Positions 1-61,390 of a stretch of 61,390 bases of DNA are shown here, one piece after another. The position numbers and the translations under genes are program-made. Numbering within the stretch: the first letter of the stretch is position 1; each line of letters opens with the position of its first letter. The notes below the pieces were generated by a model that worked only from the letters and a program-made list of their open reading frames with translations, was not told where the DNA came from and made no database searches. Source of the stretch: Candidatus Daviesbacteria bacterium (GTDB lineage: Bacteria > Patescibacteriota > Microgenomatia > Daviesbacterales > UBA10151); contig JACOXI010000005.1 in NCBI GenBank assembly GCA_016176335.1, positions 1-61,390 of the forward strand, written 5' to 3'.

Positions 1-474
1 GGAGTTGAAATACGCGCCGCCGTCTGGTCTTTTTGTTTCCTCACCGCATTTTCTCTGACAATCACCAGAAACCCCAAGGCATTTATAACTTTCTTTATCG
101 AATATTTTCCGGCAGTCCGGACTTTGAGAATTCTCCTGTTTGGTCTCTGAAGCGCTAGGTTTAGTGTTCTCTTTTACCGCGGTAGCGGGAGAATCTACTT
201 TACTTTTTGGTATAGCAGCCAAACAGGCTTTATAATCAGCATCAACCTGATTGTTGCACGCATTTTCGGCTTGAGTGCAGGTATCTCCACATGCCTTCAC
301 ATCTTTTGTCTGATCTACACAAGGATAATAACACTTACTCCATCCTGTTAAGCAATTATATGATGCACTGGCACGAATTTTGTCGCATTCCTCTCTTGTT
401 TGGGCATTAGCTGCCGGGGACAAGAAAAACAAGAAGGATATGACAAGTATAATGAGCAGGATGAATTTTTTCAT
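1..474 (-). CDS. Secreted Cys-rich protein, truncated by window edge (not in ORF track)
   Basis: ATG at 474 reads MKKFILLIILVISFLFFLSPAANAQTREECDKIRASASYNCLTGWSKCYYPC..., open to base 1; signal-peptide-like N-terminus; starts 1 nt after the stop of 476..1804. Confidence 0.85.
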   Translation of the reverse strand, partial: MKKFILLIILVISFLFFLSPAANAQTREECDKIRASASYNCLTGWSKCYYPCVDQTKDVKACGDTCTQAENACNNQVDADYKACLAAIPKSKVDSPATAVKENTKPSASETKQENSQSPDCRKIFDKESYKCLGVSGDCQRKCGEETKRPDGGAYFNS

Positions 475-475
475 T

Positions 476-1804
476 TTATCTTCTGCGATTGGTTTTGGTC
501 TTTCTTCTTTTGAGAAAGAGTACAACTCCAAACGCCAAAACAACTATTCCGGCAATATATATCCATACTGGCACCTTTGAACCTATTTGATTTTTGGGAA
601 TGGCAATTTTTTCAACGATAGAACCATCTTTCCCAATTTCGAGACGCTTGATTGGCGAACCATAGCTTGAGGCAATGATTTTCTTTTCACCTGTATCGTT
701 ACTTTGGACTTCAATCGACCCGTCATAAATCTCCCATATTGAAACCCCGGTGTCTTTATGGTAGGCAACTCCGAAATCTGTGCCGTAAATTGAAGCGGTA
801 GTATTTGGCGTACTTACCTTCATGTCAGTTTTTATGGGTACCTCTTCAACCTTGAACCGCAGAGCGCCACTTTCTAGTTTTAACTCTCTTCTGTATTTCG
901 TTGGGTCTTTTTGAAAAAGTTCCAGGCTAACTTCCTCAAGTGATTTCAGATTGAATATAATGCCGTTGGAGAATTTAATGAATGCCCTTGAATCATAGCC
1001 GGCAAAGATCGTAGCTCCGGCAGGAATAAAATCCCCATTTTTAAGAGGCAGCCAAGTCCCATCGGCAAGGTGCACATCGATATTTCCGTCAATTTCGTCT
1101 ATCACTCCAGTTAAGGGTTTTTCTGGCGATGGCGACGGTGGAGAAGTATCAGCCGGCTTTAAATCAGTTTCAGCCGGGGCGCTCTCTAAAAGAGATTCAA
1201 CTTGAGGTATTGATCTGCCGAAGATATTATCTTTGATCCAGTCGATGAGCGATTGACCGGATGAAGGTGTAGGCTTGGAGACTTCTGTATCTCCAGTTTC
1301 CTCGGTTTCCGTCTGAGACTGATCGTTCAGTCGACAAACATCAAAACGCCTACCAGCAGATGTTTGAGGAGAACAATCCATGCCTTCCACTGAACACGAC
1401 CCTTTTCCGGTCGCTTTCCATACATACGTATTGCTGCACTTGGAGTATTCTTCGTCAAGCTGTTTTAAGGGACCTGTACATTGAGCTTCAAATTCTGCTG
1501 TTGTCCGTTGCGATTCCCTGCCTTCGCATGTCTCTATAAGCCAACCCACAACACCTGGTATACAATCATTGCATCTGTCAGCCAATTTAGCTTTCTGGTC
1601 CAATAACCCTTTACAATCATCCTCGGCCGCTCGTTTGCACTCAAGAATCTGATAGTCGCGCGCTCCGGTACATACTTGCGAGACTTGTCCTAAGGTTCCA
1701 CATGAGGTTCCGGAAACAGAATCGTTTTGGGCAAAAAGCAAAGGGGTACGAAAAAATAGTAACAAAAAGACGAAAAAACCTATTGGCAGGAGGAATTTTT
1801 TCAC
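476..1804 (-). CDS. Surface protein: signal peptide, Cys-rich domain, P/S/T linker, FecR-like beta domain, C-terminal TM anchor with basic tail
   Basis: FecR-like segment ..GATIFAGYDSRAFIKFSNG..LESGALRFKV..VSTPNTTASIYGTDFGV; C-terminal VWIYIAGIVVLAFGVVLFLKRRK. Confidence 0.7.
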   Translation of the reverse strand: MKKFLLPIGFFVFLLLFFRTPLLFAQNDSVSGTSCGTLGQVSQVCTGARDYQILECKRAAEDDCKGLLDQKAKLADRCNDCIPGVVGWLIETCEGRESQRTTAEFEAQCTGPLKQLDEEYSKCSNTYVWKATGKGSCSVEGMDCSPQTSAGRRFDVCRLNDQSQTETEETGDTEVSKPTPSSGQSLIDWIKDNIFGRSIPQVESLLESAPAETDLKPADTSPPSPSPEKPLTGVIDEIDGNIDVHLADGTWLPLKNGDFIPAGATIFAGYDSRAFIKFSNGIIFNLKSLEEVSLELFQKDPTKYRRELKLESGALRFKVEEVPIKTDMKVSTPNTTASIYGTDFGVAYHKDTGVSIWEIYDGSIEVQSNDTGEKKIIASSYGSPIKRLEIGKDGSIVEKIAIPKNQIGSKVPVWIYIAGIVVLAFGVVLFLKRRKTKTNRRR

Positions 1805-2024
1805 TCTAATACCAGATTAGCATTGAAAAACCTACCAAGTCAATGCTTTATTAGCAACTGCAGGTGGAGTATCCTACTTTTTCTTCAGACGAAGTCGCAA
1901 GATTCTCTTCATTTTGGCAGTCTGAATTTAAGCTCAAATGGGATATAATTAGCCTTAAAATGATTTGTTCTGTTCCCGCTATTTGCCTACCTTTAAAGAC
2001 ATGTGGGGATTATAGCAGGAATTT

Positions 2025-2477
2025 TTAATTCAAGATGATTATTGCCAAGTTTAGGACAGTTGCAAAAGAGACCCAAAGGAGATAAGGGATTAAAAGATTT
2101 CCTGCTAATTTGTTTATTTTATAAAGGGCTTTAATTGTTAAAACAATTGCTATCCACAAGGCTATAATATCCACCAAAGCAAGGGCAGGGTTTCTCATGC
2201 CAAAAAAGATTACGGACCAAACTGCATTCAAAATAAGCTGTATCCAGAAAACAGTCGGAACTTTTTTCTTTGTCCAAACTAAATATAAAGAAATTCCCAT
2301 TAAAATATAAAGAATGGTCCAAACAGGGCCAAACACCCAGTTGGGCGGAGAAAAGATGGGTTTATTTAAAGTTTGATACCAGGTAGGAATGGCAGAGACA
2401 GTGAAGAAGGAGCCCATAATCCCCGCTCCCAAACAAAGACCAATGGATAAAATAAGTTTTGGAATATTTTTAGGCAT
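2025..2477 (-). CDS. tspO: TspO/MBR tryptophan-rich sensory protein
   Basis: WYQTLNKPIFSPPNWVFGPVWTILY and LLIPYLLWVSFATVLN motifs, five hydrophobic segments. Confidence 0.95.
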   Translation of the reverse strand: MPKNIPKLILSIGLCLGAGIMGSFFTVSAIPTWYQTLNKPIFSPPNWVFGPVWTILYILMGISLYLVWTKKKVPTVFWIQLILNAVWSVIFFGMRNPALALVDIIALWIAIVLTIKALYKINKLAGNLLIPYLLWVSFATVLNLAIIILN

Positions 2478-2575
2478 TACTTCCAGTAAATCAGGTTTAA
2501 AGTAAGATTGTCAATTAGCAAGGGTAAATAAGTGTAACCAAAAGTATCGCATATGTGTTTATATAATTCGCTTAA

Positions 2576-2605
2576 TTGACAGAATATATACATCTGATGT
2601 ATACT
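2576..2605 (+). promoter_or_regulatory. Sigma-70 promoter of the VapBC pair with palindromic operator
   Basis: TTGACA 2576-2581, TATACT 2600-2605; inverted repeat TATACATC-T-GATGTATA at 2587-2603. Confidence 0.75.
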
Positions 2606-2613
2606 ACAAATAT

Positions 2614-2859
2614 ATGATTAGGACTCAAATATATATTCCTGAAACTCTCCATGAAAGAGCTAAAAATGTGGCCAAAAGTAAGAAACAAAGTTTGGCTAAT
2701 TTATATCGTGGCTTTATTGCTGGTGGGCTTCAAGCTGTAGAAAAAAAACGAAGAGGTAATTCCTTAGACTCTTTAATTAAATTAAACTTAAAAGGTGGCC
2801 CAAAGGATTTATCTACAAACATTGATCATTATCTCTATGGCGCACCTAAAAAGAGTTGA
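2614..2859 (+). CDS. Ribbon-helix-helix antitoxin (VapB-like)
   Basis: MIRTQIYIPETLHERAK RHH-type N-terminus; stop overlaps the PIN gene start (TGATG). Confidence 0.75.
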   Translation: MIRTQIYIPETLHERAKNVAKSKKQSLANLYRGFIAGGLQAVEKKRRGNSLDSLIKLNLKGGPKDLSTNIDHYLYGAPKKS

Positions 2860-3278
2860 TGTTAAATATCTTACTCGATACAGATGCTTTAGTTGCATTA
2901 ACTAAAAAGGGTGATTCAAATCGCCGAAAAGCTATTAGTATTCATCAAAAATTAAAAGAAAATGATGTCCAATTCTTTTTATCCCCTTTTACAACTGCGG
3001 AAACAGTTACTGTTTTAAGCTACAAACTTTCGCACGAAGAGGCAAAAAAGTTTTTAATAGAAGCGAGAAAAACAGATTTGCCAATACTATCTCTAGAAGA
3101 TAATTCACCAAATATAGCGGATCAATGGTTCTTTAAACAAAACAAAAAAGGGACTTCTTATTTTGACTGTTACAATATGGCACTTTTAGAAAGATACAAG
3201 AAACAACTTAATGCTATCTTTAGCTTTGACAGTGTTTATAAAAGAAATGGCTTCAAAACAGCAGAAGAAATAATTTAG
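2859..3278 (+). CDS. PIN-domain toxin (VapC family)
   Basis: ILLDTDALVAL, TTAETVT, SYFDCYNMAL, AIFSFDSVY PIN motifs; ATG at 2859 preferred over TTG 2856. Confidence 0.9.
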   Translation: MLNILLDTDALVALTKKGDSNRRKAISIHQKLKENDVQFFLSPFTTAETVTVLSYKLSHEEAKKFLIEARKTDLPILSLEDNSPNIADQWFFKQNKKGTSYFDCYNMALLERYKKQLNAIFSFDSVYKRNGFKTAEEII

Positions 3279-3326
3279 GAATGATAAGCAGGCTCCCAAA
3301 GCACTCTCTGCAAACCCTAAATCCTT

Positions 3327-3342
3327 CTCCAAAAACTCTAAA
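3327..3342. repeat. 16-bp direct repeat, left of higBA (partner 4092-4107)
   Basis: CTCCAAAAACTCTAAA identical at both sites. Confidence 0.75.
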
Positions 3343-3371
3343 ATTACTCCTTGCTATGCTAAACTGAATTT

Positions 3372-3734
3372 ATGGATCAGAAATGGGAAATTATCTATTA
3401 CGAAACCTCTCAAGGTAACTCCCCTGTCTTTGAATTTATCCAAAACCTGGATCCCAAAATTAAATCCAAAGTAATAGGTGTTATGGATTTATTAAAAGAA
3501 CTTGGTACTTTGATAGGCCCTCCACATTCAAAGAAAGTTACAGGCACCCCTTTATGGGAACTTCGCATTCTTGGCGGTGACAATATTAGAATCTTTTATG
3601 TAGCGGTTGTTAATCGGAGATTTTTACTACTCCATGTATTTTTGAAAAAGAAACAAAAGACAGATACCAAGGAAATAAAAACCGCCATTAACAGGCTGGA
3701 TGATTACAAATCTCGTCTAAAAACTGACTCTTGA
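3372..3734 (+). CDS. RelE/ParE-superfamily toxin (HigB-like)
   Basis: PHSKKVTGTPLWELRILGGDNIRIFY and FLLLHVFLKKKQKT motifs; precedes an XRE antitoxin. Confidence 0.9.
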   Translation: MDQKWEIIYYETSQGNSPVFEFIQNLDPKIKSKVIGVMDLLKELGTLIGPPHSKKVTGTPLWELRILGGDNIRIFYVAVVNRRFLLLHVFLKKKQKTDTKEIKTAINRLDDYKSRLKTDS

Positions 3735-3758
3735 AATATCACAATATTGTGATATAAT
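3731..3758 (+). promoter_or_regulatory. Internal promoter for the antitoxin with a perfect 20-bp palindromic operator
   Basis: TTGAAA 3731-3736, extended -10 TGATATAAT ending 3758; ATATCACAATATTGTGATAT at 3736-3755. Confidence 0.75.
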
Positions 3759-3767
3759 GTTTATATC

Positions 3768-4040
3768 ATGATGACCTGGGAAAAACACAGAAAAATATTA
3801 ATGAAAGACCCTGAAGTAAGAAAAGCCTGGAAAGAAACCAGGCTTGAATATGAAATTGCCAGGGCTTTAATCCTTGCCAGAGTGAAAAAGCGCTTAACGC
3901 AAGCCCAACTTGCCAAAAAGCTTAAAACTAAACAATCTGTTATTTCCAGAGTGGAAAGCGGCCAAACCACCCCTTCACTGTCATTCCTAAAAAGATTGGC
4001 CAGCGTCCTTGATACTTCCCTTTCAGTGCAATTTAAGTAA
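3768..4040 (+). CDS. XRE-family HTH antitoxin (HigA-like)
   Basis: LTQAQLAKKLKTKQSVISRVESG helix-turn-helix. Confidence 0.92.
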   Translation: MMTWEKHRKILMKDPEVRKAWKETRLEYEIARALILARVKKRLTQAQLAKKLKTKQSVISRVESGQTTPSLSFLKRLASVLDTSLSVQFK

Positions 4041-4047
4041 TTTGTCC

Positions 4048-4075
4048 TTAATACATACTACTTACTACCTGCTAC
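4048..4075. repeat. Degenerate heptamer tandem
   Basis: TTAATAC ATACTAC TTACTAC CTGCTAC. Confidence 0.55.
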
Positions 4076-4091
4076 CAATTCTTCCCCCCAC

Positions 4092-4107
4092 CTCCAAAAA
4101 CTCTAAA
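4092..4107. repeat. 16-bp direct repeat, right of higBA
   Basis: Identical to 3327-3342. Confidence 0.75.
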
Positions 4108-4121
4108 TTATCTTGACACTG

Positions 4122-4394
4122 TTAATTAAGTTTTACTTTTTTCTCTGCTGATTGCATTGCACTTTCAGCACTTTTAATTGTTGCTTCAAGTATAGTTATT
4201 AATTTCTTTGCATGTTCTCGACTCATACCAAACCTTGCAACAACTCTAACATTATTAGTACTCATAAGTCTTTGCATAACATCAAAAACCACACCATCCT
4301 CATTAGCTGTAATATTAATGTTATCTGTATAAACAATTGGAGTAGAGTCAAAATTAATATTTAAATTTTGTACACCTTTTTTCTTTTCATCCAT
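4122..4394 (-). CDS. DUF3467-like small protein
   Basis: YTDNINITANEDGVVFDV..VVARFGMSREHAKKL pattern; start moved to ATG 4394, which follows AAGGAGGTG. Confidence 0.65.
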   Translation of the reverse strand: MDEKKKGVQNLNINFDSTPIVYTDNINITANEDGVVFDVMQRLMSTNNVRVVARFGMSREHAKKLITILEATIKSAESAMQSAEKKVKLN

Positions 4395-4419
4395 ATAATT
4401 CCACCTCCTTCCAAAAATT

Positions 4420-5070
4420 TTATTCTTCAATTACAGTACCTGAAAATGTACTCTCAATAGATTTCCTAGAGTTAATTGCCCCTTCTTCTGGTTCATTTTT
4501 AGAAGTATTAATCTTAAATTCCAAACCCGACTTGCTTAATCCCATAATAAGAATTCCTAAAATAATCAAACCAGAGGCAATAACTATAAAAAATATCTCC
4601 CGATTGTTATCGCCATTTTTTTCTCTTATTAGGAATCTAAATAAAAGAATAAACAGTATAAGAGTTCCGCTTAACAGTAAATCAATTGCTAGAAAATCTT
4701 GAGCATTTAGATTTTTGCTAGTAAGAAAACTAAAATTTACTGATACAAATGTAAATAATGCAACGAAGATTGCCAATGTTTGAATAACCTTATCTTTAAC
4801 CTCCTCAATTTTATCGAAATAATTTTGAAGTTGTTTACTTGCATCACTTACTTTTCCCTCAATTGGTTTTAGCTTACCATTAAGCTCTTCAATCTTAGTA
4901 ACAAAACTCTTATTTAAATTTTTCAAAGCATCGTCAAGTTGTTGGGGTGTCACCGACGTTTTATCTTCTGAGGTACTAGCATCAGATGAAGGTACAAAAC
5001 CCTTGGATGGAGATAAAGATGCATCTTGATTAGATAAGGATGCACTTGAGGAATTTTCTTTGTTATCCAT
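4420..5070 (-). CDS. Hypothetical membrane protein: coiled-coil N-terminus plus three TM helices
   Basis: IQTLAIFVALFTFVSVNF and two further hydrophobic segments; operonic spacing. Confidence 0.75.
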   Translation of the reverse strand: MDNKENSSSASLSNQDASLSPSKGFVPSSDASTSEDKTSVTPQQLDDALKNLNKSFVTKIEELNGKLKPIEGKVSDASKQLQNYFDKIEEVKDKVIQTLAIFVALFTFVSVNFSFLTSKNLNAQDFLAIDLLLSGTLILFILLFRFLIREKNGDNNREIFFIVIASGLIILGILIMGLSKSGLEFKINTSKNEPEEGAINSRKSIESTFSGTVIEE

Positions 5071-5075
5071 ATTAG

Positions 5076-5780
5076 TTAGAAGAATTCAGAATAAACTTTA
5101 TTTGGTCTTGATGAGATTCCTGATGCCTCTTTTATAAAAGCTTGGACATTAGCTAATTGCCATTGAAGTTTATTTTCTTGGTGAGTATTTAGATCATATT
5201 GAATTAGTATTGCTTTATCTTTATTTGCCAAACCTGTCCCTGTTGTTACGTGCTTATTAAAACGAACATTTTTCCATTTTGCATTGCTTGGCTTCCAATT
5301 ATAAGTCAGAACTAGTTTACCATCACGGATCTCATTTTTATTTTTAACGTCCAGTACTTTTCTTATAAGAGTTTCAGGGTTAGATATTTTTTTGTATATG
5401 GTTGTAATATAACCCACTCTATTGAAGGTTTTATCCTTCAGATCTTTTATCAGATCATATGCTTCTCCCAAAACTTTAGTAACTTCTTCTAAATTAATAC
5501 TGAAATTTTCGTCATGCGCTTTATTTCCCCAATATAAACTAATTTTTGCAGGAGCAATCTTAATGTTTACATCATATTTATTAAGTTGAGCATCTATACG
5601 TACCACGTCTTGTGGGAAATTCTCGGGGAAAGTATTAATTATTAATTTATCACTTTTTATGAAACCCTTACTTAAAAGTTCTGCCTGAAGTTCTGATGCA
5701 CTTTGAATTTTGAATTCATTGGGAAATAATGCAATTTGAACTGTATCTATTATCACGGGAGAGTCTGATTTCTTTGCCAT
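5076..5780 (-). CDS. Hypothetical soluble protein (TIGR04255-like, tentative)
   Basis: Intact 234-aa ORF with TFNRVGYITT and ILIQYDLNT motifs; upstream TTGAGA-17-TAAAAT. Confidence 0.65.
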   Translation of the reverse strand: MAKKSDSPVIIDTVQIALFPNEFKIQSASELQAELLSKGFIKSDKLIINTFPENFPQDVVRIDAQLNKYDVNIKIAPAKISLYWGNKAHDENFSINLEEVTKVLGEAYDLIKDLKDKTFNRVGYITTIYKKISNPETLIRKVLDVKNKNEIRDGKLVLTYNWKPSNAKWKNVRFNKHVTTGTGLANKDKAILIQYDLNTHQENKLQWQLANVQAFIKEASGISSRPNKVYSEFF

Positions 5781-5828
5781 ATTCTTGTGAGCATTTTACT
5801 ACTTAAGAGTAACCATCTCAATAACGCA

Positions 5829-5883
5829 AATTTTACTCCTTCGACTGCGCTCAGGACAAGTCCTTTTTGTGGGTAATTTCCAG
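5829..5883. repeat. 55-bp direct repeat R1 containing a REP-like palindrome
   Basis: AATTTTACTCCTTCGACTGCGCTCAGGACAAGTCCTTTTTGTGGGTAATTTCCAG; near-identical to 6521-6576. Confidence 0.9.
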
Positions 5884-5908
5884 GGTTATAAACTTATAAA
5901 GTTTCCAG

Positions 5909-5937
5909 TTGACAAGTATGCACAAATACGTTATTAT
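5909..5937 (+). promoter_or_regulatory. Near-consensus sigma-70 promoter with no downstream gene on this strand
   Basis: TTGACA-17-TATTAT. Confidence 0.6.
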
Positions 5938-5954
5938 ATGAACAATAATCATCT

Positions 5955-5978
5955 AAAAGCCCCCGCAAGGGGGTTTTT
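5955..5978. terminator. Bidirectional intrinsic terminator
   Basis: AAAAGCCCCC-GCAA-GGGGGTTTTT. Confidence 0.85.
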
Positions 5979-5983
5979 GGATT

Positions 5984-6502
5984 CTAGACCCTCTCCACAA
6001 ATTCTCTTAATTTGTTAAAATTTATATACTTATCTGCAGCCCTTAAAAGTTCAAAAGAGACATGGCCTTTTGAGGAGATTACTACCACTTTTTTATCCTT
6101 ACTTTGCAAGTATCTTACCAAGGCATGAAAATCACTGTCTCCGCTCATCAAAATTGCGGTTGAGTAAAATTTTAGGTCTTTAACCGCATCTATAGTCAAC
6201 TCTACATCTAGATTACCCTTCTTTAAAACAGTTCCGTCAGTCTGTCTTATTAATTTAACTTCCTTTGTTCTTATTTTATAACCCCACTGTTTTAATTTTT
6301 TAAAGAAACCTTGCTGCTTTTTATCATCTTTTAAATATGCAAAGTAGAAGTACACATTATCTAACTGATAATTACTTTTAAAATAATTCATCAACTTTTT
6401 AAAATCTATTTGCCATTTCAAAGTCCTTTGGGAATAAATTACGTTTGCGGCATCGATAAATACTGCAGCTTTGGTAGATTGACGGTAGATAATCTTTCTT
6501 AT
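5984..6502 (-). CDS. NYN/LabA (PIN-like) domain protein; start uncertain
   Basis: KKGNLDVELTID and ILMSGDSDF motifs; the frame extends upstream of the tracked TTG (6421) through AAVFIDAAN, with no ATG/GTG/TTG; ATA 6502 is a tentative start. Confidence 0.8.
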   Translation of the reverse strand: MRKIIYRQSTKAAVFIDAANVIYSQRTLKWQIDFKKLMNYFKSNYQLDNVYFYFAYLKDDKKQQGFFKKLKQWGYKIRTKEVKLIRQTDGTVLKKGNLDVELTIDAVKDLKFYSTAILMSGDSDFHALVRYLQSKDKKVVVISSKGHVSFELLRAADKYINFNKLREFVERV

Positions 6503-6520
6503 TAATGGGCACTTTAAGCT

Positions 6521-6576
6521 AATTTTACTCCTTCGACTGCGCTCAGGACAAGGTCTTTTTTGTGGGTAATTTCCAG
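6521..6576. repeat. Direct repeat R2 (56 bp)
   Basis: Differs from R1 only around AAGGTCTTTTTTG vs AAGTCCTTTTTG. Confidence 0.9.
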
Positions 6577-6790
6577 ATTGGAAGTGGCAATTTTTAGGAC
6601 TTTTTGATGAAAATTACCACCCTTTTAGTTTTTTAAACCACATCTGATGCAGAGGACGTTAAAAAATCGCAGTATTTGCGACTCAGGGGAAACACAAACT
6701 GACCGAACATAGTGAGGGAATTTGTGAGGGGTAAAGTCCCCGAGGAGCAAAGACAAGATTTTAGTCCGAACATCACTTGTGGGAGTTTTG

Positions 6791-6846
6791 TCACACTTTT
6801 GCGACTCGCCTCGCTGTCGCTTGGGCGAAGCGGGCCAAAAGTGTGA
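6791..6846. repeat. Long hairpin with a GC-rich REP-like core
   Basis: TCACACTTTTG ... CAAAAGTGTGA perfect 11-bp arms around CTCGCCTCGC/GCGAAGCGGG. Confidence 0.75.
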
Positions 6847-6871
6847 ATGAAAAAATACTTTTGGGGAATAT

Positions 6872-6900
6872 TTGCTTTGTGGGAAACCCTGTGGTATACT
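6872..6900 (+). promoter_or_regulatory. Promoter for the helicase, implying a ~190-nt 5' UTR
   Basis: TTGCTT-17-TATACT with TG extension. Confidence 0.65.
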
Positions 6901-7089
6901 ACTTTTAGTTGATTTAAGAATCTTAAGCTATAGATTATTTTCCGAAGGAAAACAGTCGTTTTGTGAAGCAAAAGGTATATTTTTTCCTCAAGGACTAGAT
7001 TTTTCAAGTAGCTCCTATCCTGAACATCATCGAAGGATTTTTCTTTTTTCAATTTATTAATTGTTCTTCTTCATCCTCTATTTATTAAG

Positions 7090-8316
7090 ATGAAGAAGAA
7101 ACCATATATGTTTTACAAAAATAACTTTAAGCGAAATCGTTTTTCAAACAGATTTTCAAACCGCAGGCCTTTTCCCAATGGCCCGAGGAGGGATCCCAGG
7201 AGAAGCAAACTGGAAGGCGCAGATATAAATATGTTTATTAAAAAAGCTGCTCCATTGGCCCAGGAAGAAGAATTGATAGTCCAAAACAGTTTTGCAGATT
7301 TTAATATTTCCGATAATTTAGCGCAAAATATTTTAAAGCATGGCTATACTCAACCTACACCAATACAATCACAAGCAATAAAACCGATTTTGGAAGGCAG
7401 GGATGTTATTGGTCTGGCCGCAACAGGTACGGGTAAAACCGCAGCTTTCCTAATCCCTCTAATAGATAAGGTCTTTAAAAACAGAGACCAAAAAGTTTTA
7501 ATCATTGCCCCAACCCGAGAGTTGGCTGTCCAAATCAACGAAGAGTTAAGAAGCTTTACTTGGGGCATGGGTATCTATTCGGCCTCAATCATCGGCGGCT
7601 CAAATATGCAAAGACAAATACAGGATATTAGAAGAAACTCCCAATTTGTAATTGCCACCCCCGGCAGGCTAAAAGATCTGATTGAAAGAAAAATAATATA
7701 TTTACAGGATTATTCAAATATTGTTTTGGATGAGGTTGATTTAATGGTAGATATAGGGTTTATTAATGATGTTAAATATTTTATATCTTTAATGCCAAAG
7801 GTTCGCCAGTCATTATTCTTCTCGGCCACAATTCCGCCCAGAGTACAAGAGATTTTACGATCATTTGTAACAAACCCTGTCACTTTATCCGTTAAATTGC
7901 AAGACACTCCTGAAAATGTTGAACAGGACATTGTCAGAGTACAAAATCCTGCCAAAAAAATGGATCAGCTGCACGACCTTTTGATTAAAGACGGTTTTGA
8001 TAAGGTATTAATTTTTGGCCGTACCAAACATGGGATTGAAAAAATGAATCAAGAATTAACTATCAGAGGATTTAAAACAGGGGCGCTTCACGGTAATAAG
8101 AGACAAAGCCAGCGAAGAAGAATACTGGAAGATTTCAAAAGAGATGAGATTCAAATACTTTTGGCAACAGATGTTGCCTCCCGTGGATTGGATATTGACA
8201 ATGTAACTCATGTTATAAATTATGATTTACCCCAAACTTACAATGATTATATTCACAGAATCGGCAGAACAGGAAGGGCTGGGAAAATTGGCACCGCCCT
8301 AACCTTCATCGGATAG
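7090..8316 (+). CDS. DEAD-box RNA helicase (RhlE/CshA-like); start may be ATG 7108
   Basis: Q motif GYTQPTPIQ, ATGTGKT, PTRELA, TPGRL, DEVD, SAT, HRIGRTGRAG. Confidence 0.97.
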   Translation: MKKKPYMFYKNNFKRNRFSNRFSNRRPFPNGPRRDPRRSKLEGADINMFIKKAAPLAQEEELIVQNSFADFNISDNLAQNILKHGYTQPTPIQSQAIKPILEGRDVIGLAATGTGKTAAFLIPLIDKVFKNRDQKVLIIAPTRELAVQINEELRSFTWGMGIYSASIIGGSNMQRQIQDIRRNSQFVIATPGRLKDLIERKIIYLQDYSNIVLDEVDLMVDIGFINDVKYFISLMPKVRQSLFFSATIPPRVQEILRSFVTNPVTLSVKLQDTPENVEQDIVRVQNPAKKMDQLHDLLIKDGFDKVLIFGRTKHGIEKMNQELTIRGFKTGALHGNKRQSQRRRILEDFKRDEIQILLATDVASRGLDIDNVTHVINYDLPQTYNDYIHRIGRTGRAGKIGTALTFIG

Positions 8317-8351
8317 CTCCAATTTACCTCTGTTTCTGTTAAAATATTTTT

Positions 8352-9101
8352 ATGCTTTCTGTGTTGAGTATCCCCAAGGTTCAACTTGTATTAATTTTGT
8401 TTCTTTTATACGCAACGGCCGCCATAAAATTTCCAAACGTTAATACTCTTTTTTTACTTTTTGTTTGTGTAGGATTTAATGTTACGTTTGATCTGCTATT
8501 TACATTGATCAGAAAACGCACCTTTTTTATTCCCTTAGCCGCGATGGTAACCGGACTTATTATGGCTTTAATCATTGATCGATCGTCAACTTGGCTTTAT
8601 ATTGCAACTGCAGCTGCCATTGCCATGGGTATAAAAAACTTTGTCAGAGTAGACAACAGACACATTTTGAACCCTGCTGCAAGTGGATTGTTTTTGTCAG
8701 GCCTGTTATTTAACCAATACTTAAGTTGGTGGGGAGTATCCTTTCAGACAGTTACTCAAATTAACCTGTCAAACATAATATTTTTTTTAATTCTTTTATC
8801 GCCTGCTATTATTTCCTTTTTCAGGTTTAAAAAATACTACAGCATTTTAGCTTACATTTTTTCCAGTACAGTAATTTCCCAACTGCTCCTGTCAAATTTT
8901 TCTTTATTAGACCCATCTATCTTATTTTTTGCAATTGTCATGTTGCCGGAACCTATGACATCACCTGTAAATTACAAAAAGCAAATTATTTATGGAGCGC
9001 TGGTTGCAGTTCTGCCTTTTCTATTTGCCATTCCTTTGGTAAGTAATGACCCGCTCCTTCCGTCTCTACTTTTGGGAAACTTGATATTTTTGAAAAAGTG
9101 A
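8352..9101 (+). CDS. RnfD/NqrB-family membrane protein
   Basis: AIAMGIKNFVRVDNRHILNPAASG and MLPEPMTSP motifs; multi-TM. Confidence 0.75.
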   Translation: MLSVLSIPKVQLVLILFLLYATAAIKFPNVNTLFLLFVCVGFNVTFDLLFTLIRKRTFFIPLAAMVTGLIMALIIDRSSTWLYIATAAAIAMGIKNFVRVDNRHILNPAASGLFLSGLLFNQYLSWWGVSFQTVTQINLSNIIFFLILLSPAIISFFRFKKYYSILAYIFSSTVISQLLLSNFSLLDPSILFFAIVMLPEPMTSPVNYKKQIIYGALVAVLPFLFAIPLVSNDPLLPSLLLGNLIFLKK

Positions 9102-10435
9102 CAAAAAATAATCCTTCAATTGAGCTGTATTTGCTTGTGCTTTCAACTTTGCAAAAGCTAGAGATTCAACCTGTCTGATTCTTTCCCTGGTAAGTCTAAA
9201 TCCTCTTCCTATCTCTTCCAGAGTCTTGGGACCACCATCAGCAAAGCCAAAACGGAGTTCCATAACTTGTCTTTCTTGTGGATTTAAGCAATGTAGTAGC
9301 TCTTCAACTACTGCTCTTAGGTTTGTTTGATCTGCCCTCCGGATAGCTTCTTCAGCCACATCAACTCCTGTATCCTCTATAAAATCTCTAAGAGATCCTG
9401 CTGCTCTTCAAGATCTCCACCCGCCACTTCAGCCTCCAAAGAGGCTGGTTTTCTTCTCCAGCGGTAAACTTCTCTTACTCTCTCTGCTTTAATACCTAAC
9501 TCTTTAGCTATCTCCTCTATCGTCGGTTCTCGTCCTAGCTCACCGAGCAATCTTTCCTCTGCGTTGTTGAGCCTGCTAAAATATCCATGCATCCAAGATG
9601 GCAACCTCATAGTCCTGCTGTGATCATCTAAGGCTCTTGTGATTGTTTGTCTAATCCACCAGGTGGCATAAGTGGACAGTTTAAAGCCTCGCCGATAATC
9701 AAACTTTTTCACTGCCAGCATCAGTCCGGTATTTCCGTCTTGGATTAAATCTAACAAGGGCAATCCTCTCCCTGTATACTTTTTAGCCATCGATACCACC
9801 AGACGTAAGTTGTGATTTACCAACTCTTGTCTTGCTATTTCTCCCCTGGTTTCTATCTCCTCAAGCCTGCTGCCTAAATCTAAAACTCTCGGCTCCAGTC
9901 TTTCCCTCAATTCATCCCATGATAAGAAGGGAGCATTGCAACAAGCTAGGACTTCGTGGGGAAGAACTCGGGTACTCAAGGATATTTTTTCTACAGCACG
10001 TTCACGTTTGCCAGTATCCAGAAGTTCTCTCACCTGGGGATCATGAACTCTTTCAGAAAAAGGGTGGACTACCATATCTTGACTTATTGCCAACTGCTCA
10101 AATTCCGGGAACGATCTGACCATCCGCGCATAAACCAGTCTCAAGATCATCCAGGTGGCAGCCACTCCACCTGTTCCTTGACTATCCAAACGAGCTCTTA
10201 CCCCAGCCAAAATCCGACCCTCCTGTATGTGACGAGCCAATATTTTCTCCTGCTCCCCGTTAATCAGGGGAAGCCTATTGATCTCTTCCAAGTATTTTTT
10301 GACCAGGTTTAACGAGGAGTCTCCTCCGTTGAGTCCTACCTCTTCCCCTAGATCAACTGCGTCATAATTTAAAGATGTGCGCGGCGGACCTTGAACAGGT
10401 TTCCACGGGTGACGAATGCTAGCTTCTACAACCAT
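9066..10435 (-). pseudogene. RpoD-like sigma-70 factor split by a 1-nt frameshift near 9388
   Basis: Regions 1.2/2/3 (YLEEI, DLIQDGNTGLM, STYATWWIRQ) in 9377..10507; region 4 (LEEIGRGFRLTRERIRQ) in 9066..9359; one added G restores LLGDFIED. Confidence 0.85.
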
Positions 10436-10490
10436 GTTCCTGATTCTAGCAGATTTAAGGCTGATTATCGACTTTTTAAAAATAGCTGTT

Positions 10491-11228
10491 TTATAGCCTT
10501 GAGGCAAATTCTTTCAAACTCCAAAAACCTGACACCTTAATTCTTGGCATATTTATGCTTGGCCCGGAAGCTTTGCCGTACCAAGTCCCGAGTCCCCCAA
10601 CATATCCTGCTTTTTGAGCTTGCGCCCACACTGTTTTATTACTTACTCCATACGGATAGGCTATGAAATTTACCGGATAGCCGGTTTGGCTTTGCAAAAC
10701 ATTTTTAGAATCAACAAGTTGTTTGAGGACAGCTGCATAACTTAAGCTGGCCAAATTCGCATGACTAACAGAATGTCCCTCAAAAGTCACCAGACCTGAT
10801 GATTGAATTTCTTTTATTTGATTCCAGTTCATGTAGTAACTGCCACCAATCAGTCCGGTTGGGATAAAGCTGACCGCATGAAAGTTAAACCTTCTTAAGA
10901 TTGGGAAGGCAGTGGTATAAAAATCTATATATCCGTCATCAAAAGTCAACACCACTGCTTTTTCTGGAGCACCTGCTTGACCATTATATATTCCATAAAG
11001 CGTATCCAAAGTAATTGGGGTGTAGCCGTTTTTGGCCAGATAATCCATCTGGGCTTCGAATTTATCAGGGGGGACTGACAGGGCATCTCTTTGTCTGTCC
11101 TTAGAATTGGGGTTATTGGCAATATAGTGATAAGTCAGTATCGGCACTTTGATATTTACTGCCAATGCTGTTGCAGGAATAATGAACAAAAAAATAAGGC
11201 TAAGAAATATAGCCAAAATCGTGCGCAT
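10491..11228 (-). CDS. Secreted polysaccharide deacetylase (NodB family)
   Basis: PILTYH, LTFDDGY, GHSVSH, FIAYPYG motifs; start moved to MRTILAIF. Confidence 0.92.
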   Translation of the reverse strand: MRTILAIFLSLIFLFIIPATALAVNIKVPILTYHYIANNPNSKDRQRDALSVPPDKFEAQMDYLAKNGYTPITLDTLYGIYNGQAGAPEKAVVLTFDDGYIDFYTTAFPILRRFNFHAVSFIPTGLIGGSYYMNWNQIKEIQSSGLVTFEGHSVSHANLASLSYAAVLKQLVDSKNVLQSQTGYPVNFIAYPYGVSNKTVWAQAQKAGYVGGLGTWYGKASGPSINMPRIKVSGFWSLKEFASRL

Positions 11229-11249
11229 AAGTACATAATATGATATATT

Positions 11250-12365
11250 ATGAAGATGAGCAAGCGCAAGCTTACCTACTCTCAAGTTGGAGATGATTAT
11301 TCTACAAAAGATCCCACTAAAAAAATTGCATTAGTTGCTGCAAGACAAACTGCTGAAGAGATGGCGAAAAAAGGCTATCGGGAGATTTCCGATACTAGGG
11401 GTGAATCCGCTTTTGTATGGGCAACACCAAATAACCAGTTTACAGCATCTGTCATTGAAGGCCTAGGGACAAAAAATCTCGTTGCGGACGCCATGAGAAA
11501 AATTACAGGAAAAACCTATTATGACACGCTTGGACATGACACAGTAGCAACAATTATTAATGACTTGATTACAGTTGGAGCAAAACCAATGGTGATTCAT
11601 GCTTACTGGGGAGTTGAAAATAACTCATGGCTTCAAGATGAAGAAAGAATGAACGATTTAATAACAGGATGGAAAGAAGCTTGTATTCTTGCAGAGATTG
11701 CCTGGGGTGGAGGAGAAACACCTACACTTAAAGGAATCATAGTTCCTAATACAATTATGCTCGGTGGTTCTGCTGTTGGAGTCGTACCATCTCAAGACAA
11801 AATTATTACCGATAGCAAGTTAAAAGATAAAGACCGCATATTGCTTTTAAAAAGCAATGGGATCAACACAAATGGCTTATCACTTGCTCGGGCGATCGCA
11901 AAAAAATTACCAGCAGGATATTCAACAAAACTTAATAGTGACATTATGTATGGGGAAGCTCTTTTAACTAAAACAAATATCTACGCGAGACTTGTTAATA
12001 GTTTAATATCCAGTGACATTGATATCCATTATATTTCAAATATAACTGGGCATGGGCATAGAAAAATTATGCGCTCACCAAGAAAATTTACTTATTACAT
12101 TGAAAATATTTTTGAACCGCAAGAGGTATTTTTATTCACGCAAAAATATGCAAATCTTTCTGATTACGATATGTATGAGGAATTTAATATGGGAATGGAT
12201 TATGCAATTTTTCTGCAGGCAGAAGATGCAGATAAAGCTTTAGAAATTATTAAACACAATGGATTTGAAGGGCTAGATGCAGGATATATTGAAGAGGGTG
12301 AAAGAAAAGTGGTTATTAAACCTAAAAATATTATCTTTGAAGGGATAAGTTTAGATTTGCGTTAA
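11250..12365 (+). CDS. purM: AIR synthetase
   Basis: EGLGTKN, GHDTVATIINDL, GGGETP, SNGINTNG, NITGHG, FNMG; start may be 11256. Confidence 0.9.
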   Translation: MKMSKRKLTYSQVGDDYSTKDPTKKIALVAARQTAEEMAKKGYREISDTRGESAFVWATPNNQFTASVIEGLGTKNLVADAMRKITGKTYYDTLGHDTVATIINDLITVGAKPMVIHAYWGVENNSWLQDEERMNDLITGWKEACILAEIAWGGGETPTLKGIIVPNTIMLGGSAVGVVPSQDKIITDSKLKDKDRILLLKSNGINTNGLSLARAIAKKLPAGYSTKLNSDIMYGEALLTKTNIYARLVNSLISSDIDIHYISNITGHGHRKIMRSPRKFTYYIENIFEPQEVFLFTQKYANLSDYDMYEEFNMGMDYAIFLQAEDADKALEIIKHNGFEGLDAGYIEEGERKVVIKPKNIIFEGISLDLR

Positions 12366-12367
12366 TT

Positions 12368-13348
12368 TCACTCCTCATAAGTCCTGTGGGCTTTGGGGAT
12401 TAATTTTTCACTCATTGAATCACCGTTATATATGCACTTAATTGCCTCTGCCAAAAGATTAGCCACAGAAACAATGACAACTTTAGGATCATTTTTAATC
12501 TCTTCCCTAATAGGTACAGTATCCGTAATAAAAATTCTCTCAAAATTTGCTTCTTCTATTCTTTTTCCGGCAGAATCTGAAAAAAGTCCGTGTGTCGCAG
12601 CAGCTGAAACAGATTTTGCACCTTTTTTATTTAGTAATTTTGCAGCCTCACAAATTGTTCCTGCCGTATCTATCATGTCATCAACTATTAATACATCTTT
12701 ACCCCTTACTTCTCCAATCAAATCCAAAGCTTTAGATTCATTTGCCTTCTGTGGATTTCTTTCTTTGTAGACTATTGCTATACCGTCAGCATTTAATAAA
12801 TCTGCATAAAAAGTGGCCTTTAAAACTCCTCCTTTATCAGGTGAGGCAATTACCAGATTCTTAGGGAAAGTTTTTTGCAAAATAGGCAGGAAAGAATAAC
12901 TTGCATATAAATTATCCCAGGGAACTTCTACAAATCCGGGTTCCTGTTCGGAGTGAATATCGATTGTGACAATCCTATCTGCGCCGGCGAATTCAATCAA
13001 TCTAGAAATAATGGATGCTGATATTGGTACGCGGGGTCTATCTTTCCTGTCTTGCCTGGAATATCCGAAATAAGGAATTATTGCGGAAACTTCAGAAGCA
13101 GAAGATCTTTTAGCTGCATCAATGATCAATAACAGCTCAACCAAATTATCATTAACAGGAGGGCATGTTGGTTGGATTATAAAAACATCGCGTTTCCTTA
13201 AATTTTCTGGAATTACAATTCTTTTTTCCCCATCTGCAAATTCTGTAACAGTCTCATCCGCATTTTTGCCCAAAATTTTGGCAATATCTTTTGCCAATTT
13301 TAAATTTGCAGTTCCTGTTAAAAGTACAAAACCGTTACTACTGGGCAT
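12368..13348 (-). CDS. prs: Ribose-phosphate pyrophosphokinase
   Basis: FADGE, IPYFGYSRQDRK, ASPDKGG, VDDMIDTAGT. Confidence 0.97.
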   Translation of the reverse strand: MPSSNGFVLLTGTANLKLAKDIAKILGKNADETVTEFADGEKRIVIPENLRKRDVFIIQPTCPPVNDNLVELLLIIDAAKRSSASEVSAIIPYFGYSRQDRKDRPRVPISASIISRLIEFAGADRIVTIDIHSEQEPGFVEVPWDNLYASYSFLPILQKTFPKNLVIASPDKGGVLKATFYADLLNADGIAIVYKERNPQKANESKALDLIGEVRGKDVLIVDDMIDTAGTICEAAKLLNKKGAKSVSAAATHGLFSDSAGKRIEEANFERIFITDTVPIREEIKNDPKVVIVSVANLLAEAIKCIYNGDSMSEKLIPKAHRTYEE

Positions 13349-13375
13349 AAAAGTTTAAATTCAATTATATATATC

Positions 13376-14314
13376 TTACCAGCTATTTGCAAACTTTAAA
13401 AGATTTTTTCTGATTCTTTTCTCAATCGGGTATTTGAATTTTTTAAATTTTTTTCCCGCAATCTTCTGATAAATTGATACGTACCTTTTGGAAACTGCTT
13501 TTTGTAAACTGGTCGGCATTTTCGGAGGTTTACCTTCTCCTTTATATCCATGCCTAACATACCAAAGCCTTAAAAACTCTTTATCAAAATTTTCCGGTTC
13601 CAAACCTTTTTTAAACCGTTGCATATATGTTTTTTTGACCCAGAATCTTGAAGAATCAGGTGTGTGTACCTCATCTATCAAAAGCAGATTTCCCTTCGCA
13701 TCCAGCCCAAACTCATACTTGGTGTCTACTAAAATTATTCCATTCCTTTCGCAAATTATTGTTCCTTTTTCGAAAAGAGCCAAAGCCACTGTCTTCATTT
13801 GATTCCATATTTTTGCTGAAACCAGTCTTCTTTGAAGAATTTCTTTTTCCGTTAACCTCTCATCATGTCCTACCTCCGCTTTTGTGGTTGGAGTAATCAC
13901 CGCTCTTGGTAATTTTTGATTTTTCCTCAAACCGCTTGGAAATTTTATACCATAAATTATTCTTTCACCTTTTTTATAAGATCCCCAAATGGAGGTTCCT
14001 GTTACACCAGTAATATATCCCCTCACCACCATCTCAATGGGGATAGGTGTGGCGTTTTTTGCAACTGTGACATTGGGGTCGGGAATAGAAATTACATGGT
14101 TATCTATGATCTTTTTTGTTTTGTCAAACCAGAATGCGGACAATAAATTCAAAACAGCGCCTTTGTGCGGAATATATCCTAAAATCACATCAAAAGCAGA
14201 TATGCGATCAGTGGTAATAAGGATTCTCCTCTCACCCAATATATAGTAGTCTCTCACCTTGCCACTATGTTTTTCACCCAAACCTTTTAAATTTACAGTT
14301 TTTAAAACGCCCAT
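13376..14314 (-). CDS. purC: SAICAR synthetase
   Basis: GKVRDYY, TDRISAFD, DTKYEFG, DEVHTPDSSRFW; start moved to MGVLKT, after the purE stop. Confidence 0.96.
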   Translation of the reverse strand: MGVLKTVNLKGLGEKHSGKVRDYYILGERRILITTDRISAFDVILGYIPHKGAVLNLLSAFWFDKTKKIIDNHVISIPDPNVTVAKNATPIPIEMVVRGYITGVTGTSIWGSYKKGERIIYGIKFPSGLRKNQKLPRAVITPTTKAEVGHDERLTEKEILQRRLVSAKIWNQMKTVALALFEKGTIICERNGIILVDTKYEFGLDAKGNLLLIDEVHTPDSSRFWVKKTYMQRFKKGLEPENFDKEFLRLWYVRHGYKGEGKPPKMPTSLQKAVSKRYVSIYQKIAGKKFKKFKYPIEKRIRKNLLKFANSW

Positions 14315-14315
14315 T

Positions 14316-14807
14316 TTATCTACTGCTTTCAAGTTTTTCCGACTTTTTTTCCACTCCCTCTGCCAAACCTTTTTTATACTCAACCATTTTCTTTTCCAAA
14401 GCTTTATCTGAAGTTGCCAGAATTTGTATGGCCAAAAGTCCGCTGTTTCGCGCCCCATTTATGGCCACAGTCGCCACCGGGACACCGGGGGGCATCTGCA
14501 TGCTAGACAACAGCGCATCTATACCCTCCAATGCTCCAGCCTTTAGCGGAACTCCTATCACAGGAAGTGGAAAATGAGCAGCAACAACCCCTGCCAAATG
14601 TGCAGCCAAACCTGCTCCACAAATTATTACCTTCCCACCATTTTTGTGAAATTGATCAATTAACTTGACAGTTCTATTAGGAGATCTGTGTGCGGAAGAA
14701 ATTGTTATTTCATAGCCTACCCCGAATTCCTCCAAAACTTTTGCAGCACCCCCCATCACTTCCAAGTCGGAATCGGAGGCGGAAATTATGAGGATTTTCT
14801 TTTCCAT
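14316..14807 (-). CDS. purE: AIR carboxylase / N5-CAIR mutase
   Basis: SDSDL, SAHRSP, AGLAAHLAG, QMPPGVPVATV. Confidence 0.97.
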   Translation of the reverse strand: MEKKILIISASDSDLEVMGGAAKVLEEFGVGYEITISSAHRSPNRTVKLIDQFHKNGGKVIICGAGLAAHLAGVVAAHFPLPVIGVPLKAGALEGIDALLSSMQMPPGVPVATVAINGARNSGLLAIQILATSDKALEKKMVEYKKGLAEGVEKKSEKLESSR

Positions 14808-14811
14808 AAAT

Positions 14812-16194
14812 TTAGGTTAATTTATCAATTTGTCTTGCCATTGTCAAAGCCTTATCTTTTGCATTTCCTGTATGATGTTTGGCATCCAATAATCGTCTTA
14901 ACTCATCTGGTTTTAAATACTTACCAATTTCTGTGGAACTGATCAGTAAATTTTCCATAGGATTTTCTTTGCCATCTTGGATATCTGCCCAAGCTTTCAT
15001 GGAAATTTCTCTTAAGATCCCATGCATTTTTTGTCTGTCAGCCTTCTTTTTAACTGCCTCAATTATCACTTCCTCTTGAGCGGAAAAAGGCCAGTAGACT
15101 GATAGGTTCTTCGTTATTCGTTTATTGTTTATTGTTAACCCCTCAACAATATTTACAGCTGATGTTATCATCTCGTCAATTGCCAAAAACATTTCAGGAA
15201 TTGCTACCCTTCTATTTGCAGAATCATCCAAAGTCCGCTCCAAAAGCATATGTGCTGCATTATCCCAAGTTATTCTTGATAAACTAACCACCAGTCTGGC
15301 TAAAGAACAAATCTTCTCTGAAGATATAGGGTTTTTCTTAAAAGGCATGGCAGATGAACCAACTTGTGATTTTCCGAATGGCTCTTGCCATTCTCCAAAT
15401 CCGGGAGATTGCATAATTCTTAGATCAAAGGCAAATTTATACAAACTCTGGGCGATTGATGAAAGCAGATTTCCTAACCAACTTTCTATTTTTCTAGGCG
15501 CAGTTTGATTGGTTATTTCAAATGCCTCTAACCTTAACTCCCCCAACACCCCCAATTCCAAATCTTTAGCCTTTTTTAAATCTAAAAGTTTTACATAAGA
15601 TGCAGATGTCCCTACCGCCCCTTTCATTCCTTTACCTTTCAGATTCTTTTTGACAAACTCCAACTGTTCTAAATCCATTAACAAATCCTGTGCATAAAAA
15701 GCAAACCTATATCCTAAAGTGGTTGGTTCAGCCGGCTGCAAGTGTGTATATCCCATGCAAACAAAGTCTGCATATTGTTCAATTTTTTTGCCAAAACTTT
15801 TCAACAGTTTAATTAATTCATTTTCTATAATATTCAACGCTTCTGAAATTCTAATAGTTTCTGCATTATCCGAAACATCCATTGAAGTTGCTCCCAGATG
15901 AATTTTTCCGCCACCCACTTTGGCTTTTTCAGCAAACTCATGGATGGCTGCCACCACATCATGTCTGGTATCTTTCTCTATTTCCCAAATTCTTTCGATA
16001 TCCAAATCATTTTGGTGTTTTTCTAAATCAGAAAGTTCTTCTTTGGAAACGAGTCCCAATTTATGTTGAGCCCGTGCCAACTCCACCCAAATTTTTCTCC
16101 AAAGTCTATATTTGTATTCTTCAGAAAAGATCTGTCTCATTTCCTGCGAACCATATCTCCAGCTAAAAGGTGACTCGTAGTTTTGAGTTTTCAT
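14812..16194 (-). CDS. purB: Adenylosuccinate lyase
   Basis: RHDVVA, HLGATS, THLQPAEPTT, GSSAMPFKKNP. Confidence 0.97.
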   Translation of the reverse strand: MKTQNYESPFSWRYGSQEMRQIFSEEYKYRLWRKIWVELARAQHKLGLVSKEELSDLEKHQNDLDIERIWEIEKDTRHDVVAAIHEFAEKAKVGGGKIHLGATSMDVSDNAETIRISEALNIIENELIKLLKSFGKKIEQYADFVCMGYTHLQPAEPTTLGYRFAFYAQDLLMDLEQLEFVKKNLKGKGMKGAVGTSASYVKLLDLKKAKDLELGVLGELRLEAFEITNQTAPRKIESWLGNLLSSIAQSLYKFAFDLRIMQSPGFGEWQEPFGKSQVGSSAMPFKKNPISSEKICSLARLVVSLSRITWDNAAHMLLERTLDDSANRRVAIPEMFLAIDEMITSAVNIVEGLTINNKRITKNLSVYWPFSAQEEVIIEAVKKKADRQKMHGILREISMKAWADIQDGKENPMENLLISSTEIGKYLKPDELRRLLDAKHHTGNAKDKALTMARQIDKLT

Positions 16195-17720
16195 TAATGT
16201 CTAAATGCCCTCCTTTGGGAAAATACCATCGGAATCCTCGCTTCATTTGCGGCATCTATAGATGCCTGATCATTAACAGAACCTCCCTGTTCTAAAATTG
16301 CAGATATTCCATATTTTGATGCCAGCCTGACACTATCATCAAATGGAAAATAACTGTCACTCACCAAAATTCCACCGCGGGTATAATTTCCTGCTTGCTC
16401 CAGGGCAATTTTGGTTGCCCCAACTCTGGAGGTTTGGCCGGAACCGATTCCTCGAGTTATCGGGACATCTTTATCAATCACTATTACCGCATTGGATCTT
16501 ACTGCTTTGACTGCTTTAAAACCAAATTTCATAAGTTCCAGTTGTTTTTCGCTTGGTTTCTTCTTGGTAACTGCTTGCCAGTTCTTAAACCCTTCCTCGG
16601 CATTGTCATCATGTGTTTGTAATAATACTACTCCTGAAAACCATTTGATATCTAGAGTTTCACTTCTGTCTTTTGGTATGTTACCAAAAACATAAATTCC
16701 CATGCTTTTGCGAACCTTTTTAAGCAGCTCCAAGGCATCTTTTGTAATTTGCGGTACTGCCACCACATCGATATTACCTTCTCTTTCATATTTAAATGAG
16801 GCAATAATTTTGGCAGCATTAATGTCCATTGCTTGATTTAGAACAACTACACCGCCAAACGCCGAAACCGGATCTGCCTCCAAAGCTCTCTCCAAAGCCT
16901 GCCTTGCATCTTTACCTGTTGCAATTCCACAAGGGCTCAAATGCTTAATGACACAGGCTGCAGGATCAGAAAATTGTCTGACTGTTTCTAAACCTGTAAA
17001 AATATCGCCAGTGTTAGTTCCTGACAGTCTCCGCCCCCAAAGATACTCAAGTTTTGCCAAAGGTGAGTTGGTGTTGGGGACCAAATACAACGCTCCCACC
17101 TGGTGTGGATTTTCTCCATATCTTAAATCTTCTTTTTTTGTCAGGGGAATTGTCAATTTTGGCGGAAAAAGTTCTTTGGAAAAGTATGTTCCGATTTGTG
17201 AATCATAATAAGATAAATGATAAAAGGCTTTGGCTGCCAATTCTCGTCTTAACTCCCCTGTTAATTTTCCACTACTGATAGCCCGTGCAACTTTTTCATA
17301 GTCTTTTGAGTCTACAACCACCACAACATTTTCGTAATTTTTGGCTGCAGCTCTTATCATTGTCGGCCCACCAACATCTATTGTTTCAACAGATGGTTTT
17401 TCTTCAAACGGATAAAAATTGCAAACAACAACATCAATTTGTGGAACTCCCAATTTTTCAGCCTGTTCAACATGTGATTTATTTTTACGATCATATAAAA
17501 TTCCCGACTCTATTTGAAAACTTATGGTTTTCATCCTTCCGTCAAAAGCATCTCTGGGGTTTCCTGTTACCTCTTCAATAGGTGTTACATCTATACCAGC
17601 TTTTTTAAGCTGTTCGTAGGTTCCACCTGTAGCAATAATTTTATATCCACTTTTAATGAGTACTCTGGCAAAATCTGTGATCCCACTTTTATCATAAACG
17701 CTTAAAAGTGCATATTTCAT
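16194..17720 (-). CDS. purH: Bifunctional AICAR transformylase/IMP cyclohydrolase
   Basis: ALLSVYDKSG, IDVGGPTMIRAAAKN, LRYGENPHQ, GIGSGQTSR, SDSYFPF. Confidence 0.96.
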   Translation of the reverse strand: MKYALLSVYDKSGITDFARVLIKSGYKIIATGGTYEQLKKAGIDVTPIEEVTGNPRDAFDGRMKTISFQIESGILYDRKNKSHVEQAEKLGVPQIDVVVCNFYPFEEKPSVETIDVGGPTMIRAAAKNYENVVVVVDSKDYEKVARAISSGKLTGELRRELAAKAFYHLSYYDSQIGTYFSKELFPPKLTIPLTKKEDLRYGENPHQVGALYLVPNTNSPLAKLEYLWGRRLSGTNTGDIFTGLETVRQFSDPAACVIKHLSPCGIATGKDARQALERALEADPVSAFGGVVVLNQAMDINAAKIIASFKYEREGNIDVVAVPQITKDALELLKKVRKSMGIYVFGNIPKDRSETLDIKWFSGVVLLQTHDDNAEEGFKNWQAVTKKKPSEKQLELMKFGFKAVKAVRSNAVIVIDKDVPITRGIGSGQTSRVGATKIALEQAGNYTRGGILVSDSYFPFDDSVRLASKYGISAILEQGGSVNDQASIDAANEARIPMVFSQRRAFRH

Positions 17721-18823
17721 GTTAAAATTTTGTCCAACTTTCCTTTCTCAATTGCCTCTTTAATCTCCATAGCAACTCTTTTTCCCATACTTATGTTTTG
17801 TCCATAAAGATAACCACTATATGGGGTAGCAAATATTCCAGGACTCCCTGGCATTCTTGGTGAAACATCAAAAACAATAAACTCCTTTTTGGAAGAACCT
17901 GTTGTAATAAAAGACTGTAAACTAAAGGGCCCTATAACTCCAGGTGGAAATAACTCTTGAGAGACTTTAACGAATTTTTCTCCTATATCCATAGCCGTCT
18001 CTATTAAAGACTCCAACATGGTAACTGCAATATGACCAGCTTCTTCATAACTAATATTTTCTCTAACTTGAGGTTGATACAAACCTGGAAGTTTTAGAAA
18101 TCCTTCTATATTTGTCTGTCGTCTTGTATCAGTACCAATAAGTTCTAGTCTTTTATGTACGGATGAATAGAAAAAATTAAGATTAACTTGTACTCCTAAA
18201 ATAAACTCCTCAATAACCGCTGATTTAAGTCCATCTCGAGTAATTTTTCTCTCTCCGATTAGACGCTCCGATTCAATGTTATATTGCCCCACTGAATTTA
18301 CTACAAAAAATGCCCTTTCATAACCTCGCTTTCTTTCTGGAACCTTAACCATTACAAGTCTATCTATATCTTGATAGCTGTTGAATTGCTTTGGGTATTT
18401 AATATCAGCTTTGGCTAGTAGATCATATTGATTGGTTTTTTCCGTGCGCTCCTCTGTGCGAAGTAAAAATCTGTTTCCAAATATTGGCACCTTAAATTTT
18501 TTCTCAATAGCATTGTAATCATTTAAGTAAACTTCAAAAGACCTGTGAGGGATGAAAATGCAATTTTTAGAAAGTAACTCTTTTTGAATTTTTTCACTTA
18601 AAATATCTGAAAATTTATCCAGTTCTATTACTTCATCAACGCAACCCAGTTCCCCGTAAGTTTTGTAATATTTTGCATAAGTTTTATCCCTACCTTTTTG
18701 TACAACAACCAAAGTTTTAAATCCTAAATCCTTTGCACCCCTACATACATCCAAAGCACTATGACTCCCCAATACTGCGATTGTATATTTTTGATTTTTG
18801 ATTTGTATTTTTGATTTTTGCAT
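17717..18823 (-). CDS. purP: Archaeal-type formate-dependent FAICAR synthetase-like ATP-grasp protein
   Basis: LGSHSALDV, IPHRSF, PGVIGPFSLQ, SPRMPG, MGKRVAMEIK; the N-terminus is encoded by a heptamer repeat. Confidence 0.85.
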   Translation of the reverse strand: MQKSKIQIKNQKYTIAVLGSHSALDVCRGAKDLGFKTLVVVQKGRDKTYAKYYKTYGELGCVDEVIELDKFSDILSEKIQKELLSKNCIFIPHRSFEVYLNDYNAIEKKFKVPIFGNRFLLRTEERTEKTNQYDLLAKADIKYPKQFNSYQDIDRLVMVKVPERKRGYERAFFVVNSVGQYNIESERLIGERKITRDGLKSAVIEEFILGVQVNLNFFYSSVHKRLELIGTDTRRQTNIEGFLKLPGLYQPQVRENISYEEAGHIAVTMLESLIETAMDIGEKFVKVSQELFPPGVIGPFSLQSFITTGSSKKEFIVFDVSPRMPGSPGIFATPYSGYLYGQNISMGKRVAMEIKEAIEKGKLDKILT

Positions 18824-18836
18824 TTTGATTTTTGAT
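18788..18836. repeat. Heptamer tandem (TTTTGAT-like, about 7 units) at the purP-purP junction
   Basis: Encodes MQKSKIQIKNQK on the minus strand. Confidence 0.8.
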
Positions 18837-19904
18837 TTAATCTAAAACCTCTCTTAATTTATTTTGTTTGAGAGCATTCTTAATTTCTCTAGCGATACGG
18901 CGTCCTGTTGACATTGGTTCATCATAAAGAAGATATGTATAAGGAGAACCGTTTATAAAACAATTCGTCCCCGCCACAATCCTAGCAGAGATTTCAATAA
19001 TATAAATTTCTTCAGTTGAGGTAATAATTGTTTCTAAACAAAATGGTCCAAACAAACCTTTTTTTGGCATTAATCTTTGCGAAGTTTCAATAACTCTTTC
19101 AGCCATCTCTAATGCTGGAGCCATCATTGATTCTCTAACTGCCATGGGGATATTAGCAACTACTTCAAAAGATGGTTCTATATCGTATCCTTTTTGATAT
19201 TTTGCAGGAATTCTACCTAATGAATCAACATTGGTTTCATATCTTTTATCAACACTCATAATTTCTACTTTGTGAGTTAGTGGTGAGTAGAAAAAATGAA
19301 AATAAACTGGCACACCAATAACATACTCTTGGACAATAAACTTTTCCTCACTAAAGGTTTTTAATTTCTCATCTAACTCTTTTTGGTTCCTGGCCACAAA
19401 ATACCCTTTTCCTCCTGCAGCCCCATAAGATTTCACAATCACAGGCCTATCAGTTTTGTCTCCTTTCTTAAACCTATGTGGCACTTTAATTCTAGACTCC
19501 TCCATCCAACTTCTTTGCATTTTTCTATTCTCTTCCCAATCTAAAACTAATTTATTTCCAAAGTAAGGCACTTTCATACTCTTATTTGCTTCCATACCCA
19601 AGTATGCCACAAATGACCCATGAGGAATGATAATCGAATTTCTCTTTATTAAATTGCTTTCCAACTTTGGAAAGTCAGACCATTTATCGATTAGCAAAAT
19701 ATCATCAATAAAATTATTGTAAGAAGAATAAAGTGTCTTGCGGTCCGGAGTACAGACAACTGCAGTTTTAAAACCCTCGTCTTTAGCTCCTTTGAGGATT
19801 TGTAAGGCCGAGTGAGAACCTAAAGTGACAATTGTGTATTTTATAAGCGAAGCTTGAAAACTTCGTTTGAAAGTTGAGCTTTCAAACTTGTTTATAATTC
19901 CCAT
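18837..19904 (-). CDS. purP: Second PurP paralogue
   Basis: LGSHSALQILKGAKDEGF, IPHGSFVAY, GPFCLE, EISARIVAGTN, MSTGRRIAREIK. Confidence 0.9.
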   Translation of the reverse strand: MGIINKFESSTFKRSFQASLIKYTIVTLGSHSALQILKGAKDEGFKTAVVCTPDRKTLYSSYNNFIDDILLIDKWSDFPKLESNLIKRNSIIIPHGSFVAYLGMEANKSMKVPYFGNKLVLDWEENRKMQRSWMEESRIKVPHRFKKGDKTDRPVIVKSYGAAGGKGYFVARNQKELDEKLKTFSEEKFIVQEYVIGVPVYFHFFYSPLTHKVEIMSVDKRYETNVDSLGRIPAKYQKGYDIEPSFEVVANIPMAVRESMMAPALEMAERVIETSQRLMPKKGLFGPFCLETIITSTEEIYIIEISARIVAGTNCFINGSPYTYLLYDEPMSTGRRIAREIKNALKQNKLREVLD

Positions 19905-19906
19905 AG

Positions 19907-21262
<1,356 letters not shown>

Positions 21263-21292
21263 TTTATTTAAATTTTTGATAATATAAATTAT

Positions 21293-21463
21293 ATGACAAA
21301 AGTTGATTTTGCGAATAGTGATTCTACCCCGAAGTGCCCTTATTGCGAAAAAGAAATAACAACTATTGAGAGGGTTCAAAAAAATACTGGTTTGGTAATA
21401 ATAAACTATATCTTTTTATGTCCTAATTGCAAAAAAATACTCAGTATATCTTCCTCGCATTGA
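21293..21463 (+). CDS. 56-aa zinc-ribbon protein (below ORF-track cutoff)
   Basis: MTKVDFANSDSTPKCPYCEKE...FLCPNCKKILSISSSH; two CPxC motifs. Confidence 0.75.
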   Translation: MTKVDFANSDSTPKCPYCEKEITTIERVQKNTGLVIINYIFLCPNCKKILSISSSH

Positions 21464-21472
21464 TTGAAAACA

Positions 21473-23020
21473 TCATTCCCATTCCATGGTGGCAGGAGGT
21501 TTGTTGGTGATATCATAAACCACTCTGTTTACTTCTTTTACTTCATTAACAATTCTGGTTGAAATTTTATCCAAAAGTTCATATGGCAGTCTGGCAAAAT
21601 TGGCAGACATGGTGTCTTTGGCCTCAATTGCTCTTATGGCCAAAGTTTGCCCATAAGCTCTGTTATCTCCCCTAACTCCTGTTGTTTTAATTCCTGTTAA
21701 AACTGCAAATGCTTGCCAAAGTTTAATATCTTTTAATTCATCGGTAACAATCGCATCTGCTTTTCTTAAGATATCCAGTTTTTCTTCTGTTACTTCTCCA
21801 ATAATTCTTACTGCCAACCCTGGACCTGGAAAAGGCTGTCTTTGAGTGATACTTTCAGGAAGTCCCAAAATTTTTCCAATTTGCCTTACTTGATCTTTAT
21901 AAAGTTGTCTCAATGGTTCTATTAATTTTAGTTTCATATCTAGCGGAAGTCCACCAACATTATGATGGGATTTAATTGTTTTTGAATGTTTGGATCCTGC
22001 AGATTCTATCACATCAGGATAAATTGTTCCCTGAACCAAAAATTTAGCATGTATTTTTTGGGCTTCTTTTTCAAAAACTTCAATAAAAACTTTTCCGATT
22101 ATCCTTCGTTTCTGCTCAGGATCTACGACTTTTCTTAAATTCTTTAGAAATAAATCCTTGGCATCAACTATTTGAACATTCATTTTGTAATGATCTTTAA
22201 AAACTTTTTTCAAATTTTCTGTTTCCCCTTCTCTCATTAACCCGGATTCCACATAAATAGAGGTCAGATTTTTCCCAATTGCTTTGTGTACTAACAGTGC
22301 TGCAACAGATGAATCCACTCCACCAGACAAAGCACAGATTACTTTTCCATTTTGGACAGATTCTTTGATATCTTGAATAATATTCTCCACAGAATCTTGA
22401 TCTATCCCTGATCTTTTTGGAGTTAGTCCACAAATTTTTAGAAAGTTTTCCAAAATCTGCATGCCAAATTGGGTATGCACCACTTCCGGGTGAAATTGAA
22501 TTCCATAAATTCGCATTTTTTCATTTTCTATTACTGCATGAGGAATTGTTTCTGTAGTGGCAACAGTTTCAAATCCCGGTGGAACTTTCACCACTTCATC
22601 TCCATGACTCATCCAGATAGTTGATTCTGATGGAATATTTTTTAACAACTGTCCACTGTTGCCTGTTGCCTGTTGCCTTAACACCGCTCGTCCATATTCT
22701 TTCTTAAATCCAGGCTTCACCTCACCCCCTAATAGATGACACATCAATTGCTGCCCATAACAAATTCCCAAAATGGGAATTCCTAACTCAAAAATCTTTT
22801 TTTCCAAAGTCGGTGCACCTTTTTCATAAACAGAAGCAGGACCGCCAGAAAATATTATTCCATCCACCCCACCGTCATCCTGAACTTGCCCGCCCTGAGC
22901 GAGGTCGAAGGGTTTCAGGATCCCCTCTGGTTCAACTACCTTAACTTCCACTCCCAGCTCTCTAATTCTTCTGGAGATTAAGTGCGCTGTCTGTGATCCA
23001 AAATCAACTAAAATAATCAT
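21473..23020 (-). CDS. guaA: GMP synthase (glutamine-hydrolysing)
   Basis: DFGSQT, GICYGQQ, QFHPEV, SGGVDSS, HHNVGG, KPPATMEWE; two in-frame repeat inserts. Confidence 0.98.
   Translation of the reverse strand: MIILVDFGSQTAHLISRRIRELGVEVKVVEPEGILKPFDLAQGGQVQDDGGVDGIIFSGGPASVYEKGAPTLEKKIFELGIPILGICYGQQLMCHLLGGEVKPGFKKEYGRAVLRQQATGNSGQLLKNIPSESTIWMSHGDEVVKVPPGFETVATTETIPHAVIENEKMRIYGIQFHPEVVHTQFGMQILENFLKICGLTPKRSGIDQDSVENIIQDIKESVQNGKVICALSGGVDSSVAALLVHKAIGKNLTSIYVESGLMREGETENLKKVFKDHYKMNVQIVDAKDLFLKNLRKVVDPEQKRRIIGKVFIEVFEKEAQKIHAKFLVQGTIYPDVIESAGSKHSKTIKSHHNVGGLPLDMKLKLIEPLRQLYKDQVRQIGKILGLPESITQRQPFPGPGLAVRIIGEVTEEKLDILRKADAIVTDELKDIKLWQAFAVLTGIKTTGVRGDNRAYGQTLAIRAIEAKDTMSANFARLPYELLDKISTRIVNEVKEVNRVVYDITNKPPATMEWE
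22649..22676. repeat. In-frame heptamer tandem in guaA
   Basis: CTGTCCA (CTGTTGC)x3, encoding RQQATGNSGQ. Confidence 0.85.
22874..22923. repeat. Nested REP-like palindromes in frame in guaA
   Basis: Outer GTCATCCTGAACTTG...TTTCAGGATCC; inner 24-nt CCCGCCCTGAGCGAGGTCGAAGGG at 22889-22912. Confidence 0.85.
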
Positions 23021-23796
23021 TTGTTCTCCTTAACATAATTTATCATATCTTCAAAGATAAAAACTCCATGGGGTTTACTTATTTTCTCACGGCGCCAGTT
23101 AGGATATTGAGTACTATCAATAAACTTTTCAGGATGCGGCATCAGCCCCAAAATCCTTCCAGAAGGATCTGTAACTCCAGCAATTGCATTTAAAGATCCG
23201 TTTGGATTTTGGGGGTATTGTTGTGTAGAATTTCCATTTTCATCAACATATCTAAACACCACCAGATCCTCATCTTCAACTTTTTTAATAACTTGGGGTG
23301 TTGAGAAAAATTTTCCTTCTCCATGATTAACAGCAAAATATCCGATATCATATTTGCCTTTCAAAAATATACATTTGTTTTTTTCTGCTTTTAGTTTGAT
23401 CCATCTACATTCAAAGTGTCCGCTACTATTTGGGGCAAGTGTTGCTGACATTTTTCCCATCTCACCAAATGGCAACAAACCTGTCCTAATAAGAACCTGG
23501 AATCCATTGCAAATACCAACTATTATTCCCCCTCTTTGTTTAAATTTTTCAATTTCATTTCTTAAAAAGCTTATTAATTCTATGGCCCAAATTTTTCCGG
23601 AAGCAACATCATCTCCATAAGAAAATCCTCCGGGTAGTGCCAGGATATGAAAATCTTTTAAGCTTTTAGTTTTGCTTCTTAATTGGTTAACATGTACAAA
23701 CTGTGGATTTCCTCCAAACTTTTTAAATGCATAAAAAAGTTCATTATCACAATTAGTTCCATCAGATTGTAATATACAAACATTGACCTTTTTCAT
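23017..23796 (-). CDS. purQ: FGAM synthase glutaminase subunit
   Basis: GTNCD, PGGFSYGDD, GICNGFQ, GLMPHPE; start moved to MKKVNV. Confidence 0.96.
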   Translation of the reverse strand: MKKVNVCILQSDGTNCDNELFYAFKKFGGNPQFVHVNQLRSKTKSLKDFHILALPGGFSYGDDVASGKIWAIELISFLRNEIEKFKQRGGIIVGICNGFQVLIRTGLLPFGEMGKMSATLAPNSSGHFECRWIKLKAEKNKCIFLKGKYDIGYFAVNHGEGKFFSTPQVIKKVEDEDLVVFRYVDENGNSTQQYPQNPNGSLNAIAGVTDPSGRILGLMPHPEKFIDSTQYPNWRREKISKPHGVFIFEDMINYVKENK

Positions 23797-26579
23797 GGAA
23801 ATATCTCCTTCATAGGTTTCGTCCATGCTTTTTGTAATCTATCAATATCAGCAGAAAACAATTTATCAACAACCAGTTTTTCTTCCTTGATAGTCTTTCC
23901 TAAAATCTTAAACTGTACTCCATTAAATAATTTTTTAGCTATTGTTTCATTTTCTACCTCAACAATAAAACATCCTGCTGTTTCTAACAGTAACTCTTCA
24001 GCATTTGCTTTTATATTGACTCCATTGTTTCCCCCAACACACATATCAAAAATGGCAGTTATTAATCCCCCCTCTGAAACGTCATGAGATGCTAGAACTT
24101 TTCCACTGATAATTGCCTTGTGCATTTTTTCCAAAACCTTAGGTAAAACCTTTAAATAAACTTTTAAATCTTGCTTGCCAACCAAAACAATGGTCGATCC
24201 TACCTTTTTAAAATCAGAAGAAACAGTTTTTTTAACATCTGGAATTTTGCCAAAAACCGAGATACAAACTGTTGGCGGACTATGAATTATGACCCCACTG
24301 GATCCTCTGTATGTAGCGGATAAACTATCTTTTCCTGAAATCACCGGAATCTTTAAAGTCTTCATAAAATCACAAACTGCCGTCACAGATGCATCTAACT
24401 TTCCTAACCATTCCTCAGAAGGATTCGGCCAAATGTAATTGTTAATAAGCGAGGCATTTTTAAAGTCTCCTCCAACTGCAACATAGTTTGAAATGGCTTC
24501 TGTAGCAGACCAGATAGTTCCCCAATAAGGGTCTTCTTTTGTTAATTTAGGGTTCAGGCCATGAGATACGACTAAACCATATGGTTTTTCCAGAATTGGT
24601 TTGATAATTGCTGCATCTTGTGGCCCATCTAAACCAACTCCTGCAAAAGGAGGAAGAACATTTGTTCCCTGTACTGTATGGTCATACATTCTTAAAATGG
24701 GCTCTTTAGAATTGCTGTCACCACCTGATAACGTTTCTTCTAAGAATTTTATCCATTCTTTTTCTGTTGATGGAGTTTTAATTTGTTGGTTTTGTCGTAG
24801 ACCTTGAGCGACCGAAGGGAGTCGAAAGGCCTTCATTACTCTTTGTGGTAATCCACTATGCAAAAATTTCATCTCTAAGTCACCGACTTTCTCTCGACCA
24901 AAGTAAACTTTCAATCTTTTGCTCCCATCATATTCTGCTAATTCTTTAGCCTCTACATTATATTTTTTACAAATTTCTAAAAATTTTCTTAGATTCTTTT
25001 TAGTAAGAATTATTAACATTCTCTCTTGAGATTCAGAAAGGAAAATTTCCCAAGGAGCCAAACCTTGATACTTAAGCGGCGCTTTTTCCAGATGAACTTT
25101 CACCCCAATTTCCGCTCCTGTTTCCCCGATGGCAGAAGAAAACCCTCCGGCTCCTAAATCCTGCACTACCCTTATTAAATCTTTATCTCTGGCCTCAAGT
25201 ATGACATCAAAAATTCTTTTTTCCTCAATGGCATTTCCTATTTGTACAGCTTGAGCGTTTACAGAAATGGTTCTTTCTGTCATTTCACCAGATGAAAAGG
25301 TGGCGCCATGTATCCCATCTCTTCCTGTCCTTCCACCAATCACCAAAGCAACATCTCCTACTCTGGGTTTTCCCTTTTTAGCTTTTGCTTTTGGTAAAAT
25401 TCCATATGCCCCAACTAAAACAATTGGTTTTGCTCTAAAGTCTTCATGAAAATGAAAGGAGCCATTATTTGTGGGGATTCCTACTCTATTGCCATAATCC
25501 CGGACAGCGTAAACTACGCGTTTTAACATATAGTCTGGTGGCAAGGTTCCAGGAGGTAATTTACTTTTATCCATATCAGGTGGGGCAAGACAAAATATAT
25601 CTGTTGATACTAAAGCTTTTGCTCCTTGTCCTGTGGCCACCACATCTCGAAACACTCCACCAGACCCTGTCATGGCTCCTCCGTATGGTTCTATTGCTGA
25701 TGGGGCATTGTGAGTTTCCGCTTTACCGTTTATTGCCCATCCTTCATAAAAATCCATAACTCCGGCATTATCAATAAATGCTGAAACAATATTTTTGTTA
25801 TATTTCAATGCTTCTTTTTTTAATCTTGTAAATAGTGGTTCTTTTTCCTTACCATCTAAAATTATTTTTGCTTTAAAAGTTTTATGGGCACAATGCTCGC
25901 TCCAAGTTTGGGCTAAAGTCTCAAGTTCCAAATCTGTTGGATCTCTTTTAATCTTTTGAAAGTAATTTTGAATAGTTTTCATTTCCTCTAAATTCAGGAA
26001 AAGCTGATCTTGAGAAAGTTCCAAAAGATCGCTATCAGTCATCCGGCGTAGCCGGATCACATTTGTTTTTCCTGGGGTACCTTTTATGAGAAGAGTTTTT
26101 GGTTCTTCTGTTACGAAATGTTCAACCATTTCATTAAGAAGATGAAGTTTCTTGGCAATTTCCTCAATTTCCACCCTGAGCGAACTTGTGGAGAGCGTAG
26201 TCGAACCAGTCGAAGGGCCATAAAAGCCATACTCATGTGATGAATCAGCTGCAATCAGTTTAATTCCTAAATCCTCTGCAGTTTTTAGGATTGAGCCGAC
26301 TTCGGGATTCATGACACCAGGTTTGTAAGCTATCTCAAAAACTAGCTGACTACCCAGAATAGGCGCATTTAAGGTATATTTTTGGTAAATACTTTCACAA
26401 AAAACTTTCTCTGCTAAAACTTTGGCGTCTTTTTCGCTTATCCCCTCAAGTCTATAAACTTTTGCACTTTCAACCTGTGTTACACCTTTTTGCCCAAGAG
26501 TATGATGAATATCATGAAGTATCCCCTCCCCAACTAGATCTCTACCTATAATTGTTTTAACTCTTATTGTATGTATCAT
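23793..26579 (-). CDS. purL: FGAM synthase subunit PurL with a PurS-like N-terminal extension
   Basis: QTWSEHCAHK, ETHNAPSAIEPYGGA, QDLGAGG, SESQERM, SGKDSLS, HDVSEGG. Confidence 0.96.
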   Translation of the reverse strand: MIHTIRVKTIIGRDLVGEGILHDIHHTLGQKGVTQVESAKVYRLEGISEKDAKVLAEKVFCESIYQKYTLNAPILGSQLVFEIAYKPGVMNPEVGSILKTAEDLGIKLIAADSSHEYGFYGPSTGSTTLSTSSLRVEIEEIAKKLHLLNEMVEHFVTEEPKTLLIKGTPGKTNVIRLRRMTDSDLLELSQDQLFLNLEEMKTIQNYFQKIKRDPTDLELETLAQTWSEHCAHKTFKAKIILDGKEKEPLFTRLKKEALKYNKNIVSAFIDNAGVMDFYEGWAINGKAETHNAPSAIEPYGGAMTGSGGVFRDVVATGQGAKALVSTDIFCLAPPDMDKSKLPPGTLPPDYMLKRVVYAVRDYGNRVGIPTNNGSFHFHEDFRAKPIVLVGAYGILPKAKAKKGKPRVGDVALVIGGRTGRDGIHGATFSSGEMTERTISVNAQAVQIGNAIEEKRIFDVILEARDKDLIRVVQDLGAGGFSSAIGETGAEIGVKVHLEKAPLKYQGLAPWEIFLSESQERMLIILTKKNLRKFLEICKKYNVEAKELAEYDGSKRLKVYFGREKVGDLEMKFLHSGLPQRVMKAFRLPSVAQGLRQNQQIKTPSTEKEWIKFLEETLSGGDSNSKEPILRMYDHTVQGTNVLPPFAGVGLDGPQDAAIIKPILEKPYGLVVSHGLNPKLTKEDPYWGTIWSATEAISNYVAVGGDFKNASLINNYIWPNPSEEWLGKLDASVTAVCDFMKTLKIPVISGKDSLSATYRGSSGVIIHSPPTVCISVFGKIPDVKKTVSSDFKKVGSTIVLVGKQDLKVYLKVLPKVLEKMHKAIISGKVLASHDVSEGGLITAIFDMCVGGNNGVNIKANAEELLLETAGCFIVEVENETIAKKLFNGVQFKILGKTIKEEKLVVDKLFSADIDRLQKAWTKPMKEIFP
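24802..24829. repeat. REP-like palindrome in frame in purL
   Basis: CCTTGAGCGACCGAAGGGAGTCGAAAGG, encoding FRLPSVAQG. Confidence 0.8.
26174..26217. repeat. Mosaic REP-like palindrome in frame in purL
   Basis: CCCTGAGC...GAGCGTAGTCGAACC-AGTCGAAGGG, encoding PSTGSTTLSTSSLRV. Confidence 0.8.
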
Positions 26580-26621
26580 ATTCTTAATTCATAATTCTAA
26601 ATTCTTAATTCTTAATTCTAT
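26580..26621. repeat. Heptamer tandem (ATTCTWA-like, 6 units) between purD and purL
   Basis: ATTCTTA ATTCATA ATTCTAA ATTCTTA ATTCTTA ATTCTAT; overlaps the purD stop. Confidence 0.85.
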
Positions 26622-28509
26622 TTATGTCCCTCCATCCGATATCTGTTCTGTAGTGCAGATTATTACCCTCAATACTAATTTTCGCCATTGCTTTGTATGC
26701 TTTTTCTTTTGCCTCAATTACATTCTTCCCCTCTGCGACCAGATGAAAAATACGTCCTCCGTTGACAAAAAACTTATTTCCCTCTCTTTTAATTCCTGCA
26801 CCAAATATGGTGATACCTGGCATCTTTCTAGCATCAATTAAACCGAAAATCTCTTTTCCTTTTACAGATGAATAATCACCCGGATAACCTTTCGAACATC
26901 CCGCTACGGAAAGTCTTACCTTTTTATCAAACACTACCTTAGTATTTTTAATTTTTTGCAATCGAACGGCCTGTACCAGATCTAAATAATCGGTCTGAAT
27001 ACTGGGCAAAATCACTTCCGCCTCCGGATCACCCCACCTGGAGTTAAACTCAATTATTTTTACACCGTCCTTTGTTAACATTCCACCCAGATATAGAATA
27101 CCTTTATATGGTCTTTCCTCTTTTTTCATCCCCTTGAGCAGTGGTTTAAAGATTTTTATCCCAATTATTCGAATCATCGAGGCAGTGACACAACCAGTAG
27201 GAGCAACACTCCCCATCCCTCCTGTGTTTGGTCCCAGGTCCCCATCATAAATGGTTTTGTGATCTTGCGCAGATTTAGCCACAACAAAATCTTCCCCATC
27301 GCTGATGGCAAAAAGTGAAAATTCTTCTCCAATTAAAGCTTGTTCAATCAAAAAAGTTTCACCGGATTTTCCAAATTGCGACATTGACTTAATTGCTTCT
27401 ATCGCTTGTTTTTTGTTCTCTGCTCTTATGGCACCCTTGCCTCCTACCAAGCCGGCTGCTTTGACATACAGGAGCTGTTCAGGAAGAGATTTAACATAGC
27501 TAGTAGCCTCCTTTTTATTAGAAAATGATCTAAATTTTGGGATGGGAAGTCCATATTTGGCCATAAAATTTCTTGCCCACTCTTTATCCCATTCCAGTTG
27601 TGAAGCCTTTTTTGTTGGGCCAAAGGCAGCTATCCCCAATTTCTCTAATCTATCAACATACCCTGCTGCAATAACATCGTCTTGTGCAACATCAACAACA
27701 TCTATTTTCTCTTTTTGACAAACTTTCACAATTCCCTCAAAATCCATCATGGTAACACTCGGATAGTTTTTAATTTTCTTGTTGTGATAATCTGTCAAAC
27801 CATTACCTGGAGTCATGATCACTTTTTTCACTTTTTTACTTTTTGCATAAGTAGCAGCTAAAGCATGTTCGCGTCCGTTTGATCCAATTACCAAAATGTT
27901 CATTTTTCCCTCTTGACAAAGTTTTGCTAAAATATCCACATATAATCTGTTTTCTTTCTTCTTTAACCTCGTGTATAAGGAATCTATACTGTCTCCCTTT
28001 TGAACTTTTTCAAAACACCTACCTAACACAAGTCCAAAATCAAAATCTTTTGATAAAAAATGAATTGTTGAACCCGCATATGTGGCGCCGTTATCAAGAA
28101 AATTCTGTACCGCTTGATCAGTCAATTTTCCTCGATTCCATAAGCCCCAACTTCCATCAGGATTTAAAACTTTTCCATCCATACTGTCAGGAATCAGTCC
28201 CGGGTGAAGATTAACAATTCTATTGGGGAATGACTCTATCACCTCATCTAAAATAATCTGTTTCCAACCAGCAAGGCATATAAAATCTGGATTGAGTTTT
28301 TTCAAAAGAGATAAGAGATTCTGCTTTTTGGGGCAGATTTTAATGGGGAGTTGGTGTTTTCTTGCCCGTTCTAGACCAATCGCATCAGAGGTGTCAGATA
28401 TTACTGCCACAATCTTTGCATTAATTTTCCCAAAATTTACCCCGTCAATAATTGCTTGTAAATTTGTACCTGTTCCAGTGTTGGAAATTAATAATGCAAT
28501 CAGTTTCAT
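26605..28509 (-). CDS. purD: Fused GAR transformylase (PurN) - GAR synthetase (PurD)
   Basis: N-terminal ISNTGTGTNLQA, CLAGWKQI, NLHPG; C-terminal MNILVIGSNGREHA, VKAAGLVGGKG, EFNSRWGDPE, YRTDIG. Confidence 0.92.
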   Translation of the reverse strand: MKLIALLISNTGTGTNLQAIIDGVNFGKINAKIVAVISDTSDAIGLERARKHQLPIKICPKKQNLLSLLKKLNPDFICLAGWKQIILDEVIESFPNRIVNLHPGLIPDSMDGKVLNPDGSWGLWNRGKLTDQAVQNFLDNGATYAGSTIHFLSKDFDFGLVLGRCFEKVQKGDSIDSLYTRLKKKENRLYVDILAKLCQEGKMNILVIGSNGREHALAATYAKSKKVKKVIMTPGNGLTDYHNKKIKNYPSVTMMDFEGIVKVCQKEKIDVVDVAQDDVIAAGYVDRLEKLGIAAFGPTKKASQLEWDKEWARNFMAKYGLPIPKFRSFSNKKEATSYVKSLPEQLLYVKAAGLVGGKGAIRAENKKQAIEAIKSMSQFGKSGETFLIEQALIGEEFSLFAISDGEDFVVAKSAQDHKTIYDGDLGPNTGGMGSVAPTGCVTASMIRIIGIKIFKPLLKGMKKEERPYKGILYLGGMLTKDGVKIIEFNSRWGDPEAEVILPSIQTDYLDLVQAVRLQKIKNTKVVFDKKVRLSVAGCSKGYPGDYSSVKGKEIFGLIDARKMPGITIFGAGIKREGNKFFVNGGRIFHLVAEGKNVIEAKEKAYKAMAKISIEGNNLHYRTDIGWRDINRIKN

Positions 28510-28573
28510 AGCCCAATATAACCTAATTGAGGCTATAAGTCAAGTTTTTTTTAAAAAATGCTATACTTAATTT

Positions 28574-28933
28574 ATGTCTGAAAAAAAATTTAGTGTTCTT
28601 TCTTTTAAATACGCATTAGAGGGTATTGTTACCGCATTAAAAGAAGAGCCTAATCTTAAAATTCATTTTTTCATTTCCGTATTAACGTTAACTCTTTCCT
28701 ATTTCTTACAAATTTCCAGACAAGATTGGATTAATATAATTTTGGTAATAGGCTTTGTGTTTGCCGTAGAATTTACTAATACCGCAATTGAAGCAACTGT
28801 TGATGCATTTACCGAAAGCAAACATCCCGGTGCCAAACTTGCAAAAGATATATCTGCCGGGGCAGTGTTGGTTGCAGCGGTAACCGCGATCGCTTTGGGG
28901 CTGTTAATTTTTTTCCCCTATTTAACCAAATAA
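28574..28933 (+). CDS. dgkA: DgkA-family diacylglycerol/undecaprenol kinase
   Basis: SFKYALEGI, EPNLKIH, EFTNTAIE, AKDISAGAVL. Confidence 0.93.
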   Translation: MSEKKFSVLSFKYALEGIVTALKEEPNLKIHFFISVLTLTLSYFLQISRQDWINIILVIGFVFAVEFTNTAIEATVDAFTESKHPGAKLAKDISAGAVLVAAVTAIALGLLIFFPYLTK

Positions 28934-29457
28934 TGGATAATCTTGGTCTATTTTTTTTCATATTTGGGTTGAGCAATAAAAACGCTTTTTTGGATACTGT
29001 AATGGTTTTTGGTGCTGAATTTGTTGTTTATCTAACCTTGATAATAATTTTCCTGCTGGCGCTCGGAGGAGGGACAAAAGAAAAAAAATCTTTAATTGTG
29101 GCACTTATTAGTGTGCCTGTTGTAATAATCTTGATTAAATTTATACACTTATTTTATCTTGAACCAAGGCCGTTTGTTTCACAAAATATAACTCCTCTGA
29201 TTATACATGCCCAAGATGCCTCATTCCCGTCAAGGCACGAAACAATCATGGCCGCAATTGCTTTTGTATATTTGTACTACAAATCAAAATGGGCACCCCT
29301 TATATTATTTTTGACTGTTTGGGTTGGGATATCAAGAATTTATGTTGGAGTACATTATCCACTGGATATTTTAGGGGGGGTGGTAATTGGTTTACCGGCA
29401 ACTTTCATATCCATAAAGATTAAAAGTTTTTTAAAAGCCAGGTTGATTTCTTTGTAA
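28933..29457 (+). CDS. PAP2-family undecaprenyl-diphosphate phosphatase (BcrC-like)
   Basis: EPRPF, SFPSRH, SRIYVGVHYPLD. Confidence 0.92.
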   Translation: MDNLGLFFFIFGLSNKNAFLDTVMVFGAEFVVYLTLIIIFLLALGGGTKEKKSLIVALISVPVVIILIKFIHLFYLEPRPFVSQNITPLIIHAQDASFPSRHETIMAAIAFVYLYYKSKWAPLILFLTVWVGISRIYVGVHYPLDILGGVVIGLPATFISIKIKSFLKARLISL

Positions 29458-30705
29458 TCGGTCTATTGCAGCAATATAAGAGGCAATTCTTAAATTTACT
29501 TTCTTTTTTTGAGAAATATCCCAAACATTTTCAAAAGCTTTTGTCATGTTCTCTTTTAATTTACTTCTAACTTTCTGTATTGTCCACCTCTCCTGCGTTC
29601 TATTTTGCAACCATTCAAAATATGAAACAGTGACCCCGCCTGCATTGGCCAATACATCCGGTACCACCATAATACCTCTCTTGTTTAAGATCTCATCAGC
29701 TTTTGGGGTGGTCGGCCCATTTGCCATTTCAAAAACTATCTTTGCAGAAATTTTGCCGGCATTATGCTCCGTAATGACATTTTCCAAGGCGGCAGGTATT
29801 AAAATATCAACCGGCGATTCCAATAACTCTTCATTTGTTAAAATTCCATCATCAACTTTTCTGGCCAAATCACAGACAGACCCGATACAATAACAACCTG
29901 CCAAAAAACCCTTTTCCTCCTTACATTGTTTTACCAGATCAACATTAAAACCTATTTTTTGGGGATCATAAATGGCACCCTTGATATCGGAAAGAACAAC
30001 TATCAAATAACCGTTTCCATACAGTATGCGGGCCATGTTTGAACCGACGTTGCCAAACCCCTGTATGGCAACTGTTAAGGGTTTTTTAAGACCCAATTTC
30101 TCAATCAATTTTTCCAAAACAAAAAATCCCCCCAAACCGGTTGCCTCTTCCCGACCTTTCGAACCGCCGTTTGCCAAAGACTTCCCTGTGACAACAGCTT
30201 TTGATCTCTTACCCAACAGTTTTGAGTATTCATCTTCTATCCAATCCATGATTTTTGAGTTGGTGTTGACATCCGGAGCCGGAACATCTACATCCTCCCC
30301 TATGTTGGGGGACAATGCTTTGGTAAATTGTCTGGTCAGTCTCTCCAACTCCTTTTCTGAAAATTTCTTGGGATCTATTTGCAATCCGCCTTTGCCTCCA
30401 CCAAAGGGAACACCAATTAATGCATTTTTTATCATCATCCAAAAAGCAAGAGATTTTACCTCATCCATGTCCACCTTGGGATGAAAACGCAGTCCTCCTT
30501 TAAAAGGACCTAACCAGTTATTGTATTGCACCCTATACCCTTTTATAAAATCTTTCTTCCCCGAATCATAGACAAAAGGAAGGTTTAGCTCGATTATCCT
30601 TTGAGGTTGGGATATTATTTCCAAAAAGGTTTTATCCGCCTTAATTTTTACAGCAGCTTTTTTAAGAGGGATTAGAACTTGATCAAAATAATTACTTCTG
30701 CCCAT
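29431..30705 (-). CDS. gdhA: Glu/Leu/Phe/Val dehydrogenase (probably glutamate dehydrogenase)
   Basis: GPFKGGLRFHP, PFGGGKGG, DVPAPDVNT, IQGFGNVG, NAGGVTVSYFEW. Confidence 0.95.
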   Translation of the reverse strand: MGRSNYFDQVLIPLKKAAVKIKADKTFLEIISQPQRIIELNLPFVYDSGKKDFIKGYRVQYNNWLGPFKGGLRFHPKVDMDEVKSLAFWMMIKNALIGVPFGGGKGGLQIDPKKFSEKELERLTRQFTKALSPNIGEDVDVPAPDVNTNSKIMDWIEDEYSKLLGKRSKAVVTGKSLANGGSKGREEATGLGGFFVLEKLIEKLGLKKPLTVAIQGFGNVGSNMARILYGNGYLIVVLSDIKGAIYDPQKIGFNVDLVKQCKEEKGFLAGCYCIGSVCDLARKVDDGILTNEELLESPVDILIPAALENVITEHNAGKISAKIVFEMANGPTTPKADEILNKRGIMVVPDVLANAGGVTVSYFEWLQNRTQERWTIQKVRSKLKENMTKAFENVWDISQKKKVNLRIASYIAAIDRLQRNQPGF

Positions 30706-30722
30706 TTATATATTAATTGAAA

Positions 30723-31985
30723 TTAGGTAAGGATTCTTTCAAAATTATCAATTTTTTTGAAAGGGCCAATCACTTGTAAATTAAATTTCTCTTTTACAAA
30801 TAATTCTCTCGCAATCTTTTGAATATCCTCAACTGTGACATTTTCGATATTTTTTAAATATTCCTCAAATGTTTCTATTTTACCCTCCAAAACAAAATTA
30901 GTGCCAAAATATTCTGCTAAAAAATTTGTTGATTCACTGTGCAAAGCGATTCTACCTCTGATCATTTCTTTAGCTTTTTTCAACTCCTCACCCGAAACTT
31001 TCTCCATTACTGTCCGTATTAACTCTGCATATATAACCTCTAATCCTTCATATACCTTTTCCAGTTTTAATCCTGCATAAGCTGTAAAAGTACCTGTATC
31101 CAAATAACAATTATTACTGGCGCTAACACGATAAGCCAAACCCCTACGCTCTCTCACTTGGATAAATAATCTTGAGGACATACCCTCTCCCAAAATTACA
31201 GATAAAATTTCAGCCGCATATCTTCTATTGTCAAACTTATCAAATCCCTCAACTCCCAGTATTAAATTGGCCTGATCTGTTTGCTTATAAAAAACATTAA
31301 CTTTGGCCTTTGTCTGCTTTGTCTTTTTGAAAGGTTCAAATTTAGTAATCGGTCTTGGCCGTATATCCGAAAAATAATTTGCGGCCAATCTTTCTATATC
31401 TTTTGGCAATCTACCTACATAAACCAATGTCATATTTTTTGAGGAATATAAAGACTCCATATATTTTACAAAATCATCTCTTAAAAATAAGTTTATTGTT
31501 TTTTCATCGCCGCCCAAATCCCAGCCCAAAGGCTGATCACCAAACTGCAACTCCTCATAAAGATCCCAGACCAAACGAGCAGGGATATCGCGAAGCATTC
31601 GGAGCTCTTCAGTAATAACTCCTTTCTCTTTCTCAATTTCTTCTCTTGATAAAAGAGATTCTTTAATCATTGAAGATAAAATATCGGATGCCAATTCTAT
31701 ATTTTTACTTGCGGATTTTATCCAGTAAAAAGTTACTTCCTTTGAGGTTGCCGCATTATTTACCGCTCCAATACCGTCAATCAAACCAGCAATTCTCTCC
31801 GCAGTAGGGAATTTTGCAGACCCTTTAAAAAACATGTGTTCCAGAAAATGTGATATGCCGTTTATTTTTTTGGTTTCATATCTGGAACCGGCTCCGACAG
31901 CAACTAGAGTGGTAACAGAATCCAGATGAGGTAGATCTACAGTAATCAGTGTTAAACCATTTGGTAAAGTTTTTAATCTATGCAT
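30723..31985 (-). CDS. M16-family zinc peptidase
   Basis: HFLEHMFFKG inverted zinc motif; MSSRLFIQVRERRGLAY. Confidence 0.95.
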   Translation of the reverse strand: MHRLKTLPNGLTLITVDLPHLDSVTTLVAVGAGSRYETKKINGISHFLEHMFFKGSAKFPTAERIAGLIDGIGAVNNAATSKEVTFYWIKSASKNIELASDILSSMIKESLLSREEIEKEKGVITEELRMLRDIPARLVWDLYEELQFGDQPLGWDLGGDEKTINLFLRDDFVKYMESLYSSKNMTLVYVGRLPKDIERLAANYFSDIRPRPITKFEPFKKTKQTKAKVNVFYKQTDQANLILGVEGFDKFDNRRYAAEILSVILGEGMSSRLFIQVRERRGLAYRVSASNNCYLDTGTFTAYAGLKLEKVYEGLEVIYAELIRTVMEKVSGEELKKAKEMIRGRIALHSESTNFLAEYFGTNFVLEGKIETFEEYLKNIENVTVEDIQKIARELFVKEKFNLQVIGPFKKIDNFERILT

Positions 31986-34002
31986 AATCTTTCAAATGTT
32001 TGAGCATTTCCGTAACTGTGTCTGCTATATCTAAATTTGTATTATCCAAAACAATTGCATCTTTGGGAATTCTCATAGGAGAAGCTTCCCTTTCGCTGTC
32101 GTATTTATCTCTTTCCATCATATCTTTTAAAACTGCGCCATAAGTTATTTCGGGCTCTTTTTTTAATTGCTTAAATCTTCTCCTAGCTCTTTCCTCCAAA
32201 GAAGCTGTCAGAAAAAATTTAAATTTTGCATCGGGGAAGATTTCGGACCCGATATCCCGTCCGCTCATCACCACTTTTCCATTTTCTGCAATCTTCCTTT
32301 GAGTATCTTTGACTATTTCTCTCACTTGGGGTTTTGCCGCCACAACATATACAAGACTTGAGATTTGGGGTGTATGTAGTTTATCCGTGACATCCTCATT
32401 ATCAAGATACATTTTCCAACCACTTCCGTTTTCAAATTTAATATCCAAATTTTTGTAAATATCCAAAATTTTATCCAACTCATCAGCACTGACATTTTCC
32501 TTCAGCATTCTCAAACATCCGGCCCGAAAAATCATTCCCGAATCAATGTATTTAAACCTTAATTTTTGCGCCAATAAAAATCCGACACTATTCTTGCCGG
32601 ATGAAGTCGGACCGTCAATGGTTATTATATCTTCCACAACTTTTAGCGCGGAGCGCCCCTTGTTTACCACTTTAACCTTCGGACCAGAAGATGTATCTTC
32701 TACCTCAAAACCTAACTTCTTAATTTCTAATCTTTTTTTATCCGACTCTTTGAAATTTCCTTTTTTTCTGGCATTTTCCCGTTCGTTTACTAATTTCATA
32801 ATATTTTCCGAAACTTTTATCTTTTTTCCCAAAATTTCATCAAGTTTTAATCCCAAAATTTTATCCATTTCCAAAATTGTTTTGGCTTTGGCTGATGTGG
32901 GATAATCGGAGCGAACCATATCCCAGAGGATGGCCAAAGCTTGTGGCATTCCCAGATCATTATTTATAGCTTCGACAAAATCCTGTTCAAACTGGGCGCA
33001 CCCAATTTTTGGATCATCCCAATCTCTAATTATTTCCCTTAAATTATTCAAAGCATTTTGGGCAGCTTTTAAAGATTCCCAAGTAAAATTCAATTTATCC
33101 CTATAATGAGCTGTTAAACTAAGATAGCGAAAACTCAAAGGATCAAAGCCTTTATCTTCCAGATCCTTCAGTTTGTAAAAGTTACCTGCAGATTTTGCCA
33201 TTTTTTGACCGCTTACCAGAAGATGTTCCCCTTCTACAAAAAAATTTACAAACTTGTGGGCAGTTTTCCCCTCCGATTGCGCTATCTCGTTTTCATGGTG
33301 GGGAAAAATCAAATCTACCCCGCCCGCATGAATATCGAATGTCTGGCCTAAATATTCCTGGCTCATCACCGAACACTCAATATGCCAGCCGGGCCTGCCT
33401 CTTCCCCAAGGAGAATCATATCCAACCTCATCAAGGTGTACCGCTTTCCATAAGGCGAAATCCACTATATTATCTTTGGTGTATTCATCAGATAAAATCC
33501 TGGTGCCACTTTTTAACTCCCGCTTATCAACACCCGAAAGTCTTCCATAACCTCGAAATTCCGATATGTCAAAATAAACGGATCCATCTTTTTCAACATA
33601 AGCCATACCTTTCTTTATCAGCTCCTCAATATACTTGACCATGTGTCCTATGTGTTCGGTTGCCTTAGGATATACATTTGCCGATTTGATATTCAGTTTT
33701 TCTAAGTCTTTGAAGAATGCTTGTTCATATGGCTTGGAAAACTCATCAATGGGTAAACCTTTTTCTTTTGCTCCCTTGATAATTTTGTCATCAATATCCG
33801 TGATATTCATTACCCTTTTTACCTCAAATCCGTTTGCCTCCAATACCATTTGTAAAACGTCTTCAAAAATAAAAGTCCTTAAATTTCCAATATGGGCAAA
33901 ATCGTATGTGGTGGGACCGCAGGTATACAAACCTACTGTAGGAGGATTCAAAGATTTAAATTCTTCGACGCTTTTGCTTAAATAATTATAAATTTTTAAC
34001 AT
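31978..34002 (-). CDS. cysS: Cysteine-tRNA ligase fused to a C-terminal cytidylate kinase
   Basis: CGPTTYDFAHIGN, DFALWK, PGWHIEC, KMAKS; then ITIDGPTSSGK, YIDSGMIFRA, GRDIGSEIFPDA, RDKYDSEREASP. Confidence 0.93.
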   Translation of the reverse strand: MLKIYNYLSKSVEEFKSLNPPTVGLYTCGPTTYDFAHIGNLRTFIFEDVLQMVLEANGFEVKRVMNITDIDDKIIKGAKEKGLPIDEFSKPYEQAFFKDLEKLNIKSANVYPKATEHIGHMVKYIEELIKKGMAYVEKDGSVYFDISEFRGYGRLSGVDKRELKSGTRILSDEYTKDNIVDFALWKAVHLDEVGYDSPWGRGRPGWHIECSVMSQEYLGQTFDIHAGGVDLIFPHHENEIAQSEGKTAHKFVNFFVEGEHLLVSGQKMAKSAGNFYKLKDLEDKGFDPLSFRYLSLTAHYRDKLNFTWESLKAAQNALNNLREIIRDWDDPKIGCAQFEQDFVEAINNDLGMPQALAILWDMVRSDYPTSAKAKTILEMDKILGLKLDEILGKKIKVSENIMKLVNERENARKKGNFKESDKKRLEIKKLGFEVEDTSSGPKVKVVNKGRSALKVVEDIITIDGPTSSGKNSVGFLLAQKLRFKYIDSGMIFRAGCLRMLKENVSADELDKILDIYKNLDIKFENGSGWKMYLDNEDVTDKLHTPQISSLVYVVAAKPQVREIVKDTQRKIAENGKVVMSGRDIGSEIFPDAKFKFFLTASLEERARRRFKQLKKEPEITYGAVLKDMMERDKYDSEREASPMRIPKDAIVLDNTNLDIADTVTEMLKHLKDYA

Positions 34003-34424
34003 CAGCCGCCAACTCCTCTTCCTTTACCTCTTTCTGCCTGGGTTCTAGCAATATCTTCCCTTAATTCTCCTGGTCTTTTGGGGGCTTGTTGTAATTGGGC
34101 CTTTTGTACTTTTTTGGTTTGCGCTTCCTGTTGCATTTGTTGCAATCTTTGGGCTTCTGTCTGTTTTCTATCTTGTTGGGCTTTTTTAATATTTATATCC
34201 AAGGTTTTATAGTAATTGATTACTTTTCTGGCTTTCTCAAGTCTTTGTTGTTCTTCCTGTTGTTTTTGTTGCATTTGTTGCGGAGTAAGTTGTGTGCCGG
34301 CTGCTGTCTGAATATTTTGTTCTATCATCTGACCAACCTCATCTTTCACATCCTTTGCCACCTCTTTGACAGTTTGTAACATCTCCCCTGTAACCTGTTT
34401 TATTCCACCAGCGGCATCAGCCAT
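34002..34424 (-). CDS. Hypothetical Gln/Lys-rich coiled-coil protein
   Basis: Intact ORF abutting the cysS start. Confidence 0.8.
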   Translation of the reverse strand: MADAAGGIKQVTGEMLQTVKEVAKDVKDEVGQMIEQNIQTAAGTQLTPQQMQQKQQEEQQRLEKARKVINYYKTLDINIKKAQQDRKQTEAQRLQQMQQEAQTKKVQKAQLQQAPKRPGELREDIARTQAERGKGRGVGG

Positions 34425-34436
34425 GAGTTAAGTATA

Positions 34437-34524
34437 AAGAATTTAGAATTAAGAATCTAGAATGCAGAATTAAATTCAGAATGTAAAATTTTTATTCTGA
34501 ATTCTGAACTCTAAATTCTAAATT
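34437..34524. repeat. Inverted heptamer arrays forming a long hairpin
   Basis: WAGAATT-like left arm, ATTCTRA-like right arm; core AATTCAGAAT/ATTCTGAATT. Confidence 0.85.
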
Positions 34525-34527
34525 AAC

Positions 34528-35124
34528 CTAGTATTCCTTCCTACCTTCTAACGCCCTTGATAAGGTGGTCTCGTCTGCATACTCTATATCAGACCCGACC
34601 GGTAATCCTCTGGCAATTCTGGTCATTGTTACTCCCAGTGGTGATATTAATCTTTGAAGATACATAGCAGTTGCCTCTCCTTCCATGGTGGGATTTGTTG
34701 CCAAAATTATTTCCTTGACTTTTCCATTTTTGAGGCGAGGCAACAGCTCCCTGATATGTAACTCACCCGGTCCGATATTTTCCAGAGGGGAGATCACTCC
34801 GTGTAATACATGATATAAACCTTTATAGTTTGCCTTCTCCAATGCCAACACATCCAAAGGATTCTCCACAACCATTAAAGTTTGTCTATCGCGGGATTCA
34901 TCAGAACAGATACTACAAGTGTCTTCCTCTCCTATGTTAAAACAAATGGAGCAGATTTTGGTTTTCTCTTTCATCTCAAGAGCGGCATGTGCCAGGCTTT
35001 CAGCTTGTTCGTAAGGAGCATGGAGTAAGTAGAATGTTAGTCTTTCTGCGGTTTTGGGACCAATTCCCGGAAGTCTTTCAAAAGCCTCAATCAAATTTTG
35101 TATCGGTTTTGGAACTCGTGCCAT
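34528..35124 (-). CDS. recR: Recombination mediator RecR
   Basis: LPGIGPKTAERL, CSICFN, YHVLHG, ATNPTMEGEATA. Confidence 0.98.
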   Translation of the reverse strand: MARVPKPIQNLIEAFERLPGIGPKTAERLTFYLLHAPYEQAESLAHAALEMKEKTKICSICFNIGEEDTCSICSDESRDRQTLMVVENPLDVLALEKANYKGLYHVLHGVISPLENIGPGELHIRELLPRLKNGKVKEIILATNPTMEGEATAMYLQRLISPLGVTMTRIARGLPVGSDIEYADETTLSRALEGRKEY

Positions 35125-35140
35125 TGCGAGGCAAATTGTA

Positions 35141-35419
35141 TCACATTCCGGGGATGCCTAAGCCGCCCATCATGGGTTTCATTTCATCTGCTGCGACTTT
35201 TTGAGATTGTTTTAAAGCTTCATTAACAGCTTCTGTTATTTTTTCAAAATTCTGCTCCCCTGAAATGGAAACTACTTTTTGATCTGCCGTCATTATAACT
35301 ATTACCCCTTTGTGTTCAACCGTAATTTGAATCCCAGCCAACTTTTTTTGAATTTCCATGGCCTGATCTCTCATTTTCTTAAGATCACCAAGCTGTTTTA
35401 AATTGTCCATTAAACCCAT
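35141..35419 (-). CDS. YbaB/EbfC nucleoid-associated protein
   Basis: Size, AVNEALKQSQ motif and adjacency to recR. Confidence 0.88.
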   Translation of the reverse strand: MGLMDNLKQLGDLKKMRDQAMEIQKKLAGIQITVEHKGVIVIMTADQKVVSISGEQNFEKITEAVNEALKQSQKVAADEMKPMMGGLGIPGM

Positions 35420-35426
35420 ATGATTT

Positions 35427-35496
35427 GTTTATCGTTTATGGTTTATCGTTAATCGTTTTTTGCGCTTTACGATATACGATAATCGATCTTACGATA
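35427..35496. repeat. Inverted heptamer arrays (TTTATCG / ACGATAW)
   Basis: TTTATCG TTTATGG TTTATCG TTAATCG ... ACGATAT ACGATAA. Confidence 0.8.
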
Positions 35497-36328
35497 TTCC
35501 TCCTTTGACAGATTCTACCACATTCTTTAACAAGCTCACAATTGTTAAAGGACCAATTCCGCCAATGGTTGGACAATATAATTTGGCAATTTTACTGACA
35601 TCTTCCTCTTTAATATCTCCATAAATTTTCTCTTTTCCTGCCACAATTTCTTTGCCAACCCCCACCCCCACCACATAAGCTCCTTTTTTAAGATTTGTTT
35701 TATTGAGAATATTTTTCACTCCTGTTGCGCTAATCACAACATCTCCACCTTTTATCACTGTCTCTGGATTCAGAGTATCTCTTACAACAATCTCCGGATT
35801 AAATCCTTTACTTTCCAGAAGTTTTATAGTTGGTCTACCTGCTGTTTTACCACGACCTACTACCACAATCTTTTTACCCTTTAAAAAGTCTTCTGTTTGT
35901 TTAAATCCTTCAATATATGCAAAAGCTGTTAACATCTCCCAAACAGCTAAAGCAGTTGCACCATGATATGGAGAATTTTCTAAAAACCCATCTACATCTT
36001 TTTGAAGAATAATACTATTTTCAAATTCATCAAAATTCCATGAATCATAAACAGGATATTGAACTATGATTCCGTTAACAATTGGATCTTTGTTTAATCT
36101 TTCAATAGTTTTTTTACATTTCTCTGTTTCATCCTCTGAAAACTCATAAAGAGTTGTTTCTACTCCTATTGTTTTTGCAGTTTTTATTTTATTTTTGACA
36201 TAAATTCTGGATAAAGGATTATTACCTGCTAAAATTATTGCCAGGCGCGGGTGAAGTTTTTTGTTTTTAATTTCTATCTCTAATTTCTTAAGTATTGCCT
36301 CTGCAACATCCTTTCCGGATACTTTCAT
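35489..36328 (-). CDS. folD: Methylene-THF dehydrogenase/cyclohydrolase
   Basis: SRIYVKNK, NGIIVQYP, KDVDG, VVGRG, GGIGPLTI; start moved to MKVSGK. Confidence 0.93.
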   Translation of the reverse strand: MKVSGKDVAEAILKKLEIEIKNKKLHPRLAIILAGNNPLSRIYVKNKIKTAKTIGVETTLYEFSEDETEKCKKTIERLNKDPIVNGIIVQYPVYDSWNFDEFENSIILQKDVDGFLENSPYHGATALAVWEMLTAFAYIEGFKQTEDFLKGKKIVVVGRGKTAGRPTIKLLESKGFNPEIVVRDTLNPETVIKGGDVVISATGVKNILNKTNLKKGAYVVGVGVGKEIVAGKEKIYGDIKEEDVSKIAKLYCPTIGGIGPLTIVSLLKNVVESVKGGIS

Positions 36329-36356
36329 GCAGAATACTATACCATAAATAAAGAGG

Positions 36357-37685
36357 CTATTTAATCCCTGGTACTGGGAATTTTCCGGCAAAGGCTTTTA
36401 TCTCTTTAGCAATCTCTAGCAATTTTTTATTCTTTACTATTTCTTTTCTAAACTTCTTCCAAAATTCTGATCTTTGTTCTTTATCAGTTGGCATCTGTTC
36501 TCCGCTAACTTCTTCAACGACCCTGTTTATCCAAGCTGCAACTTTCACCATTTCCTTTTCCTTCATTCCACGGGATGTTAAAGCTGGAGTTCCAAGCCTT
36601 ATGCCGGAGGGATAAAATGGTGGCATTGGGTCATTTGGGACTGCATTTTTATTTGTTACAATTCCTGCCACCTCCAAAGCAAGTGCTGCAACTGCTCCGT
36701 TAACATTTTTATTCGATAAATCTATTAAAAGCAAGTGATTATCAGTACCTCCCGAAACTAAATTAAAGCCATGTTTTGTTAATTCAGTGGCTAAAGTTTT
36801 TGCGTTTTTAACAATCTGTGCTCCATATTTTTTAAATGCAGGCGTTGACGCCTCTTCCAGGGCAACTGCGATTGCTGCTGTTGTATTATCATGTGGTCCG
36901 CCCTGAAGACCGGGAAACACAGCTTTATCTATTTTATCTGCAAGGTCCGGATCTTTTTTGAGACCTTTTTCTGTTACCATTAACATTGCTCCCCTTGGTC
37001 CCCTCAAAGTTTTGTGTGTTGTTGTCATCATAATATGTGCATGATCTACGGGTGAAGGATGAACTCCTGCAATAATAAGTCCTGTAATATGAGAGATATC
37101 TGCTAAAAGATAGGCTCCCACCTTGTCGGCAATTTCTCCAAATCTTTTAAAATTAACTGTTCTTGGATAAGCTGTAAAACCACAGACAATAATTTTTGGT
37201 TTTGCCTTTAGAGCGATTTTCTCCAACTCATCATAATCAAGCCACCCATCTGTTCCCAAAGAATAAGGGATTATTTTAAAATATTTCCCTGAAAAAGAAA
37301 CAGGTGAGCCATGTGTTAAGTGTCCACCCGCCCCTAAACCTAACCCCATTATCTTATCTTTAAAAGGTTCTAAAAGAGCTAAATAAACTGCTGCATTTGC
37401 AGGAGAACCAGAATAGGGTTGAACATTTACATGAGGCACATCAAATAATTTTTTAACTAAGTCCTGCGCATAGTCTTCTACGGAATCAGCGATTTTATTT
37501 CCCTGATAATACCTCTTATGCGGATATCCTTCTGAATACTTGTTAATTAAAACTGATCCGACTGCTTTCATGACGTCTGCTGAAGTGTAGTTTTCAGAAG
37601 GGATCATCTCCAAATCTTCTTCTTGTCTTTTCTTTTCTAGATCTATTAATTTAAAAACTTTTTTTGCAGCAACGTGTGATGCCAT
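36357..37685 (-). CDS. glyA: Serine hydroxymethyltransferase
   Basis: LEMIPSENY, NKYSEGYP, GGHLTHG, TTTHKTLRGPRG, SGIRLGT; start uncertain (37685 chosen, below TTGACA-17-GAAAAT). Confidence 0.96.
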   Translation of the reverse strand: MASHVAAKKVFKLIDLEKKRQEEDLEMIPSENYTSADVMKAVGSVLINKYSEGYPHKRYYQGNKIADSVEDYAQDLVKKLFDVPHVNVQPYSGSPANAAVYLALLEPFKDKIMGLGLGAGGHLTHGSPVSFSGKYFKIIPYSLGTDGWLDYDELEKIALKAKPKIIVCGFTAYPRTVNFKRFGEIADKVGAYLLADISHITGLIIAGVHPSPVDHAHIMMTTTHKTLRGPRGAMLMVTEKGLKKDPDLADKIDKAVFPGLQGGPHDNTTAAIAVALEEASTPAFKKYGAQIVKNAKTLATELTKHGFNLVSGGTDNHLLLIDLSNKNVNGAVAALALEVAGIVTNKNAVPNDPMPPFYPSGIRLGTPALTSRGMKEKEMVKVAAWINRVVEEVSGEQMPTDKEQRSEFWKKFRKEIVKNKKLLEIAKEIKAFAGKFPVPGIK

Positions 37686-37720
37686 GGATGCGATCATTTT
37701 CAAACCTGGAGCAGTATTTG

Positions 37721-37748
37721 TCAATACTTCAACTTCATTCAGTATTGA
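37721..37748. repeat. Degenerate REP-like palindrome overlapping the glyA -35 box
   Basis: TCAATACT-TCAACTTCATTC-AGTATTGA. Confidence 0.7.
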
Positions 37749-37767
37749 CCCTGAAGTTAATTTGAAC

Positions 37768-39369
37768 TTAATTAACAGTATCCGAATTAAAAATTTCCGC
37801 AGCGGCTCTGATAATCTCATCATCTGCTGCAACTTCTATATTGGCTACATCCTCCGCTTTTGCCGGCCTGTTCCCCAAAACTGTGGAAACCTTGATAATT
37901 CTTCCCAAAATATCCGACAGTATTGACTCTAACAGTTCCCTGTTTTTTGGGGCTTCCAAGATTCTTTGATGAAATGAATACGGAACTTCCACAATAACAG
38001 CTGTATCAGTACATTCTGTGATATTAATAGATCGAAGCAGAGCTTCCAAAGAAAAATTATACGGCCTGATAGTTTCACAAACATAGGTCCATTTTTCCTT
38101 AAGTTTTTGGATATCGTCGTTAGACTGCGGATATTGGATGATAGGAGATTTCAAGCTCCCATCTTTTACCTCAATTATCTTCAATTTTCTATCTTCTACC
38201 TCTAGCTTCGATCTTCTATCATCTACCGTCTTATTCGTTTCCTCTCCGCATATTTCAATAACCGCTAATTCCAATGGTAATGATGGGATTGATGTAGTCT
38301 TTAACTTTTCATAAGATTTTTGAAAAATATTTAAACTACTACTCAAATCTTGGGCAGTAAACTGATTGGTTAGAGTCAGAAGAGTCGAATATTGCCCGCT
38401 GCCATATTGCGGCTGAACAAGAGACGGGCCCAGATCATTTTTAATGAGTACCAACGCACGCATTATTTCCATCACTGCTCCTGTAAATAATTTAAAGTCA
38501 ATACCAAATTTCTCTAAATTGCTAATTAATAAAATTGAGCTTTTAACATCATGCTTAGCTAAGTTTTCCAATAAACTCAACACCTGCTCAATATCGGTAC
38601 CATGCAGAATTCTCCTGATTTCTGAAGCTTGGACCTTATCACTTATTCCCGATACCTGATCAAGTATCTTAATGGCATCCCTAAAGCTTCCCTGCGCAGC
38701 TGTTTTTAAAATTTGTAGCGCTTCTTCACTTATATCAATTTTTTCAATCTTAATAATTTTCTTGAGCACTTGAGATAATTCTTCTTGTGAGGCCAGTTTA
38801 AAATCCAGTCTTTGGACTCTGGAAAGAATTGTTTGAGGAATTTTCGAGCCTTCAGTTGTTGCCAAAATAAATAGGGCATGCTGGGGCGGTTCCTCTAAAG
38901 TTTTCAAAAGCGCGTTGAAAGCTTCGGGTGTGAGCATATGAACTTCATCAATAATGTATACTTTTTTATTTGCGGCAGTTGGGGCAAGTTTTATTTTCTC
39001 ACGTAAGGACCGAATGTCTTCAATTCCCCTATTTGAGGCAGCATCAATTTCTATTAGATCCAAGTTTGACCCATCGGTAATTGATAAACATGTATCGCAC
39101 CTGTTACAGGGTATATTGTTTATCGTATATCGATTATCGTTTTTGTCTTTACGATTCATGATTAACGATTCACGATTAACGAACTCACAGTTAACCATTT
39201 TTGCCAAAATTCTGGCAGTTGAAGTTTTACCGGTTCCTCTTGGCCCCACAAAAAGATAAGCATGAGATAACCTGTTATTTTGAAAGGCAGACATGAGATT
39301 TTTCTTGACAACATCTTGCCCCGTTAAATCATCTAAAGATTTGGGACGGTACTTTAAATAATAAGTCAT
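37768..39369 (-). CDS. dnaX: DNA polymerase III gamma/tau
   Basis: KYRP, GPRGTGKTS, EIDAASNRG, DEVHML, NALLKTLEEPP, TILSR; two repeat-derived inserts. Confidence 0.97.
   Translation of the reverse strand: MTYYLKYRPKSLDDLTGQDVVKKNLMSAFQNNRLSHAYLFVGPRGTGKTSTARILAKMVNCEFVNRESLIMNRKDKNDNRYTINNIPCNRCDTCLSITDGSNLDLIEIDAASNRGIEDIRSLREKIKLAPTAANKKVYIIDEVHMLTPEAFNALLKTLEEPPQHALFILATTEGSKIPQTILSRVQRLDFKLASQEELSQVLKKIIKIEKIDISEEALQILKTAAQGSFRDAIKILDQVSGISDKVQASEIRRILHGTDIEQVLSLLENLAKHDVKSSILLISNLEKFGIDFKLFTGAVMEIMRALVLIKNDLGPSLVQPQYGSGQYSTLLTLTNQFTAQDLSSSLNIFQKSYEKLKTTSIPSLPLELAVIEICGEETNKTVDDRRSKLEVEDRKLKIIEVKDGSLKSPIIQYPQSNDDIQKLKEKWTYVCETIRPYNFSLEALLRSINITECTDTAVIVEVPYSFHQRILEAPKNRELLESILSDILGRIIKVSTVLGNRPAKAEDVANIEVAADDEIIRAAAEIFNSDTVN
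38119..38226. repeat. Degenerate heptamer array in frame in the dnaX linker
   Basis: CTATCTTCTACCTCTAGCTTCGATCTTCTATCATCTAC and flank; encodes DDRRSKLEVEDRKLK.. Confidence 0.6.
39118..39187. repeat. Inverted heptamer arrays in frame in the dnaX zinc-binding region
   Basis: TATATCG ATTATCG ... ACGATTC ATGATTA ACGATTC ACGATTA; encodes VNRESLIMNRKDKNDNRYTIN. Confidence 0.8.
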
Positions 39370-39370
39370 A

Positions 39371-39784
39371 TTAAGTATGGTGAATTCCCAAAAGATGGTC
39401 TAATCCATGCTCCACCAAATCTCTAAGCTCCTCATCAACAGATATCCCATCTAAACTGGCATCTTCCAAGGCTTGCGGGTATGAGATGACAATATCTCCC
39501 AGTCTTAAAATTTTATCCGGAGATGCCACAAACCCAACTCTTGGTATGTGTTGCAAACTGACAGGATTTGGGTCCTCCAAAGCAAAAGACAAAATGTCTG
39601 TTGTGGAATCTATCCCGCGATACCTTCTGTTTAACTCATGCATTTTCCGATCGCCCACGATACTTATACCAATCTCAACTCTGCCAAAAATTCGATGCCT
39701 CTGCAGTACTTCCAAAACAACGGACCTGATTGCTATTTTATTAATACTATACCTTGGATCTGAAGAAACAACGATATTTATCAT
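39371..39784 (-). CDS. ybeY: rRNA maturation endoribonuclease YbeY
   Basis: LNRRYRG, TDILSF, LGDIVIS, HGLDHLLG. Confidence 0.95.
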   Translation of the reverse strand: MINIVVSSDPRYSINKIAIRSVVLEVLQRHRIFGRVEIGISIVGDRKMHELNRRYRGIDSTTDILSFALEDPNPVSLQHIPRVGFVASPDKILRLGDIVISYPQALEDASLDGISVDEELRDLVEHGLDHLLGIHHT

Positions 39785-40221
39785 GACAATTTTTCTTTCA
39801 CTAATGCACTTACCACTCCTCCATCAGCCTGACCTTTAACTTTACCCATCACCATACCCATCACTCTTCCCATATCCTGTATGCTACTTGCCCCTAATTC
39901 TTTTATAGACTCTTCCACAATCTTAGTCAATGCCTCCTCCGAAAGCTGAACCGGAAGATAGCTTTCCAAGACCTTTCGCTCCGCCTCCTCCTTTAAAGCT
40001 TGATCCTCTTTCCCCCCCAGCCTGAAACCCGCTGCTGCTTCTGATCTTTTTTTAACTTCTTTTTGGGCAATAATAATTACTTCCTCATCCGAAAGATCGC
40101 CACCCTTGGCAATTTGAGCATTTTTCACCTCTGACAATAAAAGACGCAGAGTTGAAGTTTTTATCTCGTCTCTTCGCAGTTGAGATTGTTTTAGATCTTC
40201 TTGTATCTTATCAATTAACAT
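39781..40221 (-). CDS. GatB/YqeY domain protein
   Basis: TLRLLLSEVKN, YLPVQLSE, DMGRVMG, ADGGVVS. Confidence 0.95.
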   Translation of the reverse strand: MLIDKIQEDLKQSQLRRDEIKTSTLRLLLSEVKNAQIAKGGDLSDEEVIIIAQKEVKKRSEAAAGFRLGGKEDQALKEEAERKVLESYLPVQLSEEALTKIVEESIKELGASSIQDMGRVMGMVMGKVKGQADGGVVSALVKEKLS

Positions 40222-40223
40222 TA

Positions 40224-40421
40224 TTAATTTCCGAAACGTCGGGACCTCATGATCTTGCGTCTTTTTTCAGCTAAGTATTCCTGTCTTTTTTCGGAAGGTT
40301 TTTTATAAACCGTTCTATCCCGAATTTCTTGAACCAAACCTTCGGCAATAACCCTTTTTTGAAATTTCCTGATCACTGAATCCGTACTTTCACCCGGATT
40401 TGCCTTTACTACAATTGACAT
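40224..40421 (-). CDS. rpsU: 30S ribosomal protein bS21
   Basis: GESTDSVIRKFQK, YKKPSEKR. Confidence 0.9.
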   Translation of the reverse strand: MSIVVKANPGESTDSVIRKFQKRVIAEGLVQEIRDRTVYKKPSEKRQEYLAEKRRKIMRSRRFGN

Positions 40422-40426
40422 AATGA

Positions 40427-40502
40427 AGCTGTCAGCCTTCAGTCGTCAGTCTTCAGACTTTAAAAATTTAATCTGATAGCTGAAAGCTGATGACTGATAG
40501 CT
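40427..40502. repeat. Inverted heptamer arrays forming a hairpin in the rpsU leader
   Basis: GCTGTCA GCCTTCA GTCGTCA GTCTTCA ... TCTGATA GCTGAAA GCTGATG ACTGATA. Confidence 0.85.
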
Positions 40503-40517
40503 CATATCACCTCCTTT

Positions 40518-40850
40518 TTAAATGAATTTCTTCCATTGTCCCCCTAATAGATGAAAATGTAAATGAGGAACATGCTGCGCTTTACCGCCATTTACAACTA
40601 CACGATATGCATCATCTGTTAACTTATTCTCCAAAACCAACTTATTAACAATAGCATAAATCTCACCAAGTAGTTTTGTTTGCTCTTCCCCAATTTCTCC
40701 TATTCCCCCTATATGCATCTTTGGCACAATGAGTAGATGTAAATCAGCAGAAGGATTGATGTCTGGAAAAACCACTAAATTTTCTGACTCGTAGTTAAAG
40801 TCTTTGGGAATTTCTTTCTTGATAATCTTACAAAAAATACAATTATCCAT
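40518..40850 (-). CDS. HIT-family nucleotide hydrolase
   Basis: CIFCKII, HLLIVPK, QHVPHLHFH. Confidence 0.96.
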   Translation of the reverse strand: MDNCIFCKIIKKEIPKDFNYESENLVVFPDINPSADLHLLIVPKMHIGGIGEIGEEQTKLLGEIYAIVNKLVLENKLTDDAYRVVVNGGKAQHVPHLHFHLLGGQWKKFI

Positions 40851-40871
40851 AAGTAAAAGACGGAGCTGACT

Positions 40872-41939
40872 TTAAGAAACAATCTTTTTCAAAAGATCCA
40901 AGGTCCTTGTCTGACGAAGAGCGTGCCTTAAATGTAACCTTGGTTCTTGAGAGGCAAATTGAGCCTTGACTCTTTGGTCCTGGATTTTATCCACCTCTGC
41001 TTGTAATTCCTGATCTGAAATTGTGACGTTTTCTGCTCTTGCTATATCTGCAAGCCCCAGCTCCATCCTGACATTTTTTTCAGCCTGCATCCTCCACTCA
41101 TTTTTGATCTGTTCCAAAGTTTTACCTTGACCTTTTAAGTAATCTTCCAAAAGTAACCCCATATCAGCAACCCTTCTTTGAAGGGAAACAAGCATTCTGT
41201 TTAACTCATCCTGGATTAAGATTTCCGGCAGTTCAACCGTGGTCATCTTTTCCACCTCCTGTAAAATTGCCTCCTCATAATCAAGCTCATTGTTGTATTT
41301 GACATTTGCCTCCAAGTCTGCCCGTACTTTTGTTTTGAGGTCGTTCAGCGTTGTTGCCCCCATGGCTTTGGCAAACTCATCATTGGGAATATCAGCCTGA
41401 CCATTTCCCTGAAAGTTTATTGATCCGGCCTGACCACCAGACTGGGTTGTTGACTGTTGAGGAGTACCAGCATAGGGGGATTTTGCTTTCCATCTTTTAT
41501 ATAAATCGTCAATAACTTTAGTAACTTCTTCATCTGTAACAGGTTTTATTGCAGGCCGGACAGCCTTAATCGTCTTGTAGTTTCCAACAGCAACTTGCGG
41601 CCTGTTGGTAATTGTTGCTTTAAATTGCAACTGCTGGCCGCGGGTAAAAGAAATTAAATCATATTTTGGATAATCTATCGGGACAATGTCTGTGCCTTTT
41701 AAGGCTTCAATCAAAAAATTGGGCATGGCAGTTTTTAATACCTCATCCTGCAACCTTTGGCCAAGCTGGCCCTCCACCATATTGAGGGGAGCCTGACCTT
41801 TTCTAAAACCGGCAATCTCAATATCAGCTGCCATTTTCTGAAGCGTCTGATCCCAGCTGGTTTGCAAATCGCTCCATGGAACTGTCACAGTTACTTCCAC
41901 TATAGATTTTGGCTGTTTAATGATATTCTTGTTAATCAT
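40872..41939 (-). CDS. tig: Trigger factor lacking the PPIase domain
   Basis: GFRKGQAP signature; C-terminal chaperone domain; Q/G-rich linker replaces the FKBP domain; start moved to MINKNI. Confidence 0.88.
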   Translation of the reverse strand: MINKNIIKQPKSIVEVTVTVPWSDLQTSWDQTLQKMAADIEIAGFRKGQAPLNMVEGQLGQRLQDEVLKTAMPNFLIEALKGTDIVPIDYPKYDLISFTRGQQLQFKATITNRPQVAVGNYKTIKAVRPAIKPVTDEEVTKVIDDLYKRWKAKSPYAGTPQQSTTQSGGQAGSINFQGNGQADIPNDEFAKAMGATTLNDLKTKVRADLEANVKYNNELDYEEAILQEVEKMTTVELPEILIQDELNRMLVSLQRRVADMGLLLEDYLKGQGKTLEQIKNEWRMQAEKNVRMELGLADIARAENVTISDQELQAEVDKIQDQRVKAQFASQEPRLHLRHALRQTRTLDLLKKIVS

Positions 41940-41978
41940 ACTGCAGAGTAATCTACCAGAATTATGTTCAAAAATCAA

Positions 41979-43421
41979 TCAATATGCTTGACCAAAGAGC
42001 CAACGAAATTTAGCAGGTTTTTTACAATAGATACACTTTCCTTCAGTCTCCATCGATCCTAAAGGTAAACATCTGGTTGTAGCTTTTGTCTCCTGCTTAA
42101 TCTTTGCCTCGCAATCTGGATCCTCACACCAAAATGCCTCAATAAATCCTCTGTCTGTTTCCATAATTTCTTTAAACTGAGGGTAATTATCAGCCTGTCT
42201 GGTATTATCCTTGGTAAATTGTTTTGATTTTTCAAATAAACTTATCTGCATTCCATCAAGAAGTTTTTGGACATTTTCCGCTAAATGTTCCAGCTTTGAA
42301 ACGGTGTAATTCGACTTATTGTTTCTGACACCTATACTAAATTCCTTATTCGTTGCTTCCCAAGACCCAATTTCAATTCTAACGGGAACACCTTCGAGAT
42401 CGTATTGATTCAACTTCCATCCTACGGATTGATCACTGTTATCCAGTTTAACTCTGGTGGAATAACTTGCCAATAATTCATAAGCCTTGTTAGCTAAATC
42501 GTTTATGGTCTTATTATCTGAAGACTTGGTGGTAATTGGGATTATAACAACTTGAGTTGAGGCTAGTCTGGGAGGCAAAACCAACCCGTTATCATCTCCA
42601 TGTACCATAATCATTGCTCCAATTGATCTGGTAGAAAGCCCCCAAGAAGTTTGATAGACATATTGTAATTTCCCCACTTTGTCTTGAAATTGGACTTTAA
42701 AAACTTTGGCAAAATTCTGACCCAAGTTATGGGAGGTGCACCCTTGGACAATTTTCCCGTCCGGCATCAAAATCTCGAAAGTTAAGGTGGCATCTGCACC
42801 AGGGAATTTTTCTGACTCAGACTTTCTGCCTGCATATCCGTAAAGCCCAAGTACTTTCTGATAAAAATCTACATACATTTTTAAAGCTTCATCAACCATT
42901 TTTTGGGCATCCTCATTATTCTCGTGTGCACTATGCCCTTCCTGCCATAAAAATTCGGTTGTTCGTAAAAAATAGTACGGACGTTTTTCCCACCTCACTA
43001 CATTACACCATTGATTGAAGATCAATGGCAGATCTCTAAAAGATTGAATCCATCTTGAGAAAGCATCATACATGATAGTTTCTGAAGTGGGACGAACCAC
43101 CAAGGGCTCTTTTAATTTTTCTCCTCCCCCATGAGTAATAACTGCCAAGTCCGGAGCAAAACCTTTGATATGCTCTTTTTCTTTTGAAAAAAATGAGTAG
43201 GGTATGAATAAGGGGAAGTAAACACTCTGGGCACCCAAATCTTTTATTCTTGTATCCAAAATTTTTTGAACTGTTTCCCACAACACAAAACCTTTCGGCC
43301 GCCAAATCATAGTTCCCTTCACAGGACCATGTTCAGCTAGTTGTGCGCGTTCAATGACGTCATTATACCAAGCTGATATATTTTGACTTTTTTTGGTAAT
43401 ACTTTTTACTTGACCCTTCAT
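41979..43421 (-). CDS. proS: Proline-tRNA ligase (eukaryote/archaea-like type)
   Basis: VRPTSET, FLRTTEFLWQEGH, TSHNLGQNF, QTSWGLSTR, C-terminal Cys motifs. Confidence 0.97.
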   Translation of the reverse strand: MKGQVKSITKKSQNISAWYNDVIERAQLAEHGPVKGTMIWRPKGFVLWETVQKILDTRIKDLGAQSVYFPLFIPYSFFSKEKEHIKGFAPDLAVITHGGGEKLKEPLVVRPTSETIMYDAFSRWIQSFRDLPLIFNQWCNVVRWEKRPYYFLRTTEFLWQEGHSAHENNEDAQKMVDEALKMYVDFYQKVLGLYGYAGRKSESEKFPGADATLTFEILMPDGKIVQGCTSHNLGQNFAKVFKVQFQDKVGKLQYVYQTSWGLSTRSIGAMIMVHGDDNGLVLPPRLASTQVVIIPITTKSSDNKTINDLANKAYELLASYSTRVKLDNSDQSVGWKLNQYDLEGVPVRIEIGSWEATNKEFSIGVRNNKSNYTVSKLEHLAENVQKLLDGMQISLFEKSKQFTKDNTRQADNYPQFKEIMETDRGFIEAFWCEDPDCEAKIKQETKATTRCLPLGSMETEGKCIYCKKPAKFRWLFGQAY

Positions 43422-43427
43422 ACTTAC

Positions 43428-43760
43428 TTAATATAATTTTGCTCCTAATGGTGCATCTTTATCTGGCACAACCAGTATGCACCTATGCTCCTCATCTGGC
43501 ACACCTATGGTAAGGACCTCTGATACAAAAGGACCGATTTGTCTGGGTTCCAGATTAACAACCCCCAATACTAGTTTACCTTCTAGGTCTTCCTTTGTAT
43601 ATAGATCCACTAGTTGTGCTGAAGATCTCTTTGTTCCTATTTCCAAACCAAAATCTATAGTCAGCTTATATGATGGTTTTCTGGCTTCTGGGAAATCTTC
43701 AACTTTGATAATTTTTCCAACTCTGATATCTAGTTTTAGGAAATCATCAATATTTGCCAT
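43428..43760 (-). CDS. tRNA-binding OB-fold protein (CsaA/Trbp111 family)
   Basis: DFLKLDIRVGKI, KLTIDFG, VVNLEPRQIG. Confidence 0.92.
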   Translation of the reverse strand: MANIDDFLKLDIRVGKIIKVEDFPEARKPSYKLTIDFGLEIGTKRSSAQLVDLYTKEDLEGKLVLGVVNLEPRQIGPFVSEVLTIGVPDEEHRCILVVPDKDAPLGAKLY

Positions 43761-43968
43761 TAAAAAAACACCTCCCCTCTTTTAAGGACGAAGGTGTAAA
43801 CTCCGTGGTACCACCTTAATTGTTTCTTATTCAGGTTATCACGTTACTAACGGGAATACTTCCTCCTTCGCCATACTTCGGCTGACAGGCTTCATACCCA
43901 GCTTGGGGCCTTCGGCCCTGAGGGGCTCAGGCCCTCGAAGGGGCGGGAAACCCCTTCATTGCTTTTCT
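43761..43968 (-). promoter_or_regulatory. T-box riboswitch (antiterminator and terminator clear, stem I atypical)
   Basis: AAGGTGGTACCACGG at 43817-43803; CCCGTTA at 43854-43848; hairpin ACACCTTC..GGAGGTGT followed by a U-tract. Confidence 0.75.
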
Positions 43969-44732
43969 TTTCTAATTTTATCAGGATGTTCTTTTGGTGT
44001 CAAATTTGAATCTTCTTTTCTTGTTTCTTGCCTGTTGTCCTGTTTTTGTGACCGTTGTCTTTCTTCCTCCAGTTTTTTCTTGATTTCCTCAAGCCTTTTT
44101 CTGGCTTCTTCTATTTCCTTTCGTCTTTGCTTTTCCTTTTCTTCTTCCTGCCTATTTGGCCTTGGTGTAGGTTCAACAGTAGGAAGCGGGGTTGAAGTAG
44201 GTTGAACAGTTGGGAGTGGCGTTGGGCGGACAGTTGCAACAGGAGTGGCTTTAGGAGTAGGGGAAGGTATTGTTTCAGCAGATGGAGTTGGAGATGGTGT
44301 AATCGCAGGTTGGAGAACAGCTGGTGGAATGCTTGGCTTCGCAGTCAATTGTTGTAATCCTTGATCGTATTTTTCAATAGATTGAGAAAGTTGGTTGATC
44401 AGTTGTTCTTTTTGTTTTTGGTCTGTTATTTGATTAATTTGACCGGCTGCTATATCTGTTTGTACCACCAACTCGTTTAAAGTCTCTTTTGCTTGTTTTC
44501 CCTCTGTTATCAAAACAGTGACTTCCTGAAATCTCCTGTCAGATCTGGCAGCAGCAAACCAAGCCTTGGAAGTTGGAGTCAAAGATGCCACAGCATAGAT
44601 CACATCTTCTAATCCCCGCTTAATCGGGTATGTGGCATCACCAGGTGCCGCATTATTGGAAATAACAGCCAAGGCAGCCGGAGGGAAAAGTACAATTGTT
44701 AAAATTAAACTGATGATACCGAGCAGTTTCAC
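43956..44732 (-). CDS. Secreted helical protein with a P/T-rich linker (DUF5667-like, tentative)
   Basis: Signal peptide, APGDATYPIKRGLE motif, PT repeats, charged tail. Confidence 0.7.
   Translation of the reverse strand: MKLLGIISLILTIVLFPPAALAVISNNAAPGDATYPIKRGLEDVIYAVASLTPTSKAWFAAARSDRRFQEVTVLITEGKQAKETLNELVVQTDIAAGQINQITDQKQKEQLINQLSQSIEKYDQGLQQLTAKPSIPPAVLQPAITPSPTPSAETIPSPTPKATPVATVRPTPLPTVQPTSTPLPTVEPTPRPNRQEEEKEKQRRKEIEEARKRLEEIKKKLEEERQRSQKQDNRQETRKEDSNLTPKEHPDKIRKEKQ
43975..44003 (-). promoter_or_regulatory. Near-consensus promoter for the T-box leader
   Basis: TTGACA-17-TAAAAT with TG extension, inside the 3' end of the upstream ORF. Confidence 0.8.
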
Positions 44733-44750
44733 AACAATTTCAGTATATCA

Positions 44751-45839
44751 TTACGGCAGCATTTTGCGGATATCAGAATATGTCACAAGCAATGCCAAAG
44801 CAAGAAGCAGTACGAAACCTATCTGGTGTACTAATCTTTCTATATCTTCTCTGACCTTTTTTTTACTGACTGCCTCAATGACCAAAAATAACAACCTGCC
44901 TCCATCCAAAGCCGGTATCGGCAAAATATTAAAAATGGACAAAGTTAAAGATATTACCCCTACAAACCAAAGGTAAAAAGGCCAAGCCTCCCTGCCGCTA
45001 CTTAAAATATTATTACTCATGTTGGCAAGCCCTACCGGACCTGCCACTGATTGTGAAGCCGATTTAAAGTTGCCAAAGATCAGATCAGAGATAGTTCTTT
45101 TCAGTCCTACAAAAGTAAGTCTTGTGAGGTTGTATGAATAAGTTATCCCAGAAAATATTTTTTCCACCCCCCTGGTATATTGTTTGGTTGCCAAAGGACT
45201 AAACCCTACTCCGATTAAAGCCTCTCCGCCTTCCGTTTTCTTAGGCATCATTGTCAAAACCCGCTGATTTTTTCCATCAATATCTGAAAGAGTTAAAGTA
45301 ACGGCTTCCCCTTTTTTCTCTCTGATAAAGTTTCTAGCATCCTCAAACTGTTTAACTTCTCTTCCATCTACTTCCAAAACCTTATCTCCGATGTTAATCC
45401 CTGCTTTTTGGGCGGGAAAATCTTTTTCTAGGTAACCTACGAAAACAGCAGGTTCTAAAGTGGGATAAACTATCTTGAAATTTTGATAAAAAATTACTGT
45501 GTAAAAAATTATCCAGGATAAAATAAGGTTCATCACAACTCCTGCCACAACCACAAGAATTCTTTTCCAAACATTTTGTGATGCAAAAGAACGGGGATTG
45601 TTTAATAGTTTTTTGTCTATCTCATCTTCTCCCAATAGCCTGACAAATCCACCCAAAGGCAGCGCATTCAAAGAATATAGCGTCTCACCAATTTTTTTCC
45701 CAAAAATTTTCGGAGGAATCCCAAAACCAAATTCTTCAACTTTTATCCCAAATCTTTTAGCCATGATGAAATGACCCAGTTCATGGATCACTACCAGGAC
45801 TAATAGGGTAATAATGAAGATAAGTATCGAGATTAACAT
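44751..45839 (-). CDS. rseP: Site-2 membrane metalloprotease with PDZ domain
   Basis: HELGH, NALPLGGFV, NILPIPALDGG. Confidence 0.95.
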   Translation of the reverse strand: MLISILIFIITLLVLVVIHELGHFIMAKRFGIKVEEFGFGIPPKIFGKKIGETLYSLNALPLGGFVRLLGEDEIDKKLLNNPRSFASQNVWKRILVVVAGVVMNLILSWIIFYTVIFYQNFKIVYPTLEPAVFVGYLEKDFPAQKAGINIGDKVLEVDGREVKQFEDARNFIREKKGEAVTLTLSDIDGKNQRVLTMMPKKTEGGEALIGVGFSPLATKQYTRGVEKIFSGITYSYNLTRLTFVGLKRTISDLIFGNFKSASQSVAGPVGLANMSNNILSSGREAWPFYLWFVGVISLTLSIFNILPIPALDGGRLLFLVIEAVSKKKVREDIERLVHQIGFVLLLALALLVTYSDIRKMLP

Positions 45840-45840
45840 A

Positions 45841-45965
45841 AATTTCTAATTACTAATTTCTAATTAACCTAAATAAATTCCAATGACTTAATGACTAAAA
45901 ATATTTGGACACTAGACATTTTGTCATTATTTAGAAATTAGATCAATTAGGTTAATTAGGTCAAT
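45841..45965. repeat. Inverted AT-rich heptamer arrays between frr and rseP
   Basis: CTAATTTCTAA/TTAGAAATTAG and TAATTAACCTAA/TTAGGTTAATTA perfect inverted pairs. Confidence 0.8.
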
Positions 45966-46520
45966 TTATATTTGTATCAACTCTTCTTCTTTACCTTTTC
46001 CTAAATCATCAACCCCTGTCATCTTTTTATCCACCAACTCCTGTAGCAATTTTTCTCTTCTGAAAAATTCATCTTCCCCGTACTTACCATCCTCCTGCTC
46101 CCCTTTCCACTCATTTCTAAAATCCTGCCTGACTTGCCTAATTTCTACTCTTGCTTGTTCCATTTTTTGATGTAAAAGTTTTATAAATTCTTCTCTTCTT
46201 TCGGAAGTTAAAGGCGGGATAGGTAAACGAATTAAAGTACCTTCACTGGAAGGGTTTAACCCTAAATTTGCCTCCTGTATAGCTTTTATGACATTTTGTA
46301 AAATTGATGCATCCCAAACTTGAATTGTTAAAAGCGTGGGTTGGGGAGCGGAAATATTTCCAACTTCCATAAGTTTCATTTTACCTCCATAAGCATCCAC
46401 CAAAACATTTTCCACCAAAGCCGGATTGGCCCTGCCTGCCCGTATCCCTGCAATTTCCATCTTAAAATGATGCAAGGCTGCCTCTACTTTTTGATTAGGT
46501 TGTGATAGTACCGGGTCCAT
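45966..46520 (-). CDS. frr: Ribosome recycling factor
   Basis: IRAGRANPALV, IRLPIPPLTSERR; start moved to MDPVLS. Confidence 0.96.
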   Translation of the reverse strand: MDPVLSQPNQKVEAALHHFKMEIAGIRAGRANPALVENVLVDAYGGKMKLMEVGNISAPQPTLLTIQVWDASILQNVIKAIQEANLGLNPSSEGTLIRLPIPPLTSERREEFIKLLHQKMEQARVEIRQVRQDFRNEWKGEQEDGKYGEDEFFRREKLLQELVDKKMTGVDDLGKGKEEELIQI

Positions 46521-46534
46521 AATAATGTATAAAA

Positions 46535-46683
46535 GACAGCGAAGTCGCGAGCTAGAAAAAATGTAGTGCAGTTGAGCACATTCCAGACCCCATGTTTTCG
46601 AGGTCATTGCTCGGCGTGAAACAAACTCCAAGCGAGCGAGTCCCTACAGCGCGAGCGGTTTTTTCAGCCGTGACGAGCCGACT
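46535..46683. other. Structured ~149-nt intergenic element, copy A
   Basis: Shares terminal blocks and fold with 50695-50838. Confidence 0.7.
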
Positions 46684-47131
46684 AACCACCTAAAGCAATT
46701 CTTTCAAATCTGCCAATTTGAATATTTTCTCCCAATTTTCCAATAACGGATTTTATTAACTGATCACAAGTCAGGGAATTGTCTCTAATATACTCTTGCT
46801 TTAACAACTCCTCCAAAGAGGATGGATTCATGGAAGCAATCTGAAGAGCCAGTTCGTGCGCCAAATTTTTAAAATCCGAAGTTTGTGCCACAAAATCTGT
46901 CTCACAGAGAACTTCCACCAGAACTCCCACCTTACCATTGTGAGAATAGACCTCAACAATACCGTTCTTTACTTCCCTGTCTGCTTTTTGAGCAGATTTT
47001 TCAATTCCTTTCTCTTTAAGATAAACTTTAGCCTTTGCCAAATCCCCTAAAGATTTGGCCAATGCCTCTTTGCAATCGGCAATTCCCGCGCCAGTCTGTT
47101 CACGCAGTTTTTTTATTAAATCTAAGTTCAT
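46682..47131 (-). CDS. tsf: Elongation factor Ts (short form)
   Basis: LREQTGAGIADCKEAL, VEVLCETDFVA, LGENIQIGRFER. Confidence 0.96.
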   Translation of the reverse strand: MNLDLIKKLREQTGAGIADCKEALAKSLGDLAKAKVYLKEKGIEKSAQKADREVKNGIVEVYSHNGKVGVLVEVLCETDFVAQTSDFKNLAHELALQIASMNPSSLEELLKQEYIRDNSLTCDQLIKSVIGKLGENIQIGRFERIALGG

Positions 47132-47134
47132 ATA

Positions 47135-47974
47135 CTAAATCACCTTTCTTTCAAAATCCTTAACTGTGGCCTTCTCAATTTCCTCCTCTGCCACTGCCAC
47201 TTCCATCTTTACATCTTCCGGCAATTCCTCCTCCTGTGCTTTTTTCTCCGCTGCTTCCTTGTCCCGCGAAGCTTTAGCAGAGTAGGATTTTTTGCCCTCT
47301 TCATAAGCTTCTGCCACAGCCTCTGTTAACATTTTAATAGATTTTATGGCATCATCATTACCCGGAATCGGGTAATCAATTAATGTGGGGTCACAATTTG
47401 AGTCAGCTATAGCAACAACTTTTATACCCAGTTTTGCAGCCTCTTTAACAGCGATCTTATCAGATACCGCATCCACCACAAAAATGGCATCAGGCAATTC
47501 GTCCAAATCCAAAACCCCGCCCAAATCTTTTTGCAACTTGTCCATTCGCCGTTCTATCAATAATTGCTCTTTTTTGGTATATTTTGAAAGAGTGCCTTTT
47601 TCTTTTTGATCTTTAAACTCCTTTAGCTTCTTGATATTTTTCTTGACTTCCTCAAAATTAGTCAGAAAACCTCCTATCCATCGTTGTGTCAGAAAAGGGG
47701 CTTGAAGTTTTTTCGCCAGCTCTTCAACAATTCCTTGTGCCTGTTTTTTGGTACCTACAAAAAGTATAATCTTTCCCTCTTTGCCAAAATTATAAACAGC
47801 GCCAGTGGCTTCTGTAAGATATTTTTCCGATTGGGTCAAATCAATAATATGTACTCCCTCTCTGGCGCCATAAATATATGGTTTCATCCTGGGATGGCCA
47901 CGGCTAACCTGATGTCCAAAATGAACACCAGCTTCTAATAATTCCTGTAATGTTGGCAATTTATATGCTGACAT
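47135..47974 (-). CDS. rpsB: 30S ribosomal protein uS2
   Basis: LLEAGVHFGH, FVGTKKQA, RWIGGFLTNF, PIPGNDDAIKS. Confidence 0.98.
   Translation of the reverse strand: MSAYKLPTLQELLEAGVHFGHQVSRGHPRMKPYIYGAREGVHIIDLTQSEKYLTEATGAVYNFGKEGKIILFVGTKKQAQGIVEELAKKLQAPFLTQRWIGGFLTNFEEVKKNIKKLKEFKDQKEKGTLSKYTKKEQLLIERRMDKLQKDLGGVLDLDELPDAIFVVDAVSDKIAVKEAAKLGIKVVAIADSNCDPTLIDYPIPGNDDAIKSIKMLTEAVAEAYEEGKKSYSAKASRDKEAAEKKAQEEELPEDVKMEVAVAEEEIEKATVKDFERKVI
47258..47287. repeat. REP-like palindrome in frame in the rpsB tail
   Basis: CTTGTCCCGCGAAGCTTTAGCAGAGTAGGA, encoding SYSAKASRDK; related to 43863-43889. Confidence 0.65.
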
Positions 47975-48070
47975 AGTCTCTTATCCTCCCCGTAATGCTG
48001 TGGTCAGAGACTTAAAAAACTACGGGTGTGTAATTGAGGTTATTTTAACAACCAAAGCCCGATAAATCAA
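47975..48070 (-). promoter_or_regulatory. rpsB promoter and structured leader
   Basis: TTGATT-17-TAAAAT; ACACACCCGTA..TACGGGGAGG; AGTCTCT..AGAGACT. Confidence 0.65.
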
Positions 48071-48121
48071 GTCGTAGAAAGTTAGAGTGTATCAGCTTCT
48101 CCTTTGTTATATAATTTCCTC

Positions 48122-48586
48122 ATGCTAAAGCTAAGAAGGTATCAAGCCGCAGACAAACTCGTCATCTGGCGACTGCATAGACTGGCCATAGGAGATATTG
48201 ACCTAAACCCCCGTTACAAATATCCTTGGGAAAAGGATTTGGATGATATAGAAACTACCTACCTTGAGGGAGGTGATTTTTTAATAGGTGAAATCATGGG
48301 AAAAATTGTGGCCATGGGGGCTTTTAGAAAAATAAATAATGAAACAGCCGAGATAAAAAGAATGAGGGTTCATCCTGATTTTCAAAGAAGAGGATTTGGT
48401 CGAATAATCCTTGAAGAGCTTGAAACAAGAGCCAAAAAAATGGGATACAAGAAAATGGTAATGGATACCAGCGAGAAATGGATCCATGCTCAAAACTTTT
48501 ACATTAAAAACGGGTACAAAGAAACAGGCAGAAAAGTACTCCACAAAAGGTATCACGCCATTTATTACGAAAAAGATCTAAAATAA
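48122..48586 (+). CDS. GNAT acetyltransferase
   Basis: AEIKRMRVHPDFQRRGFG, FYIKNGY. Confidence 0.93.
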   Translation: MLKLRRYQAADKLVIWRLHRLAIGDIDLNPRYKYPWEKDLDDIETTYLEGGDFLIGEIMGKIVAMGAFRKINNETAEIKRMRVHPDFQRRGFGRIILEELETRAKKMGYKKMVMDTSEKWIHAQNFYIKNGYKETGRKVLHKRYHAIYYEKDLK

Positions 48587-48606
48587 AGGCTTTAAATTTT
48601 GGGCTG

Positions 48607-49092
48607 TTACATCTCAAAATCTAAAAATTTATACCTAAAACCTTCATGTTCCTGCCAATCTGATTCAAAAACCACCTTTTTAAAATCAGAATAATCCGGG
48701 AAAAAGACATCTCCTTCTATCTCTTTATCTATTTTAGTTAAATACAGCTTGTCAGCTAAAGGCAGGGCCTGTTTATAAATTTCTCCTCCGCCGATGACGA
48801 AAATCTCCTCGTCTCCGGGTTTACCTTGAGCAACGTTCAGACCTTCATCCAATGAATGAACAATAATACACCCCAATGCTCTGTAACCCGGTTCATGAGT
48901 GATCACAATATTTGTTCGACCTCCTAAAGCTTTGCCAATAGACTCATGGGTTTTTCTGCCCATAATGATAGGATGTCCCATGGTAATTTCTTTAAATCTT
49001 TTTAGCTCGGCCGGTATATACCAAGGAAGGCCTCCTTTTTTCCCAATGACTCTTTTCTTTCCTGCCACTGCTACAATGATGCTAATCTTCAT
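48607..49092 (-). CDS. folA: Dihydrofolate reductase
   Basis: LPWYIPAELKRFK, IIMGRKT, VIGGGEIY, GDVFFP. Confidence 0.97.
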   Translation of the reverse strand: MKISIIVAVAGKKRVIGKKGGLPWYIPAELKRFKEITMGHPIIMGRKTHESIGKALGGRTNIVITHEPGYRALGCIIVHSLDEGLNVAQGKPGDEEIFVIGGGEIYKQALPLADKLYLTKIDKEIEGDVFFPDYSDFKKVVFESDWQEHEGFRYKFLDFEM

Positions 49093-49097
49093 AGGTA

Positions 49098-49144
49098 AAT
49101 TTAGAATTTATAATTCATAATTTAATTCTGAATTCTAGATTCTC
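49098..49144. repeat. Heptamer array between thyA and folA
   Basis: TAATTCA TAATTTA ATTCTGA ATTCTAG ATTCT. Confidence 0.65.
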
Positions 49145-50122
49145 TCAAAAACCGCCTACCACTGTTACTTCTCCTTTAATTGGCGGGTAAGGATTGTATC
49201 CAACAAGTTCAAAATCTTCCAATTTAAAATCATCAATATTTTTAATTTTAGGATTAATTTTCATTTTCGGGAAAGGTCGAGGTGTCCTTTTAAGTTGTTC
49301 TTTAACAGCCTCAAAGTGGTTACTGTAAATATGAACATCGCCAAAAGTATGGACAAATTCGCCTGGTTTTAGCCCAACCACTTGAGCAAGCATCATGGTA
49401 AAAAGAGCATATGAGGCAATATTAAAAGGAACACCCAAGAAAGTGTCTGCTGACCGCTGATATAGCTGCAGAGATAATCTCCCTTTATTGACGTTAAACT
49501 GAAAAAGAGTATGGCAAGGAGGCAAAGCCATGGATTTTCCCTTTAAGGCCATCTCATAAATGAACTCCGGATTCCAGGCAGATACCACAATAGATTTTCT
49601 AAACGGCGTTGTTTTTAACTCGCTTATTGCCCAAGCCAGCTGGTCTATAACTCTGCCATCAGATGTTCTCCATCTCCTCCATTGCACTCCATACACATTG
49701 CCCAAATCCCCCCATTTTTTAACAAAAGGATCACTCTTTGGCAATTCCTTTATTTTCTGTATAAACTCTTCCTGTGTCATTAAGCTTTTCGCTTTTCGCT
49801 TTTCGCTTTTCGCCAGGACTACTCTGTAGCCCTTATAAGCCCATTCATCCCAAATGTGCACATCCTGATCAACCAGATACTTAATATTTGAATCTCCCTT
49901 TAAAAACCAAAGTAGCTCATGAATTATTCCTCTCAAAAAAACTTTTTTAGTAGTTAAAAGCGGAAAACCCACTGATAGATCAAACCTCATCTGTCTTCCG
50001 AAAACAGATTTGATATGTACCCCTGGATTATTGAATACTGGTTTATTAACCCCGTTTTTAAGGATATCTTGTAATAAATCTAAATATTGATACTCTTCAT
50101 GTCTAAACTTGTTGTTCGGCAT
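49145..50122 (-). CDS. thyA: Thymidylate synthase
   Basis: [45 protein letters not shown]. Confidence 0.98.
49784..49811. repeat. Perfect (GCTTTTC)x4 in frame in thyA
   Basis: Encodes [10 protein letters not shown]. Confidence 0.9.
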
Positions 50123-50687
50123 CTGTAGGACTTATTCTACCACCTTGATGCTGACCTCTGTAACTGACAGTTTGCCCTTCAATCTTAAAGAAAACTATGT
50201 TACAAATTCTAGCCCCCATTTGCAGCCTTACATCAAACTCACTCAAATTTTTTAATCCCATGGTAAGAGTTCCTTTGTATCCCGGATCGGTTTTAGAATT
50301 TAACAGCAAAAGTCCTGCTCTAAAAAGAGAGGTTCTGGGGAAAACTACCGGCATTAAATCCTTGGGCGTATTCAGCGACTCCACCGTGGATGCCAAATAA
50401 TACTCGCCTGATTTTATCACAACCCACTGCTGATTTCTTTTCCTCTTCTTAAATTCAGCCAGAACCTGTGTCTTCACACCCCTCCTTTTCCCTAGCACTA
50501 CTTGCCCTGAGCTTGTCGAAGGGTCCCCTTGTATAAATGCTCCACCTTGCACAATTTGATAAACAGCACCCAACCTCAAATCTATCCCTACACCTTCCGG
50601 ATTCTTAAGCTCTCTTTTGCCTAAATTTTTTACAAGAGAATGCTTTTTAATTCTTTTGTGAATTTCGTTAATACCAAGTACGCTCAT
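50103..50687 (-). CDS. dCTP deaminase/dUTPase-family protein
   Basis: [30 protein letters not shown]; start moved to MSVLG. Confidence 0.85.
50504..50523. repeat. REP-like palindrome in frame
   Basis: GCCCTGAGCTTGTCGAAGGG, encoding PSTSSGQ. Confidence 0.85.
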
Positions 50688-50694
50688 AAATATA

Positions 50695-50838
50695 AGTAGC
50701 GAAGTCAGCAGCGGCCAAAAAATGTTGAGGATTTTGTGCAATAGTACTCAATGTCTTTGAATATCTAAATCACAAAATTCTCACCAAGCGAGTAAGTTCC
50801 TACCGTGCGAGCGATTTTTTGCGCGCTGACGAGCTACT
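50695..50838. other. Structured 144-nt element, copy B
   Basis: AGTAGC/GCTACT, GTCAGC/GCTGAC, A6/T6 and GAGGATTTTGTG/CACAAAATTCTC arms. Confidence 0.7.
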
Positions 50839-51477
50839 TCTCTTCCCCGTTATATTTGATACTTCAGGCATATTACTACCCCCATATCTGTTATTAGGAG
50901 AATTTTTGTATGAACGGGACACAGGCGCTGCTAACTTTTCAAAAGAAAATGCACAAATTGGAGCTCCCTCATAAATCACCACTCTTTTACCTTTTAAAAA
51001 AGTGCCAAATTCCAAAACAGGATGACCATTCCAACCAGGGTCAAATCTGGCTGCTGTGGAATGAACCGCAATTCCCAAGCGGGCCAACGAACTTTTTCCA
51101 TGCAAATGTCCCACAATGTTATCCGGCAAAGTCAATTTTTCTTTGGTGGTGGCAATCACAAAATCTTTATCCGACAAAACAAAAGGCTGGCCCGGCTTTA
51201 GTTCAATCAGCTTCATCATAGATTCCATTTCTTGTTTGGTTGTATGCTTGGTGTCAATAATATCCCAGCCGTCACCAGTGAATACTCGAAGTTTATTTCC
51301 CAGATGAAAATCAATTGTCACCTCATCAACTGATTCTTCCCAGTTGTTAGGAAGAGGGTCAATTTTTATAATACCTTTTTTAATATAATCTTTGATAACC
51401 CAATCAGGCAAAGTTCCAACAATATCATGGACAGAAGATTTTTTTGAAGACTTGTTCTTTGGCATACTCTTTCTCAA
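50800..51477 (-). CDS. dcd: dCTP deaminase
   Basis: IDFHLGN, GKSSLARLGI, DPGWNG, ICAFSFE. Confidence 0.88.
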   Translation of the reverse strand: MRKSMPKNKSSKKSSVHDIVGTLPDWVIKDYIKKGIIKIDPLPNNWEESVDEVTIDFHLGNKLRVFTGDGWDIIDTKHTTKQEMESMMKLIELKPGQPFVLSDKDFVIATTKEKLTLPDNIVGHLHGKSSLARLGIAVHSTAARFDPGWNGHPVLEFGTFLKGKRVVIYEGAPICAFSFEKLAAPVSRSYKNSPNNRYGGSNMPEVSNITGKRSSSSARKKSLAR

Positions 51478-51544
51478 AGGCTAGTTTAGCTTAAAGTTCG
51501 GAAAAATCCAAGGTGGCAAAATAAGTAGAGCTTGCTTCGCTCGC

Positions 51545-52789
51545 TTAAAAATTAAGCGTCGCGAAGTAGTCATCAACTGTTTCTGCACGGCGAATCATTT
51601 CCACTGTACCATCAACTTTTAACAAAAGTTCAGCTGAACGCAGTTTCCCATTATAGTTAAACCCCATGGCATAACCGTGTGCACCTGTATCATGAATCAC
51701 AATAATATCGCCGATCTCTATTTTGGGTAGTTCTCTATCAACTGCAAACTTATCATTGTTCTCACACAAAGATCCTACCACATCATAAGTATGATTTTTA
51801 GGAGATTTTTCTTTCCCTAAAATAGTCTCATGATGATAAGCCCCGTACATCCCAGGTCTCATTAAATTGGCCATACAAGCATCCACCCCGATGTAGTCTT
51901 TATAGGTGTGTTTTTCATGAATTGTTGTTGTCACCAAATATCCGAAAGGTCCTGTTATCATCCTGCCACATTCATAGAATATCTTTAAGGGGTCTAGGTG
52001 ATTTTTAACAATTTTTTGCTCATATAATTTTTTAACCCTTTTGGCAAGCTTCTCTAAATTAACTTCTTCTTGCTCTACTTTGTAAGGAATTCCAATCCCT
52101 CCACCCAAATTTACAAACTCCAGTTTTATTCCCAGTTTTTCATAAACCTCAACTGTTAGATCAAAAAGCATGGCTGCAGTTTCTGCCAAAGCTTTTATGT
52201 CCAGCTCGTTTGAAACAACCATGGTGTGCAACCCAAACCTTTTTACACCTTTAGCTTTCATAATTTTGTATCCCTCAAAAAGCTGATTTTTGGTCATCCC
52301 ATACTTTGCTTCTTCAGGCTTTCCAATAATGGTATTTACTCCGCTTTTTCTTAAAGGTCCTGGGTTGTACCTAAAACAGATAATGTCAGGAGTATCAAGA
52401 GATTCCAGCATCTCAATGTGGGTAATATCATCCAAATTTATTATGGCTCCCAAACTTTTGGCTTTTTTAAACTCTTTTTGCGGAGTATCATTCGAGGAAA
52501 ACATGATATTTTCTCCCAAAATCCCAACTGTTTCTGCCATCATCAGCTCCGGCAAAGAGCTGCAATCCGTACCCATTCCCTCTTTTTTTAGAATTTTTAA
52601 AATATAAGGGTTAGGGCAAGCCTTGACAGCAAAATAGTTTTTAAAATTTGGCGCCCAGGAAAATGCTTGATAGAATCTTTTGGCATTTTCCCTTATTCTT
52701 TTTTCATCATAAATATGAAAAGGTGTGGGATATTTTTTAATTATTTTTTCAATTTGCTGTTTATTAAATGGTAATTTTTTTGTGCTCAT
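51545..52789 (-). CDS. lysA: Diaminopimelate decarboxylase
   Basis: YFAVKACPN, NLGGGIG, ECGR, GSLCENND, GAHGYAMGFNYN. Confidence 0.95.
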   Translation of the reverse strand: MSTKKLPFNKQQIEKIIKKYPTPFHIYDEKRIRENAKRFYQAFSWAPNFKNYFAVKACPNPYILKILKKEGMGTDCSSLPELMMAETVGILGENIMFSSNDTPQKEFKKAKSLGAIINLDDITHIEMLESLDTPDIICFRYNPGPLRKSGVNTIIGKPEEAKYGMTKNQLFEGYKIMKAKGVKRFGLHTMVVSNELDIKALAETAAMLFDLTVEVYEKLGIKLEFVNLGGGIGIPYKVEQEEVNLEKLAKRVKKLYEQKIVKNHLDPLKIFYECGRMITGPFGYLVTTTIHEKHTYKDYIGVDACMANLMRPGMYGAYHHETILGKEKSPKNHTYDVVGSLCENNDKFAVDRELPKIEIGDIIVIHDTGAHGYAMGFNYNGKLRSAELLLKVDGTVEMIRRAETVDDYFATLNF

Positions 52790-54006
52790 AAATTTAAATT
52801 CTCTTTAATGCTTATCATGGCTTTTCTAACATTCTCTCTGTGTCCAAATGCAGACAACCTTAAGTATCCTTCTCCCATTTGACCAAAGCCTGAACCCGGA
52901 GTGCCAACTACATGAGCTTTTTTAAGCAGCTTATCAAAAAATTCCCAAGAGGAAAGCCCTTCGGGACATTTAACCCAAAGATAAGGAGCATTTTCTCCCC
53001 CAAAAACCGTCAGACCCATATCCTTCAAACCTCGTTTAATAATCGCGGCGTTCTCCATGTAATAATTAACCTGTTTTCGCGTCTGTTTTTGTCCTTCCGC
53101 AGAAAGAATTGCCAACCCCCCTTCCTGGGCAATATTGGAGGCCCCATTAAACATAGTGGTTTGTCTTCTATGCCAAAACTGGTTTATCTCACCAGGCTGA
53201 CTCCCTTCCACAATTAAATCTTTTGGCACCACTGTCCACCCTAACCTTACTCCTGTAAAACCTGCACTTTTAGAAAAACTTTGCAGCTCTATTGCACAAC
53301 TTTTCGCCCCCTTGATTTCGTAAATACTTGTTGGTAAATTTTTATCCTTTATATACTCGGAGTAAGCTGCATCAAAAATAATAACAGCTCGGTTTCCAGT
53401 AGCATAATCCACAAACTCCTTAAGCTGTTTTTTTGTTGCCACTGCTCCTGTTGGATTATTAGGAAAACACAAAAAGATTAAATCAACTTTTTGTTTTGGG
53501 AGAGTTGGGATAAAACCATTTTTTTCATCAGCCGATAAGTAGACTATCTTCTTTCCAGCAATCACATTTGAATCCAAATAAACAGGGTAAACAGGATCAG
53601 TAATGGCGACCACACTATCAGGACTAAAGATAGAAGAAATGTTAGCGGCATCCGGTTTGGCCCCATCAGATATAAATATCTCATCAGCTAAAAGATTAAT
53701 TCCTCTTTTTTTACCAGCGCCAGCTGGCAAGCTGTGCTTATACCAGTCGGATAAAGCCTGTCTTAACCTGCTATCGCCTTGTTCGTCACCATATCCTGTG
53801 TAACTATCTAATTTGGCTAACTTTTTAACACCGTTTATCAATCCGTCAATAACAGATGGAGCTAAAGGCTCGGTGGTATTACCTATCCCCAATTTTAAAA
53901 TTTCAACTTTTGGATTTTTTTCTAAAAATGCCTCTGTTCTTTTGGCAATTTCGGAAAACAAATAACTTTTGGGCAGTTTTCGATAATTGGAATTAATTTT
54001 TGCCAT
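52786..54006 (-). CDS. dapL: LL-diaminopimelate aminotransferase
   Basis: SYLFSEIAKR, LGIGNTT, ISDGAK, PNNPTG, SFSKSAGFTGVR. Confidence 0.93.
   Translation of the reverse strand: MAKINSNYRKLPKSYLFSEIAKRTEAFLEKNPKVEILKLGIGNTTEPLAPSVIDGLINGVKKLAKLDSYTGYGDEQGDSRLRQALSDWYKHSLPAGAGKKRGINLLADEIFISDGAKPDAANISSIFSPDSVVAITDPVYPVYLDSNVIAGKKIVYLSADEKNGFIPTLPKQKVDLIFLCFPNNPTGAVATKKQLKEFVDYATGNRAVIIFDAAYSEYIKDKNLPTSIYEIKGAKSCAIELQSFSKSAGFTGVRLGWTVVPKDLIVEGSQPGEINQFWHRRQTTMFNGASNIAQEGGLAILSAEGQKQTRKQVNYYMENAAIIKRGLKDMGLTVFGGENAPYLWVKCPEGLSSWEFFDKLLKKAHVVGTPGSGFGQMGEGYLRLSAFGHRENVRKAMISIKENLNL
53714..53733. repeat. Small palindromic insert in frame in dapL
   Basis: GCCAGCTGGC core, encoding SLPAGAG between DWYK and KRGIN. 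Confidence 0.5.
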
Positions 54007-55057
54007 CTAAGTATCCTTTTGCTTTCAAAAGTTCAGCTGTCAAAATCGCTCCTCCGGCTGCACCCCTTATAGTATTGTGTGACAGTCCTACAAATTTATA
54101 ATCCAAAATAGTGTCTTCTCTTAATCTTCCTACACTAATTCCCATACCGTTTCCCAAATCTCTGTCCAATCTGGTCTGCGGTCTGTCTTCCTCTTCAAAA
54201 TAAGTAATAAAATGTTTCGGTGAAGAGGGTAATTTTAAAGACTTTAAGGGATTAAAGTTTTTCCAGCCATTTTTAATTTGAGAGGGGGTTGGTTTTTTTG
54301 TGAATGATACTGCCACTGATGCCATATGGCCATCTTCAAGCGGAACCCTAATACAAGTCGCTGTAATTTTTATTCCCTTTGCTTCATTACCCCAGATTTT
54401 TAAAGGTTCCTTTTCACTTTTTTCTTCTTCTCCGCCTATAAACGGAATGACATTTTCCTGCATTTGGGGCCACCCTTCTAAAGTTTTCCCAGCCCCGGAT
54501 ACTGCTTGAAGAGTGGTTACCATGACCTTTTTTGGTTGAAACGTCAAAAGTGGAGTAATTAAGGGCACGTATGATTGAATAGAACAATTGGGTTTAACTA
54601 CTACAAATCCATTTTCCCAACCATGATTTTTTTGTTGGACTTTAATCAGTTGCAGATGATCAGGATTAATCTCCGGTATGATCATGGGCACATCAGGAGT
54701 CCAGCGGTGAGCCGAATTGTTGGAAACAACCACCACACCATGACTGGCAAACTCATTTTCAATCTTGCGGATTTTGTCCTTGTCCATATCAAGGGCAGAA
54801 AAGACCAATGATACTTGCTTTGCAATTTGATCCATATCCTCTTCCGCAGCAAGGACTTTCATATTGGCAATATTTTTTGGAATGGGTTCATCCATTACCC
54901 ACCTATCACCTACTGCATCTTTATATTTTTTACCGGCGGACTTGGGGGAGGCGGCCACACAAACTACTTCAAACCAAGGGTGGTCTTTCAAAAGGGTTAT
55001 AAATCTTTGGCCCACCATTCCAGTAGCGCCTAATATGCCGACTGGTATTTTTTTCAT
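53993..55057 (-). CDS. asd: Aspartate-semialdehyde dehydrogenase
   Basis: LGATGMVGQ, KPNCS, QAVSGAG, HNTIRGAAG. Confidence 0.97.
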   Translation of the reverse strand: MKKIPVGILGATGMVGQRFITLLKDHPWFEVVCVAASPKSAGKKYKDAVGDRWVMDEPIPKNIANMKVLAAEEDMDQIAKQVSLVFSALDMDKDKIRKIENEFASHGVVVVSNNSAHRWTPDVPMIIPEINPDHLQLIKVQQKNHGWENGFVVVKPNCSIQSYVPLITPLLTFQPKKVMVTTLQAVSGAGKTLEGWPQMQENVIPFIGGEEEKSEKEPLKIWGNEAKGIKITATCIRVPLEDGHMASVAVSFTKKPTPSQIKNGWKNFNPLKSLKLPSSPKHFITYFEEEDRPQTRLDRDLGNGMGISVGRLREDTILDYKFVGLSHNTIRGAAGGAILTAELLKAKGYLDGKN

Positions 55058-55941
55058 ATCAGCTGGTGGGATTTTAGAACTGCTTTTAAGCTCTCCTTAT
55101 TCTTTTCCTCCATACCTACTAAAGGCAATCTGAAAACTTCTTTGATTTTTCCCATCAAAGCCAGCGCGGTTTTAACCGGAATTGGGTTTGATTCAATAAA
55201 GTTAATATTCATCAAATCCAACCACTCATAATGCAATTTTCTGGCCTTTGCAAAATCCCCGTTCAGACAAGCTGCCGTCAAATCAGACATGGCCTTTGGA
55301 ACCTCGTTAGAAGCAACAGAAATAATGCCAACACCACCCACTGCCATCAAAGGCAAAGTAAAAGCATCATCTCCTGACAGAACTGAAAAAGATGAGGATA
55401 CACCTTTAACAATTTCCATCATCTGGGTAATATTGCCTGAAGCCTCTTTCACCCCCACAACAGATGGCACTTCTTTAGAAATTTTAATTGTTGTGGCAGC
55501 CGACACATTAGAACCGGTTCTGCCTGGCACATTATATAAAATGATTGGCAAATCTACTTCCTTTGCGATGGCTTTAAAGTGAGCCAAAAGCCCGGCAGGG
55601 GTAGGTTTATTATAGTAGGGAGTAACATGCAAAAGCGCATCTGCTCCACTCTTTTTGGCAATTTGGGAATAATGAATAGCTTTATGTGTATCGTTACTGC
55701 CAGCTCCGGCAATAATTGGTACTCTGCCCTTTGCTTCTTTAACTACTGTCTCAACCACTAATCTGTACTCATCCTGATCGAGGGTGGCAGCTTCCCCTGT
55801 GGTCCCACAAGGCACTATCCCGCTAATATGACCTTTAATTTGGAAACGCACCAAATTCTTTAAGCTTTCCACATCAACTTTGCCATCTGCCTGAAACGGT
55901 GTAACTAATGCTGTAATTGCTCCGCTAAATTTTTTACTCAA
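55054..55941 (-). CDS. dapA: 4-hydroxy-tetrahydrodipicolinate synthase
   Basis: GTTGE, PYYNKP, YNVPGRTG, GVKEASG, ESNPIPVK. Confidence 0.97.
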   Translation of the reverse strand: MSKKFSGAITALVTPFQADGKVDVESLKNLVRFQIKGHISGIVPCGTTGEAATLDQDEYRLVVETVVKEAKGRVPIIAGAGSNDTHKAIHYSQIAKKSGADALLHVTPYYNKPTPAGLLAHFKAIAKEVDLPIILYNVPGRTGSNVSAATTIKISKEVPSVVGVKEASGNITQMMEIVKGVSSSFSVLSGDDAFTLPLMAVGGVGIISVASNEVPKAMSDLTAACLNGDFAKARKLHYEWLDLMNINFIESNPIPVKTALALMGKIKEVFRLPLVGMEEKNKESLKAVLKSHQLI

Positions 55942-55944
55942 ATT

Positions 55945-56682
55945 TTATTTCACCCCCTCTACAAATACCTCATCAACTGAATGCCAGCCTTTTTTACCTT
56001 TGATATACTCTGCTGCCAGCACTGCTCCTTCTGCAAAACCTCTTCTTGAGTGAGCACTATGAGCAAGTTTGATCTCGTCAGCACTGCTGTCAAAAATAAT
56101 CTCATGGAAACCAAAATTTCTTCCAGCCCTAAGCGAGGCAAAGTGAAACTCATCATCTTTGATATGTCTATCTAATCTGCCAGTTTCGAGTACTTTCTTT
56201 TTGGGAAAATTTTCCATAATGATAGAGGCAAGTTTTTTAGCTGTTCCAGAAGGGCTATCTTTTTTGCCGGTATGATGAATCTCCAGTCCAGCTACATCAT
56301 AGTTACCAAATTTGGAAAAAAGTTTACTGGCAAATCCTACCACCTGGAAAAAGATGTTGGCACCTATGGAGAAATTCTGACCATAAATCAGGCCTCCTTT
56401 ATACTTTTTGACTAAAGTCTTTACCTTTGATAAATCATCGTACCAACCTGTTGTTCCCACCACCATGTTAGTACCAAGACGTAGAACTTCTTGTATGGTG
56501 CCCACCACTATTTCTGGCGAGGTAAAATCAATTGCCACATCAGCTTTTTTAATACCTTCTTTATCTAGCTTTTCTTTAGAGTTTTTGTAACTGATTGAGA
56601 CAACCTCGTGAGCAGTTGACTCACCAATCACTTCTTCAACCGCATGTCCCATTTTTCCGTAACCGATTAAAGCGATTTTCAT
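55945..56682 (-). CDS. dapB: 4-hydroxy-tetrahydrodipicolinate reductase
   Basis: IGYGKMG, DFTSP, VVGTTG, EIHHTGKKDSPSGTA; start moved to MKIALIG. Confidence 0.96.
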   Translation of the reverse strand: MKIALIGYGKMGHAVEEVIGESTAHEVVSISYKNSKEKLDKEGIKKADVAIDFTSPEIVVGTIQEVLRLGTNMVVGTTGWYDDLSKVKTLVKKYKGGLIYGQNFSIGANIFFQVVGFASKLFSKFGNYDVAGLEIHHTGKKDSPSGTAKKLASIIMENFPKKKVLETGRLDRHIKDDEFHFASLRAGRNFGFHEIIFDSSADEIKLAHSAHSRRGFAEGAVLAAEYIKGKKGWHSVDEVFVEGVK

Positions 56683-56683
56683 T

Positions 56684-58036
56684 TTATTTTGAGGCAATTA
56701 TACCACTGCTTGCAAATAAAAGCCGTTCATGAAGGACCTTGACAGCCTTCTCTACCTTGTCAGATTCTATCACCAGACTAATGTTTATATTGGTTGCTCC
56801 TAAAGAAACCATCCTGACTAATATTTGCTCCTTGTCCAAAATATCAAAAATTTTCTTGATAGTCTGACTTGAAGAGGTTACCCCTTCACCAATCAAGGAT
56901 ACCATTCCTAAATCTTTAATAATTGACACAGATGTAAATGAAGACAATTGTTTTACCGCATTCACCAGCCCTCCGTCATTATCTAAGGATACTGAAATAC
57001 TAACCTCAGACACGCTGACTAAATCAATTGAGAGATCGTTGCTTCCAAAGATTTTAAAAACCCGTGCCAAAAATCCTCTTTGTAACAGCATCTCTGTTGA
57101 GTAAATATTAACCAGAGTAATTTTTCTTTTAAAAGAGATGCTCCTTATTGCCTTCGATGTTTTAACCTCTTTTATAATTAAAGTTCCGTGACTTTTAGGA
57201 TTAAAAGTATTTAAAACCCTTACAGGAATACCTGCTTTAATGGCAGGATGAATAGTTCTGGGGTGTAAAACTCTTGCTCCAAAGGTCGCCATTTCTGCTG
57301 CTTCTTTAAAAGAAACTACAGGCAAAGACCGGGCTGTTGTAACCAACCTTGGATCTGCTGTAAACATCCCGTCCACATCTGTCCAAATTTGAATCTCCTT
57401 TACCCCTAAACAAAACCCAATAATAGAGGCAGTATAATCTGACCCACCTCGTCCCAGAGTTGTCACCTGACCGCTTGTTGTTGAACCGATAAAACCTGTC
57501 ACAACAGGGACTATCCCCCTCTTTATAATAGGAGTTAAAATGCTTTTAACATTTCTTTTAGTTGGTTCTAAAATAAAATCAGCTGAACCAAAGTTGTCAT
57601 TGGTCACAATTAAGTCTGTGGCTAAAACCTGAAAAGATTTTATGCCATTCTGATCTAAAGCATTGGCAACAATATAGGATGAAATAATTTCTCCAAAAGA
57701 ACATAATTTATCCAAAGTTTTTTTCTGGTTATTTAAGTTGAGTTTGAGAATTTCATTAACCTTTTCATCAACAAACTGCATCACTCTTTTTTGCTCTTTT
57801 GGATCTTTAAAAACTTTATTAATTAACTCTTTATGAGTATTTTTAAGTCTTCGAATTTCTGCCTGAAATTTATATTTGGGAAGTGAGGGCAAAGATAAAA
57901 GTAAATCTGTTATTCCACTAAGTGCCGAGACCACCACTACTAGGTCCAAATTCTTTTGATTTTTAACAATTTCACAGATTGTTAAAATGCTTTCTCTAGA
58001 ACTGACTGATGTCCCACCAAACTTTGCAACAATCAT
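56684..58036 (-). CDS. lysC: Aspartate kinase
   Basis: KFGGTSV, VVSALSG, TLGRGGSDYTA, WTDVDG, two ACT domains. Confidence 0.96.
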   Translation of the reverse strand: MIVAKFGGTSVSSRESILTICEIVKNQKNLDLVVVVSALSGITDLLLSLPSLPKYKFQAEIRRLKNTHKELINKVFKDPKEQKRVMQFVDEKVNEILKLNLNNQKKTLDKLCSFGEIISSYIVANALDQNGIKSFQVLATDLIVTNDNFGSADFILEPTKRNVKSILTPIIKRGIVPVVTGFIGSTTSGQVTTLGRGGSDYTASIIGFCLGVKEIQIWTDVDGMFTADPRLVTTARSLPVVSFKEAAEMATFGARVLHPRTIHPAIKAGIPVRVLNTFNPKSHGTLIIKEVKTSKAIRSISFKRKITLVNIYSTEMLLQRGFLARVFKIFGSNDLSIDLVSVSEVSISVSLDNDGGLVNAVKQLSSFTSVSIIKDLGMVSLIGEGVTSSSQTIKKIFDILDKEQILVRMVSLGATNINISLVIESDKVEKAVKVLHERLLFASSGIIASK

Positions 58037-58069
58037 TATGGGGTATATTATCGTAGTTTCCTGATATAA

Positions 58070-58723
58070 TCAAATCAGATAAGAAGATAAACTTTTAACA
58101 ATTTCCTGATGGATCTGCTCTTTAGGTCTCATTTTGCCATTTTCCATACAATCTATTACCACCCAATTTTCTTCTGCTTGGGATAATTCAAAATAGATTT
58201 TTGCTGCTTTTTGTTCATGTTCTATGTTACTCTCATGCAAATCCACCCTATGGTCTTTTTGGACATTTTGTTGCCCAATTTTTGGATCAACATCTAAAAG
58301 AATTGTGAAATCTTCTTTTGGTATGTTATTTGTTTTGTATTCCAAATCATCAAGCCATTTAAAAAATTCTTCTCTTTTTTCCTCCGGCAAATTTGCTCCC
58401 AGATGAGCTTTGCTTGAGGAAACATACCTGTTGATAATGACTACTTTTCCCCCTCTCAACCACTCTTCGATCAAAGGCTTTGCCAGAGCTCTATCACCGG
58501 CATAGGCCAAAGCCACCAGGTATGGATTCACCTGACTTATGGATCCAAATTCTCCTGCCAAATATCTTCTAATCAGTTTGCCATACAAATTGTGTTCATA
58601 ACGAGGAAAGCTGATTGTCTGATATGGAAAATCTCTCTCACTAAAGTATTTTATCAGAAGTTCAATCTGGGTAGTTTTCCCAGAACCATCTATACCATCA
58701 ATAACAATTAATTTACCGCTCAT
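58070..58723 (-). CDS. tmk: Thymidylate kinase
   Basis: IDGIDGSGKTTQ, YAGDR, NRYVSS. Confidence 0.92.
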   Translation of the reverse strand: MSGKLIVIDGIDGSGKTTQIELLIKYFSERDFPYQTISFPRYEHNLYGKLIRRYLAGEFGSISQVNPYLVALAYAGDRALAKPLIEEWLRGGKVVIINRYVSSSKAHLGANLPEEKREEFFKWLDDLEYKTNNIPKEDFTILLDVDPKIGQQNVQKDHRVDLHESNIEHEQKAAKIYFELSQAEENWVVIDCMENGKMRPKEQIHQEIVKSLSSYLI

Positions 58724-60333
58724 AATTTAATTTGGCTTGCAGCTTTGACAAAGCCCACAAATAATGGATGTGGAGACAGCGGTCTTGATTTTAATTCCGG
58801 ATGGAATTGAGTTCCTACAAAAAACGGATGGTCTTTTAACTCGATTATTTCCACCAATTTCCCGTCCGGAGAAGTCCCGGAAATAATTAACCCTTTTTTC
58901 ATAAAAGCAGCCAAAAAATCATTATTAAATTCAAATCTGTGCCTGTGGCGTTCAGAGATTTCGGATTTACCATAAAGCTTTCTAACCATAGAATTCTCTT
59001 TTAGAGAACAATCCCATGCTCCCAGTCTCATGGTTGCCCCATACTCCCTGTTTAACATCTTTTTTTGCTGATCCGGCATGATGTGAATAACCGGATATTT
59101 AGTTTCTGGATCTATTTCTGTGGTATGTGCTCCTTCCAGTTCCAAAATATCTCTTGCAAACTCTACAACAGCCAACTGCATGCCATAACACAGGCCAAAA
59201 TAGGGAATTTTATTCTCTCTGGCATATTTTATGGCAACAATCTTTCCTTCAATATCCCTTGATCCGAAACCTCCAGGCACAATAATTCCCTGGAATTTCT
59301 TTAAAATTTCAATATTATCCAAGACTTTTCCACTGTCAAGCCAAGTGATTTCCGGCTTTAACCCATTGGTCCAGCCAGCATGTTTTATGGCTTCAATGAC
59401 AGATATGTAAGAATCTGCCAGAGTAAAATCACCTGTTGTAAAATACTTTCCCACTATGGCAATCTTGACACTGCGCTTTGCGGAGGAAATTTTATCGACA
59501 AACTCCTGCCAGTCTTTTAGATCCTTTCCCTTCCTTTTGAATCCTAATTTATTAAGCAGCCTATCTGTTAGATGTTGTTTGTCAAAACCGATTGGGACTT
59601 TGTAAATACTGTCCAAATCCGGTGCCGATATAATATCTTCCGGCTCCAAACCTGTGGTGATGGAAAGTTTTTTAATTCTTTGCTGATCCAGTGGTTTCTC
59701 GCTTCTTGCCAACAGAATATCCGGTTGAATACCAACAGCATTTAAGTCTCTGACAGACATTTGGGCAGGCTTGCTCTTCATCTCACCAATGGAGGCAGGA
59801 ATAGGCAGGTAGGTAATATGGGCATGGATAACATCCTGGGGATTTTTTAATTTCAACAGTCTGTTCGCTTCTAAAAACAGGATGTTTTGATATTCTCCTG
59901 TAGTTCCGCCAATTTCTATGACCACCGCATCCGCATTATTGGCTCTGCCTGCTTCTTTAATCCTCTTGATGATCTCTTCTGTGATATATGTCACCACATC
60001 TACACACTCACCGTCATACTCCAAATTTCTTTCTCTTTGAATGACTGATAAATAAATGGATCCTTGAGTTGCATAGTTTGTTTTATTTAAAGACTCATTT
60101 AAAAATCTCTCATAATGGCCTAAATCCTGATCTGTTTCTGTTCCATCATCCAAAACAAACACTTCTCCATGTTCTATTGGATTCATGGTTCCGGCATCAA
60201 CATTTAAGTATGGATCCATTTTTATGGGGGCAACTCTAAACCCCGCAGATTTCAAAAGCAGGGCAATGGAGGAGGTAGCAATACCTTTACCCAAACCACT
60301 AATCACACCACCACTGACAAATATGTATTTCAT
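58720..60333 (-). CDS. pyrG: CTP synthase
   Basis: GGVISGLGKG, DPYLNVDAGTM, GLCYGMQ, HRHRFE, QFHPE. Confidence 0.98.
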   Translation of the reverse strand: MKYIFVSGGVISGLGKGIATSSIALLLKSAGFRVAPIKMDPYLNVDAGTMNPIEHGEVFVLDDGTETDQDLGHYERFLNESLNKTNYATQGSIYLSVIQRERNLEYDGECVDVVTYITEEIIKRIKEAGRANNADAVVIEIGGTTGEYQNILFLEANRLLKLKNPQDVIHAHITYLPIPASIGEMKSKPAQMSVRDLNAVGIQPDILLARSEKPLDQQRIKKLSITTGLEPEDIISAPDLDSIYKVPIGFDKQHLTDRLLNKLGFKRKGKDLKDWQEFVDKISSAKRSVKIAIVGKYFTTGDFTLADSYISVIEAIKHAGWTNGLKPEITWLDSGKVLDNIEILKKFQGIIVPGGFGSRDIEGKIVAIKYARENKIPYFGLCYGMQLAVVEFARDILELEGAHTTEIDPETKYPVIHIMPDQQKKMLNREYGATMRLGAWDCSLKENSMVRKLYGKSEISERHRHRFEFNNDFLAAFMKKGLIISGTSPDGKLVEIIELKDHPFFVGTQFHPELKSRPLSPHPLFVGFVKAASQIKL

Positions 60334-60348
60334 ACTTTGGGGGTTCCG

Positions 60349-60368
60349 TCCTGAGCGAAGTCGAAGGA
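60349..60368. repeat. REP-like palindrome in the pyrG leader
   Basis: TCCTGAGCGAAGTCGAAGGA; same family as the R1/R2 core. Confidence 0.85.
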
Positions 60369-60384
60369 TTTTGAGGCCCTCAAT

Positions 60385-60413
60385 ATAATACTAAATCTTC
60401 CGAGTTATGTCAA
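60385..60413 (-). promoter_or_regulatory. pyrG promoter
   Basis: TTGACA-17-TATTAT. Confidence 0.75.
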
Positions 60414-60425
60414 TTCGGCGATTTC

Positions 60426-60737
60426 CTATGTGGAAACGACAATATATTCTCGCCTGATTCTTTCCATTACATCCACTCGTACCCCTTCTAATGCCCTCCT
60501 TGATCCTGGAGTTCGACCAACAGTGAAACCACATCTCCTGGCAGATGCACCCAACTCTTCCAGCTCCATGTCCACATAAGCTTTTGCTTCCCAGTCCCCA
60601 ATCACAGGCCTTGGTGCCTGCGAGCGTCTTCTGAATGGACCATGTCGATCGAGGAAAGGATTACCTGTCATATACCCTCTACCACCTCTCATAACGTGAC
60701 GGAAAGTTGCTGCGTCAACCGACTCGGGGCTCATCAT
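60426..60737 (-). CDS. Hypothetical protein
   Basis: 103-aa ORF filling the intergenic space; no recognised motif. Confidence 0.5.
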   Translation of the reverse strand: MMSPESVDAATFRHVMRGGRGYMTGNPFLDRHGPFRRRSQAPRPVIGDWEAKAYVDMELEELGASARRCGFTVGRTPGSRRALEGVRVDVMERIRREYIVVST

Positions 60738-60854
60738 AGGCTTTAATCTTTGGTAAAAGTGTAATCCTTTGCCTTGGAAAAATCAAGTATCAAACAGAGT
60801 CGCACTTTATTTGCCTTTAAATAGGCTTCTTCTGCATTGATCATATTTTAGAAT

Positions 60855-61094
60855 CTAGCGGATTTTGTGAGGAACGGCAACTGATTGAATTGACTCATCG
60901 GTTTTTCTTACACCTAATTTAGAACCCACAACTTTAGAAGCATTAAAAATCTCAATTCCAATTGGTTTGTCATTTTTGTCATACTCAACTGTGATATTCT
61001 CTGAGAGATCTTCAAATCTTTCTTCAACGCCTGGTCTTAAAAAAATATATATTGCATCTGTTTTTTTATCGTAGTGAATCTTAGGTTTTTTCAT
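60855..61094 (-). CDS. DUF2283 domain protein
   Basis: YDKKTDAIYI, YDKNDKPIGIEIFNAS; GAAGGTGG precedes ATG 61094. Confidence 0.88.
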   Translation of the reverse strand: MKKPKIHYDKKTDAIYIFLRPGVEERFEDLSENITVEYDKNDKPIGIEIFNASKVVGSKLGVRKTDESIQSVAVPHKIR

Positions 61095-61368
61095 AACTCC
61101 ACCTTCCTGAAATAAGTCTATTTTTAATCTCCCCATCTGTTATTGGATGGGTAGAAACTATCTCAGTTCTATCTCCTATTTTATCATAAGCTGCTAGCAT
61201 TTTCCTCAATTTACCTTTATATGTCACTCTAGAAACTACAATGTGACGATTTCTTAAATTATCCCAGTAAAATTCTTCTGACTTTTCAAAAATCTTTTCA
61301 ACTATCTTCTCACTAATATCTCTTAATTTTAATCTTTCCTTTAGATGATCAGTAAGAATGAGTTTCAT
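61081..61368 (-). CDS. DUF4258-like protein
   Basis: LTDHLKERLKLRDI and EIVSTHP; overlaps the DUF2283 gene. Confidence 0.7.
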   Translation of the reverse strand: MKLILTDHLKERLKLRDISEKIVEKIFEKSEEFYWDNLRNRHIVVSRVTYKGKLRKMLAAYDKIGDRTEIVSTHPITDGEIKNRLISGRWSYEKT

Positions 61369-61390
61369 TGAGTAGTTGAAGATACTGCTT

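What the first reader, a model, noticed from the sequence alone, without database searches (positions are those of the whole stretch)
43761..44003. T-box riboswitch with a repeat-invaded stem I and an SD inside the terminator
Seen: a strong promoter, a CCCGTTA box, the T-box sequence AAGGTGGTACCACGG, and a terminator whose 3' arm contains GGAGGTG 8 nt before the csaA ATG; proS follows. The stem I region lacks the usual AGTA and distal motifs and holds two REP-like palindromes. A candidate Pro specifier GAAG-CCT (43889-43887) overlaps one of them, so it is uncertain. Established: T-boxes control synthetase genes mainly in Firmicutes and Actinobacteria. Inference: a CPR T-box with combined transcriptional and translational control, or a decaying one.
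Basis: partly seen in the sequence, partly recalled or inferred. Interest (0 to 1): 0.7.

Follow-up and report, generated by a model that had tools for sequence, protein, structure and literature searches.

The report
Minimal proline T-box with repeat insertions
The leader of the csaA-proS operon in this ultrasmall groundwater bacterium is a real tRNA-sensing T-box switch of an unusually small type that standard annotation misses, and this copy has recently gained two small palindromic repeat insertions that a sister strain lacks.

Summary
On the minus strand, 44003-43761 carries a near-consensus promoter, a T-box sequence (AAGGUGGUACCACGG), an antiterminator and a competing terminator. GGAGG in the terminator's 3' arm is the csaA ribosome-binding site. 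Rfam's T-box model gives the only hit in the window, at 36 bits against a threshold of 93.

Six related Microgenomates leaders (Daviesbacteria-like) explain the odd Stem I. The whole clade has an ultrashort Stem I: a K-turn, a 4-5 bp stem and an invariant 7-nt loop, UUUCCCG. The loop displays the proline codon CCC (43947-43945). In a hand-trimmed alignment, 10 of 18 helix pairs show compensatory changes.

It lies in a ~29-nt insert in the Stem II loop. A second insert of ~35 nt, GC-rich, follows the specifier hairpin and belongs to a dispersed palindrome family (7 copies against 0.02 expected). A strain about 92% identical has neither insert.

Most likely this is a working proline T-box that controls termination and also hides the ribosome-binding site. 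An ultrashort Stem I joined to a terminator is not in the literature I could search, where that stem is described for translational actinobacterial switches. Earlier notes of this scan report similar leaders in other CPR (candidate phyla radiation) genomes.

The parts
43975..44003 (-). Sigma-70-type promoter, TTGACA (44003..43998), 17-nt spacer, TAAAAT (43980..43975). It lies inside the K/E-rich 3' end of the upstream ORF. The transcript probably starts near 43968.
   Evidence: 11 of 12 matches, TG before the -10. Comparable promoters stand 10-25 nt before AAAGC in L161, L163, L165, L166, L177 and L178.
43955..43962 (-). Stem I base: the 5' strand of closing helix P1 (GC) and the bulged strand of the K-turn (AAUGAA). 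The stop codon UGA of the upstream ORF (43958..43956) lies inside it.
   Evidence: cmscan aligns it to the GA-motif positions of RF00230. Relatives have GAUGAA, UAUGAA and UGUGAA. In the window, GAA is predicted to pair with UUC of the insert.
43940..43954 (-). Specifier hairpin GGGG-UUUCCCG-CCCC. The loop is 43950..43944, the proline specifier CCC is 43947..43945, and the purine G that follows is 43944.
   Evidence: The loop is invariant in 7 leaders. The stem covaries: GGGG/CCCC, AGAG/CUCU, GGAG/CUCC, UUUGG/CCAAA. The probability that CCC is unpaired is about 1.0. Downstream genes are proS, and proB-like genes in relatives.
43905..43939 (-). GC-rich palindromic insert of about 35 nt in Stem I (UUCGAGGGCCUGAGCCCCUCAGGGCCGAAGGCCCC), between the specifier hairpin and the 3' strand of the K-turn. 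It folds as a hairpin of its own.
   Evidence: Absent from L178, L161 and L177 and from a strain about 92% identical in run X9. It matches the dispersed pattern CCTGAG-N-TCGAAGG, 7 copies against 0.02 expected. It is about 80% identical to an intergenic element in L171. Alone it folds at -19.6 kcal/mol.
43901..43904 (-). 3' strand of the K-turn and of P1 (AAGC). Relatives have GGAGC or AGAGC, so the G at K-turn position 2n is an A here.
43853..43899 (-). Stem II: GGGUAU (43899..43894) pairs with GUAUUCC (43859..43853). The loop holds an insert of about 29 nt (roughly 43890..43862) where relatives have a pentaloop (GAAAA, GACGA or GAUGA).
   Evidence: The insert has no other copy and only loosely resembles the palindrome family.
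43819..43852 (-). Stem IIA-like hairpin CGUUAGUAACG (43852..43842) and an A-rich linker. There is no Stem III.
   Evidence: cmscan alignment. CGUU/AACG is invariant in the 4 closest leaders, so it is untested by covariation. A IIA/B pseudoknot is supported only in the other subgroup (L163, L165, L168, L177).
43783..43818 (-). T-box sequence and antiterminator: helix A1 UAAGG/CCUUA, bulge UGGUACC (43813..43807, with UGGU to pair with the tRNA 3' end ACCA), helix A2 ACGGAG/CUUCGU.
   Evidence: compensatory changes in A1 and A2; -8.2 kcal/mol.
43762..43797 (-). Intrinsic terminator, which also acts as a sequestrator: ACACCUUC-GU-CCUU / AAAA / GAGG-GGAGGUGU, then U7 (43768..43762). The Shine-Dalgarno GGAGG is at 43775..43771. 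The 5' arm overlaps the 3' strands of the antiterminator.
   Evidence: -13.1 kcal/mol. The same layout occurs in all 7 leaders. The simple terminator scan did not list it, because the stem has a 2-nt bulge.
43428..43760 (-). csaA, a CsaA/Trbp111-type tRNA-binding protein and the first regulated gene.
   Evidence: NF007495 and TIGR02222, above their cut-offs.
41979..43421 (-). proS, an archaeal/eukaryote-like (family I) prolyl-tRNA synthetase and the second regulated gene.
   Evidence: TIGR00408, 559 bits.

Best explanation
This is a functional proline-specific T-box riboswitch of a minimal architecture.

How it is built (shown from sequence and comparison):
- Transcription starts at the promoter inside the upstream gene's 3' end.
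- Stem I is ultrashort: a short closing helix (P1), a K-turn, then a 4-bp stem whose 7-nt loop UUUCCCG displays CCC.
- A short Stem II and a small IIA-like hairpin follow. There is no Stem III.
- The T-box bulge UGGU fits the 3' end ACCA of a tRNA with discriminator A73.

How it should work (inferred from the established T-box mechanism):
- Uncharged tRNA-Pro stabilises the antiterminator. RNA polymerase then reads into csaA-proS and the Shine-Dalgarno sequence is free.
- Charged tRNA cannot stabilise it. The stronger terminator forms (-13 against -8 kcal/mol), stops transcription at U7 and hides GGAGG in any transcript that escapes.

What is special to this copy: it recently gained a ~35-nt palindromic repeat element in Stem I and a ~29-nt insert in the Stem II loop. 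Both lie at positions that tolerate extra hairpins, so the switch probably still works.
For: T-box identity:
- RF00230 gives the only hit in the window, spanning the full model with 76-78 Stem I positions replaced by a short stretch.
- Six relatives score 28-59 bits with the same layout.

Specifier:
- The loop UUUCCCG is invariant on covarying stems.
- In the hand-trimmed alignment, all 126 cells of 18 pairs form standard pairs, and 10 pairs carry double changes. 0 of 500 shuffles reach the pairing or covariation scores, and 2 of 500 reach the count of pairs with double changes.
- The regulated genes are proS and, in L165 and L166, a proB-like glutamate 5-kinase.

Expression platform:
- The helices are mutually exclusive, and the terminator is the more stable.
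- The Shine-Dalgarno sequence in the 3' arm, followed by U6-7, is conserved in all 7 leaders.

Inserts:
- They are absent from L178 and L161.
- They are absent from a strain in run X9 that shows 12 differences in 160 nt. Its contig reads GGGGUUUCCCGCCC|UGGAGUUGGAUGCGAUGAGCAUUUCCGUUG.
- The Stem I insert belongs to a repeat family.

Continued function:
- CCC stays unpaired in the fold.
- Stem II kept its pairing through a G-C to A-U double change relative to the X9 allele.
- L166 has a different hairpin at the same Stem I site.
- proS lies behind the terminator with no room for another promoter.
Against: - There is no experimental or transcript evidence. Only DNA runs hold this sequence.
- The score is far below Rfam's gathering threshold.
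- In this copy the K-turn consensus is weakened (GGAGC has become AAGC), and its GAA is predicted to pair with the insert. K-turns matter in the T-boxes studied so far (PMC10651847).
- Stem II has no recognisable S-turn, and the IIA/B pseudoknot is not supported for this subgroup. Both are essential in actinobacterial ileS T-boxes (PMC10651847).
- The review PMC7583486 states that transcriptional T-boxes generally need the long Stem I platform.
- Close relatives such as L169 and L167 lack the leader, so it is dispensable in the lineage.
- The covariation alignment was hand-trimmed and fitted to the structure.
Confidence: 0.7

Rival explanations
1. A crippled or decaying T-box. The two inserts, together with loss of the K-turn consensus, have abolished productive tRNA binding. 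csaA-proS would then be expressed only through leaky termination or read-through from the upstream gene.
For: - The K-turn 3' strand is AAGC instead of GGAGC, and GAA is predicted to pair with the insert.
- The Stem II pentaloop is interrupted.
- L168 shows a leader whose Stem I looks partly deleted.
- Several relatives have lost the leader altogether.
- The inserts are recent, so selection may not yet have acted.
Against: - The specifier loop, T-box bulge, antiterminator, terminator and promoter are all intact.
- A 12-bp terminator with U7 directly in front of proS would be costly if it were constitutive.
- Stem II shows a compensatory double change relative to the insert-free allele.
- Another hairpin sits at the same Stem I site in L166, and inserts occur in loops of L178 and L168. 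These sites therefore appear permissive.
Confidence: 0.17
2. A purely translational T-box, as in Actinobacteria. On this reading the 3' helix only sequesters the Shine-Dalgarno sequence, and the U run is just an AU-rich spacer rather than a working terminator.
For: - An ultrashort Stem I has so far been described for translational T-boxes (PMC7583486).
- GGAGG lies in the 3' arm in all 7 leaders.
- The consensus terminator scan did not list the site.
Against: - Every one of the 7 leaders has U6-7 immediately after a GC-containing helix of 10-19 bp. That is the signature of an intrinsic terminator.
- Actinobacterial sequestrators lack such a run (my own knowledge of Sherwood et al. 2015; the paper could not be opened).
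Confidence: 0.12
3. A chance resemblance: an ordinary 5' UTR with GC-rich repeats and a terminator-like hairpin, not a tRNA-sensing RNA.
For: The Rfam score is below the gathering threshold.
Against: - The full-length model match has E 1.9e-4 for the whole window.
- Six orthologous leaders carry the same elements and covarying helices.
- The codon matches the regulated genes.
Confidence: 0.01

Closest known systems
Ultrashort-Stem-I ileS T-box riboswitches of Actinobacteria (Mycobacterium, Nocardia; Sherwood et al. 2015; reviewed in PMC7583486; dynamics in PMC10651847)
   Same: - Stem I is reduced to a K-turn and a short hairpin that shows the specifier in its apical loop.
- There is no tRNA-elbow platform.
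- The Shine-Dalgarno sequence lies in the 3' arm of the helix that competes with the T-box helix.
   Different: - This one is in Patescibacteria (CPR), not Actinobacteria.
- It is specific for proline and controls csaA-proS, not ileS.
- The competing helix is followed by U7, like an intrinsic terminator.
- Stem II is a 5-6 bp hairpin with a pentaloop and no evident S-turn.
- This subgroup has no Stem III.
Canonical transcriptional T-box leaders (Rfam RF00230), including the proline T-boxes before family-I proS in Firmicutes seen here in L005, L012, L020 and L021
   Same: - The T-box sequence with a UGGN bulge.
- An antiterminator and terminator that exclude each other.
- A GA motif at the base of Stem I.
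- A specifier that matches the regulated synthetase.
- The same type of ProRS downstream.
   Different: - The Firmicute leaders score 96-131 bits and have a full Stem I. This one scores 36 bits, with 76-78 Stem I positions missing.
- The specifier sits in a terminal loop rather than an internal loop.
- The specifier is CCC, whereas TBDB reports a preference for U-ending proline specifiers (PMC7778990).
- The Shine-Dalgarno sequence is inside the terminator.
REP-like or RPE-like small palindromic repeats (REP elements, Rickettsia palindromic elements)
   Same: - Short GC-rich palindromes dispersed through a low-GC genome.
- Found between genes and inside structured or coding regions.
- Present or absent between close strains.
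   Different: - The family here has the termini CCTGAG...TCGAAGG and occurs in Microgenomates.
- No transposase or target duplication was identified.
- Here the copies sit inside a riboswitch's helices.
Lineage-specific insertions in T-box leaders (for example stem Sa of staphylococcal glyS T-boxes, PMC9177973)
   Same: Extra hairpins are tolerated at particular loops of a T-box.
   Different: Stem Sa is conserved across a genus. The inserts here differ between strains about 92% identical, and one derives from a dispersed repeat.

Membership tests
T-box riboswitch (RF00230) | Conserved T-box sequence with a 7-nt bulge UGGNACC inside an antiterminator helix | tested here: met
   AAGGUGGUACCACGG at 43817..43803. 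Helices A1 and A2 pair and covary across 7 leaders.
T-box riboswitch (RF00230) | A competing terminator or sequestrator that shares a strand with the antiterminator | tested here: met
   The terminator 43797..43768 overlaps the 3' strands of A2 and A1. Energies are -13.1 against -8.2 kcal/mol.
T-box riboswitch (RF00230) | A specifier codon in Stem I that matches the amino acid of the regulated genes, followed by a purine | tested here: met
   CCC followed by G in the invariant loop UUUCCCG. The regulated genes are proS and proB-like genes.
T-box riboswitch (RF00230) | GA motif (K-turn) at the base of Stem I | tested here: inconclusive
   Relatives have xAUGAA...GGAGC. The window has AAUGAA...AAGC (position 2n is A), and GAA is predicted to pair with the insert.
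T-box riboswitch (RF00230) | Long Stem I with an S-turn specifier loop, an AG bulge and a distal loop (the tRNA-elbow platform) | tested here: not met
   cmscan replaces 76-78 model positions by 7 nt in relatives and by 43 nt (loop plus insert) in the window.
T-box riboswitch (RF00230) | Score at or above Rfam's gathering threshold (93 bits) | tested here: not met
   The window scores 36.3 bits and relatives 27.6-58.7 bits.
T-box riboswitch (RF00230) | Read-through that depends on uncharged tRNA | not testable with these tools
   Needs in vitro transcription or a reporter. Only DNA runs hold the sequence.
Actinobacterial ultrashort-Stem-I (translational) T-box class | Specifier in the apical loop of a short Stem I that lacks the elbow platform | tested here: met
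Actinobacterial ultrashort-Stem-I (translational) T-box class | Stem II with an S-turn, and a IIA/B pseudoknot that docks Stem I | tested here: inconclusive
   Stem II is a 5-6 bp hairpin with a purine-rich pentaloop and no S-turn pattern. The pseudoknot covaries in L163, L165, L168 and L177 (GGAU:AUCC against CCA:UGG) but is not evident in the window's subgroup.
Actinobacterial ultrashort-Stem-I (translational) T-box class | Regulation by Shine-Dalgarno sequestration without an intrinsic terminator | tested here: not met
   The Shine-Dalgarno sequence is sequestered, but the helix is followed by U6-7 in all 7 leaders.
Dispersed palindromic repeat family CCTGAG..TCGAAGG (REP-like) | Shared termini and many dispersed copies | tested here: met
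   7 matches in the window against 0.02 expected, one of them at 43917-43941. Copies also occur in L161, L168 and L171. The Stem I insert is about 80% identical to an L171 element. For the Stem II insert the resemblance is only loose.
Dispersed palindromic repeat family CCTGAG..TCGAAGG (REP-like) | Presence or absence at an orthologous site in close relatives | tested here: met
   The insert-free allele is seen in a contig of run X9 and in L178, L161 and L177.
Dispersed palindromic repeat family CCTGAG..TCGAAGG (REP-like) | An associated transposase (RAYT-type) or a target-site duplication | not tested

The most novel reading that the evidence does not exclude
These leaders may represent an undescribed architectural class of T-box in Patescibacteria. 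In it, a decoding module without the tRNA-elbow platform, without an S-turn and (in this subgroup) without Stem III drives an intrinsic terminator co-transcriptionally, and the same helix hides the ribosome-binding site.

The module would also be robust enough to accept whole extra hairpins, here a mobile palindrome, at the K-turn junction and in the Stem II loop.

A bolder and less likely extension concerns CsaA, the tRNA-binding protein encoded as the first regulated gene. It might supply the missing tRNA-elbow contact in trans.
Probability: 0.45. Interest if true: 0.7.

Novelty: new variant of a known kind. Interest (0 to 1): 0.55.

Why it matters
- **Mechanism.** The field holds that terminator-type T-boxes need the long Stem I platform to capture tRNA quickly, and that ultrashort Stem I belongs to slower, translational switches of Actinobacteria (PMC7583486). 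A conserved clade that joins an ultrashort Stem I to a terminator challenges that rule, and these leaders are small enough (about 140 nt without inserts) to study directly.
- **Distribution.** It extends T-box regulation to CPR bacteria, where Rfam-based annotation misses these leaders because they score below threshold.
- **A natural experiment.** The paired alleles, with and without two inserts in strains about 92% identical, show which positions of a T-box tolerate extra helices.
- **Repeat biology.** It shows that small palindromic repeats colonise riboswitches as well as genes.

Tried and rejected
Rejected. It lies in the Stem II loop insert, which is absent from L178, L161 and the X9 allele.
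- **GAA...AGUA near 43893/43860 as a Stem II S-turn.** I considered this early and dropped it, because relatives have only a pentaloop there.
- **ProRS relatives in genome contigs and metagenome contigs.** None had a T-box before proS among the CPR hits. Close relatives came only through the search for homologous proteins followed by the look-up of encoding contigs.
- **Automatic alignment.** MAFFT on full leaders misaligned L163 and L165 because of their long inserts. I used a hand-trimmed alignment instead.
- **Stem II insert as a repeat.** BLAST of the insert found no other copy.
- **tRNA-Pro.** No tRNA-Pro gene lies in the window or in 20 loci.
- Sherwood 2015 (PMC4313828) is not held.
- **k-junction idea.** Not adopted. 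In k-junctions the third helix lies opposite the bulge (PMC10573300), whereas here the extra hairpin lies beyond the G.A pairs.
- **Literature.** Searches for T-box together with Patescibacteria, CPR or Microgenomates found nothing.
Full report
**What is in the sequence**

The element lies on the minus strand. Reading the RNA 5' to 3':

- A near-consensus promoter, TTGACA-17-TAAAAT, at 44003..43975. It sits inside the K/E-rich tail of the upstream ORF, whose stop codon UGA is at 43958..43956.
- GC-AAUGAA at 43962..43955.
- A hairpin GGGG-UUUCCCG-CCCC at 43954..43940.
- A GC-rich palindromic stretch at 43939..43905.
- AAGC at 43904..43901.
- A helix GGGUAU/GUAUUCC (43899..43894 with 43859..43853) enclosing 34 nt.
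- CGUUAGUAACG at 43852..43842, then an A-rich linker.
- UAAGG-UGGUACC-ACGGAG-UUUACAC-CUUCGU-CCUUA at 43818..43783.
- A hairpin ACACCUUC-GU-CCUU/AAAA/GAGG-GGAGGUGU followed by U7, AA and the AUG of csaA at 43760.

csaA encodes a CsaA/Trbp111-type tRNA-binding protein. It is followed 7 nt later by proS, a family-I prolyl-tRNA synthetase.

**Is it a T-box?**

- At Rfam's gathering thresholds the window has no hit.
- At E-value thresholds the T-box model RF00230 is the only family that matches anywhere in the 61 kb. It matches at 43968..43781 with 36.3 bits and E 1.9e-4, spanning model positions 1-219.
- The alignment keeps the GA motif, a Stem II, a IIA-like hairpin and the T-box/antiterminator. 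It replaces 78 Stem I positions by 43 nt.
- GGTGGTACCRCG occurs once in the window, against 0.07 expected.
- The terminator (-13.1 kcal/mol) and the antiterminator (-8.2 kcal/mol) share a strand, as the T-box mechanism requires.

**Relatives**

The scans of genome and metagenome contigs with ProRS returned only distant hits of 56% identity or less. The CPR hits among them had no T-box before proS. Firmicute family-I proS genes do have canonical T-boxes, at 96-131 bits.

Protein searches showed many close relatives named Daviesbacteria, Curtissbacteria, Levybacteria and Microgenomates. I fetched their contigs. The gene order rseP-x-csaA-proS-tig is conserved.

Six distinct relatives carry a homologous leader:

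- L161/162, before csaA-proS.
- L178/179, before csaA-proS.
- L166, before a proB-like kinase and proS.
- L165, before a proB-like kinase, csaA and proS.
- L163/164 and L177, before an amino-acid N-acetyltransferase-like gene and proS.
- L168 has a rearranged copy.

L167, L169, L170-176 and the contig of P0174 have no such leader, so its distribution is patchy. All these leaders hit RF00230 at 27.6-58.7 bits, below the gathering score, so Rfam-based annotation would not report them.

**Architecture of the clade**

Every leader has GC, a K-turn strand (xAUGAA, or GUUUGAG/GUUUAAG in L165 and L163), a 4-5 bp stem, the invariant loop UUUCCCG, the return strand, GGA/AGA/CAA and GC.

The stem covaries: GGGG/CCCC, GGGG/CCCU, AGAG/CUCU, GGAG/CUCC and UUUGG/CCAAA.

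cmscan aligns this as Stem I with 76 model positions replaced by 7 nt. Stem I is therefore ultrashort, and the codon is shown in the apical loop. CCC followed by the purine G fits the T-box rule. It also fits the regulated genes, proS and a proB-like glutamate 5-kinase. CCG, one position later, would also be proline.

The T-box bulge reads UGGU in all seven leaders. That fits a tRNA ending ACCA with discriminator A73; that bacterial tRNA-Pro has A73 is my own knowledge.

Stem II is a 5-6 bp hairpin with a purine-rich pentaloop (GAAAA, GACGA, GAUGA, GUUGA or GGUGA). I see no S-turn.

One subgroup (L163, L165, L168, L177) has a IIA/B pseudoknot with covariation (GGAU:AUCC against CCA:UGG) and a Stem III-like hairpin. 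The window's subgroup (window, L178, L161, L166) has only CGUU-NNU-AACG and no Stem III.

I made a hand-trimmed alignment of the four core helices, with the variable loops cut out. The counts are:

- All 126 cells of 18 pairs form standard pairs.
- 10 pairs carry changes on both sides.
- 0 of 500 shuffles reach the pairing or covariation scores, and 2 of 500 reach the count of pairs with double changes.
- Sliding the 3' partners drops pairing to 38-49%.

The alignment was fitted to the structure and holds only seven sequences, so this is good support, not proof.

**Expression platform**

In all seven leaders the 3' arm of the terminator contains the Shine-Dalgarno sequence (GGAGG, AGAGGUGA or GGGGGAGG). 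The U6-7 run that follows the helix is also the spacer to the start codon.

I infer that termination is the primary control and that occlusion of the Shine-Dalgarno sequence silences transcripts that escape. A purely translational reading is a rival.

**The inserts**

L178 is identical to the window through GAAAAGCAAUGAAGGGGUUUCCCGCCC and then continues UGGAGC-UGAAUGC-GAAAA-GCAUCUC-CGUUGAUAACG.

The window instead has about 35 nt (UUCGAGGGCCUGAGCCCCUCAGGGCCGAAGGCCCC) between CCCC and AAGC, and about 29 nt inside the Stem II pentaloop (GAA[GCCUGUCAGCCGAAGUAUGGCGAAGGAGG]AA).

Public groundwater runs hold the window sequence itself and relatives of it. In run X9 a contig matches the upstream gene with 12 differences in 160 nt. 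After GGGGUUUCCCGCCC it runs on as UGGAGUUGGAUGCGAUGAGCAUUUCCGUUG, which is the compact form with neither insert. Both inserts are therefore recent.

The Stem I insert matches the pattern CCTGAG-N(1-30)-TCGAAGG on the plus strand. That pattern occurs 7 times in the window against 0.02 expected. It also occurs in L161, L168 and L171-174. In L168 a copy sits in the Stem II loop of that T-box. The insert is about 80% identical over 41 positions to an intergenic composite element in the Curtissbacteria locus L171. It is thus a member of a dispersed palindromic repeat family.

The Stem II insert has no second copy. It only loosely resembles the family, as CCUG(UC)AGC...GCGAAGG, so its origin is uncertain.

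**Does the switch still work?**

Folding of the 5' domain gives the following picture:

- The specifier hairpin is kept, with CCC unpaired at probability about 1.0.
- The insert folds as a separate hairpin (-19.6 kcal/mol alone).
- A three-way junction is closed by AGC/GCU.
- GAA of the K-turn is predicted to pair with UUC of the insert, and the 3' K-turn strand is AAGC rather than GGAGC. The K-turn may therefore be lost.

Evidence for continued function:

- The promoter, specifier, T-box bulge, antiterminator and terminator are all intact.
- Stem II differs from the X9 allele at four positions and still pairs, including a G-C to A-U double change.
- L166 carries an unrelated 31-nt hairpin at the very same Stem I site, and L178 carries an insert in the antiterminator loop. 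These loops and junctions therefore tolerate additions.
- proS lies directly behind a strong terminator with no room for another promoter.

I put about 70% on a working proline T-box, about 17% on a crippled one and about 12% on a purely translational one.

**Comparison with what is known**

The review PMC7583486 states that transcriptional T-boxes generally require a long Stem I with the elbow-binding platform. It states that ultrashort Stem I is typical of translational T-boxes, mostly in Actinobacteria.

PMC10651847 shows that the K-turn, the Stem II S-turn and the IIA/B pseudoknot are important in those T-boxes.

TBDB searched its class II model only in Actinobacteria and in truncated class I hits (PMC7778990).

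Full-text searches for T-box together with Patescibacteria, CPR or Microgenomates found nothing.

Earlier notes of this scan (AI notes, not independent evidence) report similar short-stem T-boxes in other CPR genomes for Thr, Asp, Ile, Tyr, Arg and Pro. One is an Arg leader in this same genome with a palindrome in a loop. My independent analysis of this locus agrees with them.

I therefore file this as a T-box by mechanism and core features. It is not a canonical RF00230 member, since the platform and the gathering score were tested and not met. It is not a member of the actinobacterial translational class either, because a terminator is present and no S-turn is seen. It is a new variant of a known kind.

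**Limits**

I could not list the genome's tRNA-Pro genes, other T-boxes, a second proS or the full repeat family.
- No RNA data exist for this organism.

Noticed in passing
L166:2069-2099: A 31-nt hairpin (UUUUAUCCCACGAAACUUUAGUGAAGUGGGA), unrelated in sequence to the window's insert, sits at exactly the same Stem I site, between the specifier hairpin and GGAGC. This junction seems to accept extra helices repeatedly.
   Followed up: partly
L178:2088-2112: A GC-rich insert of about 23 nt (UUCGGCAGGCUCACCGCAAGCUAGC) lies in the loop of the antiterminator A2 helix of an otherwise compact proline T-box.
   Followed up: no
L168:1987-2369: This is a rearranged proline T-box. The 5' half of the specifier hairpin looks deleted (GCGUUUG|CCCGCC), there are long extra segments, and a family palindrome GTCCTTCGACAAGCTCAGGAC sits in the Stem II loop. 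The antiterminator and terminator are intact and are followed by a 65-aa ORF with its own Shine-Dalgarno sequence before csaA.
   Followed up: partly
L163:2420-2445, L165:1775-1800, L168:2255-2285: Leaders of the second subgroup contain an internal GC-rich hairpin followed by U7 (for example ACACACCAUAGGGUGUGUUUUUUU) between Stem IIA/B and the T-box sequence. This is a second terminator-like site inside the leader.
   Followed up: no
L082:4461-4706: Another CPR-like contig has a weak T-box hit (33 bits) with its own promoter and a short Stem I (GC-GUUGA-CCGG-AUUCGCAC-CCCG-AGAGC). It stands before a 354-aa protein with no NCBIfam match. The specifier is ambiguous (CGC or GCA).
   Followed up: partly
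L171:2040-4172 (also L172-L176): These Curtissbacteria loci have no T-box. What looks like a remnant of a proB-like kinase lies upstream of csaA. csaA is followed by a bacterial-type (family II, 413-aa, no editing domain) ProRS, so the csaA-proS pairing persists across two different ProRS types.
   Followed up: partly
window 43956-44003: The upstream 258-aa ORF (no NCBIfam hit) ends with its UGA inside the K-turn AUGA of the leader, and the T-box promoter lies in its coding tail. Read-through transcripts and terminating ribosomes could therefore interfere with Stem I folding.
   Followed up: no
window 5838, 6530, 22894, 26175, 50506, 60350: Other copies of the CCTGAG..TCGAAGG palindrome family occur in the window. 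The copy at 26175 has a longer, apparently nested interior.
   Followed up: partly
window 43803-43829 and 43935-43958 (runs X2, X6): An abundant different organism in the same groundwater samples (word depth about 200 in X2) has a contig matching only the T-box sequence and the specifier hairpin, with 78 nt between them instead of 105. Several populations in these samples therefore carry proline T-boxes of this type.
   Followed up: no

Follow-up and report, generated by a model that had tools for sequence, protein, structure and literature searches.

The window analysed here is a 61,390-nt stretch of DNA from a Ca. Daviesbacteria-like genome (Microgenomatia, CPR), in which two related segments of about 150 nt occupy spacers of minus-strand operons, and the question is what kind of element these segments represent. 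A preliminary description had located them at the tsf/frr and dcd2/dcd1 junctions and proposed an undescribed structured RNA motif or a non-autonomous mobile element. Our analysis supported the second alternative; the first is the less probable of the two. The two segments, copy A and copy B, are members of different subtypes of a single gene-less interspersed repeat family, which is probably a dispersed, mobile-type element defined by its structure and similar in kind to the REP and RPE repeats.

Two copies of one family in the window

Covariance-model matches were obtained at positions 46536-46682 (+) for copy A (111 bits) and 50696-50838 (+) for copy B (155 bits). Exactly two occurrences of the shared ends and of the 30-nt 3' block CCAAGCGAGNNAGTNCCTACNGNGCGAGCG were found in the window, at the two junctions initially reported, and an exhaustive model search with the filters off revealed no third copy in the window. 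A chance similarity or an assembly artefact is refuted by several observations, and we found no point in its favour: dinucleotide shuffles yielded 0 matches to the shared pattern, the sequence is present with 0 mismatches in independent public runs (copy A being covered by contigs of run X2), and 83 related copies were found elsewhere. The parts of the two copies and their flanking genes are as follows.

46534..46684, + strand: copy A, whole element (model match), filling the tsf/frr spacer
46539-46678, + strand: copy A core, from GCGAA to GAGC, with about 5 nt of P1 extension on each side
46539..46561, + strand: copy A closing stem, 5' arm (P1 GC, loop GAA, P2 GTCGCG-(A)-GCT, P3 AAAAAA)
46565..46627, + strand: copy A arm P4, of the GA-loop type (GTT-GA-GCAC ... 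GGCGT-GA-AAC)
46632..46656, + strand: copy A arm P5 (GC, GA·GA tandem loop, GCG, GT-loop-AC, then CGC, GA, GC; RNAalifold)
46659..46678, + strand: copy A closing stem, 3' arm (TTTTTT, C, AGC-CGTGAC, loop GA, P1 GC)
46682..47131, - strand: tsf (short, 149 aa), upstream of copy A, with its stop within the P1 extension
45966..46520, - strand: frr, downstream of copy A, with its ATG at 46518-46520, 13 nt past the P1 extension
50694..50839, + strand: copy B, whole element (model match; core 50699-50834), in the dcd2/dcd1 spacer
50699..50722, + strand: copy B 5' arm (GC, GAA, GTCAGC-(A)-GCG, GCC, AAAAAA)
50726..50783, + strand: copy B arm P4 (TGAGGATTTTGTG ... CACAAAATTCTCA), with the apical motif CTCAATGTCTTTGAA at 50747-50761
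50788..50812, + strand: copy B arm P5, with a symmetric tandem G·A loop (GC-GA-GTA ... TGC-GA-GC)
50815..50834, + strand: copy B 3' arm (TTTTTT, G, CGC-GCTGAC, GA, GC)
50800..51477, - strand: dcd2, dCTP deaminase-family paralogue, upstream of copy B
50103..50687, - strand: dcd1, second Dcd-fold paralogue, downstream of copy B, with its ATG at 50685-50687, 6 nt past the P1 extension

The stems had been described as different in sequence and yet able to pair, with a conserved GAA/GA internal loop, and this was confirmed: the 5' arms read GTCGCG-A-GCT in copy A and GTCAGC-A-GCG in copy B, three base pairs being changed on both sides, and both copies retain the GAA/GA loop, together with the bulged A. 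The central hairpins indeed differ between the copies but, contrary to the initial description, they are not simply unrelated. Each corresponds to a module type conserved in other genomes, GUU-GA-GCRC/GYGC-GA-AAC in copy A and UGAGGAUUUUGUG in copy B, and the two have an apical motif in common (ATGTTTTCGA in A, ATGTCTTTGA in B). In copy A this motif forms the loop at 46592-46601, the apical hairpin of P4 being GACC/GGTC, and its P4 module type was found in 15 distinct copies elsewhere.

The overlap with the stop of the upstream gene also held for both copies. Read as mRNA, the tsf stop codon (46682-46684) takes its G from copy A, whereas copy B contains the entire dcd2 stop (50800-50802): the dcd2 frame extends 38 nt into the element, such that its last 12 codons and the stop lie inside and the C-terminal SSSSARKKSLAR is encoded by copy B, with the mRNA strand of the P5 loop (GUAGGAAC) providing the TAG that ends the gene. 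All the surrounding genes are on the minus strand, and the strand on which the elements were initially written (+) is therefore antisense to them.

Family size, fold and sequence constraint

The covariance-model search proposed in the preliminary description identified 83 copies, 77 of them distinct, with strong covariation (cmsearch; 0.51 Mb of related DNA), and a pattern scan of metagenomes yielded at least 120 loci. Members of the family were found in Ca. Daviesbacteria-like genomes and in contigs from groundwater metagenomes, and every copy folds as a unit of its own. The closing stem, of about 25 bp, consists of P1, P2 with the bulged A, and P3 (A6/T6 or AAAGCA/TGCTTT); it is interrupted by the GAA/GA loop, and P1 carries the purine-rich 5' extension TAAAAGYR. 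A three-way junction tops this stem, from which arm P5 begins with a symmetric tandem G·A loop, GY-GA-G...C-GA-RC (GCGAG/CGAGC); arm P4 of the copy A subtype has an additional GA/GA loop, and the motif ACTWAATGATTCAGA is present at one arm tip. No gene was found inside any copy of the family, and matching-arm ends more than 200 nt apart were limited to neighbouring copies and GC-rich chance matches.

The predicted pairs were formed in 92.2% of the alignment cells, versus 70.2% after shuffling and 30-45% with slid partners, and 34 of 41 pairs were changed on both sides in the family alignment. Sequence-anchored counts, which are independent of the model, agreed with the model-based pairing: the first five P2 pairs were all paired in 87% of cognate arm combinations and in 32% of non-cognate ones. 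Covariation extended to the P1 extension (position one AT 37, GC 25; position two CG 30, TA 20) and to P5, where CG (38 copies), UA (34) and UG (5) occupy pair 189/251 and AU (30), CG (29) and GC (14) occupy pair 195/246. All four combinations of the P3 and P5 types were found, and arm modules thus recombine between subtypes. Neutral sites also vary far more than the sequence of the family: identity between copy B and the copies of other genomes is 80-82%, whether or not these lie at the same junction, whereas four-fold degenerate sites are 29-57% identical between the window and L003, L006 and L012.

No known family had been recognized at the outset, and our searches bore this out. At gathering thresholds, Rfam cmscan returned no match in the window; no match around copy A was better than E = 7, and ten further loci with family copies had none at E <= 1. 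There was no genuine match to the family in plasmid, phage and viral collections, and the literature search retrieved no paper describing it. The family, absent from every database and paper searched, is widespread in ultra-small groundwater bacteria.

Occupied and empty junctions

The tsf/frr junction was empty in 10 of the 13 relatives having this junction, with a TAATG overlap or a spacer of at most 13 nt. Empty sites, which the preliminary description had recommended seeking, thus exist in relatives, including one that is approximately 95% identical (single contig covering both flanks, run X10). In this relative, window positions 46527-46686 are replaced by 14 unrelated nt, and a site with 14 unrelated nt in place of 160 nt does not correspond to a clean excision or insertion. 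The dcd2/dcd1 junction was empty in five relatives, occupied by the type-1 subtype, that of copy B, in L012 and L107, occupied by the type-2 subtype in L003 and L009, and reduced to a 23-nt remnant in L001. The copy B subtype was found at a different junction in L006, and both L006 and L012 have copies at dcd1/thyA, where the genes overlap in other genomes. One 173-kb contig carried at least 8 copies, and a 1.02-Mb contig at least 6.

Copies have therefore been gained, lost and replaced at the stop/start junctions of operons, and a minority have become fixed in frame in terminal extensions of highly expressed proteins: in-frame copies that retain the fold were found within L1, NusG, S16 and L7/L12. 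Nested copies and remnants also occur. The consequences for the neighbouring genes are demonstrated in part, and include the replacement of stop codons and C-termini (tsf, dcd2) and the separation of stop/start pairs that once overlapped. It is the presence or absence of the element at orthologous junctions, the many unrelated junctions, the in-frame and nested copies, the remnants and the lack of an internal gene that support a mobile nature. We saw neither a transposition event nor a target-site duplication, and no partner enzyme was encountered.

Strand and orientation

The strand bearing the G·A loops is the + strand of the window and is hereafter called the G·A strand. With RNA parameters, its fold was better than that of the complement in 57 of 76 copies (p = 8e-7); DNA parameters gave the same outcome in 62 of 73 (p = 2e-10). 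Mismatches within helices were purine·purine in 138 cells and pyrimidine·pyrimidine in 15. However, G·U pairs (70) were not commoner than A·C cells (80) in the alignment, which was fitted to the model, and the minimum-energy folds of the complement contained slightly more G·U pairs (3.4 versus 2.7), so the classical strand test for RNA does not favour the G·A strand. Most flanking genes have the opposite orientation, by 48:7 for those 5' of the element and 39:9 for those 3' of it, the G·A strand being antisense to them in about 85% of intergenic copies. In the mRNA sense, the core usually follows the upstream stop by 5-15 nt and precedes the next ATG by 8-30 nt, indicating that the P1 extension spans the stop codon and the pre-start region. 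The A-rich box TAAAAG immediately precedes the element on the G·A strand.

With this orientation, the element might act in cis as an RNA of the operon mRNA, formed by the complement of the G·A strand, the long hairpin placing the upstream stop beside the downstream start; its role could be in processing or stability, in partial termination or in translational coupling. Usefulness, or at least neutrality, at operon junctions could account for the spread of such an RNA, and this reading would be compatible with mobility. The presence of the complement in the mRNA, the spacing to the stop and the ATG, its slight excess of G·U pairs, the identity of 80-82% across genomes with saturated synonymous sites and the occupation of dcd2/dcd1 in at least 5 genomes are consistent with this reading, and strong constraint, recurrence at the same junctions and a fixed orientation to transcription would fit it too. 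We nevertheless consider it unlikely, since it is the other strand that folds better, and on the complement the conserved internal loops, three in number, read UC/UUC and UC/UC and provide no recognized stable motif. The genes next to the element have no functional relationship to one another (tsf/frr, dcd, thyA, a phosphoribosyltransferase, ruvX, ribosomal proteins), the element is missing from the same junctions in many close relatives, and the in-frame copies have the opposite orientation. Moreover, a terminator scan detected no convincing terminator: copy A and its surroundings gave no match, and those of copy B a single weak one of 5 bp.

The better folding of the G·A strand would instead suit a separate RNA, an antisense small RNA, a protein-binding scaffold or a small self-cleaving ribozyme, with the three-way junction and its sheared G·A loops as the active or recognized core. 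The conserved covarying fold with three purine-rich internal loops and a conserved apical loop, the TAAAAG box directly 5' of the element and the retention of the fold even in translated sense copies point in this direction. However, a promoter scan of the G·A strand around both copies gave no match, the element has no terminator of its own, no Rfam model matched (hammerhead, twister, pistol and hatchet included) and no RNA run containing the sequence was found; we therefore regard a separate RNA as very unlikely. The letters CUGANGA...GAA...GUC recall a hammerhead ribozyme, which we rejected: the position equivalent to C3 may be C, G or A and takes part in an ordinary covarying pair, and the corresponding loop connects only two helices.

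The orientation could also reflect replication, the element being a signal in single-stranded DNA or a replication-polar element recognized at the fork on one of the template strands (for instance for priming or processing, or as a unit copied into the nascent lagging strand), which would explain its placement on one compositional strand. Among 40 loci of at least 4 kb, the G·A strand coincided with the C-rich strand in 38, and copies on the 1.02-Mb contig are oriented + near 226 kb and - at 411-594 kb, the skew flipping alongside. Gene strand and GC skew co-vary, however, so the orientation rule is confounded; a single locus, L154, separates them, its nearest gene being on the same strand as the element with the skew rule still kept. 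The in-frame sense copies of L099 and L148 are on the G-rich strand, which argues against strictly replication-polar insertion, and neither a density of 8 or more copies per 173 kb, concentrated at operon junctions, nor an occurrence in coding frames would be expected of a replication signal. This explanation therefore appears scarcely probable.

Relationship to known repeat systems

The closest parallels to a dispersed element defined by its structure are provided by gene-less repeats of other bacteria. RPE are self-complementary gene-less repeats of about 100-150 nt, without a known transposase, that form several subfamilies in a reduced genome and are found both in intergenic regions and in frame inside housekeeping protein genes, to which they add hydrophilic surface peptides. 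These Rickettsia palindromic elements were reportedly described by Ogata et al. in 2000. The Daviesbacteria family resembles them in size, self-complementarity, lack of a gene, number of subfamilies and in-frame copies. However, it belongs to an unrelated lineage and has no known sequence relation to RPE; most of its copies are intergenic, exactly from stop to start, with a strong orientation bias, and neither window copy is in frame within a gene body. RPE are also simple palindromes, unlike the Daviesbacteria three-way junction, in which sheared G·A loops and the apical motif are conserved.

REP, BIME and REPIN sequences are mobilized by RAYT transposases (Y1, IS200-like), encoded once per genome. 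REPs are short imperfect palindromes (20-40 nt), often arranged in inverted pairs, and their head carries a conserved GTAG; they are recognized as folded ssDNA, can influence mRNA stability and are conserved over long times by the trans-acting RAYT enzyme. These are likewise short structured extragenic repeats at operon junctions and gene ends, but the Daviesbacteria unit is about 150 nt long, single and branched, with GTAG only in the P5 loop of one subtype. ERIC, Correia, BOX and RUP are MITE-like bacterial repeats, BOX being modular. The size of 100-160 nt, the pairing ends, the transcribed intergenic sites and the mosaic subfamilies, as in BOX, are shared with this group. By contrast, we found no target-site duplication, matching insertion sequence or gene-bearing full-length copy in the Daviesbacteria family, the internal constraint of which is much stronger and the orientation bias strict.

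Palindrome-associated derivatives of IS200/IS605 have a separate hairpin near each end. Ton-Hoang et al. are said to have reported in 2010 that IS200/IS605 transposition is single-stranded and linked to the lagging strand. The derivatives and the Daviesbacteria element have in common the absence of genes, recognition as folded ssDNA (putative here), a strand-specific chromosomal orientation, the lack of target duplication and a short conserved motif abutting one end, here TAAAAG, 5' of the G·A strand. However, the two ends of the Daviesbacteria element pair together, and it is the complement of the better-folding strand that should be exposed on the lagging-strand template. Integron attC sites are also defined by structure, as long imperfect one-strand hairpins with an unpaired spacer, extrahelical bases and a variable terminal structure, but the Daviesbacteria element lacks the R''/R' core (RYYYAAC / GTTRRRY), has no integrase context and is flanked by syntenic housekeeping genes rather than cassettes.

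Proposed mode of spread

For a mobile-type element of this kind, we tentatively suggest that the folded single strand may be the recognition unit of a trans-acting, structure-specific enzyme encoded at another locus of the genome, which would move or copy the unit as ssDNA. A RAYT/IS200-like Y1 enzyme or a small ssDNA nuclease would be candidates, and the acting strand is taken to be the G·A strand. Selection would then filter the insertions, leaving, between genes, almost only copies with the G·A strand antisense to the operon and exactly between the stop and the next start, and, within genes, only sense copies with an open, hydrophilic reading frame.

The two copies in the window and their gene context

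The element is a folded repeat of about 150 nt that contains no gene, and the window carries two copies of it:

Copy A: window 46534-46684, plus strand, tsf/frr spacer
Copy B: window 50694-50839, plus strand, spacer between the Dcd-fold paralogues dcd2 and dcd1

The likeness of the two segments, first noted in a preliminary description made without database searches, is real: the 61-kb window has just two occurrences each of their shared ends (AGCGAAGTC ... GACGAGC) and of a shared 30-nt block (CCAAGCGAGNNAGTNCCTACNGNGCGAGCG), and dinucleotide shuffles have none. The probability that this resemblance arose by chance is practically negligible. Contigs of an independent public groundwater run match copy A with 0 mismatches, so it is not an assembly artefact. 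No third copy was found in the window by blastn or by an exhaustive covariance-model search with the filters off.

The genes flanking both copies all lie on the minus strand, and the strand on which the element was originally described is therefore antisense to the operons. In the mRNA sense, the order is dcd2 - copy B - dcd1 - thyA - folA - ... - rpsB - tsf - copy A - frr. The first base of copy A is the G of the tsf stop codon, and about 13 nt separate its end from the frr ATG; the dcd2 frame enters copy B for 38 nt, with copy B supplying SSSSARKKSLAR and the stop codon, and dcd1 starts 6 nt past the copy. As separate observations on this locus, EF-Ts is short (149 aa, window 46682-47131), and the tsf-frr interval lacks pyrH both in the window and in every relative that has this junction (among L001-L014, the relatives compared below).

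Fold, modules and covariation

The strand that carries the conserved G·A loops (hereafter the G·A strand, the plus strand of the window for copies A and B) folds into a closing stem, P1-P3, topped by a three-way junction; the core runs from GCGAA to GAGC.

Parts of the fold, read on the window plus strand
P1: purine-rich 5' arm TAAAAGYR, then GC
Internal loop: GAA/GA
P2: 5-6 bp, a bulged A, 3 bp
P3: A6/T6 or AAAGCA/TGCTTT
Three-way junction: above P3, carrying P4 and P5
P4: several module types
P5: starts GY-GA-G ... C-GA-RC, a symmetric tandem G·A loop
Apical motif ACTWAATGATTCAGA: at the P4 tip when P5 is short, at the P5 tip when P5 is long

A pattern built from copies A and B alone had no match in genome contigs; relatives vary at CCTAC (e.g., TCTAC in L012, one of these relatives). 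A pattern built from six copies identified at least 120 loci in metagenome contigs, with about one third of the listed loci being GC-rich chance matches. The covariance model proposed in the preliminary description, built here from four copies, yielded 83 copies (77 distinct) in 0.51 Mb, with E-values that are rough owing to a shortened calibration, and in metagenome contigs that carry no taxonomy. A 173-kb contig contained at least eight copies and a 1.02-Mb contig at least six.

In the model-derived alignment, which is biased towards the model, standard pairs were found in 92.2% of cells, as opposed to 70.2% with shuffled partners and 30-45% with slid partners, and 34 of the 41 pairs displayed two-sided changes, consistent with the covarying stems initially proposed. 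As this alignment was fitted to the model, the counts were repeated with plain sequence anchors, and the first five P2 pairs all paired in 87% of cognate arm combinations but in only 32% of non-cognate combinations. P1 extends about 5 bp past GC/GC and covaries (AT 37 / GC 25, then CG 30 / TA 20), with G·A frequent at the third position of the extension. A TATAA-like box 5' of the G·A strand was rejected as a promoter, its conserved part, TAAAAGYR, pairing as the P1 extension.

The central hairpins of the two copies had been considered unrelated, but this was not borne out: the P4 of copy A is of a 'GA-loop' type (GUU-GA-GCRC / GYGC-GA-AAC), giving this copy three G·A loops, and the central hairpin of copy B is of the UGAGGAUUUUGUG type, so the two copies carry two conserved module types. 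The P3, P4 and P5 types combine as mosaics among copies, indicating recombination among them.

Occupied and empty junctions in relatives

Relatives were compared through the rpsB neighbourhood in Daviesbacteria-like MAGs (L001-L014; RpsB identity 65-78%, same gene order). Empty sites, which the first description recommended seeking, exist at tsf/frr, at dcd2/dcd1 and in a relative about 95% identical to the window. Of the 13 relatives that have the tsf/frr junction, 10 show a TAATG overlap or a spacer of no more than 13 nt there, and L001, L012 and L014 have unrelated hairpins or heptamer repeats instead. The dcd2/dcd1 junction is element-free in five relatives, and contains the copy B subtype (type-1) in L012, the second subtype (type-2) in L003 and L009, and only a 23-nt remnant in L001. 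At dcd1/thyA, L006 and L012 have copies, and the genes overlap in other genomes. In a contig from public run X10, both flanks match the window at about 95% identity (13 differences/327 nt and 27/414), and 14 unrelated nucleotides stand where the window has 46527-46686. The element thus comes or goes over short times, and the junctions it occupies also differ from genome to genome.

At the dcd2/dcd1 junction of the metagenome locus L107 (5650-5720, minus strand), the final ~35 nt of a type-2 copy (CGGTGCTTTTTGCCAT..GAG) immediately follow a full type-1 copy. One subtype has inserted into, or replaced, the other, and copies can therefore be nested or replaced. Other hairpins unrelated to the element, AT-rich or made of 7-nt repeats, are present at the tsf/frr and dcd2/dcd1 junctions of other Daviesbacteria genomes, and several repeat families seem to land generally at stop/start junctions.

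Other hairpins at tsf/frr and dcd2/dcd1
L001: 11275-11345
L012: 11287-11421
L014: 11297-11412 and ~7745-7880
L006: 2055-2145
L008: ~7435-7545

Placement, orientation and in-frame copies

Position and orientation of copies relative to neighbouring genes
Gene strand at the 5' flank, opposite to : same as the G·A strand: 48 : 7
Gene strand at the 3' flank, opposite to : same as the G·A strand: 39 : 9
Upstream ORF stop near or inside the core: 53/76 copies; usually 5-15 nt before the core in the mRNA sense, within the element in 12 cases
Downstream start codon close by: 53/76 copies; ATG usually 8-30 nt past the core in the mRNA sense

Placement between stop and start codons bears on a reading of the element as a useful cis-acting mRNA element, involved in stability, processing or coupling. 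Such a role is compatible with mobility, but we consider it unlikely on the whole; the neighbouring genes are functionally unrelated (tsf, frr, dcd, thyA, a phosphoribosyltransferase gene and ruvX).

Nine copies lie in frame and in the sense orientation in the genes for L1 (four contigs, two subtypes), NusG, S16, L7/L12 and one unidentified protein, where they extend highly expressed proteins at the N or C terminus. The encoded peptides resemble AKSE...EVE...SE..GEASGASRPDEP, and 77-100% of the cells per helix remain paired. Such in-frame placement is a feature of the family and not of copies A and B.

In-frame sense copies in identified genes
rplA: L099 1568-1710; L117 358-503; L148 3375-3541; L086 774-916
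nusG: L118 3376-3542
rpsP: L173 278-423; L087 1743-1888
rplL: L196 2279-2424

A conserved reading frame or conserved stop codons were rejected as a general property of the element: open-frame numbers equal those of shuffled cores, and the reading frame does not, therefore, explain the orientation. In 38 of 40 loci, the strand richer in C is also the one with the G·A loops, and element orientation and skew flip together on the 1.02-Mb contig. A replication-linked signal acting as single-stranded DNA would fit this bias, but compositional strand is confounded with gene direction, the sole locus separating the two (L154) favouring compositional strand, and the in-frame copies of L099 and L148 break the rule; we regard such a signal as highly improbable.

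Constraint and acting strand

Four-fold degenerate sites are essentially saturated between the window and L003, L006 and L012 (29-57% identical). Nevertheless, copy B shares 80-82% identity with copies from other genomes, regardless of whether these occupy its own junction or another one, and the copies are thus not decaying neutral insertions. Either the sequence is read by something, or copies are continually renewed from constrained sources.

Fold prediction favours the G·A strand over its complement in 57 of 76 copies under RNA parameters and in 62 of 73 under DNA parameters. Helix mismatches are purine·purine in 138 cells and pyrimidine·pyrimidine in 15, and GCGAGC/GCGAGC is reportedly, from the work of SantaLucia and Turner, the classical sheared tandem G·A context. 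An independent RNA or ribozyme produced from the G·A strand would also have this strand as the folded one. However, the strand is antisense to the operons and G·U is no more common than A·C (70 and 80 cells, a count partly distorted by the shifting position of the bulge). A promoter scan around copies A and B detected no promoter-like site on the G·A strand. Among the public runs listed, no RNA-type run covered the copy B region, and the RNA-type run X17 consists of contigs only, with no strand direction. We consider an independent RNA to be very unlikely. The folded G·A strand is probably the selected structure, and would be more likely to act as single-stranded DNA than as RNA.

Comparison with known families

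An Rfam cmscan, one of the checks initially suggested, assigned no part of the window to an Rfam 15 family at gathering thresholds. The best match near copy A was PK-BYV (12.4 bits against a threshold of 50, E = 7.4), and ten loci with family copies gave nothing at E <= 1. The terminal letters CUGACGAGC...GCGAAGUC suggested a hammerhead, which has three helices, invariant C3-U4-G5-A6-N7-G8-A9 and G12-A13-A14, then A15.1-U16.1 and the cleavage site. Here, the GAA/GA loop lies between just two helices, P1 and P2; the C3 equivalent varies (C, G or A) and covaries with the opposite base as in any regular pair; the 15.1 equivalent is G or A, paired within P2; and no Rfam hammerhead model matches. 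Kink-turns have an asymmetric 5+2 loop, in which tandem sheared G·A pairs come after a bulge of three nucleotides, whereas the loops of the element, read from the sequence, are 3+2 (GAA/GA) and symmetric 2+2 (GA/GA). Integron attC sites carry the R''/R' core sites RYYYAAC ... GTTRRRY at the hairpin base, a position at which all copies have GCGAARTC ... GAYGAGC. Intrinsic terminators, GC-rich hairpins followed directly by a T run, were absent around copy A, and a weak 5-bp match inside copy B (minus strand) was no more than is found in shuffles.

Among mobile repeats, REP/REPIN units are imperfect palindromes of 20-40 nt with a conserved GTAG-type head; the element differs in form, being branched and about 150 nt long, with GTAGG only on the complement strand, in the short P5 loop of one subtype. 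As in MITEs, the ends are inverted repeats, pairing over about 25 bp (P1-P3) in the 77 distinct copies, but comparison with empty sites revealed no direct repeat, and hence no target-site duplication, at the boundaries of copies A and B or of relatives' copies. The flanks are unrelated past about 6 nt, and beyond this point cognate flanks are no more complementary than non-cognate flanks; the dcd2/dcd1 tails had prompted the idea, rejected here, that the arms are copied from neighbouring DNA. A search for matching ends 200-4000 nt apart in ~0.8 Mb of element-bearing loci recovered only neighbouring copies and GC-rich chance matches, and no autonomous copy was found among these loci. Viral contigs gave a single match, a GC-rich chance one, plasmid and phage collections gave none, and a search of the accessible literature found no publications on CPR or Daviesbacteria repeats.

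By analogy, the closest in kind are the Rickettsia RPEs, as in-frame gene-less palindromic elements, and REP/REPIN, as structured, constrained repeats mobilised in trans. The likeness to RPEs, whose in-frame copies keeping a nucleic-acid fold have counterparts in the family but not in copies A and B, is one of behaviour only. Unlike both, the element has a branched fold with conserved G·A loops, an apical motif, exact stop-to-start placement and an orientation bias.

Proposed mechanism and significance

Of the two interpretations originally offered, the non-autonomous mobile element is the one supported, in that the family consists of dispersed structured repeats that lack genes, come and go, have a modular make-up and are under strong constraint. 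Most likely, a trans-acting, structure-specific enzyme would recognise the fold and copy or move the element, and selection would keep only the copies harmless to operon expression, these being antisense and exactly stop-to-start, or in frame and sense in tolerant protein termini. A bolder version, which we judge improbable, is that a structure-guided copying or transposition system with no element-encoded protein has as its full recognition unit the three-way junction, together with its sheared G·A loops (up to three) and the conserved apical loop. A host or orphan enzyme would put the folded DNA or RNA strand into the stop/start junctions of operons, or catalysis would come from the three-way junction itself, which would make this a fold-defined, CPR-specific class of mobile elements.

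The genomes of CPR/Patescibacteria, of about 1 Mb, are usually called streamlined, and we know of almost no experimental genetics in these bacteria. In this supposedly streamlined lineage, many folded repeats of 150 nt lie at core-operon junctions (translation factors, dNTP metabolism) and even within ribosomal protein genes. The element alters stop codons and C-termini (tsf and dcd2 in the window) and breaks stop/start overlaps, and it will mislead gene calling, operon prediction and assembly; public-run contigs break within it. Identification of its reader would reveal a novel enzyme-repeat pairing or RNA function, and the symmetric GCGAG/CGAGC loops and the apical motif are handles for probing, pull-downs and genome-wide annotation.

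Paired copies and a GC-rich block in dcd1

Single genes (tsf, and dcd1 in three contigs) are flanked on both sides by copies in the same orientation, and recombination between such copies could delete or exchange the enclosed gene.

Same-orientation copies around one gene
L127: 307-450 and 910-1055
L160: 8067-8935
L091: 1736-2604
L012: 7488-8354

Separately, dcd1 (minus strand) contains an in-frame GC-rich block at window 50493-50530 (GGGGACCCTTCGACAAGCTCAGGGCAAG in the mRNA sense) that encodes 10 residues. It is missing in most other relatives, but L013 has a block of the same kind and L004 a shorter related stretch.
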